Shown here one piece after another: positions 1 to 64,000 of a stretch of 64,000 bases of DNA. Position 1 is the stretch's first letter; each line of letters begins with the position of its first letter. Both the position numbers and the translations under genes were made by a program. This stretch comes from an uncultured Verrucomicrobiae bacterium (GTDB lineage: Bacteria > Verrucomicrobiota > Verrucomicrobiia > Chthoniobacterales > JAFAMB01): the NCBI GenBank assembly GCA_963813025.1, contig CAWEXO010000013.1:32001-96000 (forward strand), read 5' to 3'. Below the pieces are notes generated by a model that was not told the DNA's origin, ran no database searches, and worked only from the letters and a program-made list of their open reading frames with translations.

Positions 1-61
1 GTCGGTGAATGATACTGCCCCTCGAGGGTTTCGCCCCTGTAACGCTGCAAACTCTAGACAT
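1..61 (-). CDS. rpmB: 50S ribosomal protein L28, N-terminal part (runs off window)
   Basis: Minus-strand ATG at 61 reads MSRVCSVTGAKPSRGSIIHR, a typical L28 N-terminus; purine-rich AAAAAGGAAG upstream. Not in the ORF track. Confidence 0.8.
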   Translation of the reverse strand, partial: MSRVCSVTGAKPSRGSIIHR

Positions 62-158
62 AAGCGCTTCCTTTTTTGAAGAGCCCGGAAGATGCCCGGT
101 ACCGAGCGGTGAGTCAAGGGAAAGAAATGCTTCTGGCTCACGCATCACTCGTATTGGG

Positions 159-639
159 CTACTTTGAGGCGCTATGGTGAATCTCATCCACCCAATACAC
201 GTCTTCCGGCGCTTCGACCGGATTGATAGCTAGATTCACGACCACGGTCTCGCCTCCGCTCCTGACAAGAACGCAGCTAAGCGGTTCATCGCGGCTGGCG
301 TTTATCTCCTGATGCGGAACAAACGGCGGCACATAAATAAAGTCTCCTGGGCCAGCTTCCGCCAAATACTCCAATTTTTCTCCCCAGCGCATGCGGGCTC
401 GCCCGCTTTACCACGTAAATCACACTTTCCAATGCGCCGTGGTGATGCGCCCCGGTTTTTGCATTGGGATGAATGGTCACGGTCCCTGCCCACAATTTTT
501 CCGCTCCGGTACGCGCATGAGTGATCGCGGCCGCGCGATCCATACCCGGTGTTTGCGGTGTGTTGTTATCGAGTTGATTGCCCCGAATAATTTTCACGCC
601 GTTTGCTCGCCAGTCGATTTTGGAATCTTCCAAGGGCAT
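159..639 (-). pseudogene. Cupin-domain protein with a +1 frameshift near 405
   Basis: ORF 286-648 has GAHHHGALESVIYVVK and ORF 159-392 has GDFIYVPPFVPHQEIN (cupin motifs 1 and 2). Removing one C in aagCgggcgagcccgcatg joins them as VVKGRARMRWG. Could be a sequencing error. Confidence 0.75.
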
Positions 640-724
640 CCAATACATTCGTATGAGTCGAGCCGAGTTAAAGCAAAAGGTCAGGTGGCGCGACAGATTC
701 CGCGCTACCCCGGAGCGTTTACCT

Positions 725-1924
725 TTACGCGTACGAACTCGCTCCGGAGAGGCCCAGCGCTGCCCGGCGCGCTTTTCTTTCTTGGCCCACGCGCGCTTCG
801 TAGCCGTTTTCCCGGAAAGCCCGGAGGGGATCGACCGGTAATCCGCGGCGCGTGCGCCACTCTGCTAACGCCGGGCGCACATCAGTGGAGAACGCATCGC
901 GCAAACATTCTTCCGCATCAATCTGTTCGTTTCGCGCCTGATGCCGCGCGAGTTTTTCATGGTCGACCAGCGCAGCCTTCGCAAAAAGTTCCTGTGCGGA
1001 GTTCACCGTCTGGATGGTCGCCTCGATTTTCGATTTATCGTTATGCGATTGATCGATCATGTAAGGAATTTCGGGGTGTTCGCCGGTTTCCGCTGCATAA
1101 AAAAGGATTTCGTGAAAGATCCGGAATATTTGATACGGATCGATCGAACCAAGCGTCAGATCGTCATCGGCATACCGTCGATCGTTGAAATGGAACCCGC
1201 CAAGCATTCTCTCACCCAGAAGCCAGGCAACAATCTGCTCAATATTCTGCCCCTGGTAGTGGTGGCCGGTATCGACGAGGACTTTGGCCTGTGATCCCGC
1301 CGCCATGGAAAGAATATAGGCCATTCCCCAATCAGCGATGTCGGTATGATAAAATGCTGGTTCGAAGGGCTTGTACTCAACCAGGAGAATTTGGCCTGGT
1401 GCGAGGTGATGGTGGATCTCCTGCAATGCCGCGGTCAGCACCTGCTTTCGCCACCGGATATTCGCTTGACCCGGATAATTCGAGCCTTCCGCGAGCCAGA
1501 GAGAGATGAGTTTGCTGTCGACCGCTTTGGCCAGCTCTACGCTCTCGAGCGTATGAGCCAAGGCCATCTTACGGACACTCGCATCTGTATTGCAAAGCGC
1601 TCCGTATTTGTAGACTTGGTCCTGAAAGAGATTGGGATTAATCGCTCCGATGGTGATGCCATTTTTCTTAGCGATATCGCTCACCTCTCGGGGATCCTGG
1701 CTAGGCCGGAAATCCCAAAGCACATGTACAGCCATGCTCGGGCAACAGCCGGTGAGGTCGTTGACTTGGCTGGCGTCAGCCAGCTTGTCGTTAATGTCGA
1801 TCGCGGCAGCGTCCTGCAAGAATTTGCCAAACCTTGTGCCCGTATCGGCGAAACCCCAGGAAGGAAGTTCAATACGGAAATCGTCCAGCGCTACTAACAC
1901 GGCAGCAATTTGCGAATCGTTCAT
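725..1924 (-). CDS. L-rhamnose isomerase-type sugar isomerase (TIM barrel)
   Basis: IELPSWGF.DTGTRF, EYKPFEPAFYHTDIADWG, DTGHH, FHFNDRRYADDDL and DQSHN motifs of the RhaI-type family. Confidence 0.85.
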   Translation of the reverse strand: MNDSQIAAVLVALDDFRIELPSWGFADTGTRFGKFLQDAAAIDINDKLADASQVNDLTGCCPSMAVHVLWDFRPSQDPREVSDIAKKNGITIGAINPNLFQDQVYKYGALCNTDASVRKMALAHTLESVELAKAVDSKLISLWLAEGSNYPGQANIRWRKQVLTAALQEIHHHLAPGQILLVEYKPFEPAFYHTDIADWGMAYILSMAAGSQAKVLVDTGHHYQGQNIEQIVAWLLGERMLGGFHFNDRRYADDDLTLGSIDPYQIFRIFHEILFYAAETGEHPEIPYMIDQSHNDKSKIEATIQTVNSAQELFAKAALVDHEKLARHQARNEQIDAEECLRDAFSTDVRPALAEWRTRRGLPVDPLRAFRENGYEARVGQERKARRAALGLSGASSYA

Positions 1925-2042
1925 AGAAGAGAGTGACGAATGCTCACCTGCGATCTTTGCTAAAAAAATGATTGTCCCGTTTCTCCGGATCAGGCTTGGT
2001 CTGCGGATCCTATTCCTGTCGTGAAGATCCCGGCCCGACGCT

Positions 2043-3044
2043 CTACTTCGAATGGATGACGATTTCTACGCGGCGGTTTAGCTGCTGTTCCTCGACCGAC
2101 CGATCCGCCGGGACGATGAGCCGTGATTTTCCGAATCCCTGCGCCTGGATTCTGCCCGGATCGATGCCCATGTTCTGGACCAGCCAGGCCTTCACCGTCT
2201 CCGCGCGCCGCTGGCTGAGGTCGAAATTATATTGTTCACTGCCAAAGGAGTCGGTGTATCCTTCCACCCGAAAAACTGCTTGCGGGTTACGCTGAATCAA
2301 GCGCCCTAATTTGTCGAGACTGGTGGTCGCGCCGGATCGCAAATTAGCGGAGTCATAATCGAAAAGGAGATCGGTCGGCATCAAAATCGGCGCTGTGCCA
2401 TGCCCCACGCGGCCCGTGCCTCCCAATAAATCGTCGAGGTTACTGTAGCCGGCGGGAATCCCGGCCGTGCGGGCGGTGGCCGAATCACTTGCGTCCGGAT
2501 TGTCTGTCTGTCCGCGTCGATCCCGGTTTCCGGAAGCCAACTTTGGCCGGGAAGGGTTCGGCTTATCGTTGAGCAACTGCTGCCGGATGTCGCTCAAATC
2601 TTTATCGAGGGCGATAGCGCTCTCGGCCTTAGCTTTGGCGGCGGCGGTCAGGGCGGACTTGGTGTCGACGCTCGGTTTTTCTTTAAAATCCGGTATTTCC
2701 GGAGAACTGACCTCGGGAGTGGCGCGCAACTCCCGCATATCGGCCGAACCATCGAACTGATTCAGTGCGGCAATCGCCACGGCCGAAGGGGCAGTGCTGC
2801 CGGCTTTATGGTCCGGCTGCGGAGAAGACTCCAGCAATTTTTGGCTGATCTGGAGGCGATTGACGGTGAAGACGCGGGGAACAAGCCGGGGAGCCTCGGA
2901 CGTGGTGAACCGATCGAGCTTTTGCTGGCTAAATCCGTAGAAAAGAACCCCGTGTGCCAGGAGCGACAGCAGGACGGCTGGTAGAAACCATTGCCGCAGC
3001 GAGACCGCGCTGTCTGACATCGAGTCCTCCGGGTAGTACGACAT
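2043..3044 (-). CDS. OmpA-family peptidoglycan-binding protein with N-terminal membrane anchor
   Basis: C-terminal LFDYDSA...VEGYTDSFG..YNFDLSQRRAETV...NRRVEI; hydrophobic N-terminal segment. Confidence 0.85.
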   Translation of the reverse strand: MSYYPEDSMSDSAVSLRQWFLPAVLLSLLAHGVLFYGFSQQKLDRFTTSEAPRLVPRVFTVNRLQISQKLLESSPQPDHKAGSTAPSAVAIAALNQFDGSADMRELRATPEVSSPEIPDFKEKPSVDTKSALTAAAKAKAESAIALDKDLSDIRQQLLNDKPNPSRPKLASGNRDRRGQTDNPDASDSATARTAGIPAGYSNLDDLLGGTGRVGHGTAPILMPTDLLFDYDSANLRSGATTSLDKLGRLIQRNPQAVFRVEGYTDSFGSEQYNFDLSQRRAETVKAWLVQNMGIDPGRIQAQGFGKSRLIVPADRSVEEQQLNRRVEIVIHSK

Positions 3045-3072
3045 GGGGGCAGTGTAGGAGCGGGGAAGGGAT

Positions 3073-3319
3073 CAGTCAATTGAGCGGAGAGATTGGAGGT
3101 TACAGTCAATCGAGCGGCGGGAGCGGCGGGAGCGGTTTCAGCGGAGGGATGTAGCGCTAAATCTCAGAATTGAACAACTGACCAAGCACTCAGGCGCGGA
3201 ATACGTCGAGCTTTTTTTTGGGGTCGGGGATGCTGAACAATTCGTAGTTCCCCAGCTGTCCAGTTACCTCCGTCCGCTGAAACCGCTCCCGCCGCTTCCT
3301 CCGCTCAATTGACTGTAAC
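3073..3319. repeat. Palindromic REPIN/MITE-like element family A, copy 1
   Basis: Inverted arms cagtcaatcgagcgg...gagcggtttcagcgga / tccgctgaaaccgctc...ccgctcaattgactg around a ~120 bp core. Confidence 0.85.
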
Positions 3320-3365
3320 ATGTAAGCTGGCAGCTGCCAGCGAGCTGTGGCAATCTTGCGTCCTT

Positions 3366-4025
3366 ATGGCCCGAGACAGCGATGCGACCGAACGTATGGA
3401 GAGAATCGTGAGCCTGTGCAAACGCCGAAGCTTCATCTTCCAATCCAGCGAGATCTACGGCGGTCTGAATGGAGCGTGGGATTACGGTCCGGTCGGGGTC
3501 GAGCTCAAGCGAAACGTCAAGGACTTCTGGTGGCGCCGCATGGTTCGGGAGCGCGATGACGTGGTTGGTATGGACGGTTCAATCCTGATGAACCGGCAGG
3601 TGTGGGTGGCCAGCGGGCACGAGAAAACCTTCACGGATCCAATGGTCGATTGCCGGAATTGTCAGGCGCGGTTACGCGCCGATCAGTTGGTAATCAAAGA
3701 TGGAAAAAGACAGTGCCCAGTCTGTGGCAGCCCAGATTTGACCGACCCGCGCGAGTTTAACTTGATGTTCAAGACTTATGTCGGTGCGACGGAGGACGAG
3801 TCGTCCTTGACTTATCTCCGTCCGAAAACGGCCCAGGCGATCTTTGTGCAATTCAAGAACGTCCTGGAAACGTCCCGCAAGAAACTGCCCTTTGGTATTG
3901 CGCAAATCGGCAAAGCGTTCCGGAACGAGATCGATCCCCGGAACTTTATTTTTCGCTCGCGGGAATTTGAGCAGATGGAACTGGAGTATTTCTGCCGTCC
4001 GGAACAAGGTCTAGGGGCAGTGTAG
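3366..4025 (+). pseudogene. glyQS: Truncated duplicate of glycyl-tRNA synthetase (N-terminal ~215 aa)
   Basis: Near-identical to 4355-5001; ends after [13 protein letters not shown] at the duplication junction (..QGLGAV*); LRPETA changed to LRPKTA. Confidence 0.9.
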
Positions 4026-4040
4026 GAGCGGGGAAGGGAT

Positions 4041-4304
4041 CAGTCAATTGAGCGGAGAGATTGGAGGTTACAGTCAATCGAGCGGCGGGAGCGGTTTCAG
4101 CGGAGGGATGTAGCGCTAAATCTCAGAATTGAACAACTGACCAAGCACTCAGGCGCGGAATACGTCGAGCTTTTTTTTGGGGTCGGGGATGCTGAACAAT
4201 TCGTAGTTCCCCAGCTGTCCAGTTACCTCCGTCCGCTGAAACCGCTCCCGCCGCTTCCTCCGCTCGATTGACTGTAACCTCCAATCTCTCCGCTCAATTG
4301 ACTG
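4041..4304. repeat. Palindromic element family A, copy 2
   Basis: ~65-75 bp inverted arms cagtcaattgagcggagagattggaggttacagtcaatcgagcgg...; same core as copy 1. Confidence 0.85.
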
Positions 4305-4354
4305 TAACATGTAAGCTGGCAGCTGCCAGCGAGCTGTGGCAATCTTGCGTCCTT

Positions 4355-5719
4355 ATGGCCCGAGACAGCGATGCGACCGAACGCATGGAGAGAATCGTGA
4401 GCCTGTGCAAACGTCGAGGCTTCATCTTCCAATCCAGCGAGATCTACGGCGGTCTGAATGGAGCGTGGGATTACGGTCCGGTCGGGGTCGAGCTCAAGCG
4501 AAACGTCAAGGACTTCTGGTGGCGCCGCATGGTTCGGGAGCGCGATGACGTGGTTGGTATGGACGGTTCAATCCTGATGAACCGGCAGGTGTGGGTGGCC
4601 AGCGGGCACGAGAGAACCTTCACGGATCCAATGGTCGATTGCCGGAATTGTCAGGCGCGGCTACGCGCCGATCAGTTGGCAATCAAAGATGGAAAAAGAC
4701 AGTGCCCAGTCTGTGGCAGCCCAGATTTGACCGACCCGCGCGAGTTTAACTTGATGTTCAAGACTTATGTCGGTGCGACGGAGGACGAGTCGTCCTTGAC
4801 TTATCTCCGTCCGGAAACGGCCCAAGCGATCTTTGTACAATTTAAGAACGTCCTGGAAACGTCCCGCAAGAAACTGCCCTTCGGTATTGCGCAAATCGGC
4901 AAAGCGTTCCGGAACGAGATCAATCCCCGGAACTTTACTTTTCGCTCGCGGGAATTTGAGCAGATGGAACTGGAGTATTTCTGCCGTCCGGCACAAGGTC
5001 TGGAACTCTTGGAGTACTGGTTGCAAGAGCGACTGCGTTTTTATTCGGATATCGGTCTACCGGCATCGCATCTGCATGTTCATAAGATTGCTCCGGAGGA
5101 ATTGGCGTTCTACTCCAAAGGTACTTACGACATCGAATTCCAGTTTCCGTTCGGCATTCAGGAGTTGGAAGGGGTGGCCTATCGAACCGACTTCGATCTG
5201 AGTCAACACCAGAAACTGAGCGGGAAACCGCTCGAATATTTTGACGACGAACGCAAGACCCATTCCATCCCGCACGTTGTCGAGCCGAGCGCCGGCGTTG
5301 ATCGCACAGTCCTGGCGCTGCTTTGTGCCGCTTATGAAGAGGACGCGGTAACGGATGAACAAGGGAAGAGCGAGATGCGCACCGTGATGCGCTTTCATCC
5401 GCGGATGGCTCCGATAAAGTGCGGCGTGTTTCCCCTGCTAAAAAACCAGCCGCGCCTGGTCGAATCGGCACGTCAGATTCAAAATATTTTGCGGAGCGAA
5501 ATGATGGTTTTTTACGACGAAACAGGTGCGATTGGACGCCGCTACCGCCGCCAGGACGAGATCGGTACTCCGTTCTGCGTAACAGTCGATTTTGATACCA
5601 TTGGGGAGAACGGTCCGGCCAACCGGGATACGGTGACCTTGCGGGAACGGGATTCAATGAAACAGGTGAGAGTCGCGATCAAAGATCTACCGGATCTTTT
5701 GCGCGAAAGGCTCCGCTGA
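4355..5719 (+). CDS. glyQS: Glycine--tRNA ligase, homodimeric (alpha2) type
   Basis: [75 protein letters not shown]. Confidence 0.97.
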   Translation: MARDSDATERMERIVSLCKRRGFIFQSSEIYGGLNGAWDYGPVGVELKRNVKDFWWRRMVRERDDVVGMDGSILMNRQVWVASGHERTFTDPMVDCRNCQARLRADQLAIKDGKRQCPVCGSPDLTDPREFNLMFKTYVGATEDESSLTYLRPETAQAIFVQFKNVLETSRKKLPFGIAQIGKAFRNEINPRNFTFRSREFEQMELEYFCRPAQGLELLEYWLQERLRFYSDIGLPASHLHVHKIAPEELAFYSKGTYDIEFQFPFGIQELEGVAYRTDFDLSQHQKLSGKPLEYFDDERKTHSIPHVVEPSAGVDRTVLALLCAAYEEDAVTDEQGKSEMRTVMRFHPRMAPIKCGVFPLLKNQPRLVESARQIQNILRSEMMVFYDETGAIGRRYRRQDEIGTPFCVTVDFDTIGENGPANRDTVTLRERDSMKQVRVAIKDLPDLLRERLR

Positions 5720-5741
5720 TTCGGAGCAGGGTTGAACCCTG

Positions 5742-6056
5742 CTAGTGCACCGTCCCTCATATAATGGTGTCGTCGTTGCGTTCAAAATGGGCCGCCGGCA
5801 AGGCGGTCCGAGCCGGACTGGCATTAGGAGGGCGCATATCTAAATCGATACGTAACCGACGAGCAACGCAGCCGGCGGCCCATTTTCAACGCAACCCTTT
5901 GGGCCGCGGCTAGTTGGCTGTTTTTCGGCGTTGCTTCCGCCAGTCCGGCTCGGACTCGATCCGTATGAATTCAGATATGGGTGCTTCGCTCGCGTCTTGA
6001 AAAACAGCCGACTGACCTGCGGTGATGCCATCATTATATGAGAGACGGTGCACTAG
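5742..6056. mobile_element. MITE-like element family B with CTAG ends (315 bp)
   Basis: Terminal inverted repeats ctagtgcaccgtc(c/t)ctcatataatg; non-coding interior with nested inverted repeats; shorter copy at 28224-28353. Confidence 0.8.
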
Positions 6057-6357
6057 CTAGTTCCCCAGAACTCTGCGCGTTCTTTTTGCGGCAAGAAACA
6101 CTGGATTGATTGCCTTGGGCATCTCGACGTAGAAAGTAGGCAGCAGTGGGTCGGCAGTTAAGACCGGTGTGGCATTGGAGCTTTATGCCCGATAGCTAGT
6201 TTGGTTCCGAGCGTTTTGGTTGTTGCATTAGCGAAGCTCCAGATCGGGTTGTTTGCCGATCTGGAGCTATCCTGTTTAGGAGATTTCTCTCTATCTACCA
6301 ACTCGGGCCGATGCGCTGCAGTGTGAAAGCAAGAACAACATCTAACCCAAGAGAGGT

Positions 6358-7749
6358 ATGGCAAAGAAAACCACGACCAAGCGAAAGAACAAATCAAAAA
6401 CTCACCGGAGTGTTCTGGAACGGATCAATCTCAAGGCCGCAGGAATCGATATCGGGGCGAATTTTCACCTGGTGGCCATTCCCGAAGACCGCGGCTCAGA
6501 AACGGTGCGCAAGTTTGGCCCTTTTACGAGCGATCTGCAGCGGATGGCTGACTGGCTGAGCGAACACCACATTGAGACCGTAGTGATGGAATCAACGGGG
6601 GTTTATTGGATACCGGTGTTCCAGATTCTGGAGCAGAGAGGGTTGGAGGTAAAATTGGTCAACGCAGCTCATGTCAAGAATCTGCCTGGACGCAAAAGCG
6701 ACGTCTCGGACTGCCAATGGCTTCAACAACTCCACACCTTTGGTCTTTTAAACGGCTCGTTCCGACCCAAGGACGAGGTCTGCGTCTTGCGCAGCTTCCT
6801 GCGCCTGCGCGACACCTTGGTTAAGGACTGCAGCAGCCATGTGTTACGCATGCAGAAGGCCTTAACCGAAATGAATATCCAAGTGCACCGCGTGTTGAGC
6901 GACATCACCGGTTATAGTGGCATGGCGATGATTCGGGCGATTTTGGCCGGAGAACGCAATCCGCTCAAGCTTGCCCAGATGAAACACCCCCAAGTGAAAG
7001 CATCCACTGATCAGATCGTCAAAGCCTTACAGGGAGATTACCGAGCCGAGCATCTCTTCGCCTTGCAAACGGCCCTGGAACTCTATGACACCTACCAGCT
7101 CAAGATCACCGCCTGCGAAAGCAAGATTGAGCAACAACTTGAGCAATTCGACACTAAACTAGATTTGGAGCAAGCCCTCGAGCAAAGCGGGGCGGCCCAA
7201 GCACGGTCGGCCCAAGTTCGCCTAGCCCTGCAGCGCCGAGCGCATCTGGCCAGCGTTTGTGGTGTCGATCTGAGTCAGTTGCCTGGCTTGAGCACCTTGG
7301 CGGTGGAAGTCATCATTTCGGAAACGGGTTTAGACATGACCTGTTGGAAAAGCGAAAAACACTTTTGCTCCTGGCTTAAACTCTGTCCGGACAATCGCAT
7401 CAGCGGCGGCAAACTGCTCAGTTCCAGCCCCAGAAAAACCAAGAATCGCGCGGCGGCCATGTTCCGGCTGGCGGCCCAAGGAGCCATGCAAAGTAAGACG
7501 GCCATCGGCGCTTTTATCCGCCGCATCAAAGCCCGATTGGGGGCACCCACCGCCATCAACGCCGGAGCTCATAAACTGGCACGCTTGTTCTATCGCATGC
7601 TCAAGTTCGGAGCTGCCTATGTCGAGCAAGGGCAACTCTACTACGAGAAAAAATACAAAGACCGCCTACTTCACAATCTCAGCCGACGAGCCAAAGAATT
7701 CGGACTCCAACTCACGCCTCTAGACCCAGCCACGGATTTAGTTTCTTAG
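6358..7749 (+). mobile_element. IS110-family transposase (element ends not precisely defined; ~300 bp structured upstream region)
   Basis: RuvC-like DEDD residues AGIDIG, MESTGVYW, KSDVSDC; C-terminal CPDNRISGG serine motif. Confidence 0.92.
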
Positions 7750-7840
7750 GAGGAGAGTCCTTGAACGCTGAAATTTGCTGTAGACGAATCAAGTTTTTTT
7801 CAGTCTGAGGCGCCGCCTCGCTAGGTTTGTTGCTAAAAAA

Positions 7841-8584
7841 ATGTCGGTACCCTCCCCAAGTTCCTTCCCGCACAGTGAAAAACCGCCGGTGCGCCGAAAA
7901 AAGACGCCGCCCGGAGTCTGGGTCGTTGTCGGAATTGGGGTGTTTTTTGTGCTGATCGCTCTCGGGATAAGCGCGCTGATCGTTTTCAAGAGCGTCATCG
8001 CTCTGAAGCCCGCCGCGATGGGTTTGATAACAGCCACCCCATCGCCGGCTCCTTTGGCAAAGACTCCGGAACTGGGCGAGGGCGTTCAGGCAACGCAAGA
8101 GAGTCCGCCCATAACGGAGGCGACAGCCGATTCGCAGGAGGTGGACGATACGCGACGGGAGGTTTTGAAGCGCATCGACCTGATGCCCGAGCTTTCCCAG
8201 AAGGATAAAGATCAACTTTATGCTCAAGTCGAAAGAGCTCGCGGTTTTTCAAAAATCGCCGTGATACCCTTTCCAACCGGGAAAAGCTCTCTCGGATCGG
8301 CCCAGATCGAGGAGGTGATTAAACGTATCGAGGATGAGCAGGTACACCATCTGCTGGACGATCCCACCGTCGTGCTCGTGATGGTGGGTTATGCTGATAA
8401 ACAGGGCGATCAGGCCAAAAACCGGGAGATTTCCCGAACGCGCGCCGAGGCGGTGGTGAAAGCGATCAAAGACAAGCTGAACCCGATGAATATCATGCAT
8501 GCGGTTGGCATGGGCGGTCAGGATTTGTTTGGGAGCACGCTGGACAAAAACCGGGTGGTCGAGATCTGGGCGGTTGAGCCCTGA
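7841..8584 (+). CDS. Membrane-anchored OmpA-like domain protein
   Basis: Transmembrane helix; IPFPTGKS, VGYADKQG...NREISRTRAEAV, NRVVEI. Confidence 0.75.
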   Translation: MSVPSPSSFPHSEKPPVRRKKTPPGVWVVVGIGVFFVLIALGISALIVFKSVIALKPAAMGLITATPSPAPLAKTPELGEGVQATQESPPITEATADSQEVDDTRREVLKRIDLMPELSQKDKDQLYAQVERARGFSKIAVIPFPTGKSSLGSAQIEEVIKRIEDEQVHHLLDDPTVVLVMVGYADKQGDQAKNREISRTRAEAVVKAIKDKLNPMNIMHAVGMGGQDLFGSTLDKNRVVEIWAVEP

Positions 8585-9772
8585 TTACAGTTGAGCAGCT
8601 GACATGTACCAGTCATTCGAGCGGAGGGAGCGGAGGGAGCGGTTTCAGCGGAGGGATGGAGCGGGACAGTTGAAGAATTTCGAACGAGCGTGTTCGGAGG
8701 TTTGTGTGTGGGTCACAACCTGAGATAGAAGATGGAAGTGACTAAACAAAAACGCCAAGGACAAGCAGAACAGAAGCGGGAGATCGATCCGAGCCTGATC
8801 GATGAGCTCATGAAGGGCTACGAGCGGCCCGAGGATGTGGTGGGAAGTGGAGGGATCCTGGAGCAACTCACCAAACGGCTCTACGAGCGGATTTTGGGAA
8901 CCGAAATGAGCCATCATTTGGGCTACCAGAAGGGCCAGGCGCCCAAGTGCGCAGAGGGGGTGGTACGGGAGAACTACCGCAACGGAGCCAGCAAAAAGAC
9001 CCTGCTGACCGAGGAAGGCGAGCTGCAAATCGACATCCCACGGGAGCGCGCTGGGCAATTTGAACCTCATTTTATCCGCAAGGGCCAGAAGCGTTTTAAC
9101 GGTTTCGATGCGTCCAAAGCTGGCGCAGAGTCTGGGACCAAGTCGTCCCGTTCTTTGCCTATCCGGCCGAGATCCGCCGAATCATTTACACGACCAACGC
9201 GATCGAAAGTCTGCACATGCAATTACGCAAGATACTCAAAACCCGCGGACATTTTCCCAGCGACGAAGCGGCTAGCAAATTGATTTAGCTTGCCTTGGGC
9301 AACATTACCAAAAGATGGAAAAATCCGCCGGTGCCCTGGAAGCTGGCCGCGCCGCAATTTGCGATCCAATTCGGCGAACGATTTTTGGCGGCTGACGCCG
9401 CCCTGTAAGCATGAGAAAAGTGGCAAGTTGTTGCCGAGGACTTGAACAACGCCAAAGCCCGTTGCTCACAGCTCGCCCGGCGCTGGACCGACCGCCTGGA
9501 GGGCGGTCTCGCCGGCTCGAGCTGCCGTCCTCAGAACAACTTGCCCGGAGGTTAGACAGCAAAGCAAAAAACGACCCACACACAAAAAAGCCGACATTAC
9601 CTTCCGAACAGTCTAGCATCCCAGAAGGCCAAACACCTGGACGGCTATTTTACGCCGGCAAGGCGTGGCCAGTTGTTCAGTTGTGAGCTTTAACGCTATC
9701 TTCCTCCGCTGAAACCGCTCCCTCCGCTTCCTCCGCTCAATTGACTGGTACCTGTCAGCTGCTCAGCTGCAA
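8585..9772. repeat. Palindromic element family A, copy 3, interrupted by IS256
   Basis: ~70 bp inverted arms at 8585-8656 and 9701-9772; after removing the IS the core is homologous to the reverse complement of the copy 1/2 core. Confidence 0.85.
8686..9601 (+). mobile_element. Internally deleted IS256-family element (transposase pseudogene 8732-9408)
   Basis: N-terminal NYRNG...IDIPRERAGQFEP joined to C-terminal IYTTNAIESL...GHFPSDEAA with an in-frame stop; imperfect IRs ending tttgtgtgtgggtc; 8-bp target duplication tttcgaac (8678-8685) / ttccgaac (9602-9609). Confidence 0.9.
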
Positions 9773-10296
9773 GTTTGGGAGCCAGCGATTGGGGAAGCGT
9801 CATTTCTTACAAATTCTATAATTTGTAGAATCGCCAGTTGACTTTTTGCATTTTTTCGGTTGCTCAGCCCTGTCAGTGTTCTTAGATTCCTCGTTACCAG
9901 CTCGATTGGCCCCCAGAACCGTGTTCCCCCTCTGATCGAGCTGGTTTTGCTTTTTTCATGAGGAATTGCCGACAATTCCGTACGTGTGGGTGCTTCTCGT
10001 CCGAGAAGCCTTCGTCGCGGCCCCAATATGCAACGGCACAACCACTTTACCAGAGGGCGCGCCGTAGCCTTGCGGAGGTGGCCCGGTCGTCCGGATTCGC
10101 AAGGCAGCTCGCGATCAAATGGTCAAGCAGGAGCTTGACCCTACCTACCGTTATAATGGTTGCGATCCCGACGGGCAGGTCACCTCCGCTCGATACGACG
10201 GCTGTGATACGGCAAGCATGTCCCGGGTTGTCGAGACGAAAAAAATGTGCGCCGGGAGACTTACGTCGCGCTGCGGCCCCACGCTACTGGAGTGTT

Positions 10297-10363
10297 CTCC
10301 TCGACTCCTCGAACTCCTTGAACTCCTTGAACTCCTTGAACTCCTCGAACTCCTCGAACTCCT
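10297..10363. repeat. 9-bp tandem repeat (ctcct[c/t]gaa) x ~7
   Basis: Directly visible, immediately downstream of the aspartokinase-like ORF. Confidence 0.9.
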
Positions 10364-10368
10364 GTGAC

Positions 10369-10980
10369 TCAAGGGACTGGTTCGACCGAATCCTCCAGAA
10401 AAACCCGGTGCAAGACCCGAGCACCAGTTTCTGTCATCTGCCTTGGGACCGTCCAGGTTACCCGAAACGATGATGTCGCCATCGAGCGGACCGGTATGCC
10501 GGCGTTGCGCAGAGCTTGCCAGCCAAGCCGCACCTTGGCATGCGATGTATTGATACCGGCTCCGATGATGCTCAATGCGCCGACCACGACGATCCGGCCG
10601 CGAGAAAGCTCATCCTGGATCCGAAAAGGGCGTACTTCAATGATTCGCGCATCGATATGCCGATCGTTGGTAATGATACCGGATTGGCTGCCGGTGAAAC
10701 TGATGGCGTCGCCGCCCAGTTCTCTAATCGCCAGCGAGAGGAGGGCCATGGAAATTCGTTCCCCGGCCGACAGCAGCATGTCCAGCTCCCGTCGGTCAGG
10801 ATTGGTCGAGACCTGTCTCGCCAGGGAAAGTAGCTCGTCAGTGCTGTCGCCCATCGCCGAGACGACCACAATCACATCATAGCCGGCGGCCTTGGTTTTC
10901 ATGATTCGCTCGGCCACCCGGCGGAGCTTGGTAGCATCGGCGACGCTACTGCCTCCGTACTTCTGCACAATGATCGCCAT
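10369..10980 (-). pseudogene. lysC: Aspartate kinase with a large in-frame internal deletion (N-terminal kinase part fused to last ACT domain)
   Basis: [27 protein letters not shown] present; TLGRGGSD region absent; jumps at ~10580 to SIIGAGIN...TSSFRVT...LH. Confidence 0.8.
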
Positions 10981-10988
10981 AGCTCCTG

Positions 10989-12350
10989 CTACCGACGCAG
11001 CAGTTTACCGTTCGCGGTTCGCGGCAACTCCGAAACCCGGTGAAAGACTTGCGGAACGGCCTCCGGAGGTAGTCTCCGGCGAGCCAACCCCGGGAGACAC
11101 GCGATGGAGTTGGGCGCGCCGACTACATCAGCGATCAGCTTTCCATTCTCGAGCGAAACTCTCGTTTCGCGAATACCGGGCGCCGCATTCAGGACTTCCT
11201 CGATCTGCTCATAAAAAACGGCGGCACCGTCGACCGTGATCCGGTTTTTGCTTCGGCCGAGCAAGTAGATCAAACCGCCGGAATCTTGTCGCGCGTAATC
11301 CCCCGTGTGATATCCGTGCGGAGAAAGAATGGCCGCCCGTAAAAGCCACGGGTTCAGATACGCGTTGAGGAGACCGGGGCCGTTGACGCAAAGCTCGCCA
11401 GGCTCTCCTGGCGCGGCAGACCGGCCGTCGTCTCCTATAAGGGTGACCCGGTAAGCAGGCAGCGGCCGGCCAACGGAATCAGGATGTTCGGGGTGGGTGT
11501 TCAGCGTGAGCAACCCGACCTCGATGATGCCGAGCGCGGCATTCACGGGCCGGTGAAACCGCTGAATGAAGGCGGTCTGCGTTTTTGAAGAAAGCAGCGC
11601 GGTGGTTGATATCGCCAATCGCAGGCAGTCCAGATCGCGGATCGGAGCGGTCACGAGCGCTTCATAAAAATCGGGTGAAGCGTACGAAATGGTGGGTCGA
11701 TACTCGGCAACTAATTGCGTGAAGGAGGCCGGGTCGGCAGACCGTGCGGTGACAATGGTGGCCCCTCTGGATAGGTAGAGAAGGGTCGACACGACAAAAT
11801 GATCGACCATCGGCAATTGAAACCAGATGCAGTCCCGGGGACTGATTTGCAACAACTCGTCTGCCGCGGCGAGCCGTTGGATGATCGTCTCGTGGCTCAG
11901 AAGAACGCCTTTGCGGCGACCAGTTGTGCCGGACGTGAAGCGGATGAAAGCAGGCGAGAGAGAGGCGTATTCGGAATCGTTCTGGTCGTCCAGCGGCTGG
12001 GCAAACGGGAACCTGGTCAGGTGCGATTCGGGACCGAGCAGCCAGTGTAATCCGGCCTTCTGAATGACGAATTCTGTTTCTTCCTCGCGCCATAAAGGAT
12101 TGATCGGCATCAGGCAGAGCCGGGCAGCGAGGATTCCCAGGGCGCGGGTGAGGAATCCTGGACCCTCGTCCTGCAGCAGACCGCAGCGCTGCCCCGGCTT
12201 ACATCCGGCTCTCAGCAGCGCAGCCGCAATCTGGTCGGCACGCGTCACCAGCGCCCGATAGCTGAGAACCGGTCCGAAGCCGTAGGGAACGTAAGCCGGA
12301 TGTTCGGGTTGAGACTCGGCGCGTTGGCGAATTAATTGGACGATAGCCAC
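10989..12350 (-). CDS. Adenylate-forming enzyme (acyl-CoA synthetase-like, ANL superfamily)
   Basis: [13 protein letters not shown]-loop, [16 protein letters not shown]. Confidence 0.85.
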
Positions 12351-12416
12351 ATCTAAGTTAACTAATCATTCCGGCTTGGCATTCCGGTCAACCGGGGAAG
12401 AACAACCGGCGACCTC

Positions 12417-13190
12417 ATGATACCTCGATCGCAGCGAATCGTCATAAAATTTGGAACCGGGATTTTGACCAAGCCTTCCAGTGACGGTCTGGAGACTGCG
12501 CAATTTGTTCGGCTGACGGAAGATGTTTCGAAGCTGGTGGGCGCCGGACATCAATGTCTGCTGGTCAGCAGTGGGGCGGTTGGTGCCGGTTTGATGCTCC
12601 TTCGCCTGGCAGAACGCCCGGTGGATCTTCCTTCCGTCCAGGCTTGCGCCGCGGTGGGCCAGTCGCGGCTCATGAGGCTTTACGAAACCTTGTTTAATCG
12701 GAACGGCTTACATGTCGCGCAGATCCTGCTGACTCACCAGGACATGGATAGCCGCACGCGGTACGAGAATGCCCGGAATACCTTGAAACGCCTCTTCGAG
12801 TTCGGAAACGTTGTTCCGGTGATCAATGAGAATGATTCCGTGGCCGTGGAAGAACTGCGCTTCGGTGATAACGACCGATTGTCGGCCGAGGTGGCAATTC
12901 TTTGTCAAGCTGATCTGCTCATCATCCTGACCAGCGTCGATGGTCTCATGGATGCGGATGGTCACCCCGTCAGCCAGGTTGAAGATGTTGATTCGGTGCT
13001 GCATCTTGCTCGTGATACCTCCGGAACTTACTCGACCGGCGGGATGATCTCGAAGCTGCAGGCTGTAAAGACTTCGGTAGGAGCGGGAATCCCGGCCGTG
13101 ATCGCGAATGGCCGAAGGCCGGGAGCCGTTCAGGCCATCCTGAGGGGTGAATCGGTCGGGACACGTTTTTCAGCATGTCGGCGGAACTAA
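12417..13190 (+). CDS. proB: Glutamate 5-kinase (short form without PUA domain)
   Basis: VIKFGT, VSSGAV, AAVGQ, VINENDSV..EELRFGDNDRLSA, TGGM.SKL. Confidence 0.95.
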   Translation: MIPRSQRIVIKFGTGILTKPSSDGLETAQFVRLTEDVSKLVGAGHQCLLVSSGAVGAGLMLLRLAERPVDLPSVQACAAVGQSRLMRLYETLFNRNGLHVAQILLTHQDMDSRTRYENARNTLKRLFEFGNVVPVINENDSVAVEELRFGDNDRLSAEVAILCQADLLIILTSVDGLMDADGHPVSQVEDVDSVLHLARDTSGTYSTGGMISKLQAVKTSVGAGIPAVIANGRRPGAVQAILRGESVGTRFSACRRN

Positions 13191-14434
13191 AACACGTTAT
13201 CGAGGAGTACGGGCAGCGCGCCCGGGCATCAGCGCCGGCCTTGGCCGCAGCTTCCACCGAGCAGAAGAACGCGGCGCTCCGTGGTGCGGCCGATCAGCTC
13301 GAAGCCAATGCCGGTCCGATACTGAGCGCCAATCAACTCGATGTTGCGGGGGCGCAGACCGCGGCCTTGCCGGAGGCCGCAGTCGATCGGCTTCGGTTGA
13401 CGGAAAAGCGTTTTTCCGGGTTAGCGCAAGCGGTCCGAGAGATCGCTTCGCTCGAGGATCCGGTCGGGAAAATCTTGCGCCGTTGGCATTGCTCGAGCGG
13501 GCTCTGGATCGAGAAGGTCACGGTGCCGATTGGAGTGATTGGAATTATTTATGAGTCACGGCCGAACGTGACTGCGGATGCCGGTTGTCTCTGCCTGAAA
13601 GCCGGCAACGCGGTCGTTCTGCGGGGCGGTTCCGAGGCGCGCCGGACGAATTCGGCGATCACCGATGCATTACGCGCGGGTTGCGAACGGGCTGGTCTTT
13701 CTGCCGACGCGATTCAATTGATCGGGGTGCCGGACCGCGCCGCAGTGCAATTCCTGGCACAGCTGGATTCCGCGATTGACCTTATTATTCCGCGCGGCGG
13801 GAAAGCCTTGATCGAGGCCGTGGCGGCAGTGGCGCGCGTGCCGGTGATCAAGCATTACGACGGGGTTTGCCACGTTTTTGTGGACGAGGCGGCGGACCTG
13901 GCTATGGCCGAGGCGATCGTAATCAATGCGAAGTGTCAGCGGCCGGGGGTATGCAATGCGGTTGAATGTCTCCTGATCCACGAAGCGGTGGCCGATCGAT
14001 TTCTGCGAAAGACCAGGCTATTAGAGAGAGGGGTGGAAATCCGGGGCGACTCCAGAACCAAACAGATTTTGGGCGATCGGGTCCGTTTGGCCACAGAGGC
14101 GGACTGGCGAACCGAATACCTGGATTTGATCCTATCGGTTCGGATCGTCGACAAGCTTGATCAAGCGATCGAGCACATCAATCGGTACGGATCCCACCAC
14201 ACCGACGCGATTGTGACAGAGGCCGAAAATACCGCCGAAAGATTTCTTCGGCTGGTTGATTCGGCTGTGGTGCTCTGGAATGCCTCGACCCGTTTCAACG
14301 ACGGCGGCGAGTTTGGCTTTGGGGCCGAGATCGGCATCAGCACCGATCGTTTGCACGCGCGCGGTCCGATGGGTCTCGAGGAACTGACTACCTACAAATA
14401 TCGGGTGATCGGGACGGGTCAGGTGAGGAATTAG
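13175..14434 (+). CDS. proA: Gamma-glutamyl phosphate reductase
   Basis: IIYESRPNVT, CNAVE, SHHTDAI, NASTRFNDGGEFGFGAEIGISTDRLHARGPMGLEELT. Confidence 0.97.
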   Translation: MSAELKHVIEEYGQRARASAPALAAASTEQKNAALRGAADQLEANAGPILSANQLDVAGAQTAALPEAAVDRLRLTEKRFSGLAQAVREIASLEDPVGKILRRWHCSSGLWIEKVTVPIGVIGIIYESRPNVTADAGCLCLKAGNAVVLRGGSEARRTNSAITDALRAGCERAGLSADAIQLIGVPDRAAVQFLAQLDSAIDLIIPRGGKALIEAVAAVARVPVIKHYDGVCHVFVDEAADLAMAEAIVINAKCQRPGVCNAVECLLIHEAVADRFLRKTRLLERGVEIRGDSRTKQILGDRVRLATEADWRTEYLDLILSVRIVDKLDQAIEHINRYGSHHTDAIVTEAENTAERFLRLVDSAVVLWNASTRFNDGGEFGFGAEIGISTDRLHARGPMGLEELTTYKYRVIGTGQVRN

Positions 14435-14435
14435 G

Positions 14436-14616
14436 CTCATTGAACTGAAAACCGTGGAGGCTCTTGCGGTGGTGCACGGAAAGCAAGTTCTGACAGATCT
14501 GCGGCTACTCAATTTCAGGCTCGGCTTGTCAATGAGTTTTGGCGCCGCTCTCCTGAAAAACGGCATTAGAAGAGTAGCCGACTAGAAGCTTTGTGTCTTC
14601 ATGTCTTTGTGTGAGA
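14436..14616 (+). pseudogene. C-terminal half of a GxxExxY protein plus its downstream repeat
   Basis: Translates LIELKTVEALAVVHGKQVLTDLRLLNFRLGLSMSFGAALLKNGIRRVAD* (14436-14585), then ctttgtgtcttcatgtctttgtgtgaga; direct-repeat partner at 40889-40964. Confidence 0.8.
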
Positions 14617-14620
14617 TCCT

Positions 14621-15532
14621 TTAAGGTTTAACGGCCGATTCGCGAATCAGCGACGAACGAGCCGAACGTGCTGTGGCCGAGGTCATGCTCTGCTCAACTT
14701 GCGGATGCCAATCGATGATCCGGCGAGATACGGCTTCAAATACGGCGAAGCTTAGGCCAGCATAGATGACGAACAGGAACGCTACGATGATAACCCGTCC
14801 AGTATAGGCGAATTGTAACGCGTAGGTCACGATGACACCAAGACCGCTCTGGGCCCCAAGCAGCTCACCGCCTACGACCAGGCTCCATGAAAGCCCAAAG
14901 CTGAGCAAGAAAGAGGCCCGAATTTCCGGGAAGATCGCCGGGAGGACGAGATGACGGAACACGGCAGCTCGGCTCGCGCCCACGGTTGCCGCACGATCGA
15001 AATAGACCCTTGGCACGTTACGCACGGCATTAACCGTGCCGATGAACATGATGACCGCGACGCCATAGGCGACAAACAAGATGATGCCGAAGGTGTTTGC
15101 TCCAAACCAGAGATTGAAGAGTGGAATCATCGCCAAGAAGGGTGTCATACGGACGATGTGCACAGTCGGCGCGATCAGGCGCCGGCGCAGCATCGAAGGT
15201 CGCGACGAGGAGTCCGAGACCAATGCCCGCCAACCGTCCCGAAAACGATGCCGGCAGAGCACCCGCTCGAAAGTGACCAGCGAGGCGCTGCCGAGCGCAA
15301 GAAGAGCGGCTGCATAAGTCGGCGGACCGCCCTCAGATGGAGCCGGCACTCCAAACCCGCCGCTCCAATAATCCGACATGCGTAGCAGAGAATTACCGAT
15401 CAGATAGCCCCAGCCAGGAACCAGAGGCTCGCCGTAGCTGCCTTTGGCGGTCACGACGAGGGAGAGCAACTCCCAGGCCGAGAACCAGGGCTAACAGAAC
15501 CGTGACTCCGCCCAGACAGAAGCGCGTTTCAT
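14621..15532 (-). CDS. NitT/TauT-type ABC permease (frameshift near 5' end)
   Basis: ORF 14621-15469 with LWFG, PAIFPEI, ELLGAQSGLG; probable start ATG at 15532 is out of frame. Confidence 0.75.
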
Positions 15533-15565
15533 GTGCTCCCTAAAGATTGCGCACTTCACCGGTCC

Positions 15566-16343
15566 TTATTCCAGCCCGATGTGATGCAGCAGCAGATGCT
15601 TGAGCGCTAGGCCTCCGTCGGTAGCGAGATCGTCGTCACTGCGCGGCATTGGCAAATCGATGGCTCGGTCCTCCGCGATGTCGCCGTTTTTTATCACGAT
15701 AACTCGCGTCCCGAGCATCATTGCCTCGTCTACATCGTGGGTGACGAAGAGCACCGTCTTGCCTGTTCGCTGCCAAAGAGTTGTGCAGTACCGCTTGAAG
15801 CTGACGCCGGGTCACGTAATCAAGCGCGCCGAACGGCTCGTCGGCCAACAGGATCGGAGGATCGTTGGCAAAAACCGCGGCAATGGCGACCCGGGCACGC
15901 ATGCCGCCTGACAACTCGCGTGGCCAAGCACGAGCTACCGAGGAGAGGCCAACCAGCGCCAAGTGTTCGCGGGCGATCCGCAAACGTTCCTGTTTCGAGA
16001 TCTTGCGAACTCGAAGGCCGAAAGCAACATTGTCCTCGACTCGCATCCAGGGAAAAACTGCGTCCTGCTGGAAGATGACGCCGCGGTCAGGGCCCGGGCC
16101 CGGTCACTGGCCGTCCCATGACTCGCACCTCGCCATGCTGCGCCGAAGCAATCCCGCAACGACATTGAGAAGCGTCGTTTTGCCATGGCCCGAACGCCCT
16201 AGAATGCAGACAAATTCACCCGGTGAGAACCTCAAGCGATACGCCATCGAGCGCCACAACATGGGTGCCGTCCGCGCGCACGAAAGCGCACTCCGATATC
16301 TCGAACGGCAAGAACTGGTCTGGTCATGTTCCGCTTTGTTCAC
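15566..16343 (-). pseudogene. NitT/TauT-type ABC ATPase, multiple frameshifts
   Basis: Walker A GRSGHGKTT, LSGGMRARV, LLADEPFGALD and FVTHDVDEA fall in three different ORFs. Confidence 0.85.
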
Positions 16344-16372
16344 AAACCGAAGGATTGCCTTTCAGTCTGATT

Positions 16373-17232
16373 TCAGTATAAATCTTCGAGCCGTCCCAGG
16401 CAGCGAATCTCAGCGCTGGCTCTGAGATTCGTCGAAGCACGGCCATGGCACGATGCCAGTGCGACTAGATGGCTGTACAATGCCGCCACGATGACAACGC
16501 AGGCAAGAAGGCCGGAGACATTATTGAGGTTAGTGAACGCCTTTATTGCCTGGCCCATCCCGCTCGGAGCACCCAGAATTTCCGCAAAGATCTCCAGCCC
16601 CCACGCGCTTGCGAGCGTAATGCGCAAGCCGCCAATGATCTCCGGAACTGTGCCAGGAATCAGGATATGGCGGATTCGAGTCGGCGGCCCTGCGCCGAAA
16701 GTCATGGCCCAGCGCTCATAGACCGGATTTATATTTTCCGCCGCGCGTTGACTAAACAGAACCATCATGACGGCACTGTAAAAGGCGACGAGCAAAACTT
16801 GGGTGAATGGGACCACTCCGAACCAAAGCAGGAATAGCGGCGCGGCCACCAGGACGGGCACGGTGCCAAGAACCAACACAATCGGGTCGACGAATAACCG
16901 GAGGAGCCGCAAGTCGCGCACTGGCGGTCCCGATCAATATACCAATCGCCCCTCCGGTCGCAAGCCCGCTCAGCACATTGCCGACGCGTATAAAGCAGCA
17001 GCGGGCCGTATCCAACTTTGCCCAGACCAAAAACTCCAAGCGCGGCGCGAATAGAGAAAATTGGTCCAGATATCGTGTCCGGCTTCAAGGGGAGTAACGA
17101 GCCGGCTTCTCGGAAGCTGGCTTGCCGCCTACCACCACACTCCAAAGAAAAGGCCCAGACCGGCCACTGTATACAGGGCGTCGACGAGGTTCTGCCGCAT
17201 CGTGGCGCGTCTGACGCGGTGACCAGCCGCAT
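16373..17232 (-). pseudogene. NitT/TauT-type ABC permease, frameshifted
   Basis: Hydrophobic fragments across ORFs 16373-16921, 16752-17039 and 16765-17280; AEILGAPSGMG. Confidence 0.75.
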
Positions 17233-17286
17233 GCGTTCGCGAGCTCGAGAGCAGCGGGTCCGAAGAACGATGGATCGCACGAAACA

Positions 17287-18677
17287 TCATTGCACTGCTA
17301 CGCGCAGCAGCCGATAGGCGTCAAGATAATCATACCAGTCATAGAACTGCTTTGCTTTCTCGATCAGAGCCTGATTTTGCGGCGGAAAGATTCTTACCCG
17401 CGGTTCGCTTGAGCAGGTCGTCTGAAGCCTGCTTCAGCGCCAACGAGATCGTGGTAGACGCCTCCGGCCCAGATCACGTCGTCGGCATCATATTTGCCGT
17501 TTGGTAGAACGCCTTTATCGACGTTAAATTTTACCGCAGCGTCGAAAGCAGTCCGGTAGTACAATGCCGAATTTTGATTGTCGAAGTAGTTCTTTTGAAA
17601 CTCAAAGTTCGACAGAGGACTTAAGCGTATCGATCGTCAGTTTGAGCCCGGCGATGTCGAGGCTCGTACCTGCGAAGGAATTCACATAGTCGAGCATGGA
17701 TTTGAGCATCAGGTCAGGGTTTTTCTGCTCTTGCTCGATGATTCGGAACATCACCGAGGTGAAGCGGAGTACTGTTTCCGGCATGCTGCCGCGCCCATTG
17801 CGCGTCACATGCGACGCCTGGCGTGCCAACCAGAGCTGCTGTCGGCGAACCCGGACCAGCCGGCATATTGGTTAGTACGTCGAGCGGGGTGACCAGCGGG
17901 ATCCAACCGGCGCAGTCGGAGCTGTGCCGTAAAAGGGGCGCCGGTCGGCGAGGCAAAATCGATCTGGCCGCCGCTCTCGAGCTGGAGAGCATTCGAATCA
18001 GGTGTGACAACCAGCTTGGTATCTTTGTCCATGTTCATTCCGCCTAGCGAAAAGACCGTCTCGAGAAAAATGCGGTTGTCCACCACCGGCGCGGTAACGA
18101 AGCTCTTGCCCTTGAGCTGAGCCATCGTTTGTTTCATTGCTTCTTCAAAAGTCAAACCTTCGGCCATGAACTGTCCGACGGTTTTCACATTCGAGCCCGG
18201 GCGAGCAAGGATGGCAAATCCTTGGAAAAGGTCGGTCAACGCGATAAAGCGGATATTTTGAACCGAATCCATGGTCGCGATGATGTCGGGAGGATAAAGC
18301 GCCATGAAGTCGATCTGCTTGTTGACCAGAAGCGGGATTGCCTGGTCTGGCAGCACCTTGCGTCCGTACGGGGCGGGTGTAATGGTCAAGCCAACATCCT
18401 TGTAAAATCCCTGCTTTATCCCGGCGACGAAAATCAAATCGTTGGCATAGGGACGCATTCCGAGACTTACTTCGAGCTGCGGCACATCCGTTCCCGAAGA
18501 CGCCTTGTCCAGGCTGAATCCGATCCCCTTTTCGTCCGCAGCCGATAGGGACGAAACTGAGCCGAGAAACAGTGTTACAACAGCGGCGATCCCAGCCGCT
18601 CCCGCCCATCGATTAATGCATGCATTTGTGCCCATGGTGTGTTGTTCCGATTCCTGTGCAATGTGAAGTTTGTTCAT
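17287..18677 (-). pseudogene. ABC substrate-binding protein, frameshifted in its 3' half
   Basis: Signal-peptide-like segment ending SLSAA in ORF 17805-18752; coding continues in other frames (17714-18010, 17602-17829) to ~17287. Confidence 0.7.
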
Positions 18678-18678
18678 C

Positions 18679-19449
18679 CTACCGGCCTGTCCATTCTGGT
18701 TGGTGCTTCGCCAAAAAAGCCCGGACGCCAATCTTGAAATCATCGCTGCCATAAGCAGCCCGGACCAGGTCCTCTCCTTCAGGGATGGCTCCGATCAGCC
18801 GCCGGATTGATTCCTTAGCCACCCGCATCGAGACCGGCGCGTGCGAAGCCAGCCGGAGGCACATTGTAGTTACGAACTGCTCAATCGCCTCCCGCTGGAC
18901 TATCTGGACGACAAAGCCGCAGCCAAGGGCCTCTTCGGCAGAGATCGCGTCGGCGAGAAGCAGGAGGCGCTTTGAACGAGCCGGGCCGAATTCGGCGACG
19001 AGCCTTGCGGTGTTTGCTACGGAAAGGCAATTTCCCAGGGTCCGTGCAATGGGTACGCCGAAACGCGCCGCCGGCGTGGCGATGCGGAAGTCGCAGGCGA
19101 TCGCAATCGCCAGACCGCCCCCCATGGCCGGTCCGTCCACGACCGCAATCGTCGGTATCGGCAACTCCTCGATCGCCGACACAACATCCTCAATACGCTT
19201 TTCGTAGGCGATCCCGTCCTCCGCGGAGGTGAAGCTCAGGAACTCACGGATGTCGGTGCCTGCGGCGAACGCTTCGCCACTTCCACGAAAAGTCGCAACG
19301 CGCACCTTGGGATCGCCGGCGATCCGGGCGCAGGTCGCAACAAGCTGATCGTACATCGCAAAGGTCATGGCGTTGCGGGTTTCCGGCCGATCGAACACGA
19401 TCGAGGCGATGCCGTCGCGTGCCGCGAAATGGACCTCGCCATCACTCAT
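18679..19449 (-). CDS. Enoyl-CoA hydratase/isomerase (crotonase family)
   Basis: Start MSDGEVHF at 19449; RNAMT, FAAGTDI, GPAMGGG, ACDFRIA. Confidence 0.88.
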   Translation of the reverse strand: MSDGEVHFAARDGIASIVFDRPETRNAMTFAMYDQLVATCARIAGDPKVRVATFRGSGEAFAAGTDIREFLSFTSAEDGIAYEKRIEDVVSAIEELPIPTIAVVDGPAMGGGLAIAIACDFRIATPAARFGVPIARTLGNCLSVANTARLVAEFGPARSKRLLLLADAISAEEALGCGFVVQIVQREAIEQFVTTMCLRLASHAPVSMRVAKESIRRLIGAIPEGEDLVRAAYGSDDFKIGVRAFLAKHQPEWTGR

Positions 19450-20713
19450 GAGGCAAAAGCTCCGCCAGTTCGAAGCTTCTCTATTGCATCGGGATCCAAG
19501 CCGAGTTCGGCCAGAATCTCCTCGGTGTGCTGCGCCAAGAAGAGGCGGCGGCATCCGAAACTGCTGCGGCGTGCCGCTCAGCTTGACCGGAAATCCGATC
19601 GAGCGAACCTTTCCTTCAACCGGGTGATCGATCTCCATGACGATCTTGCGATGGCGGGCATGATCGTTATCAAGCGCCTGGGCATAATCGTAGATCGGGC
19701 CAGCCGGTATCCCGGCACCAAGCAGCTGCTCGACCCAATCTTCGGCAGGCTGTGTCGTAAAAGTCTTTTCGAGCTCCTCGATCAGCGCTCTTCGATTGGC
19801 AAGGCGATCGGCAATGGTGGTGAAACGCGAATCATCCAGGAGATCAGGCCGGCTGACAAGCTCGCAGAGGCTCCGCCAAAGCTTGTCGTTGTTCGCGCCC
19901 ATCACGAAATATCCGTCGCTTGCCCGGACCGCCTGATAGGGAGCGCTCATCCGGTTGGCCGTGCCGAGTTTTTGCGGCACTTTGCCGGTACCCCAGATAT
20001 TCAGATATGTCCCAGACCGCAAATGCGATTGCCGCCTCGAACAGGGAAGCATCGATATATTGGCCTTCGCCCGTTTCGAGCCGGCCGATATAGGCGCTCA
20101 AAATTGCGTAGAGCGCGAATAGAGCACAGCCGATATCGGCGACCGGCACCCCCGATTTTGCCGGGGGACCGTCGGGATCACCGGTGATGCTCATGATGCC
20201 GCCCATCGCCTGGGCGATCAGGTCGAAGCCGGGTCGCTGTGACCAGGGACCGGTTTGTCCGAAACCTGAAATGCTCGCATAGATGAGGCGCGGATTGATG
20301 GCCTTTAATGTCGTATAATCGATTCCGAGGCGCGCTGTTACGCCGGGACGATAATTCTCGATCAGAACGTCCGCGGTTCTGACCAATTGATAGAATACCT
20401 CGCGCCCGGCGTCGGATTTAAGGTTGAGGACAATGCTCCGCTTGTTGCGGTTCATGTTGATGAAGCCGAGACTATCGGAGCCTTTGAGCCTGAAGCCCAT
20501 CGCGCGGCGGGTCTGGTCTCCCGATCCCGGCGGCTCGATCTTGATCACGTCGGCGCCCATGTCGCCCAGAAGCATGCCGCAAAATGGGCCCGCCATGACT
20601 TGGCTGACATCGAGAACGCGAAGAATCCCGAGTGGGAGAGACCTGTCCCGCGATGGATTGGCTTCGGCTCCGGTGTCTTCGTGCGACGAGTCGGATTGCG
20701 CTGCTCGGGTCAT
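19446..20713 (-). pseudogene. CaiB/BaiF family III CoA-transferase with two frameshifts (~20015, ~19535)
   Basis: VMAGPFC..LLGDMGADVIKIE, NRNKRS, ENYRPG, GFDLIAQ; C-terminal SAPYQ...PPLLG lies in another frame. Confidence 0.85.
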
Positions 20714-20763
20714 GGGATTAATTCTGTCCTCACTATTCAGCCACTTTGATCTGAGTTACCTGG

Positions 20764-21501
20764 TCAGGGTTTCAGAGTGATGCCGACCCGGTCCGCAGCT
20801 CTAGTTATATGCAGCTGCATTAAATACGAAGCACCATCGGGATCGCGCTGTTCCAGTGCCCTCAAAATTCTTTCGTGTTCATGCACCGGCTCCCAGAGTC
20901 GCTTATGCCTCGAGAGAGGCAATTTCTGCGACTCCAGGATCGTTTCTCGATTCAGGCTGTGAATCTCGCTGAATAACTGATTTCCGCTCAGCGTTACAAT
21001 AATATCATGAAACTTGAAGTCCTCGTGGGCCGCAGCAAGAAAATCACCTTGCCTGATACTGTCCTTCATCACCACAAGGCAGGCGGTGAGCTCGGCGATC
21101 GTCTGGGGCGTGATTTTCTCTGCGGCCAGGCGGGCTGCTCTTGGCTCGAGAACCAACCGAAGCTCATAAACATCGTGTTCGTTGAATCTGCTGGCATAAT
21201 GCCAGCGGGTTAAGCGCTTATCCTGTTCGGTCGACGTGCCGAGAATACGGGCTCGCCGGCCCGGCTCAATTGCGACAAGTCCGAGCGTTTCCAGAATCGA
21301 AAGCGCTTCGCGTACAGAACTACGGCTAACCCAGTATCTGGATGCGAGCTCCCGTTCGGACGGCAGAAAAGCACCCGGCTTAAGTTCTCCCTGACCGATA
21401 ACATCCCGAAGTTGTCGAACGATCTTACGGGATACACGATTGCGCCCATCAAAGGGAGAGAAAACGTCGGAACCTTGAGCAGCACTAGCCCGATTTTTCA
21501 T
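20764..21501 (-). CDS. GntR/FadR-family transcriptional regulator
   Basis: LPSERELA...VSRSSVREAL HTH; FCD domain DFKFH...N...EHERI. Confidence 0.92.
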   Translation of the reverse strand: MKNRASAAQGSDVFSPFDGRNRVSRKIVRQLRDVIGQGELKPGAFLPSERELASRYWVSRSSVREALSILETLGLVAIEPGRRARILGTSTEQDKRLTRWHYASRFNEHDVYELRLVLEPRAARLAAEKITPQTIAELTACLVVMKDSIRQGDFLAAAHEDFKFHDIIVTLSGNQLFSEIHSLNRETILESQKLPLSRHKRLWEPVHEHERILRALEQRDPDGASYLMQLHITRAADRVGITLKP

Positions 21502-21676
21502 TGCTGATTCTAGCTTAGACCGCAGACGCCTTCCGAGGGTCGAATTTTGGATTTCATGCGTTTTGTCTTGGGCTGCCAATGACCTTTGGGGTTTTGTGCG
21601 TATTCAATCCGAAATAATCGGATGTCCGGTACTGCCAAGGTGAATTTGAATCCGGCGACGATTCGAGAATCACGCC

Positions 21677-21743
21677 TTGACAATAATGGAACCGTTTCTA
21701 AGATCAATTGAAACTGGTCAGACCATTATGGCCTGACCAGTTT
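21677..21743 (+). promoter_or_regulatory. Sigma70-like promoter followed by a double FadR-type operator
   Basis: TTGACA (21677)-N16-TAAGAT (21699); palindrome aaacTGGTCAGACCAttaTGGCCTGACCAgttt (21711-21743) holds two TGGT-N3-ACCA-like boxes. Confidence 0.75.
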
Positions 21744-21864
21744 CTATCTTCTTCCCATGATCTGGGCTCTGAACGGGCAATTATGAATTATGGCATTCAA
21801 ACCGCGCCTCGGCCAACCAGACACAGCGTTTTCAGAAGCAGGAAACGCCCACCAAACACCAGAT

Positions 21865-22860
21865 ATGAAGAAGGATCAGAAGATTGTGATTGTTGGTACC
21901 GGCGGCACGATTTCGTCCCGCTATGATCCTTTGCAGGGCCGATTTATTGCTTCGGAAGAGGTGGAAGACATCGTTGCTTTGCTTCCTGACCGGACGGGCT
22001 TACCGCGAATCGAGTTCCAAAACTTTGCGAAGATCGCCAGTTTCGAGATGACCATCGAGATTGCGCATAATCTCGTCAAGCACGTGGCGGAACTTCTAGC
22101 GAGCCCTGCAGTTGGCGGAGTCGTCGTGACGCAGGGAACTGACACAATGGAGGAAACAAGTTTCTTGGCCGATCTATTGCTGCCCCGGGGAAAACCGGTC
22201 GTGTTTACCGGTGCTCAGTTGCCGCACGACCATCCACAGACAGACGGGCCGCGTAACATTCTAGATTCCGTTCGAGCCTGCGCTTCTCCAAAAGCCGTGG
22301 GATTGGGTGCGATGGTTTGCTTCAATGGAGAGCTGCACGCGGCTCGTGATGTGACGAAGGTCCACACCAGCGCACTCGAGACCTTCCAATCCTACGATCA
22401 CGGAGCTTTAGGCTGTGTTGACCAGCAGGACGTAGTCATTTTTCGGAGACCCGAGATTCAGCTTTCGCTTGCGGCAGACAAACTCGATAAACGCGTGGAT
22501 TTAATTCAGGCCGTTCTTGGCATCGATTCGCGGCCCGTTGACGCGGCGGTGTCAAAGGGCGTTGACGGCCTTGTTGTAGAAGCCTTTGGACGTGGAAACG
22601 CCACAACCGAATTCGGTCGCAGCGTGGCGCGTGCTTGCGCGGCGGGCGTTCCTGTTGTGGTGACATCACGCTGTCCGAGTGGCCGGGTCAAGCCGATTTA
22701 TGGCAGTGGCGGAGGTGGCGGTCGCGATTTGGAGGATGTTGGAGCGATTTTCGCCGGAGACCTGAAGGGGCCAAAAGCGCGTATTTTGTTGATCGTTGCC
22801 CTCAGTGACTCCGGTGGGCGGACAAAATTGCCCGAATTTTTTCGCACTATAGCACCATAA
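21865..22860 (+). CDS. Asparaginase-family amidohydrolase
   Basis: GTGGTIS, QGTDTMEET, VVFTGAQ, KVHT, GRGN, SRC. Confidence 0.9.
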   Translation: MKKDQKIVIVGTGGTISSRYDPLQGRFIASEEVEDIVALLPDRTGLPRIEFQNFAKIASFEMTIEIAHNLVKHVAELLASPAVGGVVVTQGTDTMEETSFLADLLLPRGKPVVFTGAQLPHDHPQTDGPRNILDSVRACASPKAVGLGAMVCFNGELHAARDVTKVHTSALETFQSYDHGALGCVDQQDVVIFRRPEIQLSLAADKLDKRVDLIQAVLGIDSRPVDAAVSKGVDGLVVEAFGRGNATTEFGRSVARACAAGVPVVVTSRCPSGRVKPIYGSGGGGGRDLEDVGAIFAGDLKGPKARILLIVALSDSGGRTKLPEFFRTIAP

Positions 22861-23042
22861 GGAGAGGGCTCATGACGTAGAGAATCTCGGCAAGCCTTAC
22901 GGTTCACGAATCGGAAGCGATGCTCTGGCTCTCAGGCCGAATCGCAGTGACAGAGCTTAACTGTGGTTCTCGGAAACTGGATGATATCCGAGACGAACAA
23001 AAGTTACCGGTGTACGCCGGTTTTAAGAAAGATAGATCCATT

Positions 23043-23948
23043 ATGCCAAAAGAAATATTATGCGCCTTCGGTGTAGATGTTGATGCGGTAGCGGGATGGC
23101 TTGGTTCTTATGGGGGAGAAGATTCGCCAGATGATGTTTCGCGCGGGCTGTTTGCCGGCGAAGTGGGTTCGCCTCGATTGCTGAATCTCTTTCGGAAATA
23201 CAACCTACAAACAACCTGGTTTATACCTGGTCATTCGGCTGAGACCTTCCCCGATCAGATGAAACCCGTGGCGGACGCAGGTCATGAGATTGGTGTCCAC
23301 GGATACAGTCACGAAAATCCGATCGCAATGACTGGAGAACAGGAGGAAGCTATTCTGGACAAGTGTTTAGAAGTGCTCACCAAGCTTTCCGGTAAGCGTC
23401 CGACCGGCTACGTCGCTCCATGGTGGGAGTTCAGCCCGGTAACCAATGAACTGCTGCTGAAGCGAGGGATTAAGTACGATCACAGCTTGATGCACGATGA
23501 TTTTCATCCCTATTATGTCAGAGTAGGGGACCAGTGGACCAAGATCGACTACAGCAAGCATCCAGATGCCTGGATGAAGCCTTTAATTCGAGGCCAGGAA
23601 ACGGATCTTATCGAAATTCCAGCGAGCTGGTATCTTGATGACTTGCCGCCGATGATGTTCATCAAAAAGGCGCCCAATAGCCACGGATTCGTCAATCCGC
23701 GACAGCTCGAAGAAATGTGGCGGGACCAATTCGATTGGGTCTATCGAGAATACGACTACGCTGTCTTCGGCATGACGATTCATCCCGACGTGTCGGGTCG
23801 CCCACAGGTGTTGCTGATGTTAGAACGTCTGATTGAACACATTCAGAGCCACTCGGGAACACGTTTCCTTACATTCAATGCAATCGCCGACGATTTTTCC
23901 CGCCGTTTCCCGCGACAGAAAAAGACTCAAAGCGGAGGAATAAAATGA
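23043..23948 (+). CDS. CE4 polysaccharide-deacetylase-fold hydrolase (H. pylori PgdA/PuuE-like)
   Basis: [58 protein letters not shown]. Confidence 0.88.
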
Positions 23949-25285
23949 AAACCAAAACGACGAGTGGAGCTTCCTGGGCTCTCCGCGGGATCACTCCAGC
24001 CGACGTTCGTTACGCCAGTTGGGTCGCTTTCTTTGCCTGGGTATTTGCGGTCTATGACTTCATTCTGTTTGGAACGCTACTCCCGGAAATCGGAAGGCAA
24101 TTCGGTTGGAGCGCCGCTGATCAGGCGGCGTTGGCGACCTGGGTAGCCGTTGGTACAGCGATCGTCGCCGTCGCCGTCGGTCCCATTGTCGATAAAGTAG
24201 GGCGACGGGCTGGGATGATTACGACCGTTGTGGGTGCGGCGATCTGTTCGTTTTTGACTGCGTTCGCGGGCGGCTTAGGCAAGGCCGTATTGACAATTGT
24301 TCGGTCGCTCTCGGGGATGGGTTATGCAGAGCAGACAGTGAACGCCACTTACCTCAATGAGATGTACGCTGCCGCAAATGATCCAAACCTCACTCGGCGC
24401 AAGGGTTTCATTTACAGTCTGGTCCAGGGAGGGTGGCCGATCGGAGCCCTGGTAGCGGCGGTGTTGACCGCCATTCTGCTGCCAGTCATTGGCTGGCAAG
24501 GTTGTTTTATTTTCGCGGCAATTCCGGGAATTGTGGTCGCATTCTTCGCGACCCGATTGAAGGAGAGTCCACAATTCGAGGGTCACCAGCGTATCGGGGA
24601 GCTGCTCCGGGCCGGCAACGAAACACAGGCGCGGAGCCTGGCCAACGAACTTAACGTCGACTATGAAGAACATCAAGCAACCGGGTTGGGGACAGTCTTT
24701 CGCGGAGAGGCGCTGCGGGCGACGCTGGCGATAGGCGGTGCGTTTCTACTGAACTGGTTTGCAATCCAGGTATTCGGTGTGCTGGGAACTACGGTTATCA
24801 CAAATGTTCATAAGGTAACGTTTGAAAACTCCTTGGTCATTTTGATTCTTTCCAATGTCGTCGGTTACTGCGGGTATCTGGCTCACGGTTACATGGGAGA
24901 CAAGATTGGCCGCAGAAAGGTGATTGCCATTGGTTGGATCCTGGGTGGTCTAGCCTTCTCGGCGATGCTCTTCGGTCCCAGCAACTTTGCAATCGTGGTG
25001 GCGCTTTACAGCTTGGGTCTCTTCTTCTTGATCGGCCCGTACTCTGCGCTGCTTTTCTTTATTGGCGAAAGCTACGCGACGGCGATTCGAGCCACAGGAG
25101 GCACGTTCATTAGTGCAACCGGGCCGATTGGTGCCATTCTGGCCGGCTTGGGCGCCACGGCTATTCTTCGTCAGGGTGGCGATTGGCGAACGGCCGCTTT
25201 CTTCTTTGGCGCAATTCCTTGTTTCATCTCGGGCCTGCTGGTTCTTTTTGCGAAGCATGTGGATCCGAAGGTTCTCAAATCGTGA
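23945..25285 (+). CDS. MFS transporter
   Basis: About 12 hydrophobic segments; DKVGRR and DKIGRR motif A. Confidence 0.92.
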
Positions 25286-25334
25286 GGTTAAACTACTGGC
25301 CTAACAAAATTTTGCCTTAAGAGGACCAAAAGTT

Positions 25335-25637
25335 ATGTGCGGTCTTTGCGGATTATTGGGGGAAGAAGCGCATTGGTCAGGATCAATCAAAAGCGGCCTG
25401 CCAAATCGGCAAGAGCGGATCCAACGAATTGCGCAGGCTAATCGGATACTGGGCTTCTACAAGCTTCGACTGGAGGATTTTCAGGGAGTTTCCTTCGTGC
25501 TCGCAAGTCCGACGGGACGCCGGGAAATTGTCTCGGATCTTGGACAGGTTTGGCGTATGGCTGAAGAAATCTCCGGACGTCTTTTGGATCCGTTGGACCC
25601 AGCTCTTTTGGCTGACTTGGAAGGGATTCGCTCGTGA
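25335..25637 (+). CDS. Small hypothetical protein with N-terminal MCGLCG...HW motif
   Basis: gagga upstream; overlaps the next gene (GTGA); CxxC at the N-terminus. Confidence 0.8.
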   Translation: MCGLCGLLGEEAHWSGSIKSGLPNRQERIQRIAQANRILGFYKLRLEDFQGVSFVLASPTGRREIVSDLGQVWRMAEEISGRLLDPLDPALLADLEGIRS

Positions 25638-26671
25638 CCGGTGCGGCCTTCGACATTATCCCGGTGAACGTTGTAACAGGCTTTCTTGGGAGTGGTAAAA
25701 CGACCTTGTTACGGCGACTTCTCTCCTCTGATCATTCAGGAGAAACAGCCGTCTTGATCAATGAGCTCGGTGAAATCGGAATTGACCATTTGCTGGTAAG
25801 TGAGATTGCGCCGGACGTCGTTTTGTTAAAAAGCGGTTGCGTTTGCTGCTCAATCCGAGGGGAGCTGAAAGATGCCTTTATTCAGCTCTTTTCAAGACGC
25901 CAGAAAGGCGAGATCCCACCGTTCCGACGGGTCGTTGTCGAGACCACTGGGCTGGCGGACCCAGCGCCTATTTTGGCGACACTTTTGGCAGACCCGGTAC
26001 TACGTCACCATTTCAGGCTCGGATTGGTTATCACTGTCGTTGACTGCGTCAACGCGTCGGACCAAAAGCGCTCATATCCGGAATGGACTGCCCAGGTAAC
26101 AGCGGCAGACCGATTGATCATCAGCAAGGCGGACCTGGCTGTTCAGGAAAGGAGTGCATTGCTCCAAAGCCTTCTGGCTGAGCTGAACTCTGCTGCCCCG
26201 GTCTTTTTAGCCTCTGAGATTCATCCCGGCGACCTGCTCTTGCTTGACGCGGGCCTGCATGGCGCTCAACCCGAATCCGAGGTCAAGCACTGGATGGATC
26301 GGTTCGACAGTTCACCGATCGGTGTCGTAGCAGGCGACGATGAGGCCGATTCAAATTGGCACCATCGCGATGGGGTCAGATCTTTCTGCCTGGTCTTTGA
26401 AAAACAGATCAACTGGACGGGATTCGGATTGTGGCTGTCGATGCTTCTGAATCGTCACGGTCGCAACATTCTGCGAGTCAAGGGCATCCTGAACGTGAGC
26501 GGGACTGAGTACCCGGTTGCTATTCACGGAGTGCAACACCTGGTGCACCCCCCGGTTCATCTGCCCGACTGGCCAGATCACGACCGGCGATCGAGGATTG
26601 TGTTCATCGTTCGTAACATCGAACAACAAGCGGTGGAACGATCGTTTAAAACTTTTTGCGAACGTCTTTAA
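25634..26671 (+). CDS. COG0523/CobW-family metallochaperone GTPase
   Basis: GFLGSGKTT, NELGEIGID, GCVCC, ETTGLADP, SKAD, LRVKG. Confidence 0.93.
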   Translation: MTGAAFDIIPVNVVTGFLGSGKTTLLRRLLSSDHSGETAVLINELGEIGIDHLLVSEIAPDVVLLKSGCVCCSIRGELKDAFIQLFSRRQKGEIPPFRRVVVETTGLADPAPILATLLADPVLRHHFRLGLVITVVDCVNASDQKRSYPEWTAQVTAADRLIISKADLAVQERSALLQSLLAELNSAAPVFLASEIHPGDLLLLDAGLHGAQPESEVKHWMDRFDSSPIGVVAGDDEADSNWHHRDGVRSFCLVFEKQINWTGFGLWLSMLLNRHGRNILRVKGILNVSGTEYPVAIHGVQHLVHPPVHLPDWPDHDRRSRIVFIVRNIEQQAVERSFKTFCERL

Positions 26672-26702
26672 AATGAAATTTTCTCCGGTTAGGGAATGAT
26701 CA

Positions 26703-28223
26703 ATGGGTTCACCGGGTCCAATTCTGCAAGCGACCAATCTTCATAAGCGCTACGGAGCAACTCTCGCGCTAGAAGAGGTTTCATTCGCTCTTTATCCTGC
26801 CGAAGTCTGTGGCTTACTAGGCGAAAATGGCGCGGGGAAATCGACGCTGGTGAAGATTCTGAGCGGTATTGTTCAACCCGATCGCGGTGAGATTACGCTC
26901 GGTGGCAAAGCGTATCAGCCGCGCAACATCACGGAGGCCAAGGCTCGCGGAGTGTCGACAGCGTTCCAGGAATTAAGTCTCATTCCTACTCTAAGTGTTG
27001 CGGTGAATCTTTTTCTTCCGCATCCGAAGACGAACATGATGCGCTTGATCTCAATGCGCACCATCGAGGCGGCGGCAGATGCCGCCCTGAACCAGTACGG
27101 CGTGTCCGAGCTTTCTCCATCCGCACTGATAGGCGACCTGCCCTTGGGTTTGCGTCAGCGCGTTGAGATCGTCCGTGCAATGTTGCAGAAGCCGCGTGTC
27201 CTGCTGTTGGACGAACCAACCGCCGCCTTGACGAATCGAGAGTGGCTATTCGGCCTCATTGACGCTTTTATTGCTCGCGGCACTGCGATTGTTTACATCA
27301 CGCATCGATTGGATGAGGCACGCCGTCTCTGCACGCGATGTATCATTTTACGCAATGGCAAAAAGGTATCGGACGCACCTATCGACGCGACCACCGACGA
27401 TGATATTTTTAGCAAAATGGCAGGCCGCTCTGCGGTCGAGACATATCCTGTTCGGGAGCGGAATGTTACAAAATCCGTACCTCCGGCCTTGGAAAGCAAT
27501 AATTTATTTGCTGAGAGTGTTAACGATGTAACTTTTCAAATCCGGCGGGGCGAGGTACTCGGGATTGCAGCATTAGAAGGACAGGGACAATCGCACTTGT
27601 TCAAAGCATTAGTTGGTTTGGTCCCTCTTAGGCAAGGGAGAATTGCGGTCGATGGGAAGCCTGTTTTTGTTGGATCACCCCGTGCCGCGCGGGCAGTCGG
27701 GATCGTGCTGGTGCCCGAAGAGAGAAAGAGCGAGGGAATATTCAAGGATCTGAGTACGGCGGCCAACATTTCGATTCCAATCATCGACAAGGCATCCCGA
27801 CTCAATTTGATTCGCAGCAAAATAGAGAGGCAACTAGTCGCGCGCGCAGCTGGTCGCGTTGACTTGAATGGTCGTTATCTGCGCCCAAACATCAGTGCAA
27901 TCTCGGGAGGCAACCAGCAGAAGGCGATTCTTGCGCGATCTCTCTTGGCGGAGCCAAGAATCCTGCTGCTCTTCGATCCGACCCGTGGCGTCGACGTCGG
28001 GACGAAGCAGAGCATTTATCAGGTGATCCATAGGTTTGCTTCTGAAGGCGGCTCGGCTCTACTCTACTCAACTGAGCTTGATGAGCTTGTGCATCTCTGT
28101 GACCGTTGCTTGGTGATTTATCGCGGGGCGATCGTCGCCGAAGTGACGGATAACGAATTAAATTCGCACCTCCTCCTGTCGCTCGCGGCGGGCCACAAGC
28201 TCCACCGCAACCAGACAAAGTGA
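26703..28223 (+). CDS. Sugar-type (CUT2) ABC ATPase
   Basis: GENGAGKST, LDEPT, SGGNQQK, DPTRGVDVG; two fused domains. Confidence 0.93.
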   Translation: MGSPGPILQATNLHKRYGATLALEEVSFALYPAEVCGLLGENGAGKSTLVKILSGIVQPDRGEITLGGKAYQPRNITEAKARGVSTAFQELSLIPTLSVAVNLFLPHPKTNMMRLISMRTIEAAADAALNQYGVSELSPSALIGDLPLGLRQRVEIVRAMLQKPRVLLLDEPTAALTNREWLFGLIDAFIARGTAIVYITHRLDEARRLCTRCIILRNGKKVSDAPIDATTDDDIFSKMAGRSAVETYPVRERNVTKSVPPALESNNLFAESVNDVTFQIRRGEVLGIAALEGQGQSHLFKALVGLVPLRQGRIAVDGKPVFVGSPRAARAVGIVLVPEERKSEGIFKDLSTAANISIPIIDKASRLNLIRSKIERQLVARAAGRVDLNGRYLRPNISAISGGNQQKAILARSLLAEPRILLLFDPTRGVDVGTKQSIYQVIHRFASEGGSALLYSTELDELVHLCDRCLVIYRGAIVAEVTDNELNSHLLLSLAAGHKLHRNQTK

Positions 28224-28353
28224 CTAGTGCACCGTCTCATATATACCGATGATGTCGTTGCGTTCAAAATGGGCCGCCGGCTCGGACCGCGCCTTGAAAA
28301 ACAGCCAACTGACCTGCGGCGACGTCATCGTTATACATGAGACGGCACACTAG
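28224..28353. mobile_element. MITE family B, internally deleted copy (130 bp)
   Basis: ctagtgcaccgtctcatata...atgagacggcacactag; shares gttgcgttcaaaatgggccgccgg and ttgaaaaacagcc.actgacctgcgg with 5742-6056. Confidence 0.85.
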
Positions 28354-28381
28354 AGGTGACCGTACCCAGGTTTATAGCACA

Positions 28382-29365
28382 ATGCCACACAGACCACGCG
28401 AAAAAGGCAGACGGATCCCAGCGAGCGTTTTTCCTGCGCTTCTTTGCTTGATCATGTTTGCGGTTTATTTCAGCAAGGCACCTTCTGCAATGAGTCTCTC
28501 CGGGATTGTGGATTTGTTAAATAACACAATCGTACTCGCTTTGGCGGCGGCGGGTTTGACTTTAGTCATTCTGACAGCCGAACTGGACCTTTCTTCAGTA
28601 GGCGTAATCGCGATAACAAATGTAGTGGTCGCGACTGTTAGTACTAGCTTGCCTGCTGGAGCTCTCGTCAGCTTCCTTCTTGTCTGTCTCATCGGAGCAT
28701 TGGTAGGATTGATCAATGGCTGGTTTGTCGCTGGCCTTCATCTGCAATCATTAGCTTGCACCTTGGGCAGTATGATCGTGTGCCAAGGGATTGCCCTGCT
28801 GATTCTGCCCGCCCCGGGAGGTGACGTCGCAGCTTTCATAATGAACCGTTTGACGGACAAGGTTTTTGGCGTGGTGCCGGTCGCAGGCCTGATTTTGGCT
28901 CTTGTGATTGTGGGATGGTTGCTTCTTCGACGAACGAGATTTGGTATCGCACTTTACGCGGTTGGTACGGATGCGGTCGCTTCTCGCCTGAGCGGTCTCG
29001 ATGTAGAGCGAACCAAGCTGTTCGCTTTTACTTTGGCCGGCATTGCATATGCCGTAGCCGGCTACCTGCTGAGCGCACAGACAGGCACTGGCGATCCGCG
29101 TGTCAGTGATTCGTTTTTGCTTTATGTCTTTGCAGCGGTGGCAATTGGCGGGACGTCGCTTGGAGGCGGTCAAGGTGGAGTAATTGGCAGTGTCATTGGG
29201 GCGGCCATACTGGCCGTCATGCAAAAGATGCTTTTCGCACTAGGGGTGGCGGAGTTTTACACGAATATTTTTAACGGGCTGATCATGATAGTGGCCATCC
29301 TGTTTGGAAATCTGGCGAGCCTGATCGCGGTACGTCAAAGGATCAGGCCGTCCAGCATAGCATAA
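28382..29365 (+). CDS. Sugar-type ABC permease
   Basis: ELDLS, TRFGIALYAVG, AAVAIGGTSL.GG.G. Confidence 0.9.
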   Translation: MPHRPREKGRRIPASVFPALLCLIMFAVYFSKAPSAMSLSGIVDLLNNTIVLALAAAGLTLVILTAELDLSSVGVIAITNVVVATVSTSLPAGALVSFLLVCLIGALVGLINGWFVAGLHLQSLACTLGSMIVCQGIALLILPAPGGDVAAFIMNRLTDKVFGVVPVAGLILALVIVGWLLLRRTRFGIALYAVGTDAVASRLSGLDVERTKLFAFTLAGIAYAVAGYLLSAQTGTGDPRVSDSFLLYVFAAVAIGGTSLGGGQGGVIGSVIGAAILAVMQKMLFALGVAEFYTNIFNGLIMIVAILFGNLASLIAVRQRIRPSSIA

Positions 29366-29398
29366 AGTAGCATTACTCGTGCCTCTTAAGGATTGGAA

Positions 29399-30430
29399 AT
29401 GAACGAGAACAAACCATGGCACCGGGGTGTAGCTCCGGAGACGCGGACTGCGTTTATCGTCTTGCTCGCGGCCATCCTGCTGCTGTTGGCAATGAAAGGG
29501 TTAAATCCGGGTTTCGGTTCGCTCGAACAGATAGCAGCAATTCTCAATACTTCCATTTTTCTAGTGGTTGCATCATTTGGCCAAGGCCTGGTGATCCTGC
29601 TCGGGGGGATTGATCTTTCGCTGGGCGTCGTCATGAGCATCGGCGGAATGATGATTGCCGCGCTAACGAACGGTTCAAATGACGCTTTAGTTTGGGCCCT
29701 CCCAGCTACGCTGATCAGCTGCATCGCGATTGGTGTACTAAACGGGCTGGGAATCGCCTTTCTAAAGATTCCTCCTTTTATCATGACTTTGGCCATGGGG
29801 ACGACGTTTTTTGGAATTGCCCTTGGTCTCACCGCCGGCAGTTCCCAACGGACGGTTGCGCCTGCCCTGCAAGAGTTAATGAGCAATCGTATTTACGAAA
29901 TCCCGATTCCAGTTCTGTTGATCGGCTGCTTCCTGGTTGTCGGTTCCCTTTTGCAGGGCGGTACTGCAGGGGGTCGCAAGCTCTATGCTGTCGGTAGTAG
30001 TGTGACTGCAGCCCGAGTTGTCGGATTACCGATTGAGGCGCTCACGGTAGTGGTTTACTCCATCAGCGCGCTGTGCGCCGGAATAGCAGGGCTGCTTTTG
30101 GCCGGTTATTCGTCAAGTGCTACGCTGGACATGGGAGATCCGTTCCTGCTGCCAACGATCGCGGCCGTTGTAGTCGGCGGAGCAAGCGTGACCGGTGGTA
30201 AGGGGATCTATCTCGGGACATTTTGCGGTGCGCTTTTCTTAAGCGTGCTGTCCACAATTATCACCGTATTGAGTCTTTCGCAGGGATGGCGCAACATCAT
30301 TCAAGGAGGGATCATTGTCATCGCACTAGTCCTACAAACCAGAGATTGGAAACTATGGAAAGCACTAAATCGAACGCCCGGCAAACGGACGCCATACCCC
30401 ACACTTATCCACGATTCGGAGCTAAAATGA
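29399..30430 (+). CDS. Sugar-type ABC permease
   Basis: GGIDLS, IPPFIMTL, GRKLYAVG, IAAVVVGGAS..GG.G. Confidence 0.9.
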   Translation: MNENKPWHRGVAPETRTAFIVLLAAILLLLAMKGLNPGFGSLEQIAAILNTSIFLVVASFGQGLVILLGGIDLSLGVVMSIGGMMIAALTNGSNDALVWALPATLISCIAIGVLNGLGIAFLKIPPFIMTLAMGTTFFGIALGLTAGSSQRTVAPALQELMSNRIYEIPIPVLLIGCFLVVGSLLQGGTAGGRKLYAVGSSVTAARVVGLPIEALTVVVYSISALCAGIAGLLLAGYSSSATLDMGDPFLLPTIAAVVVGGASVTGGKGIYLGTFCGALFLSVLSTIITVLSLSQGWRNIIQGGIIVIALVLQTRDWKLWKALNRTPGKRTPYPTLIHDSELK

Positions 30431-31638
30431 CCAGGTGTCTTGCGAGTGCAGCCGTTATCGGCTTTTGTGCGTTCGCTCTCAGCGCGGAGCGCATACACGC
30501 TCAGGAGAAGCCGAAAGACAAGGTCTTTCTCGATATGAGCTATAGTGGTAACACCTGGCAAGCTTCTGCTGCAAACGACATCAAAGCCTTGGCTTCAACG
30601 CCTCCTTATGCCGGAATGATCGAGTTCAAGACCGTCATTTCAGGGACCGACGTCCAGCGGCAGATATCCGATATCCAGAGCATGGTGGCTGCGGGTGCAA
30701 AGGCGATCATCATCTATCCGCTGTCCCCGACCGCCTTAAACCGCGTAATCCGGCAAGCAACCGACAAAAAGGTTGTCGTCTTTACCTACGATTCAACCGT
30801 GACAGAACCATCGGCCTACAATGTGAGCAACATCACGGCACGCTACGGAGCAAATACTGCTCAGTGGATGGTTAACCAGTTGGGTGGCAAAGGGGAAGTT
30901 ATCTTTAACCACGGAGTCGCTGGAACCGCCGTGACAAAGACCTATGATGAGCAGGCGTACAACATTTTTCATAGATATCCCGGGATCAAGATCGTTGGCG
31001 ATTTTTACGGCAACTGGAACGACGCGACTTCGGAGGAAGGAGTCTCCAGGATTCTGGCGGCCCATCCTAACGTGGATGGCATATGGACAGTAGACGGCAC
31101 TTACGGATCGCTTCAGGCAGTATTAAAGAATCGGCCGAACCGGCTTGTCGTTATCGCTGGTCAATCGAATAACGGATACAGGTCGATGATGGCAGATCCA
31201 GCGCTGCAAGCGAAAGGGCTCAAGGGTATTTCCTCGAGTGCTGGTCCCGCCGTCGGTGGTTACGCGTTCAAGCTCATGATGGAAGTGGTGTCGGGCAAAA
31301 AGACTCTCACTGGTCACAACATTGAATATCCGCTGCCGTGGGTCGAGGCTAATGACATCAAAATGTGTGCTGGCGACAAGTTCGAGAATGGTTGCAATGT
31401 GTTTCCCGAAGGCAAAGTGCCTCCATTGTTTCTTGATACTGCCCTGGATCCAAAATTTCTCCCTGAGCTAAGCCTGGCGTCAGTTCAGACCGGTAATCCC
31501 ACTCCCGGAGCAACGATTCAGCCTCTTCCGGAAGTAAAATACGCAGATAATCTTCCAGGCATCAATTGTCAGGATTGTAAGGCTCCGGCAGACGTCCTTG
31601 AGCCGAATCTCGTTAAGCCAATACCTGTCCCGAAATAA
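30427..31638 (+). CDS. Sugar-type ABC substrate-binding protein
   Basis: Signal peptide ending IHA; QISDIQSMV..GAKAII..P; GNWND; Cys-containing C-terminal tail. Confidence 0.85.
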   Translation: MTRCLASAAVIGFCAFALSAERIHAQEKPKDKVFLDMSYSGNTWQASAANDIKALASTPPYAGMIEFKTVISGTDVQRQISDIQSMVAAGAKAIIIYPLSPTALNRVIRQATDKKVVVFTYDSTVTEPSAYNVSNITARYGANTAQWMVNQLGGKGEVIFNHGVAGTAVTKTYDEQAYNIFHRYPGIKIVGDFYGNWNDATSEEGVSRILAAHPNVDGIWTVDGTYGSLQAVLKNRPNRLVVIAGQSNNGYRSMMADPALQAKGLKGISSSAGPAVGGYAFKLMMEVVSGKKTLTGHNIEYPLPWVEANDIKMCAGDKFENGCNVFPEGKVPPLFLDTALDPKFLPELSLASVQTGNPTPGATIQPLPEVKYADNLPGINCQDCKAPADVLEPNLVKPIPVPK

Positions 31639-31700
31639 GGTGAATTCTTATTCGCCAAAGCCCCGTTTCAGCCAGATAGGAAACTCCAAACACTCGGTCT

Positions 31701-32861
31701 ATGCGAGTTATCGAGATCCGAGAGAAGACGGTGAGGATCGCATCCTCGATTGCGAATGCGTACATCGATTTTTCGGCGATGACCTGTTCCGTAGTAGCGG
31801 TCATCACCGATGCGGTCAGGAAAGGACGTCCGATCGTGGGATACGGGTTTAGTTCGAACGGACGGTACGGTCAAGGCGCCTTGATCAGGGAACGCTTTGC
31901 TCCGCGCATTTTGCGCGCTGATCCGAATGCACTGGTGGATCAGTCGGGCGAAAATCTGAATCCCAAGCGAATCTGGGAGTGCATGATGCAGAATGAGAAG
32001 CCCGGAGGGCACGGCGAGCGCTCGGTTGCAGTTGGTACGATTGACATGGCCATCTGGGATGCGGTAGCGAAGATTGAAGATAAGCCGTTGTTCCAACTGC
32101 TGGCCGAGCGCTACGGGACCGGAACACCCAATCGGAGAGTGTTCGTATACGCCGCCGGCGGATATTATCATCCTGGCAAGGATTTGAGCGCCCTCAGAGC
32201 GGAGATGCGTGGTTATCTCGATCGTGGCTACACGGTCGTCAAAATGAAGATTGGCGGCGCGTCACTGGATCAGGATCGGCGCCGGATCGAGGCAGTATTG
32301 TCCGAGTTGGGACCGGGTCAGCGAGTTGCAGTAGATGCTAATGGACGCTTTGATCAAGAGACTGCTTTGGATTACGCCTCAGCCTTTTCTGATTACGATC
32401 TCTTTTGGTACGAAGAACCAGGTGACCCGCTTGATTATCAGCTGCAAGCCGAATTGGGGAAGTACTATGACGGTAGTATGGCAACCGGCGAGAATCTCTT
32501 TTCGATTCAGGACGCGCGGAATCTCATTCGATACGGCGGACTCCGACCTGATCGCGATTATCTCCAATTCGATTGCGCCCTCAGCTATGGTCTCGTCGAA
32601 TACTTGCGCATACTGGGCATGTTGACCGAACACGGTTGGTCGTGGCGCCGCTGTATCCCCCATGGCGGGCATCAAATGTCACTGAATATCGCAGCCGGCC
32701 TGGGCTTGGGTGGCAATGAGTCTTATCCCGATCTGTTCCAACCATACGGCGGTTTTCCTGATGGTGCAGTCGTGGAGGACGGACATGTCACAATGCCCGA
32801 TCTGCCGGGTGTGGGCTTCGAGGGAAAATCGGATCTCTATAAAGAGTTGAATTCTCTGTAG
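31701..32861 (+). CDS. tarD: Enolase-superfamily dehydratase, D-tartrate dehydratase-like
   Basis: NAYIDF, SNGRYGQG, NEKPGGHGERSVAVG, KMKIG, DANG, FDCALSYG, PHGGHQ, ESYP match the Bradyrhizobium TarD subgroup as recalled. Confidence 0.8.
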   Translation: MRVIEIREKTVRIASSIANAYIDFSAMTCSVVAVITDAVRKGRPIVGYGFSSNGRYGQGALIRERFAPRILRADPNALVDQSGENLNPKRIWECMMQNEKPGGHGERSVAVGTIDMAIWDAVAKIEDKPLFQLLAERYGTGTPNRRVFVYAAGGYYHPGKDLSALRAEMRGYLDRGYTVVKMKIGGASLDQDRRRIEAVLSELGPGQRVAVDANGRFDQETALDYASAFSDYDLFWYEEPGDPLDYQLQAELGKYYDGSMATGENLFSIQDARNLIRYGGLRPDRDYLQFDCALSYGLVEYLRILGMLTEHGWSWRRCIPHGGHQMSLNIAAGLGLGGNESYPDLFQPYGGFPDGAVVEDGHVTMPDLPGVGFEGKSDLYKELNSL

Positions 32862-32983
32862 TTGAATGCGGCAAGATGCCGAAAGTTGGTCTTGTCGGGC
32901 AGGAAAACAAATCTCCGATCTCGACCTCAGTTAAGTGGGCGAGGAATTGTTGTCGTGGGACTCTCACGCGGCGGCGCCCAGAC

Positions 32984-34087
32984 TCAGGTTTTCTCGGCGA
33001 TGATGGCGATGAGCCCTCCGCCATCGGGGCCCTGGTGCTCTGCGCCGCCGGACACAAACAACGCTGTCTCATTGAGTACAGCGGCGACAATTGCGCCCAC
33101 TGCGCCGCGAATGTGCCGCTGCTGGTCGATATCCCCGTCATTCAGCATTGTGTGAGGTCGCCCGCGGATGAATCCGTCACGTTGCGCTTCGCACTTGACG
33201 AAGGCGGCCCGAATGCGGCGCGCCTGCGCCGCCGGAACCTGCGGTTGTGGCGAAAGGTTCAACCCACTCGCAAGAGCGGTTACACTGCTGATATCAAGGG
33301 CGTCGCTGACAATCCTGTGCGCGATCGTCAAAGGCCCTGACCAGGTCCTGCTGAGACCCGCAATAATGATTTCGTTTACGCGTACCTCGATTCCGGCAGA
33401 AACGCTCGCAACCGACGAGTAGGCATTGAAATCGTGCAGTACTGCGGTCTCCGACGCCTGTTTTGCGGTGATCTCTCCCAAAGCCTTTGCAACACCGAGT
33501 GCGGAAGCGGCTCGCCCGAACCCCATTAGCTTGCCCGGATTATCGGTCGCACAGTTCAGACCGCCGTTGCCCGCCTTGAGCATGTCCTCGAGGGTGAAGG
33601 CAGGCCCCTTAACCTGGACGAAATGCACGTCATCAGGACTCTCGATGCCCCCGCTCGCCATGGCCTGCCTGACGGCGTCAGCCGTCACATCGATCTGGCG
33701 CTGCCGACCGATGTCTGAAGGAGAGAGCTCCGGCGTGAACGCGACACCGATGGCGAGCGACTTCTCTTCGTCCCTCGCCGTTGGGGCCGCGTCGACCGCG
33801 AACACGGTGTAGTGCGGTGACAACACTCCCTCGACGCCGCCGGAGAAGACGAAGGGAACGCGCCTTCTTACGCTTTCCGCCGGGACGCCCATTCGATCAC
33901 CGATAAGCTGCGACAGACAGAGTGTCAGGTACCCGCGAGTGTAATCGTTAACCAGTCCGTTCCCGTGCGTCTTGCCGATGACCGCAACGATCTTTCCCGG
34001 ATCGATAATGCCCTTGTCAATGGCCGCGCTGAGACCCGACACATCGCTCGGATCTTTCAGGCTGAACCTGTGAACGTCTGCGCGCAT
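32984..34087 (-). CDS. Ring-opening amidohydrolase (cyanuric acid hydrolase/barbiturase family), paralog 1
   Basis: GKTHGNGLVNDYTR, FSGGVEGVLSPH, VQVKGP, SVSAG, FVKCE, FVSGGAEHQGPDGGG. Confidence 0.92.
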   Translation of the reverse strand: MRADVHRFSLKDPSDVSGLSAAIDKGIIDPGKIVAVIGKTHGNGLVNDYTRGYLTLCLSQLIGDRMGVPAESVRRRVPFVFSGGVEGVLSPHYTVFAVDAAPTARDEEKSLAIGVAFTPELSPSDIGRQRQIDVTADAVRQAMASGGIESPDDVHFVQVKGPAFTLEDMLKAGNGGLNCATDNPGKLMGFGRAASALGVAKALGEITAKQASETAVLHDFNAYSSVASVSAGIEVRVNEIIIAGLSRTWSGPLTIAHRIVSDALDISSVTALASGLNLSPQPQVPAAQARRIRAAFVKCEAQRDGFIRGRPHTMLNDGDIDQQRHIRGAVGAIVAAVLNETALFVSGGAEHQGPDGGGLIAIIAEKT

Positions 34088-34419
34088 CGCTACTTTGTCT
34101 TAGAACGTCCGGCGAACTCTCGTTACGCTCAGACTATCGCTTCACACCCGGAGGTCAATCGTGCGTCTCCTCCTCACTTTGAACAATTGCTAGACGGAGT
34201 ATGCGTCTCGGGCGGTGCAAAGCCGGCCCGGAGCAGCAATCCTTGATTCGCCAGCGCTATTGCCCGAGAAAACCAGCGATCAAGATGAAATGGGCCGGAT
34301 GCTCAGCTCGATTGGGATTGTCGACAAACCAAGTGCACTATGTTAGCAAGCCCTGTACTAGGCTCGTGCCGCTGTCCCGCCCGCGCATCGTTTTCAATTA
34401 GCCACCATCCAGAATAATT

Positions 34420-35160
34420 ATGCGTGAAAAGCTAGCACGAACGACGAAATCAGCCGAGGCGCTGCCTCAAATCATTACGTTTCCCGGTAGCGAGGAGGAG
34501 CTAAACGAGCCGGATTCCTCTTCGTTAAATAGTCCGCCGCTGCACCACGCGGTGGTTGCTATTCTTCGAGACTTGATCGTTCACAATGAGCTGCCGCCGG
34601 GCAGGCGATTGAATGAGCGGGTTCTATGTGAGCGCCTGAAAGTATCTCGGACACCATTACGAGAAGCCCTGAAACTGCTTTCACACGAAGGGCTGGTTGA
34701 GCTTTTACCGAACCGTGGATCGCGCGTCGTTCAGATGACACGCGAGGACATTAAGCACCTGTTTGAAGTAATTGGTGCCTTGGAATCCTTAGCTGGCCGG
34801 CTTGCGTGCCAGTACATTACGGACGCGGAAGTCTGCGATATCAAGGCCATTCATTACCAAATGCAGGCGAAGTTTATCCGGCATGATCTCCCGGGTTATT
34901 TCCGAGACAACCAGACCATTCATCGACGGATCGTCGCTGCAGCCCGCAATCCGATACTGGCGGCAACCCACGACAACCTGAACACTCGGCTATTGCGTGC
35001 ACGCTACCTCGCGAGTCAGACCAACCACGACCGTTGGGCGGCGGCGATGGGAGAACATGAGCTGATTATCGATGCGCTGGCACGGCGCAATGCGGAAGAG
35101 ACGGCCGAACTCTTACTCCGGCACCTGCAACACAAGTACGAATCGCTTTGCAGCATTTGA
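34420..35160 (+). CDS. GntR-family (FCD) regulator
   Basis: LNERVLCERLKVSRTPLREALK; H...N...EHELII. Confidence 0.92.
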   Translation: MREKLARTTKSAEALPQIITFPGSEEELNEPDSSSLNSPPLHHAVVAILRDLIVHNELPPGRRLNERVLCERLKVSRTPLREALKLLSHEGLVELLPNRGSRVVQMTREDIKHLFEVIGALESLAGRLACQYITDAEVCDIKAIHYQMQAKFIRHDLPGYFRDNQTIHRRIVAAARNPILAATHDNLNTRLLRARYLASQTNHDRWAAAMGEHELIIDALARRNAEETAELLLRHLQHKYESLCSI

Positions 35161-35236
35161 AGCGGGTTGGCAGGTTTGTCGCCAAGGCCGTTCGAATCGC
35201 AGGTCGGAGGAATCGCTAGCCCGGTGGAGAGCCATC

Positions 35237-35334
35237 TGCATGCAATCGGGGACACGCTGTAATCAAAGGAAAGTCCCTTACTTACAATGGGTTACAAACA
35301 TTGTAAAAATGTGCTTGCCAGTTTTGCATGCAAA
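35237..35334. promoter_or_regulatory. Palindromic candidate operator sites upstream of the aminotransferase
   Basis: tgcatgca (35237-35244), ttacaatg-N9-cattgtaa (35282-35306), tttgcatgcaaa (35323-35334). Confidence 0.4.
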
Positions 35335-35411
35335 TGTCGAAATTTGAGCTGATTCGGCCCGAAGTATCTCTCCTGCTTCGCTCCGATTGATCAGGGTGCT
35401 TTGCCCTCCCG

Positions 35412-36732
35412 ATGGAAAAAGAATTCCCAGCGAGCCCGTCTGCCGCCCCGCGCAGAGCCGGAAAGCAATTTTTACAAATACCAGGGCCAACCAACGTCCC
35501 CGATCGCATCCTCCGCGCGATCGATTGTCCGACGATCGATCATCGAAGCCGGGAGTTCGCCGATCTTGGCCCGCACCTGTCTAGAAGGCCTGAAGGCAGT
35601 CTTTCAGATGACCGATGGGCACGTTTTTATTTACCCGGCGAGCGGGACAGGCGCTTGGGAAGCGGCCATCGTCAACACCTTGTCAGCCGGCGACCGTGTG
35701 CTGTTGTTTGAGACAGGCCAGTTCGCGACGCTTTGGAGAAAGCTCGCCGAACGGCTTGGACTGATCGTCGACTTTATCCCTGGCGATTGGCGTCATGGGG
35801 TCGATCCTGCAGCGATCGAAACCAAACTGCGATCTGATTCGTCTCACGAGATCAAGGCAGTCCTCTGCGTCCACAACGAGACCTCCACGGGAGTCACCAG
35901 CCGGATTGCCGAGGTGCGTCACGCGATGGACCAAGCCCAACACCCGAGTTTGCTTATGGTGGATATGGTCTCCTCTCTAGCGAGCATTGATTGCCGGAGC
36001 GAGGAGTGGGGAGTCGACGTGGCGATCGCGGGCTCACAGAAGGGTCTCATGCTGCCGCCTGGACTTGGCTTCAATGCGGCAAGCGAGAAAGCGCTGGCGG
36101 CGGCTAAGCACGCCTGCCTGCCCCGCGCCTTTTGGTCTTGGGAAGACATGCTCCAGCCAAATCTAGATGGCTTTTTTCCTTACACGCCGAATACGAATCT
36201 GCTTTACGGACTGCGCGAAGCGATAGCGATGCTCCACGAGGAGGGTTTGGACAACGTATTCCGTCGTCATGCGCGCCATGCCGAAGCCGGTCGACGCGCC
36301 GTGCAGCAGTGGGGACTTGAGATAGTCTGCCTTGATCCGCGGGAATACAGTAACACGCTGACGGCGATACTGATGCCTGAAGGATCCGTCGAATCGGACT
36401 TTCGGCGGGAGGTACTGGAAAGTTTCAATCTCTCGTTGGGCGCGGGCCTTGGCAAATTCAGTGGCAGGGCATTCCGGATCGGACATCTTGGCGATTTCAA
36501 CGATCTGATGCTCTGCGCCACCCTATGCGGCATTGAAATGGGACTCAAGAAACTGGGCATTCCGCACCACCCCGGTGGCGTTACCGCGGCAATGGAACAC
36601 TTAAGCCGTGACCAAGGCCAGGGGCTAAAACCGAAAGCTATCCCCTCTGTTACGCAGACCGCAGAAACCGCCAGCTTGAGTTCGGCAGGCGATAGGCTGG
36701 AACACAATCTCAACCAGACGCGCGTAAGCTAG
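35412..36732 (+). CDS. Class V PLP aminotransferase (serine/alanine-glyoxylate type), frameshift near 35570
   Basis: FLQIPGPTNVPDRIL..IDHR in ORF 35412; SGTGAWE, HNETSTG, GSQKGLMLPPG, FRIGHLG in ORF 35401. Confidence 0.85.
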
Positions 36733-36774
36733 TTCGTAATTTTCACGCCACTATCCGTCCAAAGTCATCAACGT

Positions 36775-37999
36775 CTGAGATCCTGGCGATCGCGGGCGTT
36801 GATGGCAACGGACAAGAAGAGCTTGTCGACGTCATCGCAGGCGTCAGGGCCGCTACGCGAGGGCGCATTGCGCTGGCTGGTCGGGATGTCACGACCGAGA
36901 ATGTGAAAACTCGGCTGGCCCGCGGAACGGCTTATATCCCAGTCGATCGCGCCACAACAAGCCTGGTCCCAGGCATGTCAGTTCAAGACAACCTGGGATT
37001 GCGCGACTTCGATCGGGCACCTCTTCGTCGCGGGTTGTGGCTTAGCCGCAAGGCCTTTCGAGAACAGGCGCTGACTCGAATCGCCGACTTCGGTATTAAC
37101 TGTGCCGGACCGGACGCTGTAGTTCGAACGCTCTCTGGTGGAAATCAACAGAAGCTAGTGATTGCTCGCGAGGTCAGCCGAAAACCGGGATTGCTGTTAG
37201 CGTTTCAACCGACCTGGAGTCTCGATCCAGGCGCCACCCGCTTTGTCATAGATCAAATACTTACCATTCGGTCGACCGGCGGAGCGGTGCTTTACTTATC
37301 GGCAGAGCTCGAGGAAGTGTTAATGCTCGGCGATCGGATTGGTGTACTTCACAGGGGCCGGCTGGTCAGCGAAGCTTTGCACGGATCTTTAGGGGAAGTG
37401 GGTGCAGGATTCCCACAATCGCCTCAGTTCGTCGAGACGGCCTGGTTGCCAAATCTTCTTCCAGGAACTGACCTGCACATGGGAATCCTGCTCGCACTGG
37501 CGGCAGTTACCATCTGTCATGGTGTTCTTTGGCATACCCCATTTGGCTTTCAGCTCCGGTTGTTCTGGTGAAGACCCGGGCCGGTTTGACGTTGCGTGCG
37601 GTTGGCGAAAATCCGGAAGCAGCTTTTGCCGTTGGAGCCAATCCGATCAAAATTCGAATGGCCGCCATTATCGCAGGGGGCGGGCTTGCTGGTCTAGGAG
37701 GTGCGGTGTTGTCCTTGCAAGAGCTTGGAACCTTTACTGATGGTATGACGAACGGCCGCGGCTTTATCGCCTTGGCTGCGATCATCGTGGCGCGATGGAG
37801 ACCGCTTCGGGCGATCTTTAGCTGTTTGCTGTTCGGAGCCGCCGCAGCGCTAGCCCTGAATATCCAAGGATGGGGGTTACCGGTTAGTTCCTACGTGATT
37901 CAAATGACGCCATATTTGATCGCACTTGCAGTTTTGTGCGGTATCGGCCGGGAAGCGAGAATGCCGGCGGCCATCGGACAATCGTTTTCGCCAAAATAG
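36775..37999 (+). pseudogene. Deletion-fused remnants of a nucleoside-type ABC transporter (ATPase C-half plus two permease fragments)
   Basis: EILAIAGVDGNGQEEL...SGGNQQK...LEEV joined to GFPQS...HTPFGFQLR, then LRAVGENPEAA...GRGFIALAA. Confidence 0.8.
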
Positions 38000-38072
38000 T
38001 AAGAGAGCCCGAGTGATCTTCGAGTCTGCATGGTGACAGCAAGAGCAATAGCCGGAGAAAGAACGAGAATCT

Positions 38073-39170
38073 ATGAAAATCAGTGTTTACAAAGTGGCGA
38101 TGAACGCCCCAAATGACGTCTCGGAATTAGCGAGACTAATTGATTCAAAGGAAATCCGTCCAGACGAGATCGTCGCTTTGATCGGTAAAACTGAGGGTAA
38201 CGGCGGAGCCAATGATTTCACGCGCGGCTTTGCGACATTGTCCTACCAACTGTTGCTCGCAAGCCGGTTAGGAATCTCGCCAGAAGAAGTTGGGAAACGA
38301 ATCGCGTTTGTTTGGTCCGGTGGAACGGAGGGTGTACTCTCGCCTCATGCTACCGTATTTACCCGGTCCGCCGGTTTGACCTCGACAGATGGGCCGATGC
38401 TGGCATTGGGAATTGAAGCGACTCGTGACATCCTCCCGGAAGAAGTTGGGACCATGACTCAGGTTCATGAAGTTGCGGCTGCGGTACGCCGATGCCTTGA
38501 ACAGGCGGAAATCACCGATCCGGCCGAGGTTCACTATGTTCAAGTCAAAGGACCGTTGCTCACTCCGGCGAGTATCGCCGATGCCGATCGGCGCGGGAAA
38601 ACCTTGATCACCCGTGATCCAAATGGATCAAAACCGTTCGCACGTGGAGCGACGGCGTTAGGCGTCGCACTTGGTCTAGGCGAGGTGAAGGAGACCGATC
38701 TCTCGAACGAGGTCATTTCCCGACGTTTGGATTTTTATTCCTCTGTAGCGTCGACGTCCGCCGGAGGAGAACTTAAAAACTGCGAGATCTTGCTCTTCGG
38801 TAATTCCGCCAATTCAAACAGCGATTTTCGGATCGGCCACGCGATCCTACAGGACGTCATCGATGCGGATGGCGTCCGCGCTGCACTGCGTAACGCGGGC
38901 TTGCAATTCAACGTGAACCCATCGCGAGACGAAGCGGCGCGAATTGCCGCAGTTTTTGCGAAGGGCGATGTGAGTCCGAACGGGCTGATTAGGGGACGGC
39001 GAACGACGATGCTTTCAGACGCCGACATCCACTACGAACGGCATGCTCGAGCTGCCGTGGGCGCCGTGATTGCTTCGGTCACCTTTGATCCTGCTATCTT
39101 TGTGTCAGGGGGCACCGAGCATCAATGTGGTCCTGGCGCTGCGCCAATCGCCGCGATCGTTCGCGCCTGA
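38073..39170 (+). CDS. Ring-opening amidohydrolase (cyanuric acid hydrolase/barbiturase family), paralog 2
   Basis: GKTEGNGGANDFTR, WSGGTEGVLSPH, VQVKGP, STSAG, ERHAR, FVSGGTEHQC. Confidence 0.92.
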   Translation: MKISVYKVAMNAPNDVSELARLIDSKEIRPDEIVALIGKTEGNGGANDFTRGFATLSYQLLLASRLGISPEEVGKRIAFVWSGGTEGVLSPHATVFTRSAGLTSTDGPMLALGIEATRDILPEEVGTMTQVHEVAAAVRRCLEQAEITDPAEVHYVQVKGPLLTPASIADADRRGKTLITRDPNGSKPFARGATALGVALGLGEVKETDLSNEVISRRLDFYSSVASTSAGGELKNCEILLFGNSANSNSDFRIGHAILQDVIDADGVRAALRNAGLQFNVNPSRDEAARIAAVFAKGDVSPNGLIRGRRTTMLSDADIHYERHARAAVGAVIASVTFDPAIFVSGGTEHQCGPGAAPIAAIVRA

Positions 39171-39204
39171 CGTCACGCTTGCGCGATTCCCTCGGAGATC
39201 AGTG

Positions 39205-40608
39205 ATGCCTATTGATATTTGGCGACAATCAGGTTTCGAATTAGTCTCTGGCTATCAGGCCGGGCAGTGTTCGCCGGTTGAGGTCGTCGAAGCAGTGCTC
39301 GCGCGGATTGAAAAAATCAATCCGTTGATTAACGCTATAACTACCTTGGACGTGGAAGGCGCTCTGACGGCAGCGCGTGCCAGCGAACGTCGATGGCATA
39401 ACGGCACGGCGCTTGGGCCACTCGACGGGGTGCCAATTACCGTAAAAGACAATATCCTGGTCAAAGATTTGCGGGCAACCTGGGGCAGCCGCGTATACGA
39501 AACTTTCACTCCCATGGTGGACGAGTTGCCGATCGCTCGTCTGCGATCCGCCGGAACGGTGATTCTCGGAAAAACAAATTGCCCAGAATTCACCCTGCAA
39601 GGGTACACGGATAACCTGTTGTTCGGGCCGACACGCAATCCATGGAATCTGGAGCTGACCCCTGGTGGTTCGAGCGGCGGCGGTGTCTCGGCGGTTAGCG
39701 CTGGCCTGGGGCCAGTGGCGATAGGTACTGACGGCGGCGGTTCGATCCGACGGCCGGCATCTCACACCGGACTAGTCGGATTGAAACCGTCACGTGGTCG
39801 TGTCCCGCGCTGCGATGGATTCCCGGCCATTCTTCTGGATTTCGAAGCTGTCGGTGTCATCGCGCGGACCGTTGTAGATGTTGTGTCGGTTATGCGTGCC
39901 ATTAGCGATTATGATCCACGAGATCCAGTGGCTAGTGACATCAGCCGCCACCCTTTTGAGGTTCCAGCGGCACCCCGCTGCCGGATCGCGTTTGTCCCGA
40001 AATTCGGTGAGTCTCCGGTGGACCCGGAAATAGTCCGTCAGGTTGAAAATGCGGCCAGAGCCTTGGAAGGCCTTGGTCACACACTGGAGAAGGGTGACGC
40101 TCCGTTTGACTTCGAGAGAGTGAGTGAGGCTTGGCCGGTTTTCAGCCAAGTTGGACTGGCTTGGCTGGTAAAACAGCATCCGGAGTGGAACGGAAAAATA
40201 AATAATACCCTTGACGAGATGGCAGTAGCCGGTGCTCGGCGCACGGCAACTGATTACTACGACGCCTTAGAAATCGTGAAAGAGCTTCGCAGCGATCTGG
40301 CCCTGTTTTTCGAATCATATGACGTGATCATGACACCTTCAGCCGCGGCCTTGCCCTGGCCAGCGAGCGAGGCGTTTCCGCCAATAATCGCGGGAGAACA
40401 GGTCGGGCCGCGCGGTCATGCCGTGTTTACCGCATTTGCCAACATGGCTGGGTGCCCTGGTATCAACCTGCCGGCGAATCCGGCCGAGAATGGATTGCCA
40501 ATCGGTTTTCAACTCGTCGGCGCTCCGGGTAAGGACGGCCTCCTTTGTGCCATCGGCGCGCAGTACGAATCTACCTATCCTTGGGTGGGCCGGTTCCCGA
40601 AAATTTAA
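39205..40608 (+). CDS. Amidase-signature family amidase
   Basis: VKDN, GKTN.PEF, PGGSSGG, GTDGGGSIRRPA. Confidence 0.93.
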   Translation: MPIDIWRQSGFELVSGYQAGQCSPVEVVEAVLARIEKINPLINAITTLDVEGALTAARASERRWHNGTALGPLDGVPITVKDNILVKDLRATWGSRVYETFTPMVDELPIARLRSAGTVILGKTNCPEFTLQGYTDNLLFGPTRNPWNLELTPGGSSGGGVSAVSAGLGPVAIGTDGGGSIRRPASHTGLVGLKPSRGRVPRCDGFPAILLDFEAVGVIARTVVDVVSVMRAISDYDPRDPVASDISRHPFEVPAAPRCRIAFVPKFGESPVDPEIVRQVENAARALEGLGHTLEKGDAPFDFERVSEAWPVFSQVGLAWLVKQHPEWNGKINNTLDEMAVAGARRTATDYYDALEIVKELRSDLALFFESYDVIMTPSAAALPWPASEAFPPIIAGEQVGPRGHAVFTAFANMAGCPGINLPANPAENGLPIGFQLVGAPGKDGLLCAIGAQYESTYPWVGRFPKI

Positions 40609-40974
40609 GCAGAAAAGCTCACACGAAGACGCAAAGGCACAAAGAAACCAAGGTTCTAATTGGCTACTCGTCTGACCTTGTTCTGCTGGCGTCCTACCAC
40701 ACGGGGGATGGATAAAGAACTGGAACTCATTGCAAGCGATTCTGTCGAAAAGATACACAACGGACTTGGCCCCGGCTTGCTCGAAAGCGTTTATGAGGTT
40801 TTGTTAGCGATGGAACTTGAGCGGAGAGGGCATCGAATCGTCGGCAAGCCACAGTAGCAATCGTCTTTGACGGAATGTGCTAATGAACTGGCGCCGCTCT
40901 CCTGAAAAACGGCATTAAACTAGTAGCCAATTAGGCCTTTGTGTCTTCGTGTCTTTGTGTGAGACTCTCTGCTG
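40609..40974 (+). pseudogene. Degenerate GxxExxY gene (40708-40934) enclosed by inverted repeats
   Basis: MDKELE...IHNGLGPGLLESVYE.L..EL, then frameshift and deletion; arms agcagaaaagctcacacgaagacgcaaaggcacaaag / ctttgtgtcttcgtgtctttgtgtgagactctctgct. Confidence 0.85.
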
Positions 40975-40977
40975 ATT

Positions 40978-41829
40978 GTGTCAGGTCATGTGCTGGTCGT
41001 TGGTTGCGGTTATGTCGGTCTGCCGCTGGCCCGCTCGTTTGTCGAAGCCGGGTGGTCGACCGTCGGACTGACCGGCTCGAAGGCCTCGGCGGAGAAACTT
41101 GCCGCCGAGCCTTTCGCGGTTTTTCCGGTCGATATCTCTTCACCGAACGCGTTCGAAGGTCTTCCGGAACCGGTGTTCGACCTAGCCGTGTTGTGTGCGA
41201 GTTCAGGACGCCGTGGGCCGGCCGGTTATCGAGCAGTCTTTGTTGACGGCGTGTGCAACCTGCGAAAGTCGCTCCGGTTGGGGCACCTGGTCTTGACCAG
41301 TTCCACGTCAGTTTACGGCCAGGCGGAGGGTGATTGGGTGGATGAGAGTTCGCCAGCCGAACCCCTTAGTGAAACTAGTCAGATTTTGCGCGAGAGCGAA
41401 AACCTTGTTTTGGAACACGGCGATACCGTTGCGCGCTTAGCGGGAATCTACGGACCTGGCCGCTGCGTGCCTCTACGAAAACTGTTCCAAGGGAATGCGG
41501 TCCTGGAAGGCGAGGGCGAACGCGTAATGAATCAGATCCATCACAATGACGCGGTGAGCGCTTTGAGATTGTTGGCCGAGCGTGCGCCGGGCGGGGTTTT
41601 CAATGTGGCAGATAACGAACCCGTGACTCAGCGGGAGTGGTACAGGTGGGTCTGCGCGGAACTTGACCGGCCGCTGCCGCCGTTCGGTCCGCGCGACCTG
41701 AACCGCAAACGTGGTTGGACGAACAAGCGAGTCTCAAACCGTAAGCTGCGGTCCGCCGGATGGACGCCGCGCTTTCCGAGTTTCCGGGAGGGAGTCGGTT
41801 CCCTTTGCGAGAGAAAAACACGGGCCTGA
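40978..41829 (+). CDS. NAD-dependent epimerase/dehydratase (atypical SDR)
   Basis: GCGYVG, SSTSVYG, RLAGIYGPGR, KRVSN.KL. Confidence 0.88.
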   Translation: MSGHVLVVGCGYVGLPLARSFVEAGWSTVGLTGSKASAEKLAAEPFAVFPVDISSPNAFEGLPEPVFDLAVLCASSGRRGPAGYRAVFVDGVCNLRKSLRLGHLVLTSSTSVYGQAEGDWVDESSPAEPLSETSQILRESENLVLEHGDTVARLAGIYGPGRCVPLRKLFQGNAVLEGEGERVMNQIHHNDAVSALRLLAERAPGGVFNVADNEPVTQREWYRWVCAELDRPLPPFGPRDLNRKRGWTNKRVSNRKLRSAGWTPRFPSFREGVGSLCERKTRA

Positions 41830-42034
41830 TTGGAGTAGGATAAGCTTGCAGCTTGTGAGGTTGCAGGACCGGCAGGATGCCATCCGCGCTACCGGACAAG
41901 ATCTGCCGACCTGAGCGTTGTGGCCACGAAAAGGCGGACAGGTGATCTGTTATCTGATATCCTTTCTTGGCGATGTTCGTGGCCTTCTGCTAATAAATTG
42001 TTCAATCACAGGCTGAAGCCTGTGCCACTTTCGA

Positions 42035-43072
42035 ATGAGCTTGAAGAAAACCGTCATCCTGTTTGCCGTTTGCTGGATTGCGGTCATTAGCCTGCTGCAT
42101 GCCGGTTTAAACCTGCACGTCTTCCAAGGCCCTTGGATCAGGGTTGCGAAACCATTCAAGGTCGGTTTTTTGCCGGTAACGTGCCATCTCACCTGTCCTG
42201 TTACCGATTTCATTAATAAACAGACCAGGGGTGTTTCCGAATTCGAGCCTATCCGATTTCAGAGTTTTCCGGAATTGAAAGAGGCTTTTCTCAGTGGCGA
42301 TACACCCGCCACGTTTATCCTCGCTCCTCTCGCGATGAAACTACGGGAAGATGGGATTCCCATTAAGATCGTTTACCTCGGCCACCGCGATGGCACAGCG
42401 ATGGTGGTAAACAAGGATTCGTCAATCTATCGGATCGAAGATTTGAAGGGAAAAACGATTGCCGTTCCGAACCGGTTCTCCAACCAGTTTCTCCTGGTCT
42501 TCAAGGCGCTTCGGGACAAAGGCTTGTCGCCGGCCGATGTCGAAATCGTGGAGATGCCTCCGCCCGATATGCCGGCCGCAATCTTCAGCCACGCCGTCGA
42601 TGCGGTTACCTCGGGTGAACCGTTCATGGGTCAGGCTGAAATGGATGGCTACGGGCGAGTGCTTTACCTGACAAAGGATGTCTGGCCGAATTTCATCTCG
42701 TGCGTTCTCGCGGTCAACGAGAGTGCCATCAAACACGACCGTGCCACGGTCCAACGCCTGGTAGACGGAATCGCTCGGAGCGGCCTCTGGCTTGATCAAT
42801 CGATGAATCACCGCATGGAGGCTGCTGAGTTTACCGCCAAGTACTATTATCATCAGGATCCGCGTCTCCTCCGGTTTGTGTTAAGCAAACCTCCCGATCG
42901 CGTGAAGTATACCAATCTGGTGGTGCGGAAACCGGATTTCCTGGAAATCGAGCAGCTCGGGCGGCTCGCCGGCATTCTCAAAGGTAAGGCCACCTTTGAG
43001 GACTACTCCGATACGAGCTTTGTCCGCTCCGGAAACAGTCTCGCGGCGTATTCCTGGGAAAATCCACAATGA
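42035..43072 (+). CDS. NitT/TauT-type ABC substrate-binding protein
   Basis: KVGFLPVT, DLKGKTIAVP, MPPPDM, GEPF. Confidence 0.88.
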   Translation: MSLKKTVILFAVCWIAVISLLHAGLNLHVFQGPWIRVAKPFKVGFLPVTCHLTCPVTDFINKQTRGVSEFEPIRFQSFPELKEAFLSGDTPATFILAPLAMKLREDGIPIKIVYLGHRDGTAMVVNKDSSIYRIEDLKGKTIAVPNRFSNQFLLVFKALRDKGLSPADVEIVEMPPPDMPAAIFSHAVDAVTSGEPFMGQAEMDGYGRVLYLTKDVWPNFISCVLAVNESAIKHDRATVQRLVDGIARSGLWLDQSMNHRMEAAEFTAKYYYHQDPRLLRFVLSKPPDRVKYTNLVVRKPDFLEIEQLGRLAGILKGKATFEDYSDTSFVRSGNSLAAYSWENPQ

Positions 43073-43836
43073 AGCGTCTCGCTCCTGTACTGTGGCCGCT
43101 CGCGACCTTTGCGGCCGGGCTCCTGATCTGGAATTTCGCCGTCGTTTTCTCTGGAAGCGATATTTTCCCGCGTCCCTACCAGGTGGCGCTCGGAATCGTT
43201 GAACTCTGCCGCCAAGGAGTACTCCTGAACTATGTTGTTGCCTCGCTCTTTCGCGTGACCATCGGTTTCACATTTGCCATTATCGTCGGTGTGCCGCTCG
43301 GGCTGATCCTCGGTTGGTTTCGACCGGCGTTCCTGGCGCTCAATCCTCTTATCCAGATGCTCCGGCCGATCTCCCCGATTGCCTGGATTCCGCTGGCGAT
43401 CCTTTGGTTCCATGTCGACGATCGCGCGCCGATTTTCCTCATTTTTCTGGCCAGTGTATTTCCGATAACCGTTTCGGCCTTGGCCGCGGTGCAGAACATT
43501 CAACCAGTTTACGTGCGCGCCGCGCAAAACTTTGGTCTGACTGGCATCGATCTGTTTCGCCGGGTGGTGTTTCCGGCTTGCTTGCCGCAGATTCTGACGG
43601 GGTTGCGGATCGCCCTGGGCATAGCCTGGCTGGTCGTGGTTGCTGCCGAAATGATCGCAGTCAACTCCGGGCTAGGTTACCTGATCATCGATGCGCGCAA
43701 TGCAGGTAAGCGTTACGACTTGGTAGTGGCCGGCATGCTGATGATCGGGCTCATCGGACTTTGCCTCGACTTATTGATCCGCCGCCTGGAACGGTTTGAC
43801 GAAGTAAAGTGGGGTTATTCGACGCCGAACGCATGA
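43069..43836 (+). CDS. NitT/TauT-type ABC permease
   Basis: LRPISPIAWIPLAILWF, VAAEMIAVNSGLGYLI. Confidence 0.92.
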   Translation: MKRLAPVLWPLATFAAGLLIWNFAVVFSGSDIFPRPYQVALGIVELCRQGVLLNYVVASLFRVTIGFTFAIIVGVPLGLILGWFRPAFLALNPLIQMLRPISPIAWIPLAILWFHVDDRAPIFLIFLASVFPITVSALAAVQNIQPVYVRAAQNFGLTGIDLFRRVVFPACLPQILTGLRIALGIAWLVVVAAEMIAVNSGLGYLIIDARNAGKRYDLVVAGMLMIGLIGLCLDLLIRRLERFDEVKWGYSTPNA

Positions 43837-44600
43837 GTGAGCCGGTTATTCGTGTTCGCGATCTTTGGATGAGCTTTCCCGGAAAAACGGGAGAGGCGGC
43901 GATCGAGGTTCTTATCAGAATCGATCTGCAGGTTTATGCCGGCGAGTTTGTTTGCCTGGTCGGTCCGTCCGGATGTGGCAAGTCCACTTTACTCAATCTG
44001 GTCGCAGGCTTTCTCCAACCCACTCGCGGAACCGTCACCATTCAAGGAAAACCGGTTTTGGGGCCAGATCCTCAACGCATTTTTGTTTTTCAAGAGAACG
44101 GCGTGTTTCCGTGGTTGACGGTGCAGGATAATATTGGCTTTGGCATTCGGGGCAAGTCGGGCGAAGAGAAGCGGGCGATTAGTGCTCATTACATCGAGAT
44201 GGTCGGTCTGACCGGATTTGAGAAAACCTATCCGCGCGAGTTGTCCGGAGGCATGCGGCAACGGGTCGAGATTGCGCGCGCGCTGGCCGCGGGTCCGGAG
44301 ATCATTTACATGGACGAACCGTTCGGCGCGCTCGACTTCATGACCCGGCTGAAAATGCGGGCTGACCTGTTGCGAATCTGGCACGAAGAACAAAAATCCA
44401 TCTTGTTTGTCACGCACGACGTGGAAGAAGCTGTTCAGCTGGCCGACCGGATTGTCGTAATGAGCAGCCGGCCTGCTGTGATCACCCAGCAGGTTGAAAT
44501 CCAGCTGGAGAGGCCGCGAGATCTGGATTCGCCAGCTTACATCGAGACGCGCGACCATATTTTCGCCTTGTTGGGAATGAGTTTGAAGGTCGGCGTTTAG
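43833..44600 (+). CDS. NitT/TauT-type ABC ATPase
   Basis: GPSGCGKST, LSGGMRQR, MDEPFGALD, VTHD. Confidence 0.93.
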   Translation: MSEPVIRVRDLWMSFPGKTGEAAIEVLIRIDLQVYAGEFVCLVGPSGCGKSTLLNLVAGFLQPTRGTVTIQGKPVLGPDPQRIFVFQENGVFPWLTVQDNIGFGIRGKSGEEKRAISAHYIEMVGLTGFEKTYPRELSGGMRQRVEIARALAAGPEIIYMDEPFGALDFMTRLKMRADLLRIWHEEQKSILFVTHDVEEAVQLADRIVVMSSRPAVITQQVEIQLERPRDLDSPAYIETRDHIFALLGMSLKVGV

Positions 44601-44620
44601 ACGGCGTCTTTCTTTGTCCT

Positions 44621-45027
44621 GCGGACGGCCTCGTCCGTATCCCGGGAGGTGACGCACGAGGCCGTGCGTCCTACCCGAGGGCAAAATCGTCGCGGTATGA
44701 GCTGAACAGTTGAGGTTCACCCACAGAATAACATTCCAAAAAGAGACTCCGAACATTTCTGGATAAGCCGGTGTTTTTTTCATTAATTAACGCTCCGGGC
44801 CGGATTAAAGCGCTGGAATCTTCCGCTCTTATGAGGGCGGGACAACAGAGGGGAACGGTTTTCCCGGGGTTAGAAACCCCGGGCTGAGTCCTGATGTCCC
44901 CTCGGGACAAGAAACAAGGTCCGACGGACCTAAAAATGCCGGTGTCACGGGGGAAAGTGGTACGCCCTTCCAGCCTCTGACTGGAGTTTGCGCCGATACT
45001 TTGGTTGCGGCTACGCCGTGCTGTGCA
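44621..45027. repeat. Intergenic cluster of short repeats and hairpins shared with 47481-47592
   Basis: 44621-44644 is the exact reverse complement of 47481-47504; tggttgcggctacgccg at 45002 and 47569; hairpin cccggggtt-aga-aaccccggg at 44863-44883. Confidence 0.7.
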
Positions 45028-45138
45028 CTTCCGAGACTTGCTCAACGGCCTACAAGGCGATCGATGAACTGGCCCAGCTGCGGATTGCTGGTTTTGCTTG
45101 CGCTTCCTGCGTTCCTAGGGCTGGTTCCTCCGCCTCCG

Positions 45139-46182
45139 GTGAAAGAACTTACCCAACAGCTTCTGGCGAAAATTGATTTGGATGCCGCACAGGTGCGCAC
45201 CTGTGCAGTGGAATTGGCGGATCCCAGTTTTCCCGAGGCTGATAAAGCGGAATTCCTGGTCGCATTAAAGGCAAAGGGAGAGACGGGCGAAGAACTTGGC
45301 GCCTTTGCCGATGCATTTATCGAACTCGCCATCCGGCCCGAGACCAAGGTTATCGACAAACCTGGGATGGATCTCTGTGGGACTGGGGGCGATCGGCAGG
45401 ACCTGGTCAACGTTTCGACGGCTGCCATGTTTCCAGTCGCAGCCGCCGGAGTCACCGTTTTGAAGCACGGGAACAAATCGATTACATCAAAGGCAGGGGG
45501 CGCAGACGTTCTCGAAGCGCTCGGCATTCCGGTGACCTGTTCACCGGATTTGATGCAGGAATGCTTGGCGGAAACCGGATTAGCGTTTTTTTTTGCGCCG
45601 CTTTACCATCCTGCTTTTCGGGTGATCGCCCCGATCCGTAAGAAACTAGCCGAGCAAGGGGTCGCCACAATTTTCAATTTGCTCGGGCCCTTACTGAATC
45701 CAATGCGCCCGGCGTTTCAGCTAGTGGGTATTTTCGCGCCGACAATTCTCGAAAAATACGCCGTAGCGCTGGGCCAGCTCGGACGCGAACGGGCTTGGGT
45801 GGTGCACGGCCTGGTGCCGGGTGGTTCGGGAATGGATGAAATATCGCCTTTGGGCGAAACCCTGGCCTACGAAGTAAAGAAGCGATCTCTAAATCCGTTC
45901 AGCCTTTTTGCCGAAGAGCTGGGGATTGAGAAACCGAGTCTGTACGAGTTGAGAGGAGGCAACCCCGCGCAGAACGCCCGGATTCTAACGGATATCCTAC
46001 TCGGACGTGATCGCAGTGCGCGGCGCGATTTTGTCTTGTTGAATTCAGCCGCCGCTTTCGTCATTGCGGGAGTGGCGCCCAAGATGAGGGCCGGCATGGA
46101 TCTTGCCGCTGAAGTAGTCGATTCGGGCGCAGCGTACGAAAAACTGCGGGCGTTCCAGGAGTTTTTCGCGAAGGGACGGTAA
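45139..46182 (+). CDS. trpD: Anthranilate phosphoribosyltransferase
   Basis: DLCGTGGD, NVST, KHGN.S.TSK.G.ADVLE, FN.LGPL.NP, MDEIS. Confidence 0.95.
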   Translation: MKELTQQLLAKIDLDAAQVRTCAVELADPSFPEADKAEFLVALKAKGETGEELGAFADAFIELAIRPETKVIDKPGMDLCGTGGDRQDLVNVSTAAMFPVAAAGVTVLKHGNKSITSKAGGADVLEALGIPVTCSPDLMQECLAETGLAFFFAPLYHPAFRVIAPIRKKLAEQGVATIFNLLGPLLNPMRPAFQLVGIFAPTILEKYAVALGQLGRERAWVVHGLVPGGSGMDEISPLGETLAYEVKKRSLNPFSLFAEELGIEKPSLYELRGGNPAQNARILTDILLGRDRSARRDFVLLNSAAAFVIAGVAPKMRAGMDLAAEVVDSGAAYEKLRAFQEFFAKGR

Positions 46183-46257
46183 GAAGGGCCGACAGTACGA
46201 AAAGACTTGTCACCACCCTAGTCCACAACCACACGTTAAACGGCAACTCTTGATCTT

Positions 46258-47241
46258 ATGAACTATCGTCGTCTTGGAAAAACAAACTTTGAAGTTTCCG
46301 AAGTGAGTCTGGGTACATGGCAGCTCGGTGAAGGGTGGGGCCGTGTATCCGAACAAGATGCAGCTGGCCTTCTGCGAGCGGCAATTGACCGCGGAATTAA
46401 TTTTTTTGACACTGCTGATGTGTATGGCGACGGACGCAGTGAACGGTTGATCGCGCAAGTGTTAGGCAAACGCAGTGAAAAGATTTACGTCGCAACCAAA
46501 GCTGGGCGACGTCTTCAGCCGCATACCGCGGACGGGTACAACCGCGAGAACCTCTCCGCATTCGTCGAGCGTAGCTTAATGAACTTGGAGCGCGACGCGT
46601 TGGACCTTCTCCAGTTGCATTGCCCTCCTACTGAAGTTTACTATCGCCCGGAAGTTTTTGATGCGCTCGAGGAGTTGAAACGGGCCGGGAAGATTCTCCA
46701 TTACGGCGTTAGCGTCGAGAAGGTTGAGGAAGCCATCAAGGCGACTGAGTATCCCGGGGTTGCGACTGTCCAAATCATTTTCAATATCTTTCGCCAACGA
46801 CCTAAAGAACTTTTTTTCCCTTTGGCGCAGAAGCGGGATGTGGGAATTTTAGTCCGTCTTCCACTCGCAAGTGGTCTGCTCGGTGGTAAAATTACCAGGG
46901 AAACTCAGTTCACTGCCGACGACCATCGCAGCTACAACCGCTCCGGGGAACGATTCGATCGCGGAGAGACGTTTTCTGGATTAGACCTCGATGTTGCCTT
47001 GGACGCGGTCGAGCAGCTCCGGCAGATTATCCCTACGGATGACAGTATGGCAGCCTTTTCAATGCGCTGGATTCTTCAGCACCCGGAGGTGAGCTGTGTT
47101 ATTCCCGGTGCTCGGAGGGAATCCCAAGCCATTGAAAACGTTAAGGCGTCCGAGTTGCCTCCGTTAAGCGCCGAGCAGATGGAAGCACTGACAAAGATCT
47201 ATCAAGAACGGATCCGTCCGTTCGTACATCAGCGTTGGTAA
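46258..47241 (+). CDS. Aldo/keto reductase
   Basis: LGTWQLG, FFDTADVYG.GRSE, ATK, DLLQLH, PLASG.L, IPGA. Confidence 0.93.
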   Translation: MNYRRLGKTNFEVSEVSLGTWQLGEGWGRVSEQDAAGLLRAAIDRGINFFDTADVYGDGRSERLIAQVLGKRSEKIYVATKAGRRLQPHTADGYNRENLSAFVERSLMNLERDALDLLQLHCPPTEVYYRPEVFDALEELKRAGKILHYGVSVEKVEEAIKATEYPGVATVQIIFNIFRQRPKELFFPLAQKRDVGILVRLPLASGLLGGKITRETQFTADDHRSYNRSGERFDRGETFSGLDLDVALDAVEQLRQIIPTDDSMAAFSMRWILQHPEVSCVIPGARRESQAIENVKASELPPLSAEQMEALTKIYQERIRPFVHQRW

Positions 47242-47251
47242 CGAATCGAGG

Positions 47252-47468
47252 TGAAGTCTTCGAAAACGGCGGACAGGTAAGTTGCCTACGGTAAGTGCCT
47301 CGGCTCAGCTGCACCGCCGAGCGCTCGCCTCGCTCCAATAAGTCCACCGCGTTGCGCTTGAACTCTTCAACATAATAGCGCCTCCGGCGCCTGGATTGAC
47401 TTGGCTGTTGTTCTTCGTTCACCTCAGGTTCCTAGCTTAGCACCTGTCCGCAAAATTGAAGAGGCCCC
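47252..47468 (-). mobile_element. Miniature IS3-family remnant
   Basis: OrfA-like start RRRYYVEEFKRNAVDL...SAVQLSR; imperfect IRs sharing gcggacaggt (47269-47278 / 47442-47451); TG at the left end. Confidence 0.65.
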
Positions 47469-47642
47469 CTGCGCGCCTCGCGGGATACGGACGAGGCCGT
47501 CCGCGCTACGCGAGTGCGCTCGCGTGAACCTTTTTGGCAGCCGAATTTGTCGAGCAGCGAGGACGATGTGGTTGCGGCTACGCCGCTGTGCCGGCTTCTG
47601 TTGAAAAGGTTCTGGCAACCATCCAAATCCATTCTGCTCCGC

Positions 47643-48467
47643 TCAGGCTCCCTTCACCACGGCCGGCTTCGGGAGATGCTCGATACAGTATTCATGTCCG
47701 TCGCCGGCGACACGAAACTCCAGATCCGGCGCGTCGTGCTCGGTGCGATGGCAGGCCGCGCAACGATGCAATGGTTCGTCTTCGGGCAGCGATTTCGCCG
47801 CGAACTGTACCTTCCGGCGCTGACGCTCAGAGCGATTACGCGCATGGTTGAAAGCTGATGGTCCAAAGAACAGCAGATAATTCAGCAGGCAGACAATGAT
47901 GGCCGCTTTGGTGACCAGCGGGCTCAGGAACAACGTAAAGAGTAGCGGAGCGAAACTCAGCAGGGCCACCCATTTTACCCGGAGCGGGATGATGAAGAGG
48001 ACGTAGATCTGGACGTCGGGAAACAGAGTCGCGAAGGCGTAGAATAGGGAGATATTGATAAAGAAAGGAGTAGTCGCACTGGTGCCTAGGCCGCTACCGA
48101 GAAAAAAGGCCGCGACCGTGACTCCGAACATTCCCAAAAAGTAGTAGAGGGTGAGCCGAAACGCTCCCCAGGCTTGTTCCAGCGTGTCGCCTATCCAGAC
48201 GAGGAACCAGAGGTAGAGCACGAGGAACAAGACTTGCATCCCGCCGGGGGCAAACTGAAAAATGACTTCCGGGATGAAAATATACGAGACCAAGCGCCAG
48301 ATCTGGCCTTGGAGAACCAGCGATGGTTGCAGGGTCAGCAACTGAACGAAGTCCGGCCGGAGAAGATGGAGCACGTAAACCAAGCCGGTCAGCAGCGCGA
48401 TCATCTGGATCAAGCGCGGAATCGCAAGAAATCCCAAGCGCGCTTCCAGCCAATCGATCCAAGACAT
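47643..48467 (-). CDS. Conserved multi-pass membrane protein (rhomboid-like fold) with C-terminal CxxC...YC.EH zinc-ribbon-like tail
   Basis: GQIWRLVSYIF, LEQAWG, P.RVKW; HRCAACHRTE...EYCIEH. Confidence 0.7.
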   Translation of the reverse strand: MSWIDWLEARLGFLAIPRLIQMIALLTGLVYVLHLLRPDFVQLLTLQPSLVLQGQIWRLVSYIFIPEVIFQFAPGGMQVLFLVLYLWFLVWIGDTLEQAWGAFRLTLYYFLGMFGVTVAAFFLGSGLGTSATTPFFINISLFYAFATLFPDVQIYVLFIIPLRVKWVALLSFAPLLFTLFLSPLVTKAAIIVCLLNYLLFFGPSAFNHARNRSERQRRKVQFAAKSLPEDEPLHRCAACHRTEHDAPDLEFRVAGDGHEYCIEHLPKPAVVKGA

Positions 48468-48565
48468 ACGAGAAATCATTGAAATAGCCAAGAAGGCCGA
48501 AAACTCAGCAATTGCAACCTCTGAGATTATTGCACGAGAACGGTACCCTCAGCATCGCGGACAGG

Positions 48566-48946
48566 CTATCCCTCGGTCTGCGCTCGGTAACTCTCAGAAT
48601 CCTTCAGGTTCTGCAGATCTTCGGGAGCCGAGAGCCTTAGCCGAAAGAGCCAGCCTGCGCCATAAGGGTCAGTATTAACCAACCCCGGATTGTTCTCCAG
48701 AGCGCTGTTGGTTTCCGTAACTTCTCCGGTTACCGGCGAATAGATGTCGCTGGCTGCCTTCACCGATTCGACAACGGCTGCCGGCTTTTTTGGCTCTAGT
48801 TTAGCGCCAATCTGCGGTAGTTCCACGTAAACGATGTCCGTCAATTCGGCCTGAGCATGGTCGGTAATGCCGATCGTCCCCGAATCGCCTTCAACGCGAA
48901 TCCATTCGTGTGTTTCCGAGTACTTCAAATCGTCCGGCACTAGCAT
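48566..48946 (-). CDS. gcvH: Glycine cleavage system H protein
   Basis: HEW, GITDHAQ, VESVKAASDIYSP lipoyl-lysine motif. Confidence 0.97.
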   Translation of the reverse strand: MLVPDDLKYSETHEWIRVEGDSGTIGITDHAQAELTDIVYVELPQIGAKLEPKKPAAVVESVKAASDIYSPVTGEVTETNSALENNPGLVNTDPYGAGWLFRLRLSAPEDLQNLKDSESYRAQTEG

Positions 48947-50019
48947 GATCTGCTGTATAGCGGTTTTTTCTCGACAGTCGCGGCAAATTTGCGACCGCGA
49001 ATGTCAATCTGAATTTCCTGACCCGGTTGGCTGTGAGCTGAATCGACGTAACCTAGGCCGATCCCGGCGCCAAGGCTGGGGGATTGAGTGCCACTGGTAA
49101 GTTCGCCAATCTGCTTGGCATCCGCAAAAATGGGATAATGCGGCCGCGGGGGCGGCCCCTTCTCCTGCAGCTTAATCGCGACAAGCTTTTGCCGAAGCCC
49201 AGCGGTTTTCTGGGAGAGGAGGGATTCGCGCCCGGTAAAATCGCCCTTTTTGAAATCAACAAAAAAGCCGAGACCCGCCTCGAGCGGTGTCCGTTCCGGT
49301 GAAAGATCGTTTCCGTTCAAAGGATAACAGACTTCCATCCGCAGCGTGTCTCTGGCGCCCAAGCCGGAAGGTTGAATACCGACCGATTGGCCAGCTTCCA
49401 GCATCTTGCGCCAGAGGACGGGGCCGACTGCGGCCGGGCAAAAGAGCTCAAAACCGTCTTCGCCGGTGTAACCGGTTCGCGCGACGATGACCAAGACGCC
49501 ATCGATCTCCAGCTCGGAACAGTGATTCCGCCTGGGAAGAGAACCGAAGTTGGCAAACACCGCGTGTGCGGCTGGTCCCTGGACAGCCATGGCGGCAAAG
49601 TCGGCGCTCTGGTCGCTCAGCGTGATTCCGGCAGTGCGGCGCGCGTCGAGCCAGGCATAGTCCTCCCCGGTTTTCGCCGCATTCACCACGAGAAAAAAAC
49701 GTTCGGACGCGAGCCGATACGCGATCAGGTCGTCGGTCACTCCGCCGTTTTCATTCAGGAGGAGAGTGTATTGGCATTCATGCGGGCGGATTTTGCTGAT
49801 GTCGTTGGTCAATAACCCGTTTAACCAGGAAACAGCGTTTTGCCCGGAGACCTCGATCTCTCCCATGTGCGAGATATCAAAGATGCCGGCAGCGGTACGA
49901 ACAGCGAGATGTTCGCTGACAATGCTCGAGTAAAAAACCGGCATCTGCCAGCCGGCGAACTCGATCAGCTTGGCTCCAAGGCGGAGGTGCTCGTCATGAA
50001 GAGGACTGGTCTTAAGCAT
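48940..50019 (-). CDS. gcvT: Glycine cleavage system T protein
   Basis: FAGWQMP, FDISHMG, ARTGYTGEDGFE, GLGARDTLR.E. Confidence 0.97.
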   Translation of the reverse strand: MLKTSPLHDEHLRLGAKLIEFAGWQMPVFYSSIVSEHLAVRTAAGIFDISHMGEIEVSGQNAVSWLNGLLTNDISKIRPHECQYTLLLNENGGVTDDLIAYRLASERFFLVVNAAKTGEDYAWLDARRTAGITLSDQSADFAAMAVQGPAAHAVFANFGSLPRRNHCSELEIDGVLVIVARTGYTGEDGFELFCPAAVGPVLWRKMLEAGQSVGIQPSGLGARDTLRMEVCYPLNGNDLSPERTPLEAGLGFFVDFKKGDFTGRESLLSQKTAGLRQKLVAIKLQEKGPPPRPHYPIFADAKQIGELTSGTQSPSLGAGIGLGYVDSAHSQPGQEIQIDIRGRKFAATVEKKPLYSRSC

Positions 50020-50251
50020 CGCGAACAACCGTAACACGCACGGCCGCGTGCGTCACGGGATCGAAAGATTGCACAACGTTTCTGGGTGGTCCGCATGAGC
50101 ACGGACGAGGCCGGGCTTATCGGACTTTGGAAAATCTGTAGCACGCCACCCAAGCGATTGGTCGCCCGAGCGGTTAGAGATCGTCTCAGAATGCCGCACT
50201 GTCTTGTGGGTGTAGGGCAGTATGTGAGTATGTCTCGCAACATCTCAAAAT

Positions 50252-50376
50252 CGGTAGGGCGAGAATTCATCTGAGCCTTCGGCGAAGACTCGTTCGAGCC
50301 GCGCGCTGCGGCAGGTCACGCTGAAGACGGCTCAAACAAGTTCTCGCTAAGGCTCGAATAAATTTTCGCCCTACCG
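50252..50376. repeat. REP-like family C inverted pair (50252-50301 / 50328-50376)
   Basis: cggctcaaacaagttctcgctaaggctcgaataaattttcgccctaccg and its degenerate reverse complement. Confidence 0.85.
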
Positions 50377-50555
50377 GCGCAGGACCAAAGATGCTTTGGG
50401 ACATGTCTCGAACCTTAGCTCGATTGCGCGAGTTACAGATTGGCCAAAGTCCGACAGACCCGAGGCCGTCCGCGCTACGCCGACACGCCCTTTCGCCAGC
50501 ACCCCCGAGCAGCTCAGCTCGTTGACCTCGAGGGAAAGCCGTTTCATGTTTGCCG

Positions 50556-53441
50556 ATGTCGAAGACTGCTGTCGTTGGATCGGGGGATTCTCTAAGGCTC
50601 GCATCTTTCGCCAATCGTCACATCGGGCCAAACCTGGTTGAGCGCCAAAATATGCTGAGTGAACTCGGCCTCGATTCATTGGACTCGATGATCGAGGCCG
50701 TGCTGCCCGAACAAATCCGTTTGCACCGGGCTTTGGAACTTCCGCCGGCCAAGTCAGAAGACGAAGTCTTGCGGCGCATCAGCTCGCTCGCCGGGCTGAA
50801 TCAGGTCGCTAAATCCTACATTGGCCAGGGTTACTACGGGACAGTCACTCCTCCGGTCATTCAGCGCGGCGTTCTGGAGAACCCCGGGTGGTACACTGCG
50901 TACACGCCTTACCAAGCGGAAATCGCTCAAGGGCGGCTCGAAGCGCTCTTGAATTTCCAGACAATGGTGACTGATCTGAGCGGCCTGGAAATCGCAAACG
51001 CCTCCCTGCTCGATGAGGCAACCGCCGCGGCTGAGGCGATGGCACTCTGTTTCGCGCAACGGATAGACCAGCAGAACCGCCGCATTTTTGTCTCGGAGAG
51101 TTGCCATCCGCAAACGATCGCGGTTATCCAGACGCGGGCAAAACCGTTGAACATCGAGGTAGTCGCCGGGGATCACCGGCACTGGGATTTCAGCCAGCCA
51201 GTATTCGCCGCTCTGCTGCAGTACCCGGCGTCCGAAGGTACGCTCTATAACTATCGCAAATTCGTCGACAAACTTCACGAGGCGGAAGGGCTGGCGATCG
51301 TCGCTGCCGATCTCTTGAGCCTCACGCTGGTTGTTCCTCCAGGAGAATTCGGAGCGGATGTTTGCGTGGGTTCGACCCAGCGCTTCGGTGTTCCGCTCGG
51401 ATTCGGCGGTCCGCATTCCGCGTTCTTCGCGACCCGAGATCGATTCAAGCGACACTTGCCCGGCCGCCTCGTTGGAGTCTCCCGTGACTCAGCAGGCCGA
51501 TACGCCTATCGGCTCGCGCTGCAAACCCGCGAACAGCATATTCGACGCGACAAGGCTACGAGCAATATTTGCACCGCGCAGGTGCTGCTCGCGGTGACGG
51601 CGTCGATGTATGCGGTTTACCATGGTCCAGGCGGTCTCCGCGCCATTGCAGCCGAGATTCACGACAAAACGGAGGCGCTCGCGGAGGGGCTTGTTCGGAC
51701 CGGCTATCGTGTGCTGCCCGGACCACGATTCGATACCTTGCGGATCGATCTTGGCGCGGAACGTTTCCGAATTCTGGAAGAGGCCGGAAAGCTGCTCATC
51801 AATTTCCGCGGATTTGATGACGGAACGATTGGTCTGTCGATCGACGAAACCACGAGCGCTGACGATTTGGCAGATCTTTACGAACTCTTCAACGTCGCAC
51901 CGGACGCTCTCCAGGAAGCACTTCCCCGGCGCGAGTTCGCCGAAGAGTTCGCTCGAGAAAGCCAGTATCTGACTCACCCGGTGTTTAATCGGCATCACAG
52001 TGAGACCGAGTTGATGCGGTACCTGAAACGGTTGGAAAACAAGGATCTTTCCTTGACCACTTCGATGATTCCTCTCGGGTCCTGCACGATGAAGCTCAAC
52101 GCCGCGGCCGAGATGTTGCCGATCACCTGGCCGGAGCTTGCGCAGATTCATCCGTTCGCGCCGTCCTCGCAAGTGCATGGATACTCCCTATTGATTGCGG
52201 AGCTGGAAAGCTGGCTGGCTGAGTTGACCGGCTTTGCGGCGGTAAGTCTTCAACCGAATGCCGGCTCCCAAGGAGAATACGCGGGGCTCCTGGCGATCAA
52301 GGCATATCATCAGAGCCGCGGCGAGGGCGACCGGAGGGTTTGCCTGATTCCAACCTCCGCTCACGGAACAAATCCGGCTTCGGCGGCGATGGCCGGTTTC
52401 CAGGTTGTCCCAGTCAGTTGCGATCAGGAAGGGAACATCGATTTAACGGATTTGGAGCAGAAAGCGACCGGGCACCATCAAGATCTGGCGGCGATCATGG
52501 TGACCTATCCGTCGACCCACGGAGTATTTGAAGAAAGCATCCGGGACGTTTGTGCGATCGTGCATCGGCATGGTGGTCAGGTCTACCTGGACGGGGCCAA
52601 TATGAATGCGCAGCTCGGTTTGTGCCGTCCCGCCGATATCGGCGCAGACATTTGCCATCTCAATCTCCATAAGACCTTCTGTATCCCCCACGGCGGTGGC
52701 GGTCCGGGAGTCGGTCCGGTCGGCGCCAAGGCGCATCTTGCGCCTTTTTTGCCCACTCATCCGTTGTGGGATTTTCAGCGGCCGCAGCGCATCGGACCAG
52801 TGGCGGCCGCCCCCTTTGGCAGCGCCGGGATTCTCAGTATCTCGTGGAGCTACATTAGCTTAATGGGTGGAGAGGGTCTCGTTGAGGCGACCAAGGTGGC
52901 GATTCTCAATGCCAACTATATCGCGAAGCGGCTGGCGCCATACTATCCAGTGCTCTACCGCGGGAAAAATGGATTGGTGGCGCACGAATGCATCATCGAT
53001 TTCCGGCAATTCAAAAAGTCGGCCGGGATCGAAGTAGAGGATGTCGCCAAGCGGCTGATCGATTACGGGTTTCATGCTCCGACGATGTCCTGGCCTGTTC
53101 CCGGAACGCTCATGATCGAGCCGACCGAAAGTGAGTCGAAAGAGGAATTGGACCGGTTCTGTGATGCGATGATGGCGATTTATGGTGAAATCCGCGCAAT
53201 CGCGACCGGCGAAGCCGACCGGCAGGATAACGTTTTGAAAAGAGCGCCGCACACCGCGGAAGAGTTGCTGGCGGAAAGCTGGGATCGCGCTTACTCACGA
53301 GAGAGCGCCGCCTATCCGGCGCCGTGGACCCGAGAGTACAAGTATTGGCCCCCCGTTGGACGGATTGACAATGTGTACGGCGATCGGAATCTCTTCTGCT
53401 CGTGTGTTTCGGTCGAAGGAGCGGCCGAGCTGACTGAATGA
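50556..53441 (+). CDS. gcvP: Glycine dehydrogenase (decarboxylating), P protein
   Basis: [50 protein letters not shown]. Confidence 0.98.
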
Positions 53442-54544
53442 GAATCATCGATCGCTATATTGCCAAGCAGATCCTGACAACCGTGATCTGGGCGATTGGC
53501 GTCCTGAGCATGTTGCTCGTCGTCGGCAACGCAATGCGCGACCTGCTAACCATCTTGGTCAATCGCCAGCTGCCGTTAAGTTACGTTTTCAGTTTTATTG
53601 CTTACGCGTTGCCGTTCTCGATGACTTTCTCGATTCCTTGGGGAGTTTTGGTCTCCATTCTTTTGATCTTCGGCAAGCTTTCTTCCGATAACGAGTTAGT
53701 CGCCCTGCGCGCCAATGGTGTTAGCATCGTGCGAATTTGTTTTCCGGTCTTTGTGATCGCGGTTGCGTTCTTCGGCATTTGTCTTTGGATCAACTTGTAC
53801 CTGTCGCCGGAATCCCAGGTTAAGCTAAAACAAGCCATCTTCAATCTGGCTTCGGAAGATCCGCTTGCTCTGTTCGGCAGCGACCAGGTAATCGACGATT
53901 TTCCTAACCGGAAAATCTATGTTGGAAAAAAGGAAGGCTCCGCGCTCAAAGATCTGCACATCTATGAACTGAATGGCTACCAAGTGCCAATCAGAGTGAT
54001 CTATGCCCGAAAGGGAACGCTCGAAGTTGACAAAGAAAACGAACGCATCCTGCTGCGGATCTTCGATGCCCGTTACGAGGAGCGGGATGAGCGTGATCCG
54101 GATAACCTGAAAAAAATGCGCTATGGGATCACGATGCGAGAGGGTGTCCTCCCAATTTCGCTGAATGATCTCATTTCAAAGGCGTCCAACAACCAGCGGC
54201 CCAACCTGCTGACGCTGGATCAACTGCGCGATGCCCTGGAACAGCAGACGGGCCGCATCGCCAGCGCGTATCGCACGGAGGTCAGTAAACGGTTCTCTAA
54301 CGCCATGGCTGTGCTGACGTTTGTCCTAGTCGGTATTCCGTTAGCGATCACCGCTCAGCGGCGCGAGACCAGTGTTGGGCTTGCCTTGAGTCTGGTCGTG
54401 GCTTTTACCTACTTTATTTTTATCGTGATCACCGACAACGTGAAAAACAATCCGCACCTTCATCCGGAGTTACTGATCTGGCTGCCCAACCTGCTCTATC
54501 TAACCCTCGGCACGACATTGTTTACTCGGCTGGCCAGGAGGTGA
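53438..54544 (+). CDS. LptF/LptG-family LPS export permease
   Basis: [20 protein letters not shown], three TM + periplasmic domain + three TM, WLPN. Confidence 0.88.
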
Positions 54545-54547
54545 GGA

Positions 54548-54869
54548 GTGTCAGTGCTGGTGTCAGTGTCGGTGCCTCCCGCGCAGAGCAAGCGATCGAC
54601 CGCCAGGGTTGGGACATTTGTCTCGCAATATAGTCAGCCCTGTGTCGGTGCACGAAAAATCAGTGCCCGGCTCAAACAAGTTCTCGCTAAAGCGCAAATA
54701 AATTCTCGCCCTACCGGCACAGAACCAGAGACAGGTTGCGAGACAATCTCCGAATTGTCGCTACTGGCGCGAGACGAGAGGCTACCTTGTCAGGCAGTCC
54801 CTAAATTGTCGACACGTCGATCGTTTGCTGCACGCCGCTAACACTGACACTAGCACTAACACTGACACC
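54548..54869. repeat. Intergenic element: inverted gtgtca/tgacac hexamer arrays enclosing a family C repeat (54668-54720)
   Basis: gtgtcagtgctggtgtcagtgtc ... cggctcaaacaagttctcgctaaagcgcaaataaattctcgccctaccggcac ... aacactgacactagcactaacactgacac. Confidence 0.8.
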
Positions 54870-54870
54870 C

Positions 54871-55827
54871 CTACCCCTTCGTTGCGCCACTGGTGAGTCC
54901 TCCCCGCCAATATCTTCCCAGGAAGACAAACGCCAGTAACAACGGCAACACACTGATAAGCGAACCCAGCGCGATAAGGCTGTAAACGGGCCGGCTGCCC
55001 GCCATCGCGCTCGTGCTATTCCAAACATTTAACCCCAAAGTCAACGGGTACAGATCTTCCCGGCTTAACACAATCAACGGCAAGAAGAAATTGTTCCAGG
55101 CACCCACAAAGGCTAACAACGCCACCGTCACCAAGCCGGTCTGTAACAAAGGTAGACCGATCCGCCAGAAAACCTGAAATTCTCCTGCGCCTTCCAAGCG
55201 AGACGCTTCGATTAACTCTTTCGGTAACGATGAATCCCAAAAGACCTTCATTAGATACAAACCAAAAGGGTTCACCAAGCTCGGCAGAATCACGCCCCAC
55301 ATCGTGTTTACCAACCCGATTCGGTTTAGCATCAGGAACAATGGCAGAACCAGCGCGGTCGACGGCACCATGATGGTCCCGAGAATAAAGTTGAATAGAA
55401 AGTTTTTGCCCGGGAACTCGTACTTCGAAAACGCGTATCCGCCTAACGCGCAAATCATTGTGCTGCCGGCGGAGATCGAGGTCGCGTACAACAAGGAGTT
55501 GCCAAACCAGCGAACGAAGATGCCGTCCCGATAGCTAAACAAGCCGACCAGGTTTTCCAGGAAATGGGGTGGATAGGCGAACCAAAATCCAAAACTCGAA
55601 AAAAGCTGCTCGTTGTTCTTGGTGACCGCGGTAAAAACCCACAGGGCCGGCAACAAACAGTAGATAACGAATAATCCGAGAACGATGCCACGCATCGCCG
55701 CACCGGCGGCCGATTCGCCGCTCGGTTCGCCGGGGGTTCCAGTCGACCTTCCGCGGGCGGCTGGCACTTCGGGAACCGTCGCTTGCGTTTTCGCGATCGG
55801 TTCCGGGCCGGCAGTACTCGAATCCAT
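54871..55827 (-). CDS. Carbohydrate ABC permease (CUT1, MalG-like)
   Basis: [14 protein letters not shown] motif, WNNFF.PL, GATKG. Confidence 0.92.
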
Positions 55828-55833
55828 ATTTTC

Positions 55834-56700
55834 CTAACGCTGGCTTAAACGGCGCAGGAACGCTCCACTCAAAATGAAGATCAAGAGCGCCAACAAAATC
55901 GCAAGCGCGGCGGCGTACGCGTAGTTGGCGTCCCGGGCAGCCGTTAAATAAATGTACAGATTCGGCGTAATATTATCCGCGACGTAACCGAGCGGCCGTA
56001 ACACAAACGCTTCGGTGAACAGTTGCGAGGTCCCGATGACCGAGAAAATGATCAATAACTGGATGGTCGGCCAGAGCAACGGAATCTTAATGCTGCGCAC
56101 GATGTCCCACATGCTGGCGCCATCCACTCGAGCCGCTTCGTACAACTCTCTTGGGATGCTTTGTAACGCAGCGAACAGGGTCACCATGTTGTAACCCGTG
56201 TAAGTCCAGGTTACGATGTTTCCAACGGAGAACAGGATCAGTCCCGGTGACAAAAAATCGACCGAGGACTGTCGTGCCGCGTGCAGCGCCTGGTTGATCG
56301 GCGACAGATTGGGAGAATAGAGATAACCCCAGATTAACGCCCCAATCGCGGTCGGAATGCCGTACGGCATGAAGAAAATCGTCCGGCAGAATTTCATGAA
56401 AACGCCCCGGGATTGGTCCAACAGCAGCGCGAGCACGATCGCGAAGCCCAGCATCAGCGGGATCTGGACCAACCCGAACTGGAACATGTTGCTCAGTCCA
56501 TGCAGAAAATCGCCGTCTTGAAATGCCCGAAGATAGTTCGTTGCTCCGCCAAAGACCTGTTTGGCCGGCCCGAGACCAACCCGTCTCCGGACAAAGAGAC
56601 TCAGGTAAACGGCGTATAAAACCGGTGCCAGATAAAACGCCAAAAATACAAATAGAAAAGGCGCCAGGAAAAGATAAGCCGCTCTCCGTTCCCGGCGCAT
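55834..56700 (-). CDS. Carbohydrate ABC permease (CUT1, MalF-like)
   Basis: [17 protein letters not shown]. Confidence 0.92.
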
Positions 56701-56716
56701 AGAGTTCACTGCGTCG

Positions 56717-58117
56717 CTACTGCCCTTTCACTTCAAAGCCGCTGGCGGCCGCGTTTTTCAATGATTCGTTTTGCCAGGCGTCCAACGCTTGTTTCACGGG
56801 CGCTTTCCCGCTGAACAAAGCTTCAATTTGTTTGTTGAAGTTATCGTTTACAAACGCGAACCAAGGCGACCACGCAAAATTGACATCGACCGCTTTCGAA
56901 GCCTGCGCGAACACGTCTGCCACGTTCTGGCCCCCGCAGAATTTGGAAGGATTTTTGTCTGGCTGATTCAGCTTCGGCGACGTTAAGCCTGCAATGGAGG
57001 CCGGGAAAATTGCGTAATTGTTCCAGTTCGCGATCACCGCGGCCTCAGAGGTGTTGAGCCAGATTGCAAACAACGTCGCCGCTTTCGGATGTTTTGATTG
57101 TTTGGTGACCACGTTGCAGCTACCACCCCAGTTGCCACTGCGAATCTCGCCTTTGCTCCATTGCGGGAGTGGCGCGACTCGCCATTCACCGGAGGTCCGA
57201 TCGTTCAAAGAAGCCGCCGTCACTCCCGGACCCCAGGCCGCTTCGATTGAAGCCGCGATTTCACCGGCGCCGACCGCATTATAAAATTCGGCGGTGAACC
57301 CGGGGATCGCGGCGACATATTTCTTTTTCACCAAACCGTCCCAGTACGTCAGGACTTTTTCGGCTACGGGGCTGTTCAACGTTTGAATCCAAGAGTCGCC
57401 CTGGGGTTTAAAGAACTTGCCGCCGGCGGCCCAAACCAACCCCATGTACCAGGGAGCGCTGGTCGTATAAAAGTTCGCCATCTTGGCTTTTCCGTTGGTG
57501 GCCTGGGAGAGCTTCTCAGCTTGTGCGGCAAACTCGTCCCACGTCGTTGGCACGGTGATTCCGTACTGATCAAAGATCCTTTTGTTATAGAGCAAGGCCA
57601 ACGGACCGCTGTCTTGCGGAATACCGTAGACCGCTTGACCGTCCGGCGAAACCTGTGCCCAGGTCCAGGGAACAAAGTACGATTTGACGTCGTTTGCGCC
57701 ATTTTTCGACAGATCGAGTAGCCCGTCTGTCACAATGAACGACGGCAGAAAATCGTACTCGATCTGTGCGACGTCCGGTGCACCGGAGCCCGCGCGCAAT
57801 GCGGTCTGCAGCTTTTGGTACTCAGCCGGGCCGCCCCCGATGTTGTTCACGTGTACCTTTATGTTTGGGTACACCTTCTCAAACATCGGCGCGACCTTAT
57901 CCAGGCCACCGACCCACGACCAGAGTTCCAGTGTAATCTGACCCTCTTCCGGTTTGAATTTGCTGAAGTCCGGTTCCTTGAAATCCTGGGCGCGTGCCGG
58001 CAACAACGTAAGCGCAAAACCCGAACAGATTGCTGTTAGCCACAGTCGGCGAGTTGCGCTGCTCTTGCCGCGCCAGGGGAGACTAAGAAGTCTAAAAGAT
58101 CGAATTAGGTTGTACAT
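56717..58117 (-). CDS. Carbohydrate ABC substrate-binding protein
   Basis: Signal peptide ending [31 protein letters not shown]. Confidence 0.9.
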
Positions 58118-58258
58118 AGGGGGGAGAAGAAGCCGCCCTCGGCGGCCCTCAGTCTCTGGTAGGTCACGGCGTGAGGCGAGGCAAGCAAAAAACCGGTTTC
58201 CCTACCAGCGGCCGATGAGCTTTTCGGCGATTGATCATTGGCCATCGGTCATCGGCCA

Positions 58259-59317
58259 TCAGTCGGCTACCGGTTGTTGCTGGGTGAGACAGTGAAACGC
58301 ACCAAGCCCCCAGACGAGGGCACGCGCATCGATCGGTACAATCTCCCGCTGGGGAAAGCAGGACGCCATAGTTTCGATCGCTTTCTCGTCCTCCGCAGCA
58401 GCGAATGTTGGTAGCAGAACTACTTTGTTGCCGATATAAAAGTTGGCGTAGCTCGCCGGCAGACGCCGACCTTCCCGGACTTGGCGAGGCGGCATGGGCA
58501 GGCTAATGATCCGCAAGGGCGTCCCGTCTTCAAGTGTCATCGCGGAGAGCAACTCCAGATTTTGTTTGAGCGGAAAACGGTTGGGATCGTCTTTGTCTGA
58601 CTCCGACGCTGTCACTACGGTAGTGCGGTCAACGAAACGGGTAATATCATCGATGTGCCCGTCGGTATCGTCACCCTCGATCCCGTTGCCCAGCCAGAGG
58701 AAGTTTTTCGCTCCGAGGAAGTTGGCGAGCGTCTGTTCGATATCATCCTTGGTTTTTCCGGGATTGCGATTCGGATTGAGGAGACAGGACGCGGTGGTCA
58801 GCAGAGTGCCGGCGCCGTTGACTTCAATGGAGCCGCCTTCCATCACAATGCCCGGATAAAAACAGGGAAGGGAGAGCGCCTCTGCGATCCTGGTGGGCAC
58901 GATCTCATCGAGATCGAACGGTGGATACTTGCCGCCCCAGGCGTTGTAATTCCAGTCGATGATCGCCAGTCTTGGCTCTTTTCTTCGCCGGATGAACATC
59001 GGTCCGTGATCCCGGCACCAAGGCTCATTGGTAGGGATATGGAAAAATTCTACGTGCGCGGCATCGATCTCCGCCAGCGCGTTCCGGATATGCGCCTCTT
59101 CGTCCCCGTCCTGCACGTTAATCCTGACCTTCTCGGATCCGGACAATGCGTCAATCATTTGGACAAAAACGGGAATCACCTCGTGATACGCGCCGGGGAA
59201 GCTGATGCCGGTTTCGTGGGGCCAGGAGAGCCAGACGGCCTCGTGCGGTTCCCATTCCGCCGGCATACGGTAGCCCTCGGCGGCAGGAGTATTGGCGTCG
59301 AATGAGTGTTTTTGCAT
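58259..59317 (-). CDS. aguA: Agmatine deiminase family protein
   Basis: MPAEWEPH, WCRDHGP, EGGSI, DTDGHID, ASYANF, GAFHCLTQQQP. Confidence 0.9.
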   Translation of the reverse strand: MQKHSFDANTPAAEGYRMPAEWEPHEAVWLSWPHETGISFPGAYHEVIPVFVQMIDALSGSEKVRINVQDGDEEAHIRNALAEIDAAHVEFFHIPTNEPWCRDHGPMFIRRRKEPRLAIIDWNYNAWGGKYPPFDLDEIVPTRIAEALSLPCFYPGIVMEGGSIEVNGAGTLLTTASCLLNPNRNPGKTKDDIEQTLANFLGAKNFLWLGNGIEGDDTDGHIDDITRFVDRTTVVTASESDKDDPNRFPLKQNLELLSAMTLEDGTPLRIISLPMPPRQVREGRRLPASYANFYIGNKVVLLPTFAAAEDEKAIETMASCFPQREIVPIDARALVWGLGAFHCLTQQQPVAD

Positions 59318-59354
59318 GAACTCGTTCAGCCTCGAAGCACGGGAGAACCCGTTA

Positions 59355-60227
59355 CTAATCCAGGTAGCGCTTCGTCAGATTCTCGTAGGCGTCAATCCGA
59401 CGATCGCGCAGGAAAGGCCAATGGGTTCGCTGCCGGTCGAGCACTGTGAGATCCACCTCGACCAGCAGCACCTCATCGCGATCACTATTCGCCTTTCCGA
59501 GAAGCGCTCCGGCTGGGTCGCTGACAAAGCTTCGTCCCCAGAATTCAATTCCCGGGCCGCCATCGGGCGCTTCGTGACCCACTCGGTTAGGCGCGGCAAC
59601 AAAACATCCGTTGGCAATGCCATGGCTCCGTTGGATTAGCTCCCAGGAAGTGTATTGACGTTCGCCAAACTCGCCCTTCTCGGACGGGTGCCAGCCTATC
59701 GCCGTTGGGTAAAACAAAATCTGGGCGCCCGACAGTGCGGTCAAGCGGGCGGCTTCCGGATACCACTGGTCCCAGCAAACCAAAATTCCGAGCCGGGCAT
59801 AGCGTGTTTTCCAGGTGCGGAAGCCAAGGTCGCCGGGAGTGAAATAGAACTTCTCGTAAAATAGCGGGTCATCGGGAATATGCATTTTGCGGTACTTGCC
59901 GAGGTAAGTGCCGTCTGCATCGAGGACCGCTGCCGTATTGTGGTACAGACCGGGCGCCCGACGCTCAAACAGGGAAGCTACAATGACAACACTGAGTTCG
60001 GCGGCCACTTTCGCAATTCGATTGGTGGTCGGGCCGGGGATCTCCTCAGCAAATTCGAAGTATTTGTGGTCCTCAACCTGGCAGAAGTACTGGGTGGCGA
60101 ATAACTCCGGCAGACAGACGATTTGCGCTCCGCCCGTGGCGGCCTGCCGGATCATTGATTCGGCTTTTTCAACGTTCTCCTTCGGGTGAGCCGAACAGCT
60201 CATCTGCACCAGCCCGATTATCGGCAT
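59355..60227 (-). CDS. aguB: N-carbamoylputrescine amidase (nitrilase superfamily)
   Basis: LPELF, YRKMHIPDDP.FYEKFYF, CWDQWYPE, PTAIGW, WPFLRDRR. Confidence 0.88.
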   Translation of the reverse strand: MPIIGLVQMSCSAHPKENVEKAESMIRQAATGGAQIVCLPELFATQYFCQVEDHKYFEFAEEIPGPTTNRIAKVAAELSVVIVASLFERRAPGLYHNTAAVLDADGTYLGKYRKMHIPDDPLFYEKFYFTPGDLGFRTWKTRYARLGILVCWDQWYPEAARLTALSGAQILFYPTAIGWHPSEKGEFGERQYTSWELIQRSHGIANGCFVAAPNRVGHEAPDGGPGIEFWGRSFVSDPAGALLGKANSDRDEVLLVEVDLTVLDRQRTHWPFLRDRRIDAYENLTKRYLD

Positions 60228-60365
60228 GAGACCTAGTAGCATAAGCGCGACGAAGGACAACGAGACACTCGGATATCAGCTGTCTCTCGGATTTTGCGAA
60301 GTCTGGAGCGCACGCATCGAGTGATCGGTGAGACAAGAATTGAAAGCCGTCCCACAACATTCTTC

Positions 60366-60657
60366 GCCCTGTGCCGGTAGGGCGAAAATTTATTCGAGCT
60401 CTTGGCGAGAACTTGTTTGAGCCGGACGCTGGAGTTGCCACATCCAAGGCGGCTTCTCCTTCGCTAAGGGGATCGGGCGCATTCCACGACATGCAGTGAA
60501 ATGGCGGAATCTTCGTGGCAGAATCTGGATAATGAACGATGTTGGAAAACAATGTCGTTTCTGAGCCTTGGGCAGAGACTTGTTCGATCTTTCTGGAACA
60601 TTGCTGACCCAACGCCCGGCTCAAACAAGTTCTCGCTAAGGCTCGAATGAATTTTCG
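60366..60657. repeat. REP-like family C inverted pair; right arm cut by IS110 and resumed at 62355-62371
   Basis: Left arm 60366-60425 gccctgtgccggtagggcgaaaatttattcgagc...ttgtttgagccgg; right arm 60616-60657 ends attttcg and continues gccctaccggcacagg after the IS. Confidence 0.9.
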
Positions 60658-60796
60658 TATAGCAAGTCCGTATAGCAAGTCCGGAGTTATTCAGCAAGCT
60701 GTGGTCGGAGGCCCTACCGGTCGGAGCTCCAGCTTGTGAATAACTCCGCCCGGAGAAAAGAAAGCTTTGGAAAAAAGAAAGGGTTTTCTTTGCCAA

Positions 60797-60994
60797 GGGC
60801 AGTCGGGCAAAATCCCGCGCTGCCCACGCGAAGAAGGACGCGCCGGCTGGCTACGAATAGGATTTTCGGGTCCGCGAGATCTTTAGGGCAGAGTTTCGAG
60901 CCAGCCGGTCGCGCTTTGATTCGTCACAACGAATACTCTAGTTGAGGTCGAGCACTTCACACTTCGACGACTTAACTATACGGATTTCGGACGG
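60797..60994 (+). ncRNA. Putative bridge RNA of the IS110 (5' stem-loop, target-binding loop, donor-binding loop); ends approximate
   Basis: Stem ccggctggct/agccagccgg encloses attttcg (target left) and tagggcag (reverse complement of the right junction); second loop holds atact and ctatacgg (donor). Confidence 0.75.
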
Positions 60995-61048
60995 CCAAAG
61001 CCAAGCGGCTTTTTTCGCGCTGGGTAAAACCAGAAAAAAGGAGCAAGC

Positions 61049-62323
61049 ATGAACCGATCAAATCCGTTTCCGGTCCCAGATCCCCATTATATGGTCAGCG
61101 TGGGAATCGATTGGGCTGATAAAGAACACGCTGTCTGTCAACGCTCTGGTCCGGAGGGAGGATGCCGGACATTCCAGCTGGGCGCCGATCCCGTTTCGGT
61201 TCGGACCTGGCTCGAAGAGCTCAAAAGCTTGGCTGGTCCGCAGGGGCGGGTGGCCATTGGTTTTGAACAAAATCGGGGAGCACTCTTTGAAATGCTCCGC
61301 ACCCAGGGAGACTGGATCGACCTCTATCCGCTCAATCCTTTGAGTTTAAGCGAATACCGCAAGGTCTTCTTTACTAGTGGCGCCAAGGATGACCCTCGCG
61401 ACAGCCAATTGATCGAAGAGCTCGTTGATCACCATCGGGATCGGCTCCGGCTTTATCAACCCCCGGAGCCGGTAGTGCGGGAACTGGATTTGCTCGGTCA
61501 GCACCGACGCAAAGCCGTCGAGGCCTCCGTGGTGTGCGAAAACCAACTCACCAGCTTACTCAAAGTCTACTATCCGCTGGCCCTCGAGCTCCTCGATGAT
61601 TTGGGCACCACTCTGGCGCTGCATTTTTTGAAACGCTGGCCGACCCTGCAGAGTTTAAAAAAAGCCAAGCCCCAGACCCTGCGCTCTTTTTTTTATCAGC
61701 ACCACAGCCGCAGCCAGAGCTTGATCGAGGAGCGCTTGGAAAAGATTGCTCGGGCCCAAACCGTCACCGAGGATCGTTCTCTGCTGGAGCCCTCCGTGCT
61801 GAGTTGCAAGTGTTTGGTCAGTCAATTGTTGCCGCTGCGAGATTCCATCAAGGCTTTTGACAAAGCCATCCACACTCTGTTTGCCAAACATCCCGATCGG
61901 CACATTTTTGAAAGTCTGCCCGGAGCCGGCCCGCAATTAGCCCCGCGCTTGTTGGTGGCTTTTGGCTCCAATCGGCAGGCTTTTGCCCAAGCCCTGGAGG
62001 TACAGAAAAAAAGCGGAATCGCTCCGGTCCAAGTGCGCAGCGGCCAAACCAAAAGCGTCCAGCGGCGGCGCTTTCGCTCCAAATTCCTGTGCCAGAGCTT
62101 CCACGAATTCGCGGCTCATTCCATTCCTTATTCCCAATGGGCCAAGCTCTATTATCAAGAGCAAATGGCCCGCGGTAAGTCCCACCACACTGCCGTGCGC
62201 GCCTTGGCCTTTAAATGGATCCGCGTCATCTTCCGGCTCTGGCAGGACCGCACCCCTTATGACGAAGAGCGCTACCTCCAAGTCCTCAAAAAACGCCACT
62301 CACCAATCGGTGAAAAACTTTAA
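61049..62323 (+). CDS. IS110-family recombinase/transposase
   Basis: VGIDWADKEH, GFEQ, KDDPRDS (DEDD); SLPGAG; GIAPV..RSG serine; SD aaggag. Confidence 0.93.
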   Translation: MNRSNPFPVPDPHYMVSVGIDWADKEHAVCQRSGPEGGCRTFQLGADPVSVRTWLEELKSLAGPQGRVAIGFEQNRGALFEMLRTQGDWIDLYPLNPLSLSEYRKVFFTSGAKDDPRDSQLIEELVDHHRDRLRLYQPPEPVVRELDLLGQHRRKAVEASVVCENQLTSLLKVYYPLALELLDDLGTTLALHFLKRWPTLQSLKKAKPQTLRSFFYQHHSRSQSLIEERLEKIARAQTVTEDRSLLEPSVLSCKCLVSQLLPLRDSIKAFDKAIHTLFAKHPDRHIFESLPGAGPQLAPRLLVAFGSNRQAFAQALEVQKKSGIAPVQVRSGQTKSVQRRRFRSKFLCQSFHEFAAHSIPYSQWAKLYYQEQMARGKSHHTAVRALAFKWIRVIFRLWQDRTPYDEERYLQVLKKRHSPIGEKL

Positions 62324-62601
62324 CTTTTTCCCTTGCCAGACCTGCTCAGATACTGCCCTACCGGCACAGGGGCTTGCTCATCGTCGGAGCATCGGCATTC
62401 TCACCGGTTGTCTTTGAACAAGCTACAAGATCTCATCCTTAGGGGAAGACGTTTCGCTTTCGGGTGCAGATGGTGACGATGCAAAGCATTATGATGAGAA
62501 AAATGTTGCCAGAGCCGATACCCGAACCAGGCTCACTGATCGTGCCAAGATTGCGGATCTGGGCGTTCACGTTACACTAAACTTTTCCAAGGTGTTTTCT
62601 T

Positions 62602-63153
62602 ATGCTGGAAGATGTTCGAGTGATCATTCATACCGCTAAGGGCGACCTGGAAGCGACGCTCTTTCCGTCCAAAGCCCCGCTCGCGGTTGCCAATTTCCTG
62701 AACCTGGCGCAGCGAAAATATTTCGACGGTCTGACGTTTCACCGGGTTGTCCCGCGGTTCGTCATTCAAGGTGGGGATCCTGTGGGCAATGGGACTGGTG
62801 ATCCTGGGTATCGGTTCGAGAATGAGATTGATCGCACGCTCTCTCATCAACAGGTCGGAACGCTCGCCATGGCGAATGCTGGCCCCGACACCAATGGCAG
62901 CCAATTCTATGTCACGCTTGCGCCGCTTCAGCCTGGGCACGTGAAAGCATTGGACGGCAAGTACACGATCTTCGGTCAAGTCACCAATGGCATGGACGTG
63001 GCAAACCGTGTGGAGCAGGGAGACAAGATCCTTTCGATCGCTATTCTTGATCCGACCCCGCCCGTGCTCGAGGCGCAGAAAGATCGACTGGCGAAATGGA
63101 ACAAGGCTCTGGATCGCAAATTCGGATCTCGCCTCGGACCGATTGCCGGATGA
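62602..63153 (+). CDS. Cyclophilin-type peptidyl-prolyl isomerase
   Basis: FDGLTFHRVV..FVIQGGDP.G.GTG.PGY, MANAGPDTNGSQF. Confidence 0.95.
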   Translation: MLEDVRVIIHTAKGDLEATLFPSKAPLAVANFLNLAQRKYFDGLTFHRVVPRFVIQGGDPVGNGTGDPGYRFENEIDRTLSHQQVGTLAMANAGPDTNGSQFYVTLAPLQPGHVKALDGKYTIFGQVTNGMDVANRVEQGDKILSIAILDPTPPVLEAQKDRLAKWNKALDRKFGSRLGPIAG

Positions 63154-64000
63154 GTCTGTTCACATCCGACTACGACTATGCCTTGCCTGAGGAGCTGATC
63201 GCTCAATATCCGCCGGAACGCCGGGGCCAATCACGTTTGATGGTTCTGGATCGGGCAAACCAAAGTGTAACTCATCATTCGTTTTCCGAATTGCCTGATC
63301 TTCTCTGGCCAGGTGAGCTGGTCGTTCTCAACGATACCCGGGTGATCCCCGCGCGAATCCATCTGCCGGATCGGAGCGCGGAAATTCTTTTACTGGAACA
63401 AATCGACGCCACCACGTGGCGATCGCTCGTTCGGCCGGGAAGATGGTTCAGCGTCGGACGAAGATTTGCGTTGGGCGGGATCAACGGCGAAGTCCTCGGG
63501 ATCACCGAGCAAGGCTATCGGGTGATCCGGTTTGACCAGTCGCCCGACCTGGAGGCGATTGGCGAGGTACCACTGCCACCTTATCTGAACCGGGCTGCTG
63601 AGCCTATCGATCGGGAACGGTACCAAACGGTCTTCGCGAGACGCCCGGGTGCGGTAGCGGCCCCGACGGCAGGATTGCATTTTACCGAGGGTATCCTTCG
63701 AAGAGTGCCGCACGTCTATATCACTCTCGAGGTCGGACCCGGTACTTTCCAACCGGTGAAAGTGGAGCGCATCACCGATCACTCTATGCATTGGGAAACT
63801 TTCGAAGTGACCTCGGCGGCGGCAAAAAAGCTTCAAGAGGCCGAAAGCGTTCTGGCCGTAGGAACAACCACGGTCCGAGTGCTGGAGACTCTAGCCAAAC
63901 CCGGCTCGATCATCCCGGGCCGGAGCAAAACCGACATCTTCATCCATCCGCCGTTCACTTTTCGGCGCGTGAACAGTCTCTTAACCAATTTTCATTTGCC
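63150..64000 (+). CDS. queA: tRNA preQ1 S-adenosylmethionine ribosyltransferase-isomerase, partial (runs off window)
   Basis: MSLFTSDYDYALPEELIAQYP, NDTRVIPAR, PLPPY, YQTVFA...GAVAAPTAGLHF, VGTT.VR.LE, TNFHL. Confidence 0.95.
   Translation, partial: MSLFTSDYDYALPEELIAQYPPERRGQSRLMVLDRANQSVTHHSFSELPDLLWPGELVVLNDTRVIPARIHLPDRSAEILLLEQIDATTWRSLVRPGRWFSVGRRFALGGINGEVLGITEQGYRVIRFDQSPDLEAIGEVPLPPYLNRAAEPIDRERYQTVFARRPGAVAAPTAGLHFTEGILRRVPHVYITLEVGPGTFQPVKVERITDHSMHWETFEVTSAAAKKLQEAESVLAVGTTTVRVLETLAKPGSIIPGRSKTDIFIHPPFTFRRVNSLLTNFHL

What the first reader, a model, noticed from the sequence alone, without database searches (positions are those of the whole stretch)
60657..62355. IS110 inserted in a REP-like repeat, with a readable bridge RNA programmed for that repeat
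Seen: the repeat arm ...attttcg|ccctaccggcac is split exactly by the element. In the 390-bp non-coding left end, a 10-bp stem (60843-60852/60899-60908) encloses attttcg (60862-60868, identical to target-left) and tagggc (60884-60889, reverse complement of target-right). A second loop, also framed by cgaa...ttcg, contains atact (60933-60937, donor-left) and ctatac (60976-60981, reverse complement of donor-right). Known: IS110 elements such as IS621 use a bispecific bridge RNA, and IS621 targets E. coli REPs. Inference: this is a complete, possibly uncharacterised RNA-guided recombinase aimed at a lineage-specific repeat. Empty exact targets exist at 50362-50373 and on the minus strand at 60378-60389.
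Basis: partly seen in the sequence, partly recalled or inferred. Interest (0 to 1): 0.88.

Follow-up and report, generated by a model that had tools for sequence, protein, structure and literature searches.

The report
IS110 element with bridge RNA
This is a complete, apparently active jumping gene of the IS110 family that carries its own guide ("bridge") RNA aimed at an abundant palindromic repeat of its soil-bacterium host; it is a new example of a system already described in 2024.

Summary
Every motif sits at the stated coordinates, and the element (60658-62355) splits a repeat at AATTTTCG|CCCTACC.

- **Copies:** All 10 full copies and one fragment in this genome sit at that same base.
- **Gene:** The ORF is an IS110-family recombinase.
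- **RNA:** A covariance model built from six homologous left ends finds one structured RNA just upstream of the gene in 63 of 67 sources searched. Stem covariation is strong.
- **Guides:** Across homologues the loop sequences track their own insertion sites: 0 of 2000 permutations reach the observed match for either target guide. Within the close clade, three different left targets carry three matching left guides.

- The left donor guide 'atact' lies in a motif conserved family-wide and does not covary. The homologous guide is CTCTAGTTG (60936-60944).
- Target and donor share only one core base (CG versus TG).

The extra bases 3' of both right guides behave as the published handshake guides.

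Verdict: a new member of a known kind, of modest interest. The scan had already reached the same reading on other copies in this genome. Expression and recombination remain untested.

The parts
60650..60657 (+). Left half of the target (AATTTT) plus target core CG, in one arm of a dispersed palindromic repeat
   Evidence: all 11 left junctions in the genome end in ttttcg. The uninterrupted 15-mer AATTTTCGCCCTACC occurs 127 times in the genome.
60658..60670 (+). Extra tandem copy of the 13-bp left-end tip TATAGCAAGTCCG. It starts with the -10-like hexamer TATAGC.
   Evidence: present in 3 of 11 left ends (the window copy, L008 and the fragment L011); found in both SNP subtypes; absent from 12 other distinct left ends of the clade.
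60671..60683 (+). Left-end tip proper: the right donor half TATAG..., which doubles as the -10-like hexamer
   Evidence: the left end begins TATAG (or TATGG) in the homologues whose tip was found; hexamer counts are TATAGT 31, TATAGG 10, TATAGC 9.
60684..60747 (+). Long 5' hairpin (GGAGTTATTCAGCAAGCTG...CAGCTTGTGAATAACTCC), probably the 5' stem-loop of the transcript
   Evidence: fold; arms conserved in the clade and the Verrucomicrobial homologues (not in every homologue), with a variable loop.
60837..61015 (+). Bridge RNA core: two stem-loops, each with a large internal loop
   Evidence: Covariance model R1 gives 157.3 bits, the only hit in the window; 95.6% of cells paired, and 25 of 31 pairs show compensatory change.
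60842..60909 (+). Target-binding stem-loop: outer stem 60842-52/60899-909, inner stem CGAA 60854-57 / TTCG 60895-98
   Evidence: helix 2: 12 of 15 pairs change on both sides.
60860..60868 (+). Left target guide GGATTTTCG. It has the same sense as the target GAATTTTCG (8 of 9) and includes the core CG.
   Evidence: The strand rule is from Durrant 2024, PMC11208160 (passages).
60884..60891 (+). Right target guide plus handshake base: TAGGGCAG, the reverse complement of CTGCCCTA at the right junction (62353-62360)
   Evidence: Handshake guides are described in PMC11208158 (passages).
60913..61001 (+). Donor-binding stem-loop: basal stem 60913-19/60995-61001, inner stem CGAA 60930-33 / TTCG 60986-89
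   Evidence: helix 3: 7 of 7 pairs change on both sides; helix 4: 3 of 4.
60936..60944 (+). Left donor guide in the family register: CTC[T]AGTTG against the right end CTCAGATA. One U is bulged and there is one mismatch in the seven bases CTCAGAT.
   Evidence: L118 and L119 match perfectly (CTC-AGTT). L094 and L104 show the same bulge.
60976..60984 (+). Right donor guide plus core plus handshake bases: CTATACGGA. It pairs with the left junction TTCGTATAG (7 Watson-Crick pairs CGTATAG, then one G-T wobble and one A-T pair).
   Evidence: The guide covaries with the left-end tip in L046 (TATGG with CCATA).
61049..62323 (+). Recombinase gene, 424 aa: a DEDD (RuvC-like) domain plus a Tnp domain
   Evidence: PF01548 at 1.3e-20 and PF02371 at 1.1e-8. 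NF033542 scores 148.4 bits against a cut-off of 140; the frame is intact in all 10 copies.
62333..62338 (+). -35-like hexamer TTGCCA in the right end, 17 nt from the element's last base. It would face TATAGC only in a circular junction.
   Evidence: coordinates; 41 of 55 homologues carry a TTG hexamer at exactly 17 nt, and the other 14 at 16 or 18; no sigma-70-like site on the + strand of the integrated element.
62345..62355 (+). Right-end tip CTCAGATAC (left donor half) plus donor core TG
62356..62367 (+). Right half of the target (CCCTACCGGCAC), the 5' arm of the repeat's small hairpin

Best explanation
Window 60658-62355 is one of ten near-identical copies of an IS110-family (IS110-group) insertion sequence. 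It encodes a 424-aa DEDD/Tnp recombinase and, in its left end, a bridge RNA.

**Target loop (60858-60894).** The 5' strand (GGATTTTCG) has the same sense as the left target plus core. The 3' strand (TAGGGCAG) is the reverse complement of the right target, the core, and the last base of the element's right end.

**Donor loop (60934-60985).** The 3' strand (CTATACGGA) is complementary to the left-end tip, the core, and the last bases of the left target. The 5' strand (CTCTAGTTG) imperfectly matches the right end.

**Inferred cycle, by analogy with IS621.**
- Excision joins the right end to the left end in a circle.
- That junction assembles a promoter (TTGCCA, 17 nt, TATAGC), which drives the RNA and the recombinase.
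- The RNA bridges the circle junction and the site AATTTTCG|CCCTACC, and the recombinase exchanges strands there.

**What is shown.** The anatomy, the site specificity, stem covariation, and guide-to-site covariation.

**What is inferred.** Transcription, the circle, catalysis, and the strand order.
For: - **Gene.** Pfam PF01548 and PF02371. NCBIfam 'IS110 family RNA-guided transposase' above its cut-off. Distant but significant similarity to the solved bridge recombinases ISCro4 (2e-6) and IS621 (8.7e-6).
- **Site specificity.** 10 of 10 full copies and 1 fragment sit at ttttcg|...|(g/a)ccctacc. The exact 15-mer target occurs 127 times in the genome.
- **RNA.** Model R1 hits once per locus upstream of the gene in 63 of 67 sources. 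95.6% of cells are paired against 77% in shuffles and 24-49% in slid controls, and 25 of 31 pairs show compensatory change.
- **Guides follow sites** (longest common run, own site versus other loci's sites):
  - Left target guide: 6.83 versus 3.66, n=48, 0 of 2000 permutations.
  - Right target guide: 4.96 versus 2.96, n=53, 0 of 2000.
- **Close clade** (58-72% aa). One shared right target with three left-target classes, each with a matching guide: AATTTTCG, GGTTTTCG and GGAGnnTCG.
- **Handshake pattern.** It matches the description in PMC11208158 and is seen.
- **Recent activity.** 7 of the 10 copies encode an identical protein, and the frame is intact in all 10.
Against: - No expression data: no RNA run is listed, and only metagenome contigs could be laid.
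- No circle junction was found in the assembly or in the contigs.
- No Rfam family matches, so the RNA's homology to the IS621 bridge RNA rests on architecture rather than on a sequence or structure model.
- The left donor guide matches its right end poorly in this element. The longest common run is 4, against a family median of 8.
- The -10-like hexamer TATAGC lacks the final T.
- Target and donor share one core base, not two.
- The alignment used for pair counts was fitted to the model's own structure, which inflates the share of paired cells.
Confidence: 0.9

Rival explanations
1. The element is bridge-RNA guided as above, but the left donor guide is the first reader's 'atact' (60933-37), pairing with the last bases of the right end (ATAC plus core T), rather than the homologous CTCTAGTTG.
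For: An exact 5-nt match lies directly next to the core. The family-register guide matches this element's right end poorly (longest common run 4). TACT is shared by guide and right end in every clade member whose right end was found.
Against: AATACTC is conserved in homologues whose right-end tips are quite different (ATGTCT, ACCTCT, GGTGCT). In the clade the fifth base of the right end varies (T, C or A) while the guide stays A. The first A of 'atact' belongs to the covarying CGAA/TTCG stem (helix 4). In L118 and L119 the family register gives a perfect 7-nt match.
Confidence: 0.15
2. The protein recognises the repeat's sequence or hairpin directly, and the structured left end is only a 5' UTR or regulatory leader. 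The loop matches would be by-products.
For: The target lies at the foot of a small hairpin in a palindromic repeat. A preprint abstract reports that a target stem-loop adds specificity for ISPpu10 (10.64898/2026.03.19.712850, outline and abstract only).
Against: Loop sequences follow the insertion site across 48-53 distinct homologues with unrelated targets. They also follow it within the close clade, where only the left target changes. The two guide strands have the opposite senses expected for pairing with the two DNA strands.
Confidence: 0.04
3. The matches are leftovers of target DNA captured in the left end by imprecise recombination, or are chance.
For: The left end also holds a 10-nt copy of the right target (GCCCTACCGG, 60711-60720), which looks accidental.
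Against: The composite motif appears in 25 of 200,000 shuffles. The matches occupy fixed loop positions of a covarying structure in 63 loci. The right-side guides are reverse complements, not copies.
Confidence: 0.02

Closest known systems
IS621 of Escherichia coli and its bridge RNA (Durrant et al. 2024, PMC11208160; Hiraizumi et al. 2024, PMC11208158; passages read)
   Same: - DEDD plus Tnp recombinase.
- Guide RNA in the left end, upstream of the gene, with two internal loops.
- Left guides share the sense of the top strand, and right guides are reverse complements.
- The core is covered by the guides.
- Handshake bases lie 3' of both right guides.
- The -35 box is in the right end and the -10 box in the left end.
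- The target is a repeated palindromic element of the host.
   Different: - The protein is 424 aa against 328 in the solved chain. It is only distantly similar (phmmer 8.7e-6 over residues 247-410).
- The left end is 378-391 nt, with a long extra 5' hairpin.
- The first core base differs between target (C) and donor (T), where IS621 has CT in both.
- The left donor guide carries a bulge and stops short of the core.
- The host is a soil Verrucomicrobiota bacterium, going by the record titles of relatives.
ISCro4 transposase (PDB 9t56)
   Same: It is the best solved-structure match by sequence (2e-6 over residues 224-412).
   Different: Only the C-terminal domain aligns. Nothing about its RNA was examined here.
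ISPpu9 / ISPpu10 of Pseudomonas putida (PMC12288879, search listing only; 10.64898/2026.03.19.712850, abstract)
   Same: IS110-family elements whose copies all sit in one repeated intergenic palindromic sequence.
   Different: No sequence comparison was made here. Whether the target hairpin contributes to recognition in this element is untested.
IS1111 group / seekRNA elements (recalled; named in the abstract of PMC13604230, search listing)
   Same: The same recombinase superfamily and RNA-guided site choice.
   Different: In that group the guide RNA lies downstream of the gene (recalled). Here only 32 nt follow the stop codon (62324-62355), and the structured RNA is upstream.

Membership tests
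IS110 family (IS110 group) bridge-RNA elements | Recombinase with an N-terminal DEDD (RuvC-like) domain and a C-terminal Tnp domain | tested here: met
   PF01548 at 1.3e-20 (residues 18-176) and PF02371 at 1.1e-8 (285-370). NF033542 scores 148.4 bits against a cut-off of 140.
IS110 family (IS110 group) bridge-RNA elements | Catalytic D, E, D, D and serine residues | tested here: inconclusive
   D21, E73, D115, D118 and S331 are invariant in the six-protein alignment A1 and have the D..E..DxxD..S spacing. Their equivalence to IS621 D11/E60/D102/D105/S241 (named in PMC11208158) was not shown by any alignment, because the N-terminal domain did not align.
IS110 family (IS110 group) bridge-RNA elements | No terminal inverted repeats and no target duplication beyond a short shared core | tested here: met
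   The ends are TATAGCAAG... and ...CTCAGATACTG. The flanks rebuild the uninterrupted repeat with one ambiguous base.
IS110 family (IS110 group) bridge-RNA elements | Structured non-coding RNA with two internal loops in the left end, upstream of the gene | tested here: met
   five helices, 25 of 31 pairs with compensatory change, and a hit in 63 of 67 sources.
IS110 family (IS110 group) bridge-RNA elements | Target-loop strands match the left target (same sense) and the right target (reverse complement), and covary with the insertion site | tested here: met
   0 of 2000 permutations for each; three left-target classes in the clade.
IS110 family (IS110 group) bridge-RNA elements | Donor-loop strands match the element's own ends | tested here: inconclusive
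   The right donor guide is clear: CTATAC matches GTATAG, and it covaries in L046. The left donor guide covaries family-wide (7.65 versus 6.42, 0 of 2000). In this element, though, it matches only with one bulge and one mismatch over CTCAGAT.
IS110 family (IS110 group) bridge-RNA elements | Handshake bases 3' of the right guides that pair with the non-cognate DNA | tested here: met
   The target loop's TAGGGCAG pairs with the donor's C and T. The donor loop's CTATACGGA pairs with the target's TTC (one wobble). See; the definition is from PMC11208158.
IS621-type model (a feature of the studied element, not of the family definition) | Identical core dinucleotide in target and donor | tested here: not met
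   The target core is CG and the donor core TG, so only G is shared. Most homologues have CT in both: 45 left junctions and 44 right ends. L034 (CA/TA) and L045 (TT/AT) also differ at the first base.
IS110 family (IS110 group) bridge-RNA elements | Promoter split between the right end (-35) and the left end (-10) | tested here: inconclusive
   The geometry fits: TTGCCA, 17 nt, TATAGC, with the TTG hexamer at 17 nt in 41 of 55 homologues. No intact + strand promoter-like site exists in the integrated copy. The -10 is weak and there are no transcription data.
IS110 family (IS110 group) bridge-RNA elements | Circular intermediate and RNA-dependent recombination | not testable with these tools
   No circle junction was found in the assembly. 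Only contigs were available, with no joints.
IS1111 group (seekRNA) | Guide RNA downstream of the recombinase gene (recalled) | tested here: not met
   Only 32 nt lie between the stop codon and the element's end. The covariance-model hit is upstream.

The most novel reading that the evidence does not exclude
In this clade the first 'core' base is not shared between target (C) and donor (T). The right target guide is written for the donor's base and the right donor guide for the target's base, so both right guides fit the products better than the substrates.

All ten copies keep C at the left junction and T at the right junction. That is what top-strand-determined joining predicts, as proposed in recent preprint abstracts on top-strand insertion and copy-out. 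If cleavage follows IS621's staggered cuts either side of the core, unbiased resolution of the resulting mismatch would give a mix.

If this reading is right, the family is a natural demonstration that one shared base is enough, and that core asymmetry biases the direction of the reaction. The recurrent 13-bp left-end duplication could then be a by-product of the donor loop's handshake bases pairing with the element's own TCCG.
Probability: 0.3. Interest if true: 0.5.

Novelty: new member of a known kind. Interest (0 to 1): 0.3.

Why it matters
This is a clean natural example of bridge-RNA programming, useful to people mining bridge recombinases for four reasons:
- It is a divergent, longer recombinase (424 aa) from soil Verrucomicrobiota, with a well-defined roughly 180-nt RNA core.
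- It has ten recent copies and more than a hundred empty targets in the same genome.
- Its relatives form a natural reprogramming series: one right target with three left targets.
- Donor and target share a single core base, which bears on how much core identity the reaction needs.

It does not change the known picture of IS110 biology.

Tried and rejected
- **Rfam 15.** The search at E up to 1 over 60300-62600 gave only four sub-threshold hits to unrelated families. No described family matches the RNA.
- **Sequencing runs.** No RNA holder is listed; four DNA or unknown runs are kept as contigs. I laid two of them. This showed a roughly 97%-alike variant without the 13-bp duplication, and repeat copies that run straight on into CCCTACC. 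There were no joints and no circle junction.
- **Genome searches for two hypothetical short junctions.** Neither the right-end-to-left-end circle junction nor an excision footprint that leaves the 13-mer behind was found.
- **Right-target 'mimic'.** I considered that the 10-nt copy of the right target in the loop of the 5' hairpin (60711-60720) might sequester the right target guide. I rejected this. Eight of the ten bases come from the conserved hairpin arms, and the motif is absent from all 12 other distinct left ends of the clade.
- **Right junction of copy L005 (A instead of G).** I looked at whether it fixes the crossover point. The A variant of the repeat is rare (3 versus 143 copies), so a point mutation after insertion cannot be excluded.
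- **Handshake bases alone.** A test of the left-flank bases at -6 to -3 (just upstream of the core) against the donor loop showed no signal: 2.09 versus 2.08, with 1083 of 2000 permutations reaching the observed value. The family-wide evidence for handshake pairing therefore rests on the longer junction matches and on the three lineages with unequal cores.
- **Rows dropped before the counts.**
  - L050 and L054, because the right end was mis-called.
  - L083, L062, L036 and L091, because the left flank was mis-called or too short.
  - Loci whose flank ran off the contig.
  - Duplicate guide/flank pairs, which were counted once.
Full report
**Observation.**
- The 10-bp stem 60843-52/60899-908 is perfect and extends to 60842-52/60899-909, with an inner CGAA/TTCG pair of strands.
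- attttcg (60862-68) equals the last seven bases of the left flank.
- tagggc (60884-89) is the reverse complement of gcccta at the right junction.
- ctatac (60976-81) is the reverse complement of gtatag at the left junction.
- atact (60933-37) equals the last bases of the right end.

The composite target-loop motif appears in 25 of 200,000 shuffles of the left end, and once in the whole window.

**What the element is.**
- The only long ORF (61049-62323, 424 aa) carries PF01548 and PF02371.
- It passes NCBI's model 'IS110 family RNA-guided transposase' at 148.4 bits against a cut-off of 140.
- Among solved structures it is only distantly like ISCro4 (2e-6) and IS621 (8.7e-6), and only in the C-terminal domain.
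- The assembly (4.42 Mb, 16 contigs) holds 10 full copies and one 228-bp left-end fragment.
- All copies are flanked by ...ttttcg on the left. On the right, 9 copies have gccctacc and one has accctacc.
- The copies fall into two SNP subtypes. Seven encode the identical protein, and the frame is open in all ten.

**The target.**
AATTTTCGCCCTACC occurs 127 times exactly, and 277 times with up to two mismatches. It lies near the outer end of a conserved unit of about 55 nt (…CCGGCTCAAACAAGTTCTCGCTAAGGCTCGAATAAATTTTCGCCCTACCGGCACAGG…). That unit often occurs as inverted pairs about 90-170 bp apart (most about 110), and it contains a small hairpin, GCCCT-8 nt-AGGGC.

Distribution of the 13-mer among the 26 genomes searched:
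- 143 copies in this genome.
- 118 and 103 copies in two other genera of the same family.
- 6 copies in the one genome of the same genus.
- None in the 10 genomes from other families of the order.

The repeat is therefore restricted to the family rather than to the species.

**The RNA.**
Homologous elements came from three searches:
- relatives' genomes
- 78 loci in genome contigs (Verrucomicrobiota, Acidobacteriota, Planctomycetota, Gemmatimonadota and others, by record title)
- 80 metagenome loci

Six left ends aligned well. They gave a consensus of two stem-loops with large internal loops.

The covariance model built from them hits once per locus, directly upstream of the gene, in 63 of the 67 sources I gave it. 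It hits once in the window, at 60837-61015.

On the 57 distinct rows:
- 95.6% of cells are paired, against 77% in shuffles and 24-49% when partners are slid.
- 25 of 31 pairs show compensatory change.

That alignment is fitted to the model, which favours pairing. The number of compensatory pairs and pair types also exceeds all 500 shuffles.

**Do the loops follow the insertion sites?**
For each locus I took four things:
- the left flank before the conserved TATAG tip
- the right flank after the conserved CTCAG+6 tip
- the four loop strands, anchored on the CGAA/TTCG stems
- the longest common run between each guide and its own site, compared with the sites of other loci

| Guide | Own site | Other loci's sites | n | Permutations reaching observed |
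|---|---|---|---|---|
| Left target guide | 6.83 | 3.66 | 48 | 0 of 2000 |
| Right target guide | 4.96 | 2.96 | 53 | 0 of 2000 |
| Left donor guide | 7.65 | 6.42 | 48 | 0 of 2000 |

Senses are as published for IS621: left guides have the sense of the top strand, right guides are its complement, and the core is included (PMC11208160, passages).

In the close clade (58-72% aa) the right target stays CCCTACC. The left target comes in three classes, each with its matching guide:
- AATTTTCG here
- GGTTTTCG
- GGAG(G/C)(C/T)TCG

One locus (L121) does not fit: its guide matches 5 of 9 flank bases, and its left-end tip looks like another subtype. It may be chimeric.

**Handshake bases and the core.**
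The bases 3' of both right guides match the product junctions.
- TAGGGCAG pairs with CTGCCCTA: the donor's C and T, then G, then the right target.
- CTATACGGA pairs with TTCGTATAG: the target's TTC (with one G-T wobble), then G, then the left-end tip.

This is the handshake-guide arrangement described for IS621 (PMC11208158, passages).

Most homologues have CT before TATAG and CT at the right-end tip: 45 left junctions and 44 right ends. This clade has CG (target) against TG (donor), so only G is shared. L034 (CA/TA) and L045 (TT/AT) show the same first-base inequality. In all three lineages the right target guide fits the donor's version and the right donor guide fits the target's.

All ten copies here keep C on the left and T on the right. 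This agrees with joining determined by the top strand, which IS621 cleaves 3' of the core. It also agrees with preprint abstracts proposing top-strand insertion or single-strand copy-out (10.1101/2025.10.25.684509 and 10.64898/2026.08.31.748434, abstracts only). This is inference from sequence, not a demonstration.

**Correction of the left donor guide.**
'atact' lies in AATACTC, which is conserved in homologues with unrelated right-end tips. Its first A belongs to the covarying CGAA stem.

In the family, the guide is CTCAG plus three variable bases that covary with the right end:
- GTG with GTG
- ACC with ACC
- ATG with ATG

Several members have one bulged base after CTC.

Here the homologous strand is CTC[T]AGTTG against CTCAGATA. 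In L118 and L119 the same guide meets CTCAGTTA, a perfect CTC-AGTT match. The base that would need to covary with 'atact' is T, C or A in the clade, while the guide stays A.

**Promoter.**
- TTGCCA (62333-38) lies 17 nt from the element's last base, and the left end starts TATAGC.
- In homologues the TTG hexamer is at 17 nt in 41 of 55, and at 16 or 18 nt in the other 14.
- The homologues' left ends start TATAGT, TATAGG or TATAGC.
- The integrated copy has no sigma-70-like site on the + strand.

This fits the split promoter reported for IS621 (PMC11208158) but was not tested here.

**What remains open.**
- Expression, the circle and recombination are all untested.
- No RNA runs were available.
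- Contigs showed no joints.
- Supplements of the cited papers were not read. They may already list this clade among predicted bridge RNAs.

**Comparison and verdict.**
The element works like IS621 and meets the family's definition on every feature I could test. It differs in these respects:
- a larger and divergent protein
- a longer left end with a conserved 5' hairpin
- a bulged left donor guide
- a single shared core base

Earlier notes of this scan on other copies in the same genome reached the same reading, including the one-base core.

I file it as a new member of a known kind. Interest is 0.3.

Noticed in passing
window 60658-60683; also L008 and L011: A 13-bp tandem duplication of the left-end tip (TATAGCAAGTCCG twice) occurs in 3 of 11 left ends. 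It is found in both SNP subtypes of the element, yet in none of 12 other distinct left ends of the clade. The internal junction TCCGTATAG is a perfect 9-nt complement of the donor loop's 3' strand CUAUACGGA, a better match than the true left junction. It may arise recurrently, for example by insertion into a resident copy's own left end followed by collapse of the tandem. No excision footprint was found.
   Followed up: partly
window 60711-60720: The loop of the conserved 5' hairpin contains GCCCTACCGG, identical to the right target, flanked by GGTCGGAG twice. The motif is absent from 12 other distinct clade left ends (0 of 12). Eight of the ten bases belong to the conserved arms, so it is probably a coincidence.
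   Followed up: yes
window 60363-60440 and 60600-60657; genome-wide: The target belongs to a dispersed palindromic repeat that often occurs as inverted pairs about 110 bp apart. The exact 15-mer occurs 127 times here. The repeat is equally abundant in two other genera of the family but nearly absent from the one genome of the same genus (6 copies). Its own origin (miniature transposon or REP/BIME-like element) was not examined.
   Followed up: partly
L005 (G000:C4), right junction: One copy has A instead of G as the ambiguous core base at the right junction, while its left junction keeps G. The A variant of the repeat is rare (3 copies against 143). It could mark the crossover position or be a later mutation.
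   Followed up: partly
L011 (G000:C1:207767-207997): A solo left-end fragment of 228 bp ends inside the target-binding loop (after ...GGGTCCGCGAGA). It keeps the left junction and the 13-bp duplication. The cause of the truncation is unknown.
   Followed up: no
L006 (G000:C16), right end: One copy has a 1-nt deletion in the conserved CTCAG of the right end (CTC-GATACTG). That stretch is the part the left donor guide should read, so this copy may be immobile.
   Followed up: no
G000: C3:83266-84420, C13:18614-19798, C11:72379-73281, C13:453126-453863 and others: The genome holds several further IS110-family genes, 26-38% identical to this one. Some have internal stop codons, so more than one lineage of such elements lives here.
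   Followed up: no
L121 (metagenome contig): This clade member's left flank (GAGCCTCG) does not fit its own left target guide (AGGTTTTCG). It would fit the guide of another subtype, and its left-end tip resembles that subtype. It could be a recombinant element or an off-target insertion.
   Followed up: no

What the first reader, a model, noticed from the sequence alone, without database searches (positions are those of the whole stretch)
60884..60983. Apparent single-G core and post-exchange 'handshake' bases in the guides
Seen: target ATTTTC-G-CCCTA and reconstructed donor GATACT-G-TATAG share only one G. The right target guide extends as tagggcAG, complementary to the recombined right junction ctgcccta (62353-62360) rather than to the empty target. 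The right donor guide extends as ctatacGG, which pairs with the left junction tcgtatag with one G-T wobble. Known: IS621 has a 2-nt CT core and handshake pairing that favours strand exchange. Inference: same directional logic with a shorter or mismatched core. Caveat: the left donor guide reads atactC, not atactG.
Basis: partly seen in the sequence, partly recalled or inferred. Interest (0 to 1): 0.7.

Follow-up and report, generated by a model that had tools for sequence, protein, structure and literature searches.

The report
Bridge-RNA transposon with mismatched crossover core
This RNA-guided jumping gene joins two DNA sites that share only one base at the crossover instead of the usual two, and its guide RNA appears to use the differing base to push the reaction towards insertion, which suggests such gene-editing tools need not have matching crossover bases.

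Summary
The junctions are real and systematic. This IS110 element (60658-62355) has 10 full copies and 1 truncated copy in a REP-like repeat: left junctions read TTC-G|TATAG in 11 of 11, right junctions ACT-G|CCCTA in 9 of 10 (one A). None shares a dinucleotide. Comparison with CT-core relatives places the shared G at IS621 core position 9; position 8 differs (target C, donor T). The guide bases opposite position 8 pair Watson-Crick only with the partner strand: 26 of 26 in 13 homolog rows from three branches, 0 of 26 with their own substrate. The canonical handshake positions 6-7 give no net forward bias in this element, so the bias comes from position 8. ISEsa2-type relatives show target-derived, variable bases at 8-9 on the left and fixed donor bases on the right, consistent with a top-strand join after position 9. 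Cleavage sites, circle and RNA were not observed. Verdict: IS110 bridge system, new variant with a mismatched core used as handshake.

The parts
60649..60657 (+). Left target half, positions 1-9 in IS621 numbering; C 60656 = position 8, G 60657 = position 9
   Evidence: 201 of 218 near-matching empty sites carry CG
60658..62355 (+). IS110-family element, from the right donor half (TATAG) to the left donor half ending ACTG; boundary after position 9 is inferred
   Evidence: 10 full copies and 1 truncated copy in G000; boundary by homology and ISEsa2 junctions
60658..60683 (+). 13-bp tandem duplication of the element's first bases; the inner junction ends TCCG, a 4 of 4 Watson-Crick match to right donor guide bases 60981-60984
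   Evidence: 3 of 11 left ends in G000, on two haplotypes 27 substitutions apart; 0 of 21 relatives; duplex energy
60682..60748 (+). Inverted repeat in the left end, probable 5' stem-loop of the bridge RNA (inferred)
   Evidence: arms located; also seen in relatives
60836..60914 (+). Target-binding loop of the predicted bridge RNA
   Evidence: fold z = -2.51 for 60830-61010; consensus fold of 6 relatives, with no two-sided compensatory change
60860..60868 (+). Left target guide GGATTTTCG, positions 1-9
   Evidence: changes with the target in relatives
60884..60892 (+). Right target guide and handshake: C 60889 reads G9, A 60890 reads donor T8, G 60891 reads donor C7, A 60892 opposite position 6
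60936..60944 (+). Probable left donor guide CTC(T)AGTTG with a bulged T, matching CTCAGATA of the right end; it stops short of the core
   Evidence: variable three bases match the donor at 95 of 114 positions (108 with wobble) in 38 rows, against 56 of 114 for the scaffold motif
60976..60984 (+). Right donor guide and handshake: C 60981 reads G9, G 60982 reads target C8, G 60983 opposite position 7, A 60984 reads target T6
61049..62323 (+). IS110 DEDD recombinase, 424 aa; D21, E73, D115, D118 and S331 present
   Evidence: PF01548 and PF02371 above cut-off; S331 aligns with the IS621/ISCro4 catalytic serine motif; residues read
62333..62338 (+). -35-like hexamer TTGCCA; 17 bp from TATAGC across the reconstructed circle junction (promoter inferred)
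   Evidence: spacer 17 in 25, 18 in 10, 16 in 3 of 38 rows
62345..62355 (+). Left donor half CTCAGATACTG; T 62354 = position 8, G 62355 = position 9
62356..62361 (+). Right target half CCCTAC
60377..60389 (-). Intact copy of the target motif on the other arm of the REP-like repeat

Best explanation
An IS110 bridge-RNA recombinase system with IS621-like geometry in which the two-base core is not shared. SHOWN (sequence): target CG and donor TG at positions 8-9; the guide bases opposite position 8 are complementary to the partner strand, not to their own substrate; the same arrangement recurs in separate branches. INFERRED from IS621 and CazIS110: the element leaves as a circle whose junction CTCAGATACTG-TATAG builds a promoter; target and donor top strands are cut 3' of the G; the freed 5' arms swap loops; A 60890 then pairs with donor T8 and G 60982 with target C8, which favours the forward exchange; junctions keep the top-strand sequence, so the left junction always shows the target base and the right the donor base. 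Position 8 has thus become a handshake position and the effective shared core is one base.
For: Junction counts. Register: CT-core relatives have the same ends with CT where this element has YG. Tally of 36 rows: in 23 matched-core rows position 7 is the handshake (target loop post-exchange Watson-Crick 23 of 23, cognate 1 of 23); in 13 position-8-mismatch rows both loops pair Watson-Crick post-exchange 26 of 26 and cognate 0 of 26. Net Watson-Crick gain at positions 6-7 is above zero in 22 of 23 matched rows but only 2 of 13 mismatched rows (0 here); adding position 8 makes all 13 positive. Separate origins on the tree: clade A with L035 (target CA, donor TA; empty CA sites 4 of 5); L108 (CG/TG; empty sites CG 7 of 7), whose sisters L107 and L125 share TG and carry A instead of G in the donor guide; L004 (TT/AT). 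ISEsa2-type elements: 5 of 8 distinct left flanks differ from the donor GA while 13 of 13 right junctions keep it, with the empty-site length fixed by at least 123 matches against 1. IS621 top-strand cut at 9|10; top-strand-dominated integration in CazIS110.
Against: No circle junction, RNA or cleavage site was observed. Copy C4 has A at position 9 on the right and G on the left, the reverse of the top-strand rule if its target had A (4 of 219 empty sites do); its only other internal difference is also G>A, so later mutation is plausible. Ten of the 13 rows are one clade, so independent events number about three. L004 has no empty site in its genome. The target-loop 3' anchor is one base off. 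G 60983 pairs Watson-Crick with the donor at position 7, which in IS621 strongly reduced recombination. The parser scored positions 9 and 8 when choosing the right-junction register, though for the mismatch rows the CTCAG+6 anchor and a 4-5 of 5 match at positions 10-14 fix it independently. Rows L008 and L106 were dropped as unresolved and four rows were re-anchored by hand.
Confidence: 0.66

Rival explanations
1. True one-base overlap: the top strand is cut after the G and the bottom strand just before it, so position 8 never forms a heteroduplex and the handshake dinucleotides have physically shifted one base.
For: Position 8 always follows its parent. Copy C4 fits a one-base heteroduplex resolved to the bottom strand. 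The target-loop strand is one base longer than in CT-core relatives. Donor-loop pairing at position 7 has flipped to the cognate strand in 12 of 13 rows.
Against: IS621 has a 4-nt stagger and its junctions still follow the top strand, so no new geometry is needed. L035 has the short linker and the same mismatch. L108 and its matched-core sisters differ by a guide base, not by spacing.
Confidence: 0.17
2. No core at all: the cut is 5' of the G, the element runs G-TATAG...GATACT, and the G on the target side is a coincidence.
For: Copy C4 (A on the right, G on the left). Anchored on its 3' stem, the target loop aligns AG with the CT-reading bases of relatives, and the donor has CT there.
Against: The shared base persists in 13 of 13 mismatch rows as three different letters (G, A, T) with both guides changing in step, whereas position 10 is shared in only about 6 of 23 matched rows (read). 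Both element ends and the other guides place G at 9. ISEsa2 left junctions vary through position 9.
Confidence: 0.09
3. Position-8 mismatch is merely tolerated: each right guide just records the junction it must bind for excision, with no effect on direction.
For: In the IS621 excision complex the right guides bind the hybrid junctions. ISEsa2 tolerates many target bases at 8-9. The donor-loop energy difference is small (-9.8 against -8.9 kcal/mol, RNA parameters).
Against: In IS621 extra pairing to the junctions before exchange inhibits excision and favours insertion. The loss of bias at 6-7 tracks the mismatch at 8.
Confidence: 0.08

Closest known systems
IS621 / ISCro4 (IS622) bridge recombinases
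   Same: DEDD plus serine recombinase, two-loop RNA in the left end, REP-like target, promoter across the circle junction, post-exchange handshake pairing.
   Different: Core is CG/TG rather than CT/CT; G replaces the nearly invariant T9; direction comes from position 8 rather than 6-7; left donor guide sits two bases further from the core; protein 424 aa and only remotely similar (E about 1e-5 to 1e-6).
ISEsa2-type IS110 elements (closest named family found)
   Same: About 41% identical protein; same scaffold motifs and the same CTCAG and TATAG ends; target and donor bases at 8-9 often differ.
   Different: ISEsa2 has a GA consensus at 8-9 and accepts variable target bases through T-rich guides; here the mismatch is fixed and read by Watson-Crick pairs. 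The search for ISEsa2 listed 11 papers, all strain genomics by title and abstract start.
CT-core members of the same subfamily (G015 element, L080, L012 and others)
   Same: 39-47% identical proteins, alignable RNA loops and ends, handshake logic.
   Different: They share CT at both junctions and get their bias from positions 6-7.
CazIS110-1
   Same: Multi-copy IS110 element; top-strand-dominated excision and integration would explain junctions that follow one strand.
   Different: Its core bases were not given in the text I saw; sequence relationship not tested.

Membership tests
IS110 family (IS110 group) insertion sequence | DEDD RuvC-like domain PF01548 plus Tnp domain PF02371 with catalytic serine | tested here: met
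IS110 family (IS110 group) insertion sequence | Long left non-coding end, short right end, specific target | tested here: met
   left end 391 bp, right end 32 bp; 11 of 11 insertions in one motif
Bridge-RNA recombinase system | Two-loop RNA whose four guides match target and donor halves and covary with them | tested here: met
   (predicted structure; covariation across homologs)
Bridge-RNA recombinase system | RNA is expressed and binds the recombinase | not testable with these tools
   needs RNA data or biochemistry
Bridge-RNA recombinase system | Circular intermediate with a junction promoter | tested here: inconclusive
   17-bp spacer in the reconstruction; junction itself not seen
IS621-type core model | Identical dinucleotide core at both junctions | tested here: not met
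   CG left, TG right in G000 and close relatives
IS621-type core model | T at position 9 | tested here: not met
   G here; A in L035; no covarying residue in the E-Q-S/N-R-G loop
IS621-type core model | Net gain of handshake pairs at positions 6-7 after exchange | tested here: not met
   2 Watson-Crick plus 1 wobble before and after; gain appears only with position 8
IS621-type core model | Top-strand cut between positions 9 and 10 | tested here: inconclusive
   supported indirectly by end homology and ISEsa2 junctions; copy C4 is an exception
IS1111 group | Long right end carrying the RNA and subterminal inverted repeats | tested here: not met
   RNA-like region lies in the left end; right end is 32 bp

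The most novel reading that the evidence does not exclude
A whole IS110 subfamily (this element, ISEsa2 and relatives) needs no DNA identity between donor and target: positions 6-9 are set by the RNA alone, strand transfer is effectively top-strand only, the donor site spans about 16 bases with the left donor guide displaced by two, and the same enzyme makes the recurrent 13-bp end duplication by joining its left end to an internal perfect handshake match. Any two sites could then be joined, one way, by programming the guides to read the partner strand.
Probability: 0.3. Interest if true: 0.8.

Novelty: new variant of a known kind. Interest (0 to 1): 0.6.

Why it matters
The current model treats core positions 8-9 as invariant and always paired, leaving positions 6-7 to set direction (PMC13626964, passage), and editing designs filter site pairs for identical cores (10.1101/2025.05.14.653916). 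Natural, multi-copy elements with a fixed mismatch at position 8, read in trans by both guides, suggest a third programmable handshake position. That would widen the pairs of sites that can be joined and could make products harder to reverse. It also warns that pipelines which define IS110 ends by a repeated core (PMC11208160) can mis-call such elements.

Tried and rejected
Late point mutation in this copy: rejected. 'atactC' as left donor guide: rejected (a first version of this test had regex errors and was redone). Rfam search of 58000-64000: two weak chance hits only. Public runs: no RNA holder listed; contigs of X1 and X2 showed no joints, so no circle junction was seen, which is no evidence either way; the X1 contig lacks the 13-bp duplication. 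Protein determinant for G at position 9: none seen in the RuvC loop. Empty site for L004: 0 exact matches, and the one-mismatch search was below its control. L100: left junction only three bases from a contig end and a second copy lacks the G, so it was left out of the tally. L008 and L106: guides and junctions could not be reconciled, dropped; L007, L081, L063, L127, L037 lacked one junction or were not parsed. Viral-contig scan for right junctions: 2 unrelated hits. Family-wide pattern searches added junctions of the same type and one orphan right end. Excision scars with donor bases in otherwise intact G000 targets: none. The careful tree did not finish; the quick IQ-TREE result is used. 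Earlier findings of the scan: three look-ups returned nothing.

Full report
What is there. The stretch lies in the left end of an IS110 element whose 424-aa protein carries PF01548 and PF02371, with D21, E73, D115, D118 and S331 in place. The genome holds 10 full copies and one truncated left end, all in one REP-like motif; 201 of 218 near-matching empty sites read CG at the crossover. The region folds into two internal loops (z = -2.51; consensus of six relatives, no two-sided compensatory change).

Observation. All 11 left junctions read TTC-G|TATAG. Right junctions read ACT-G|CCCTA in 9 of 10; copy C4 has A in place of G. Among close relatives outside this genome (those at 50% protein identity or more), 21 of 21 distinct left flanks end CG and 15 of 15 distinct right flanks have CTG. 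No copy shares a dinucleotide, so the mismatch is a property of the element.

Register. In IS621 the top strands are cut between positions 9 and 10, the right guides cover 8-14, the handshake bases read 6-7 of the partner after exchange, T9 is nearly invariant, and the bottom cut falls between 9* and 10* (PMC11208158, parts 1-4 of 9 read). Relatives at 39-47% identity have a shared CT core and the same end motifs: CTCAG plus six bases on the right, TATAG on the left. On these anchors, and on the left target guide and right donor guide, the G here is position 9 and position 8 is C in the target, T in the donor. The target-loop 3' stem gives an offset of one, but that linker varies in length within the close clade. 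Independent support comes from ISEsa2-type elements (about 41% identical): in 13 records with 8 distinct left flanks, the last two left bases are GA, GA, GA, AT, TG, AA, TA, AC, while every right junction keeps the donor GA; the empty site has the matching length (at least 123 matches against 1) and variable bases there. So in this subfamily the left junction takes 8-9 from the target and the right from the donor.

Handshake at position 8. I tabulated 44 loci; 38 gave both junctions, two (L008, L106) were dropped as unresolved and four were re-anchored, leaving 36. In 23 matched-core rows (20 CT, 2 TG, 1 AT) position 7 behaves as in IS621. In 13 rows position 8 differs, and there both guides pair Watson-Crick with the partner strand (26 of 26) and never with their own substrate (0 of 26; 12 wobbles). 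Counting positions 6-7 alone, the gain in Watson-Crick pairs on exchange is positive in 22 of 23 matched rows but in 2 of 13 mismatched rows; for this element it is zero. With position 8 all 13 are positive. The 13 rows are not independent: ten form one clade with L035 (CA/TA) nearby, L108 (CG/TG) lies in another well-supported clade beside TG/TG sisters whose donor guide has A instead of G, and L004 (TT/AT) in a third, weakly supported group (quick tree). Empty sites confirm the target base for L035 (4 of 5) and L108 (7 of 7), not for L004. The parser scored positions 8-9 when choosing the right register; for these rows the end anchor and positions 10-14 fix it anyway.

The caveat. ACGAATA-CTC is near-constant across the family whatever the donor reads. 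The bases after CTC(x)AG follow the donor: 95 of 114 identical (108 with wobble) in 38 rows, against 56 of 114 for the scaffold. The left donor guide is therefore probably 60936-60944 and ends two bases short of the core, unlike IS621's.

Mechanism. Shown: junction sequences, guide complementarity, recurrence. Inferred: circle formation with a 17-bp -35/-10 spacer, a top-strand cut 3' of G, arm exchange driven by A 60890 and G 60982, and fixation of top-strand sequence, which fits top-strand-dominated integration in CazIS110 (10.1101/2025.10.25.684509, part 1 and passages) and single-strand excision in IS621 (10.64898/2026.08.31.748434, parts 1-2). Against: copy C4, the cognate pair at donor position 7, and the lack of any direct view of circle, RNA or cuts.

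The duplication. Three of 11 left ends repeat their first 13 bases. The window copy is otherwise identical to four copies without it, and a second carrier differs by 27 substitutions and has a sibling without it, so it arose more than once or was converted. The new junction ends TCCG, a better match to the right donor guide than the real target (-13.6 against -9.8 kcal/mol, RNA parameters). A half-match strand transfer is my guess; slippage on a 2-bp microhomology or an assembly effect is not excluded, and 0 of 21 relatives show it.

Literature. PMC13626964 (part 1 and passages) calls the core invariant. 10.1101/2025.05.14.653916 (passages) requires matching cores. 10.64898/2026.04.29.721476 (passages) finds that CT and GT cores do not cross-react, with guides I assume were programmed to their own substrates. 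PMC11208160 (passages and a supplement search) changed the first core base in donor and target together. PMC11187229, 10.64898/2026.03.19.712850 and 10.64898/2026.08.14.744561 (passages) did not describe this in what I saw; the first notes that target duplication is not characteristic of these families. Searches for mismatched, non-matching or single-base cores listed no paper that describes a natural mismatch read in trans. Figures, bioRxiv supplements, one scanned supplement and subscription papers were not visible and could hold such a case. The labels REP-like and attC-like are my own reading of the repeats.

Verdict. Real, systematic and recurrent; an IS110 bridge system that fails the shared-dinucleotide test and appears to use core position 8 as its handshake. 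New variant of a known kind, directly testable.

Noticed in passing
window 50218-50228 (- strand): In a REP-like unit the left target half is replaced by an 11-mer matching the element's right end at 10 of 11 bases, followed by CCCTAC: probably the remnant of a deleted copy.
   Followed up: partly
window 60658-60683; G000:C11 near 77970; G000:C1 near 207990: Recurrent 13-bp duplication of the left end whose inner junction is a perfect match to the right donor guide.
   Followed up: partly
window 60936-60944 and homolog loci L004-L126: Across this subfamily the left donor guide sits two bases further from the core than the left target guide, often with one bulged base, implying a donor site of about 16 bases.
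   Followed up: partly
L136-L148 (ISEsa2-type plasmid records): ISEsa2-type elements insert into a short palindromic repeat and keep variable target bases at both core positions on the left junction only.
   Followed up: partly
G000 copies C13:132005, C11:84151, C11:77585: A second haplotype with 23-27 substitutions relative to the window copy, clustered in the middle of the transposase gene, suggesting recombination with a related element.
   Followed up: no
L004:about 1250-1300 and right flank: This homolog sits in what looks like an integron attC-type site although its RNA is in the left end (label recalled, not tested).
   Followed up: partly
L118 and L100 (G048): Two copies of one element differ at the left junction: one has G before TACAG, the other lacks it.
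   Followed up: no
G000:C13:19819, C3:83269, C11:73278, C13:453129, C13:100462: Further, distant IS110-type genes (about 26-33% identity), some broken.
   Followed up: no
L130 (G018:C33 near 322150): An orphan right end of this clade without its transposase, reading CTC-TCCTA at the junction.
   Followed up: no
L043 downstream flank: A repeat unit in which donor-end bases replace the target bases next to CCCTAC, at the contig end; scar, microhomology deletion or assembly chimera.
   Followed up: no
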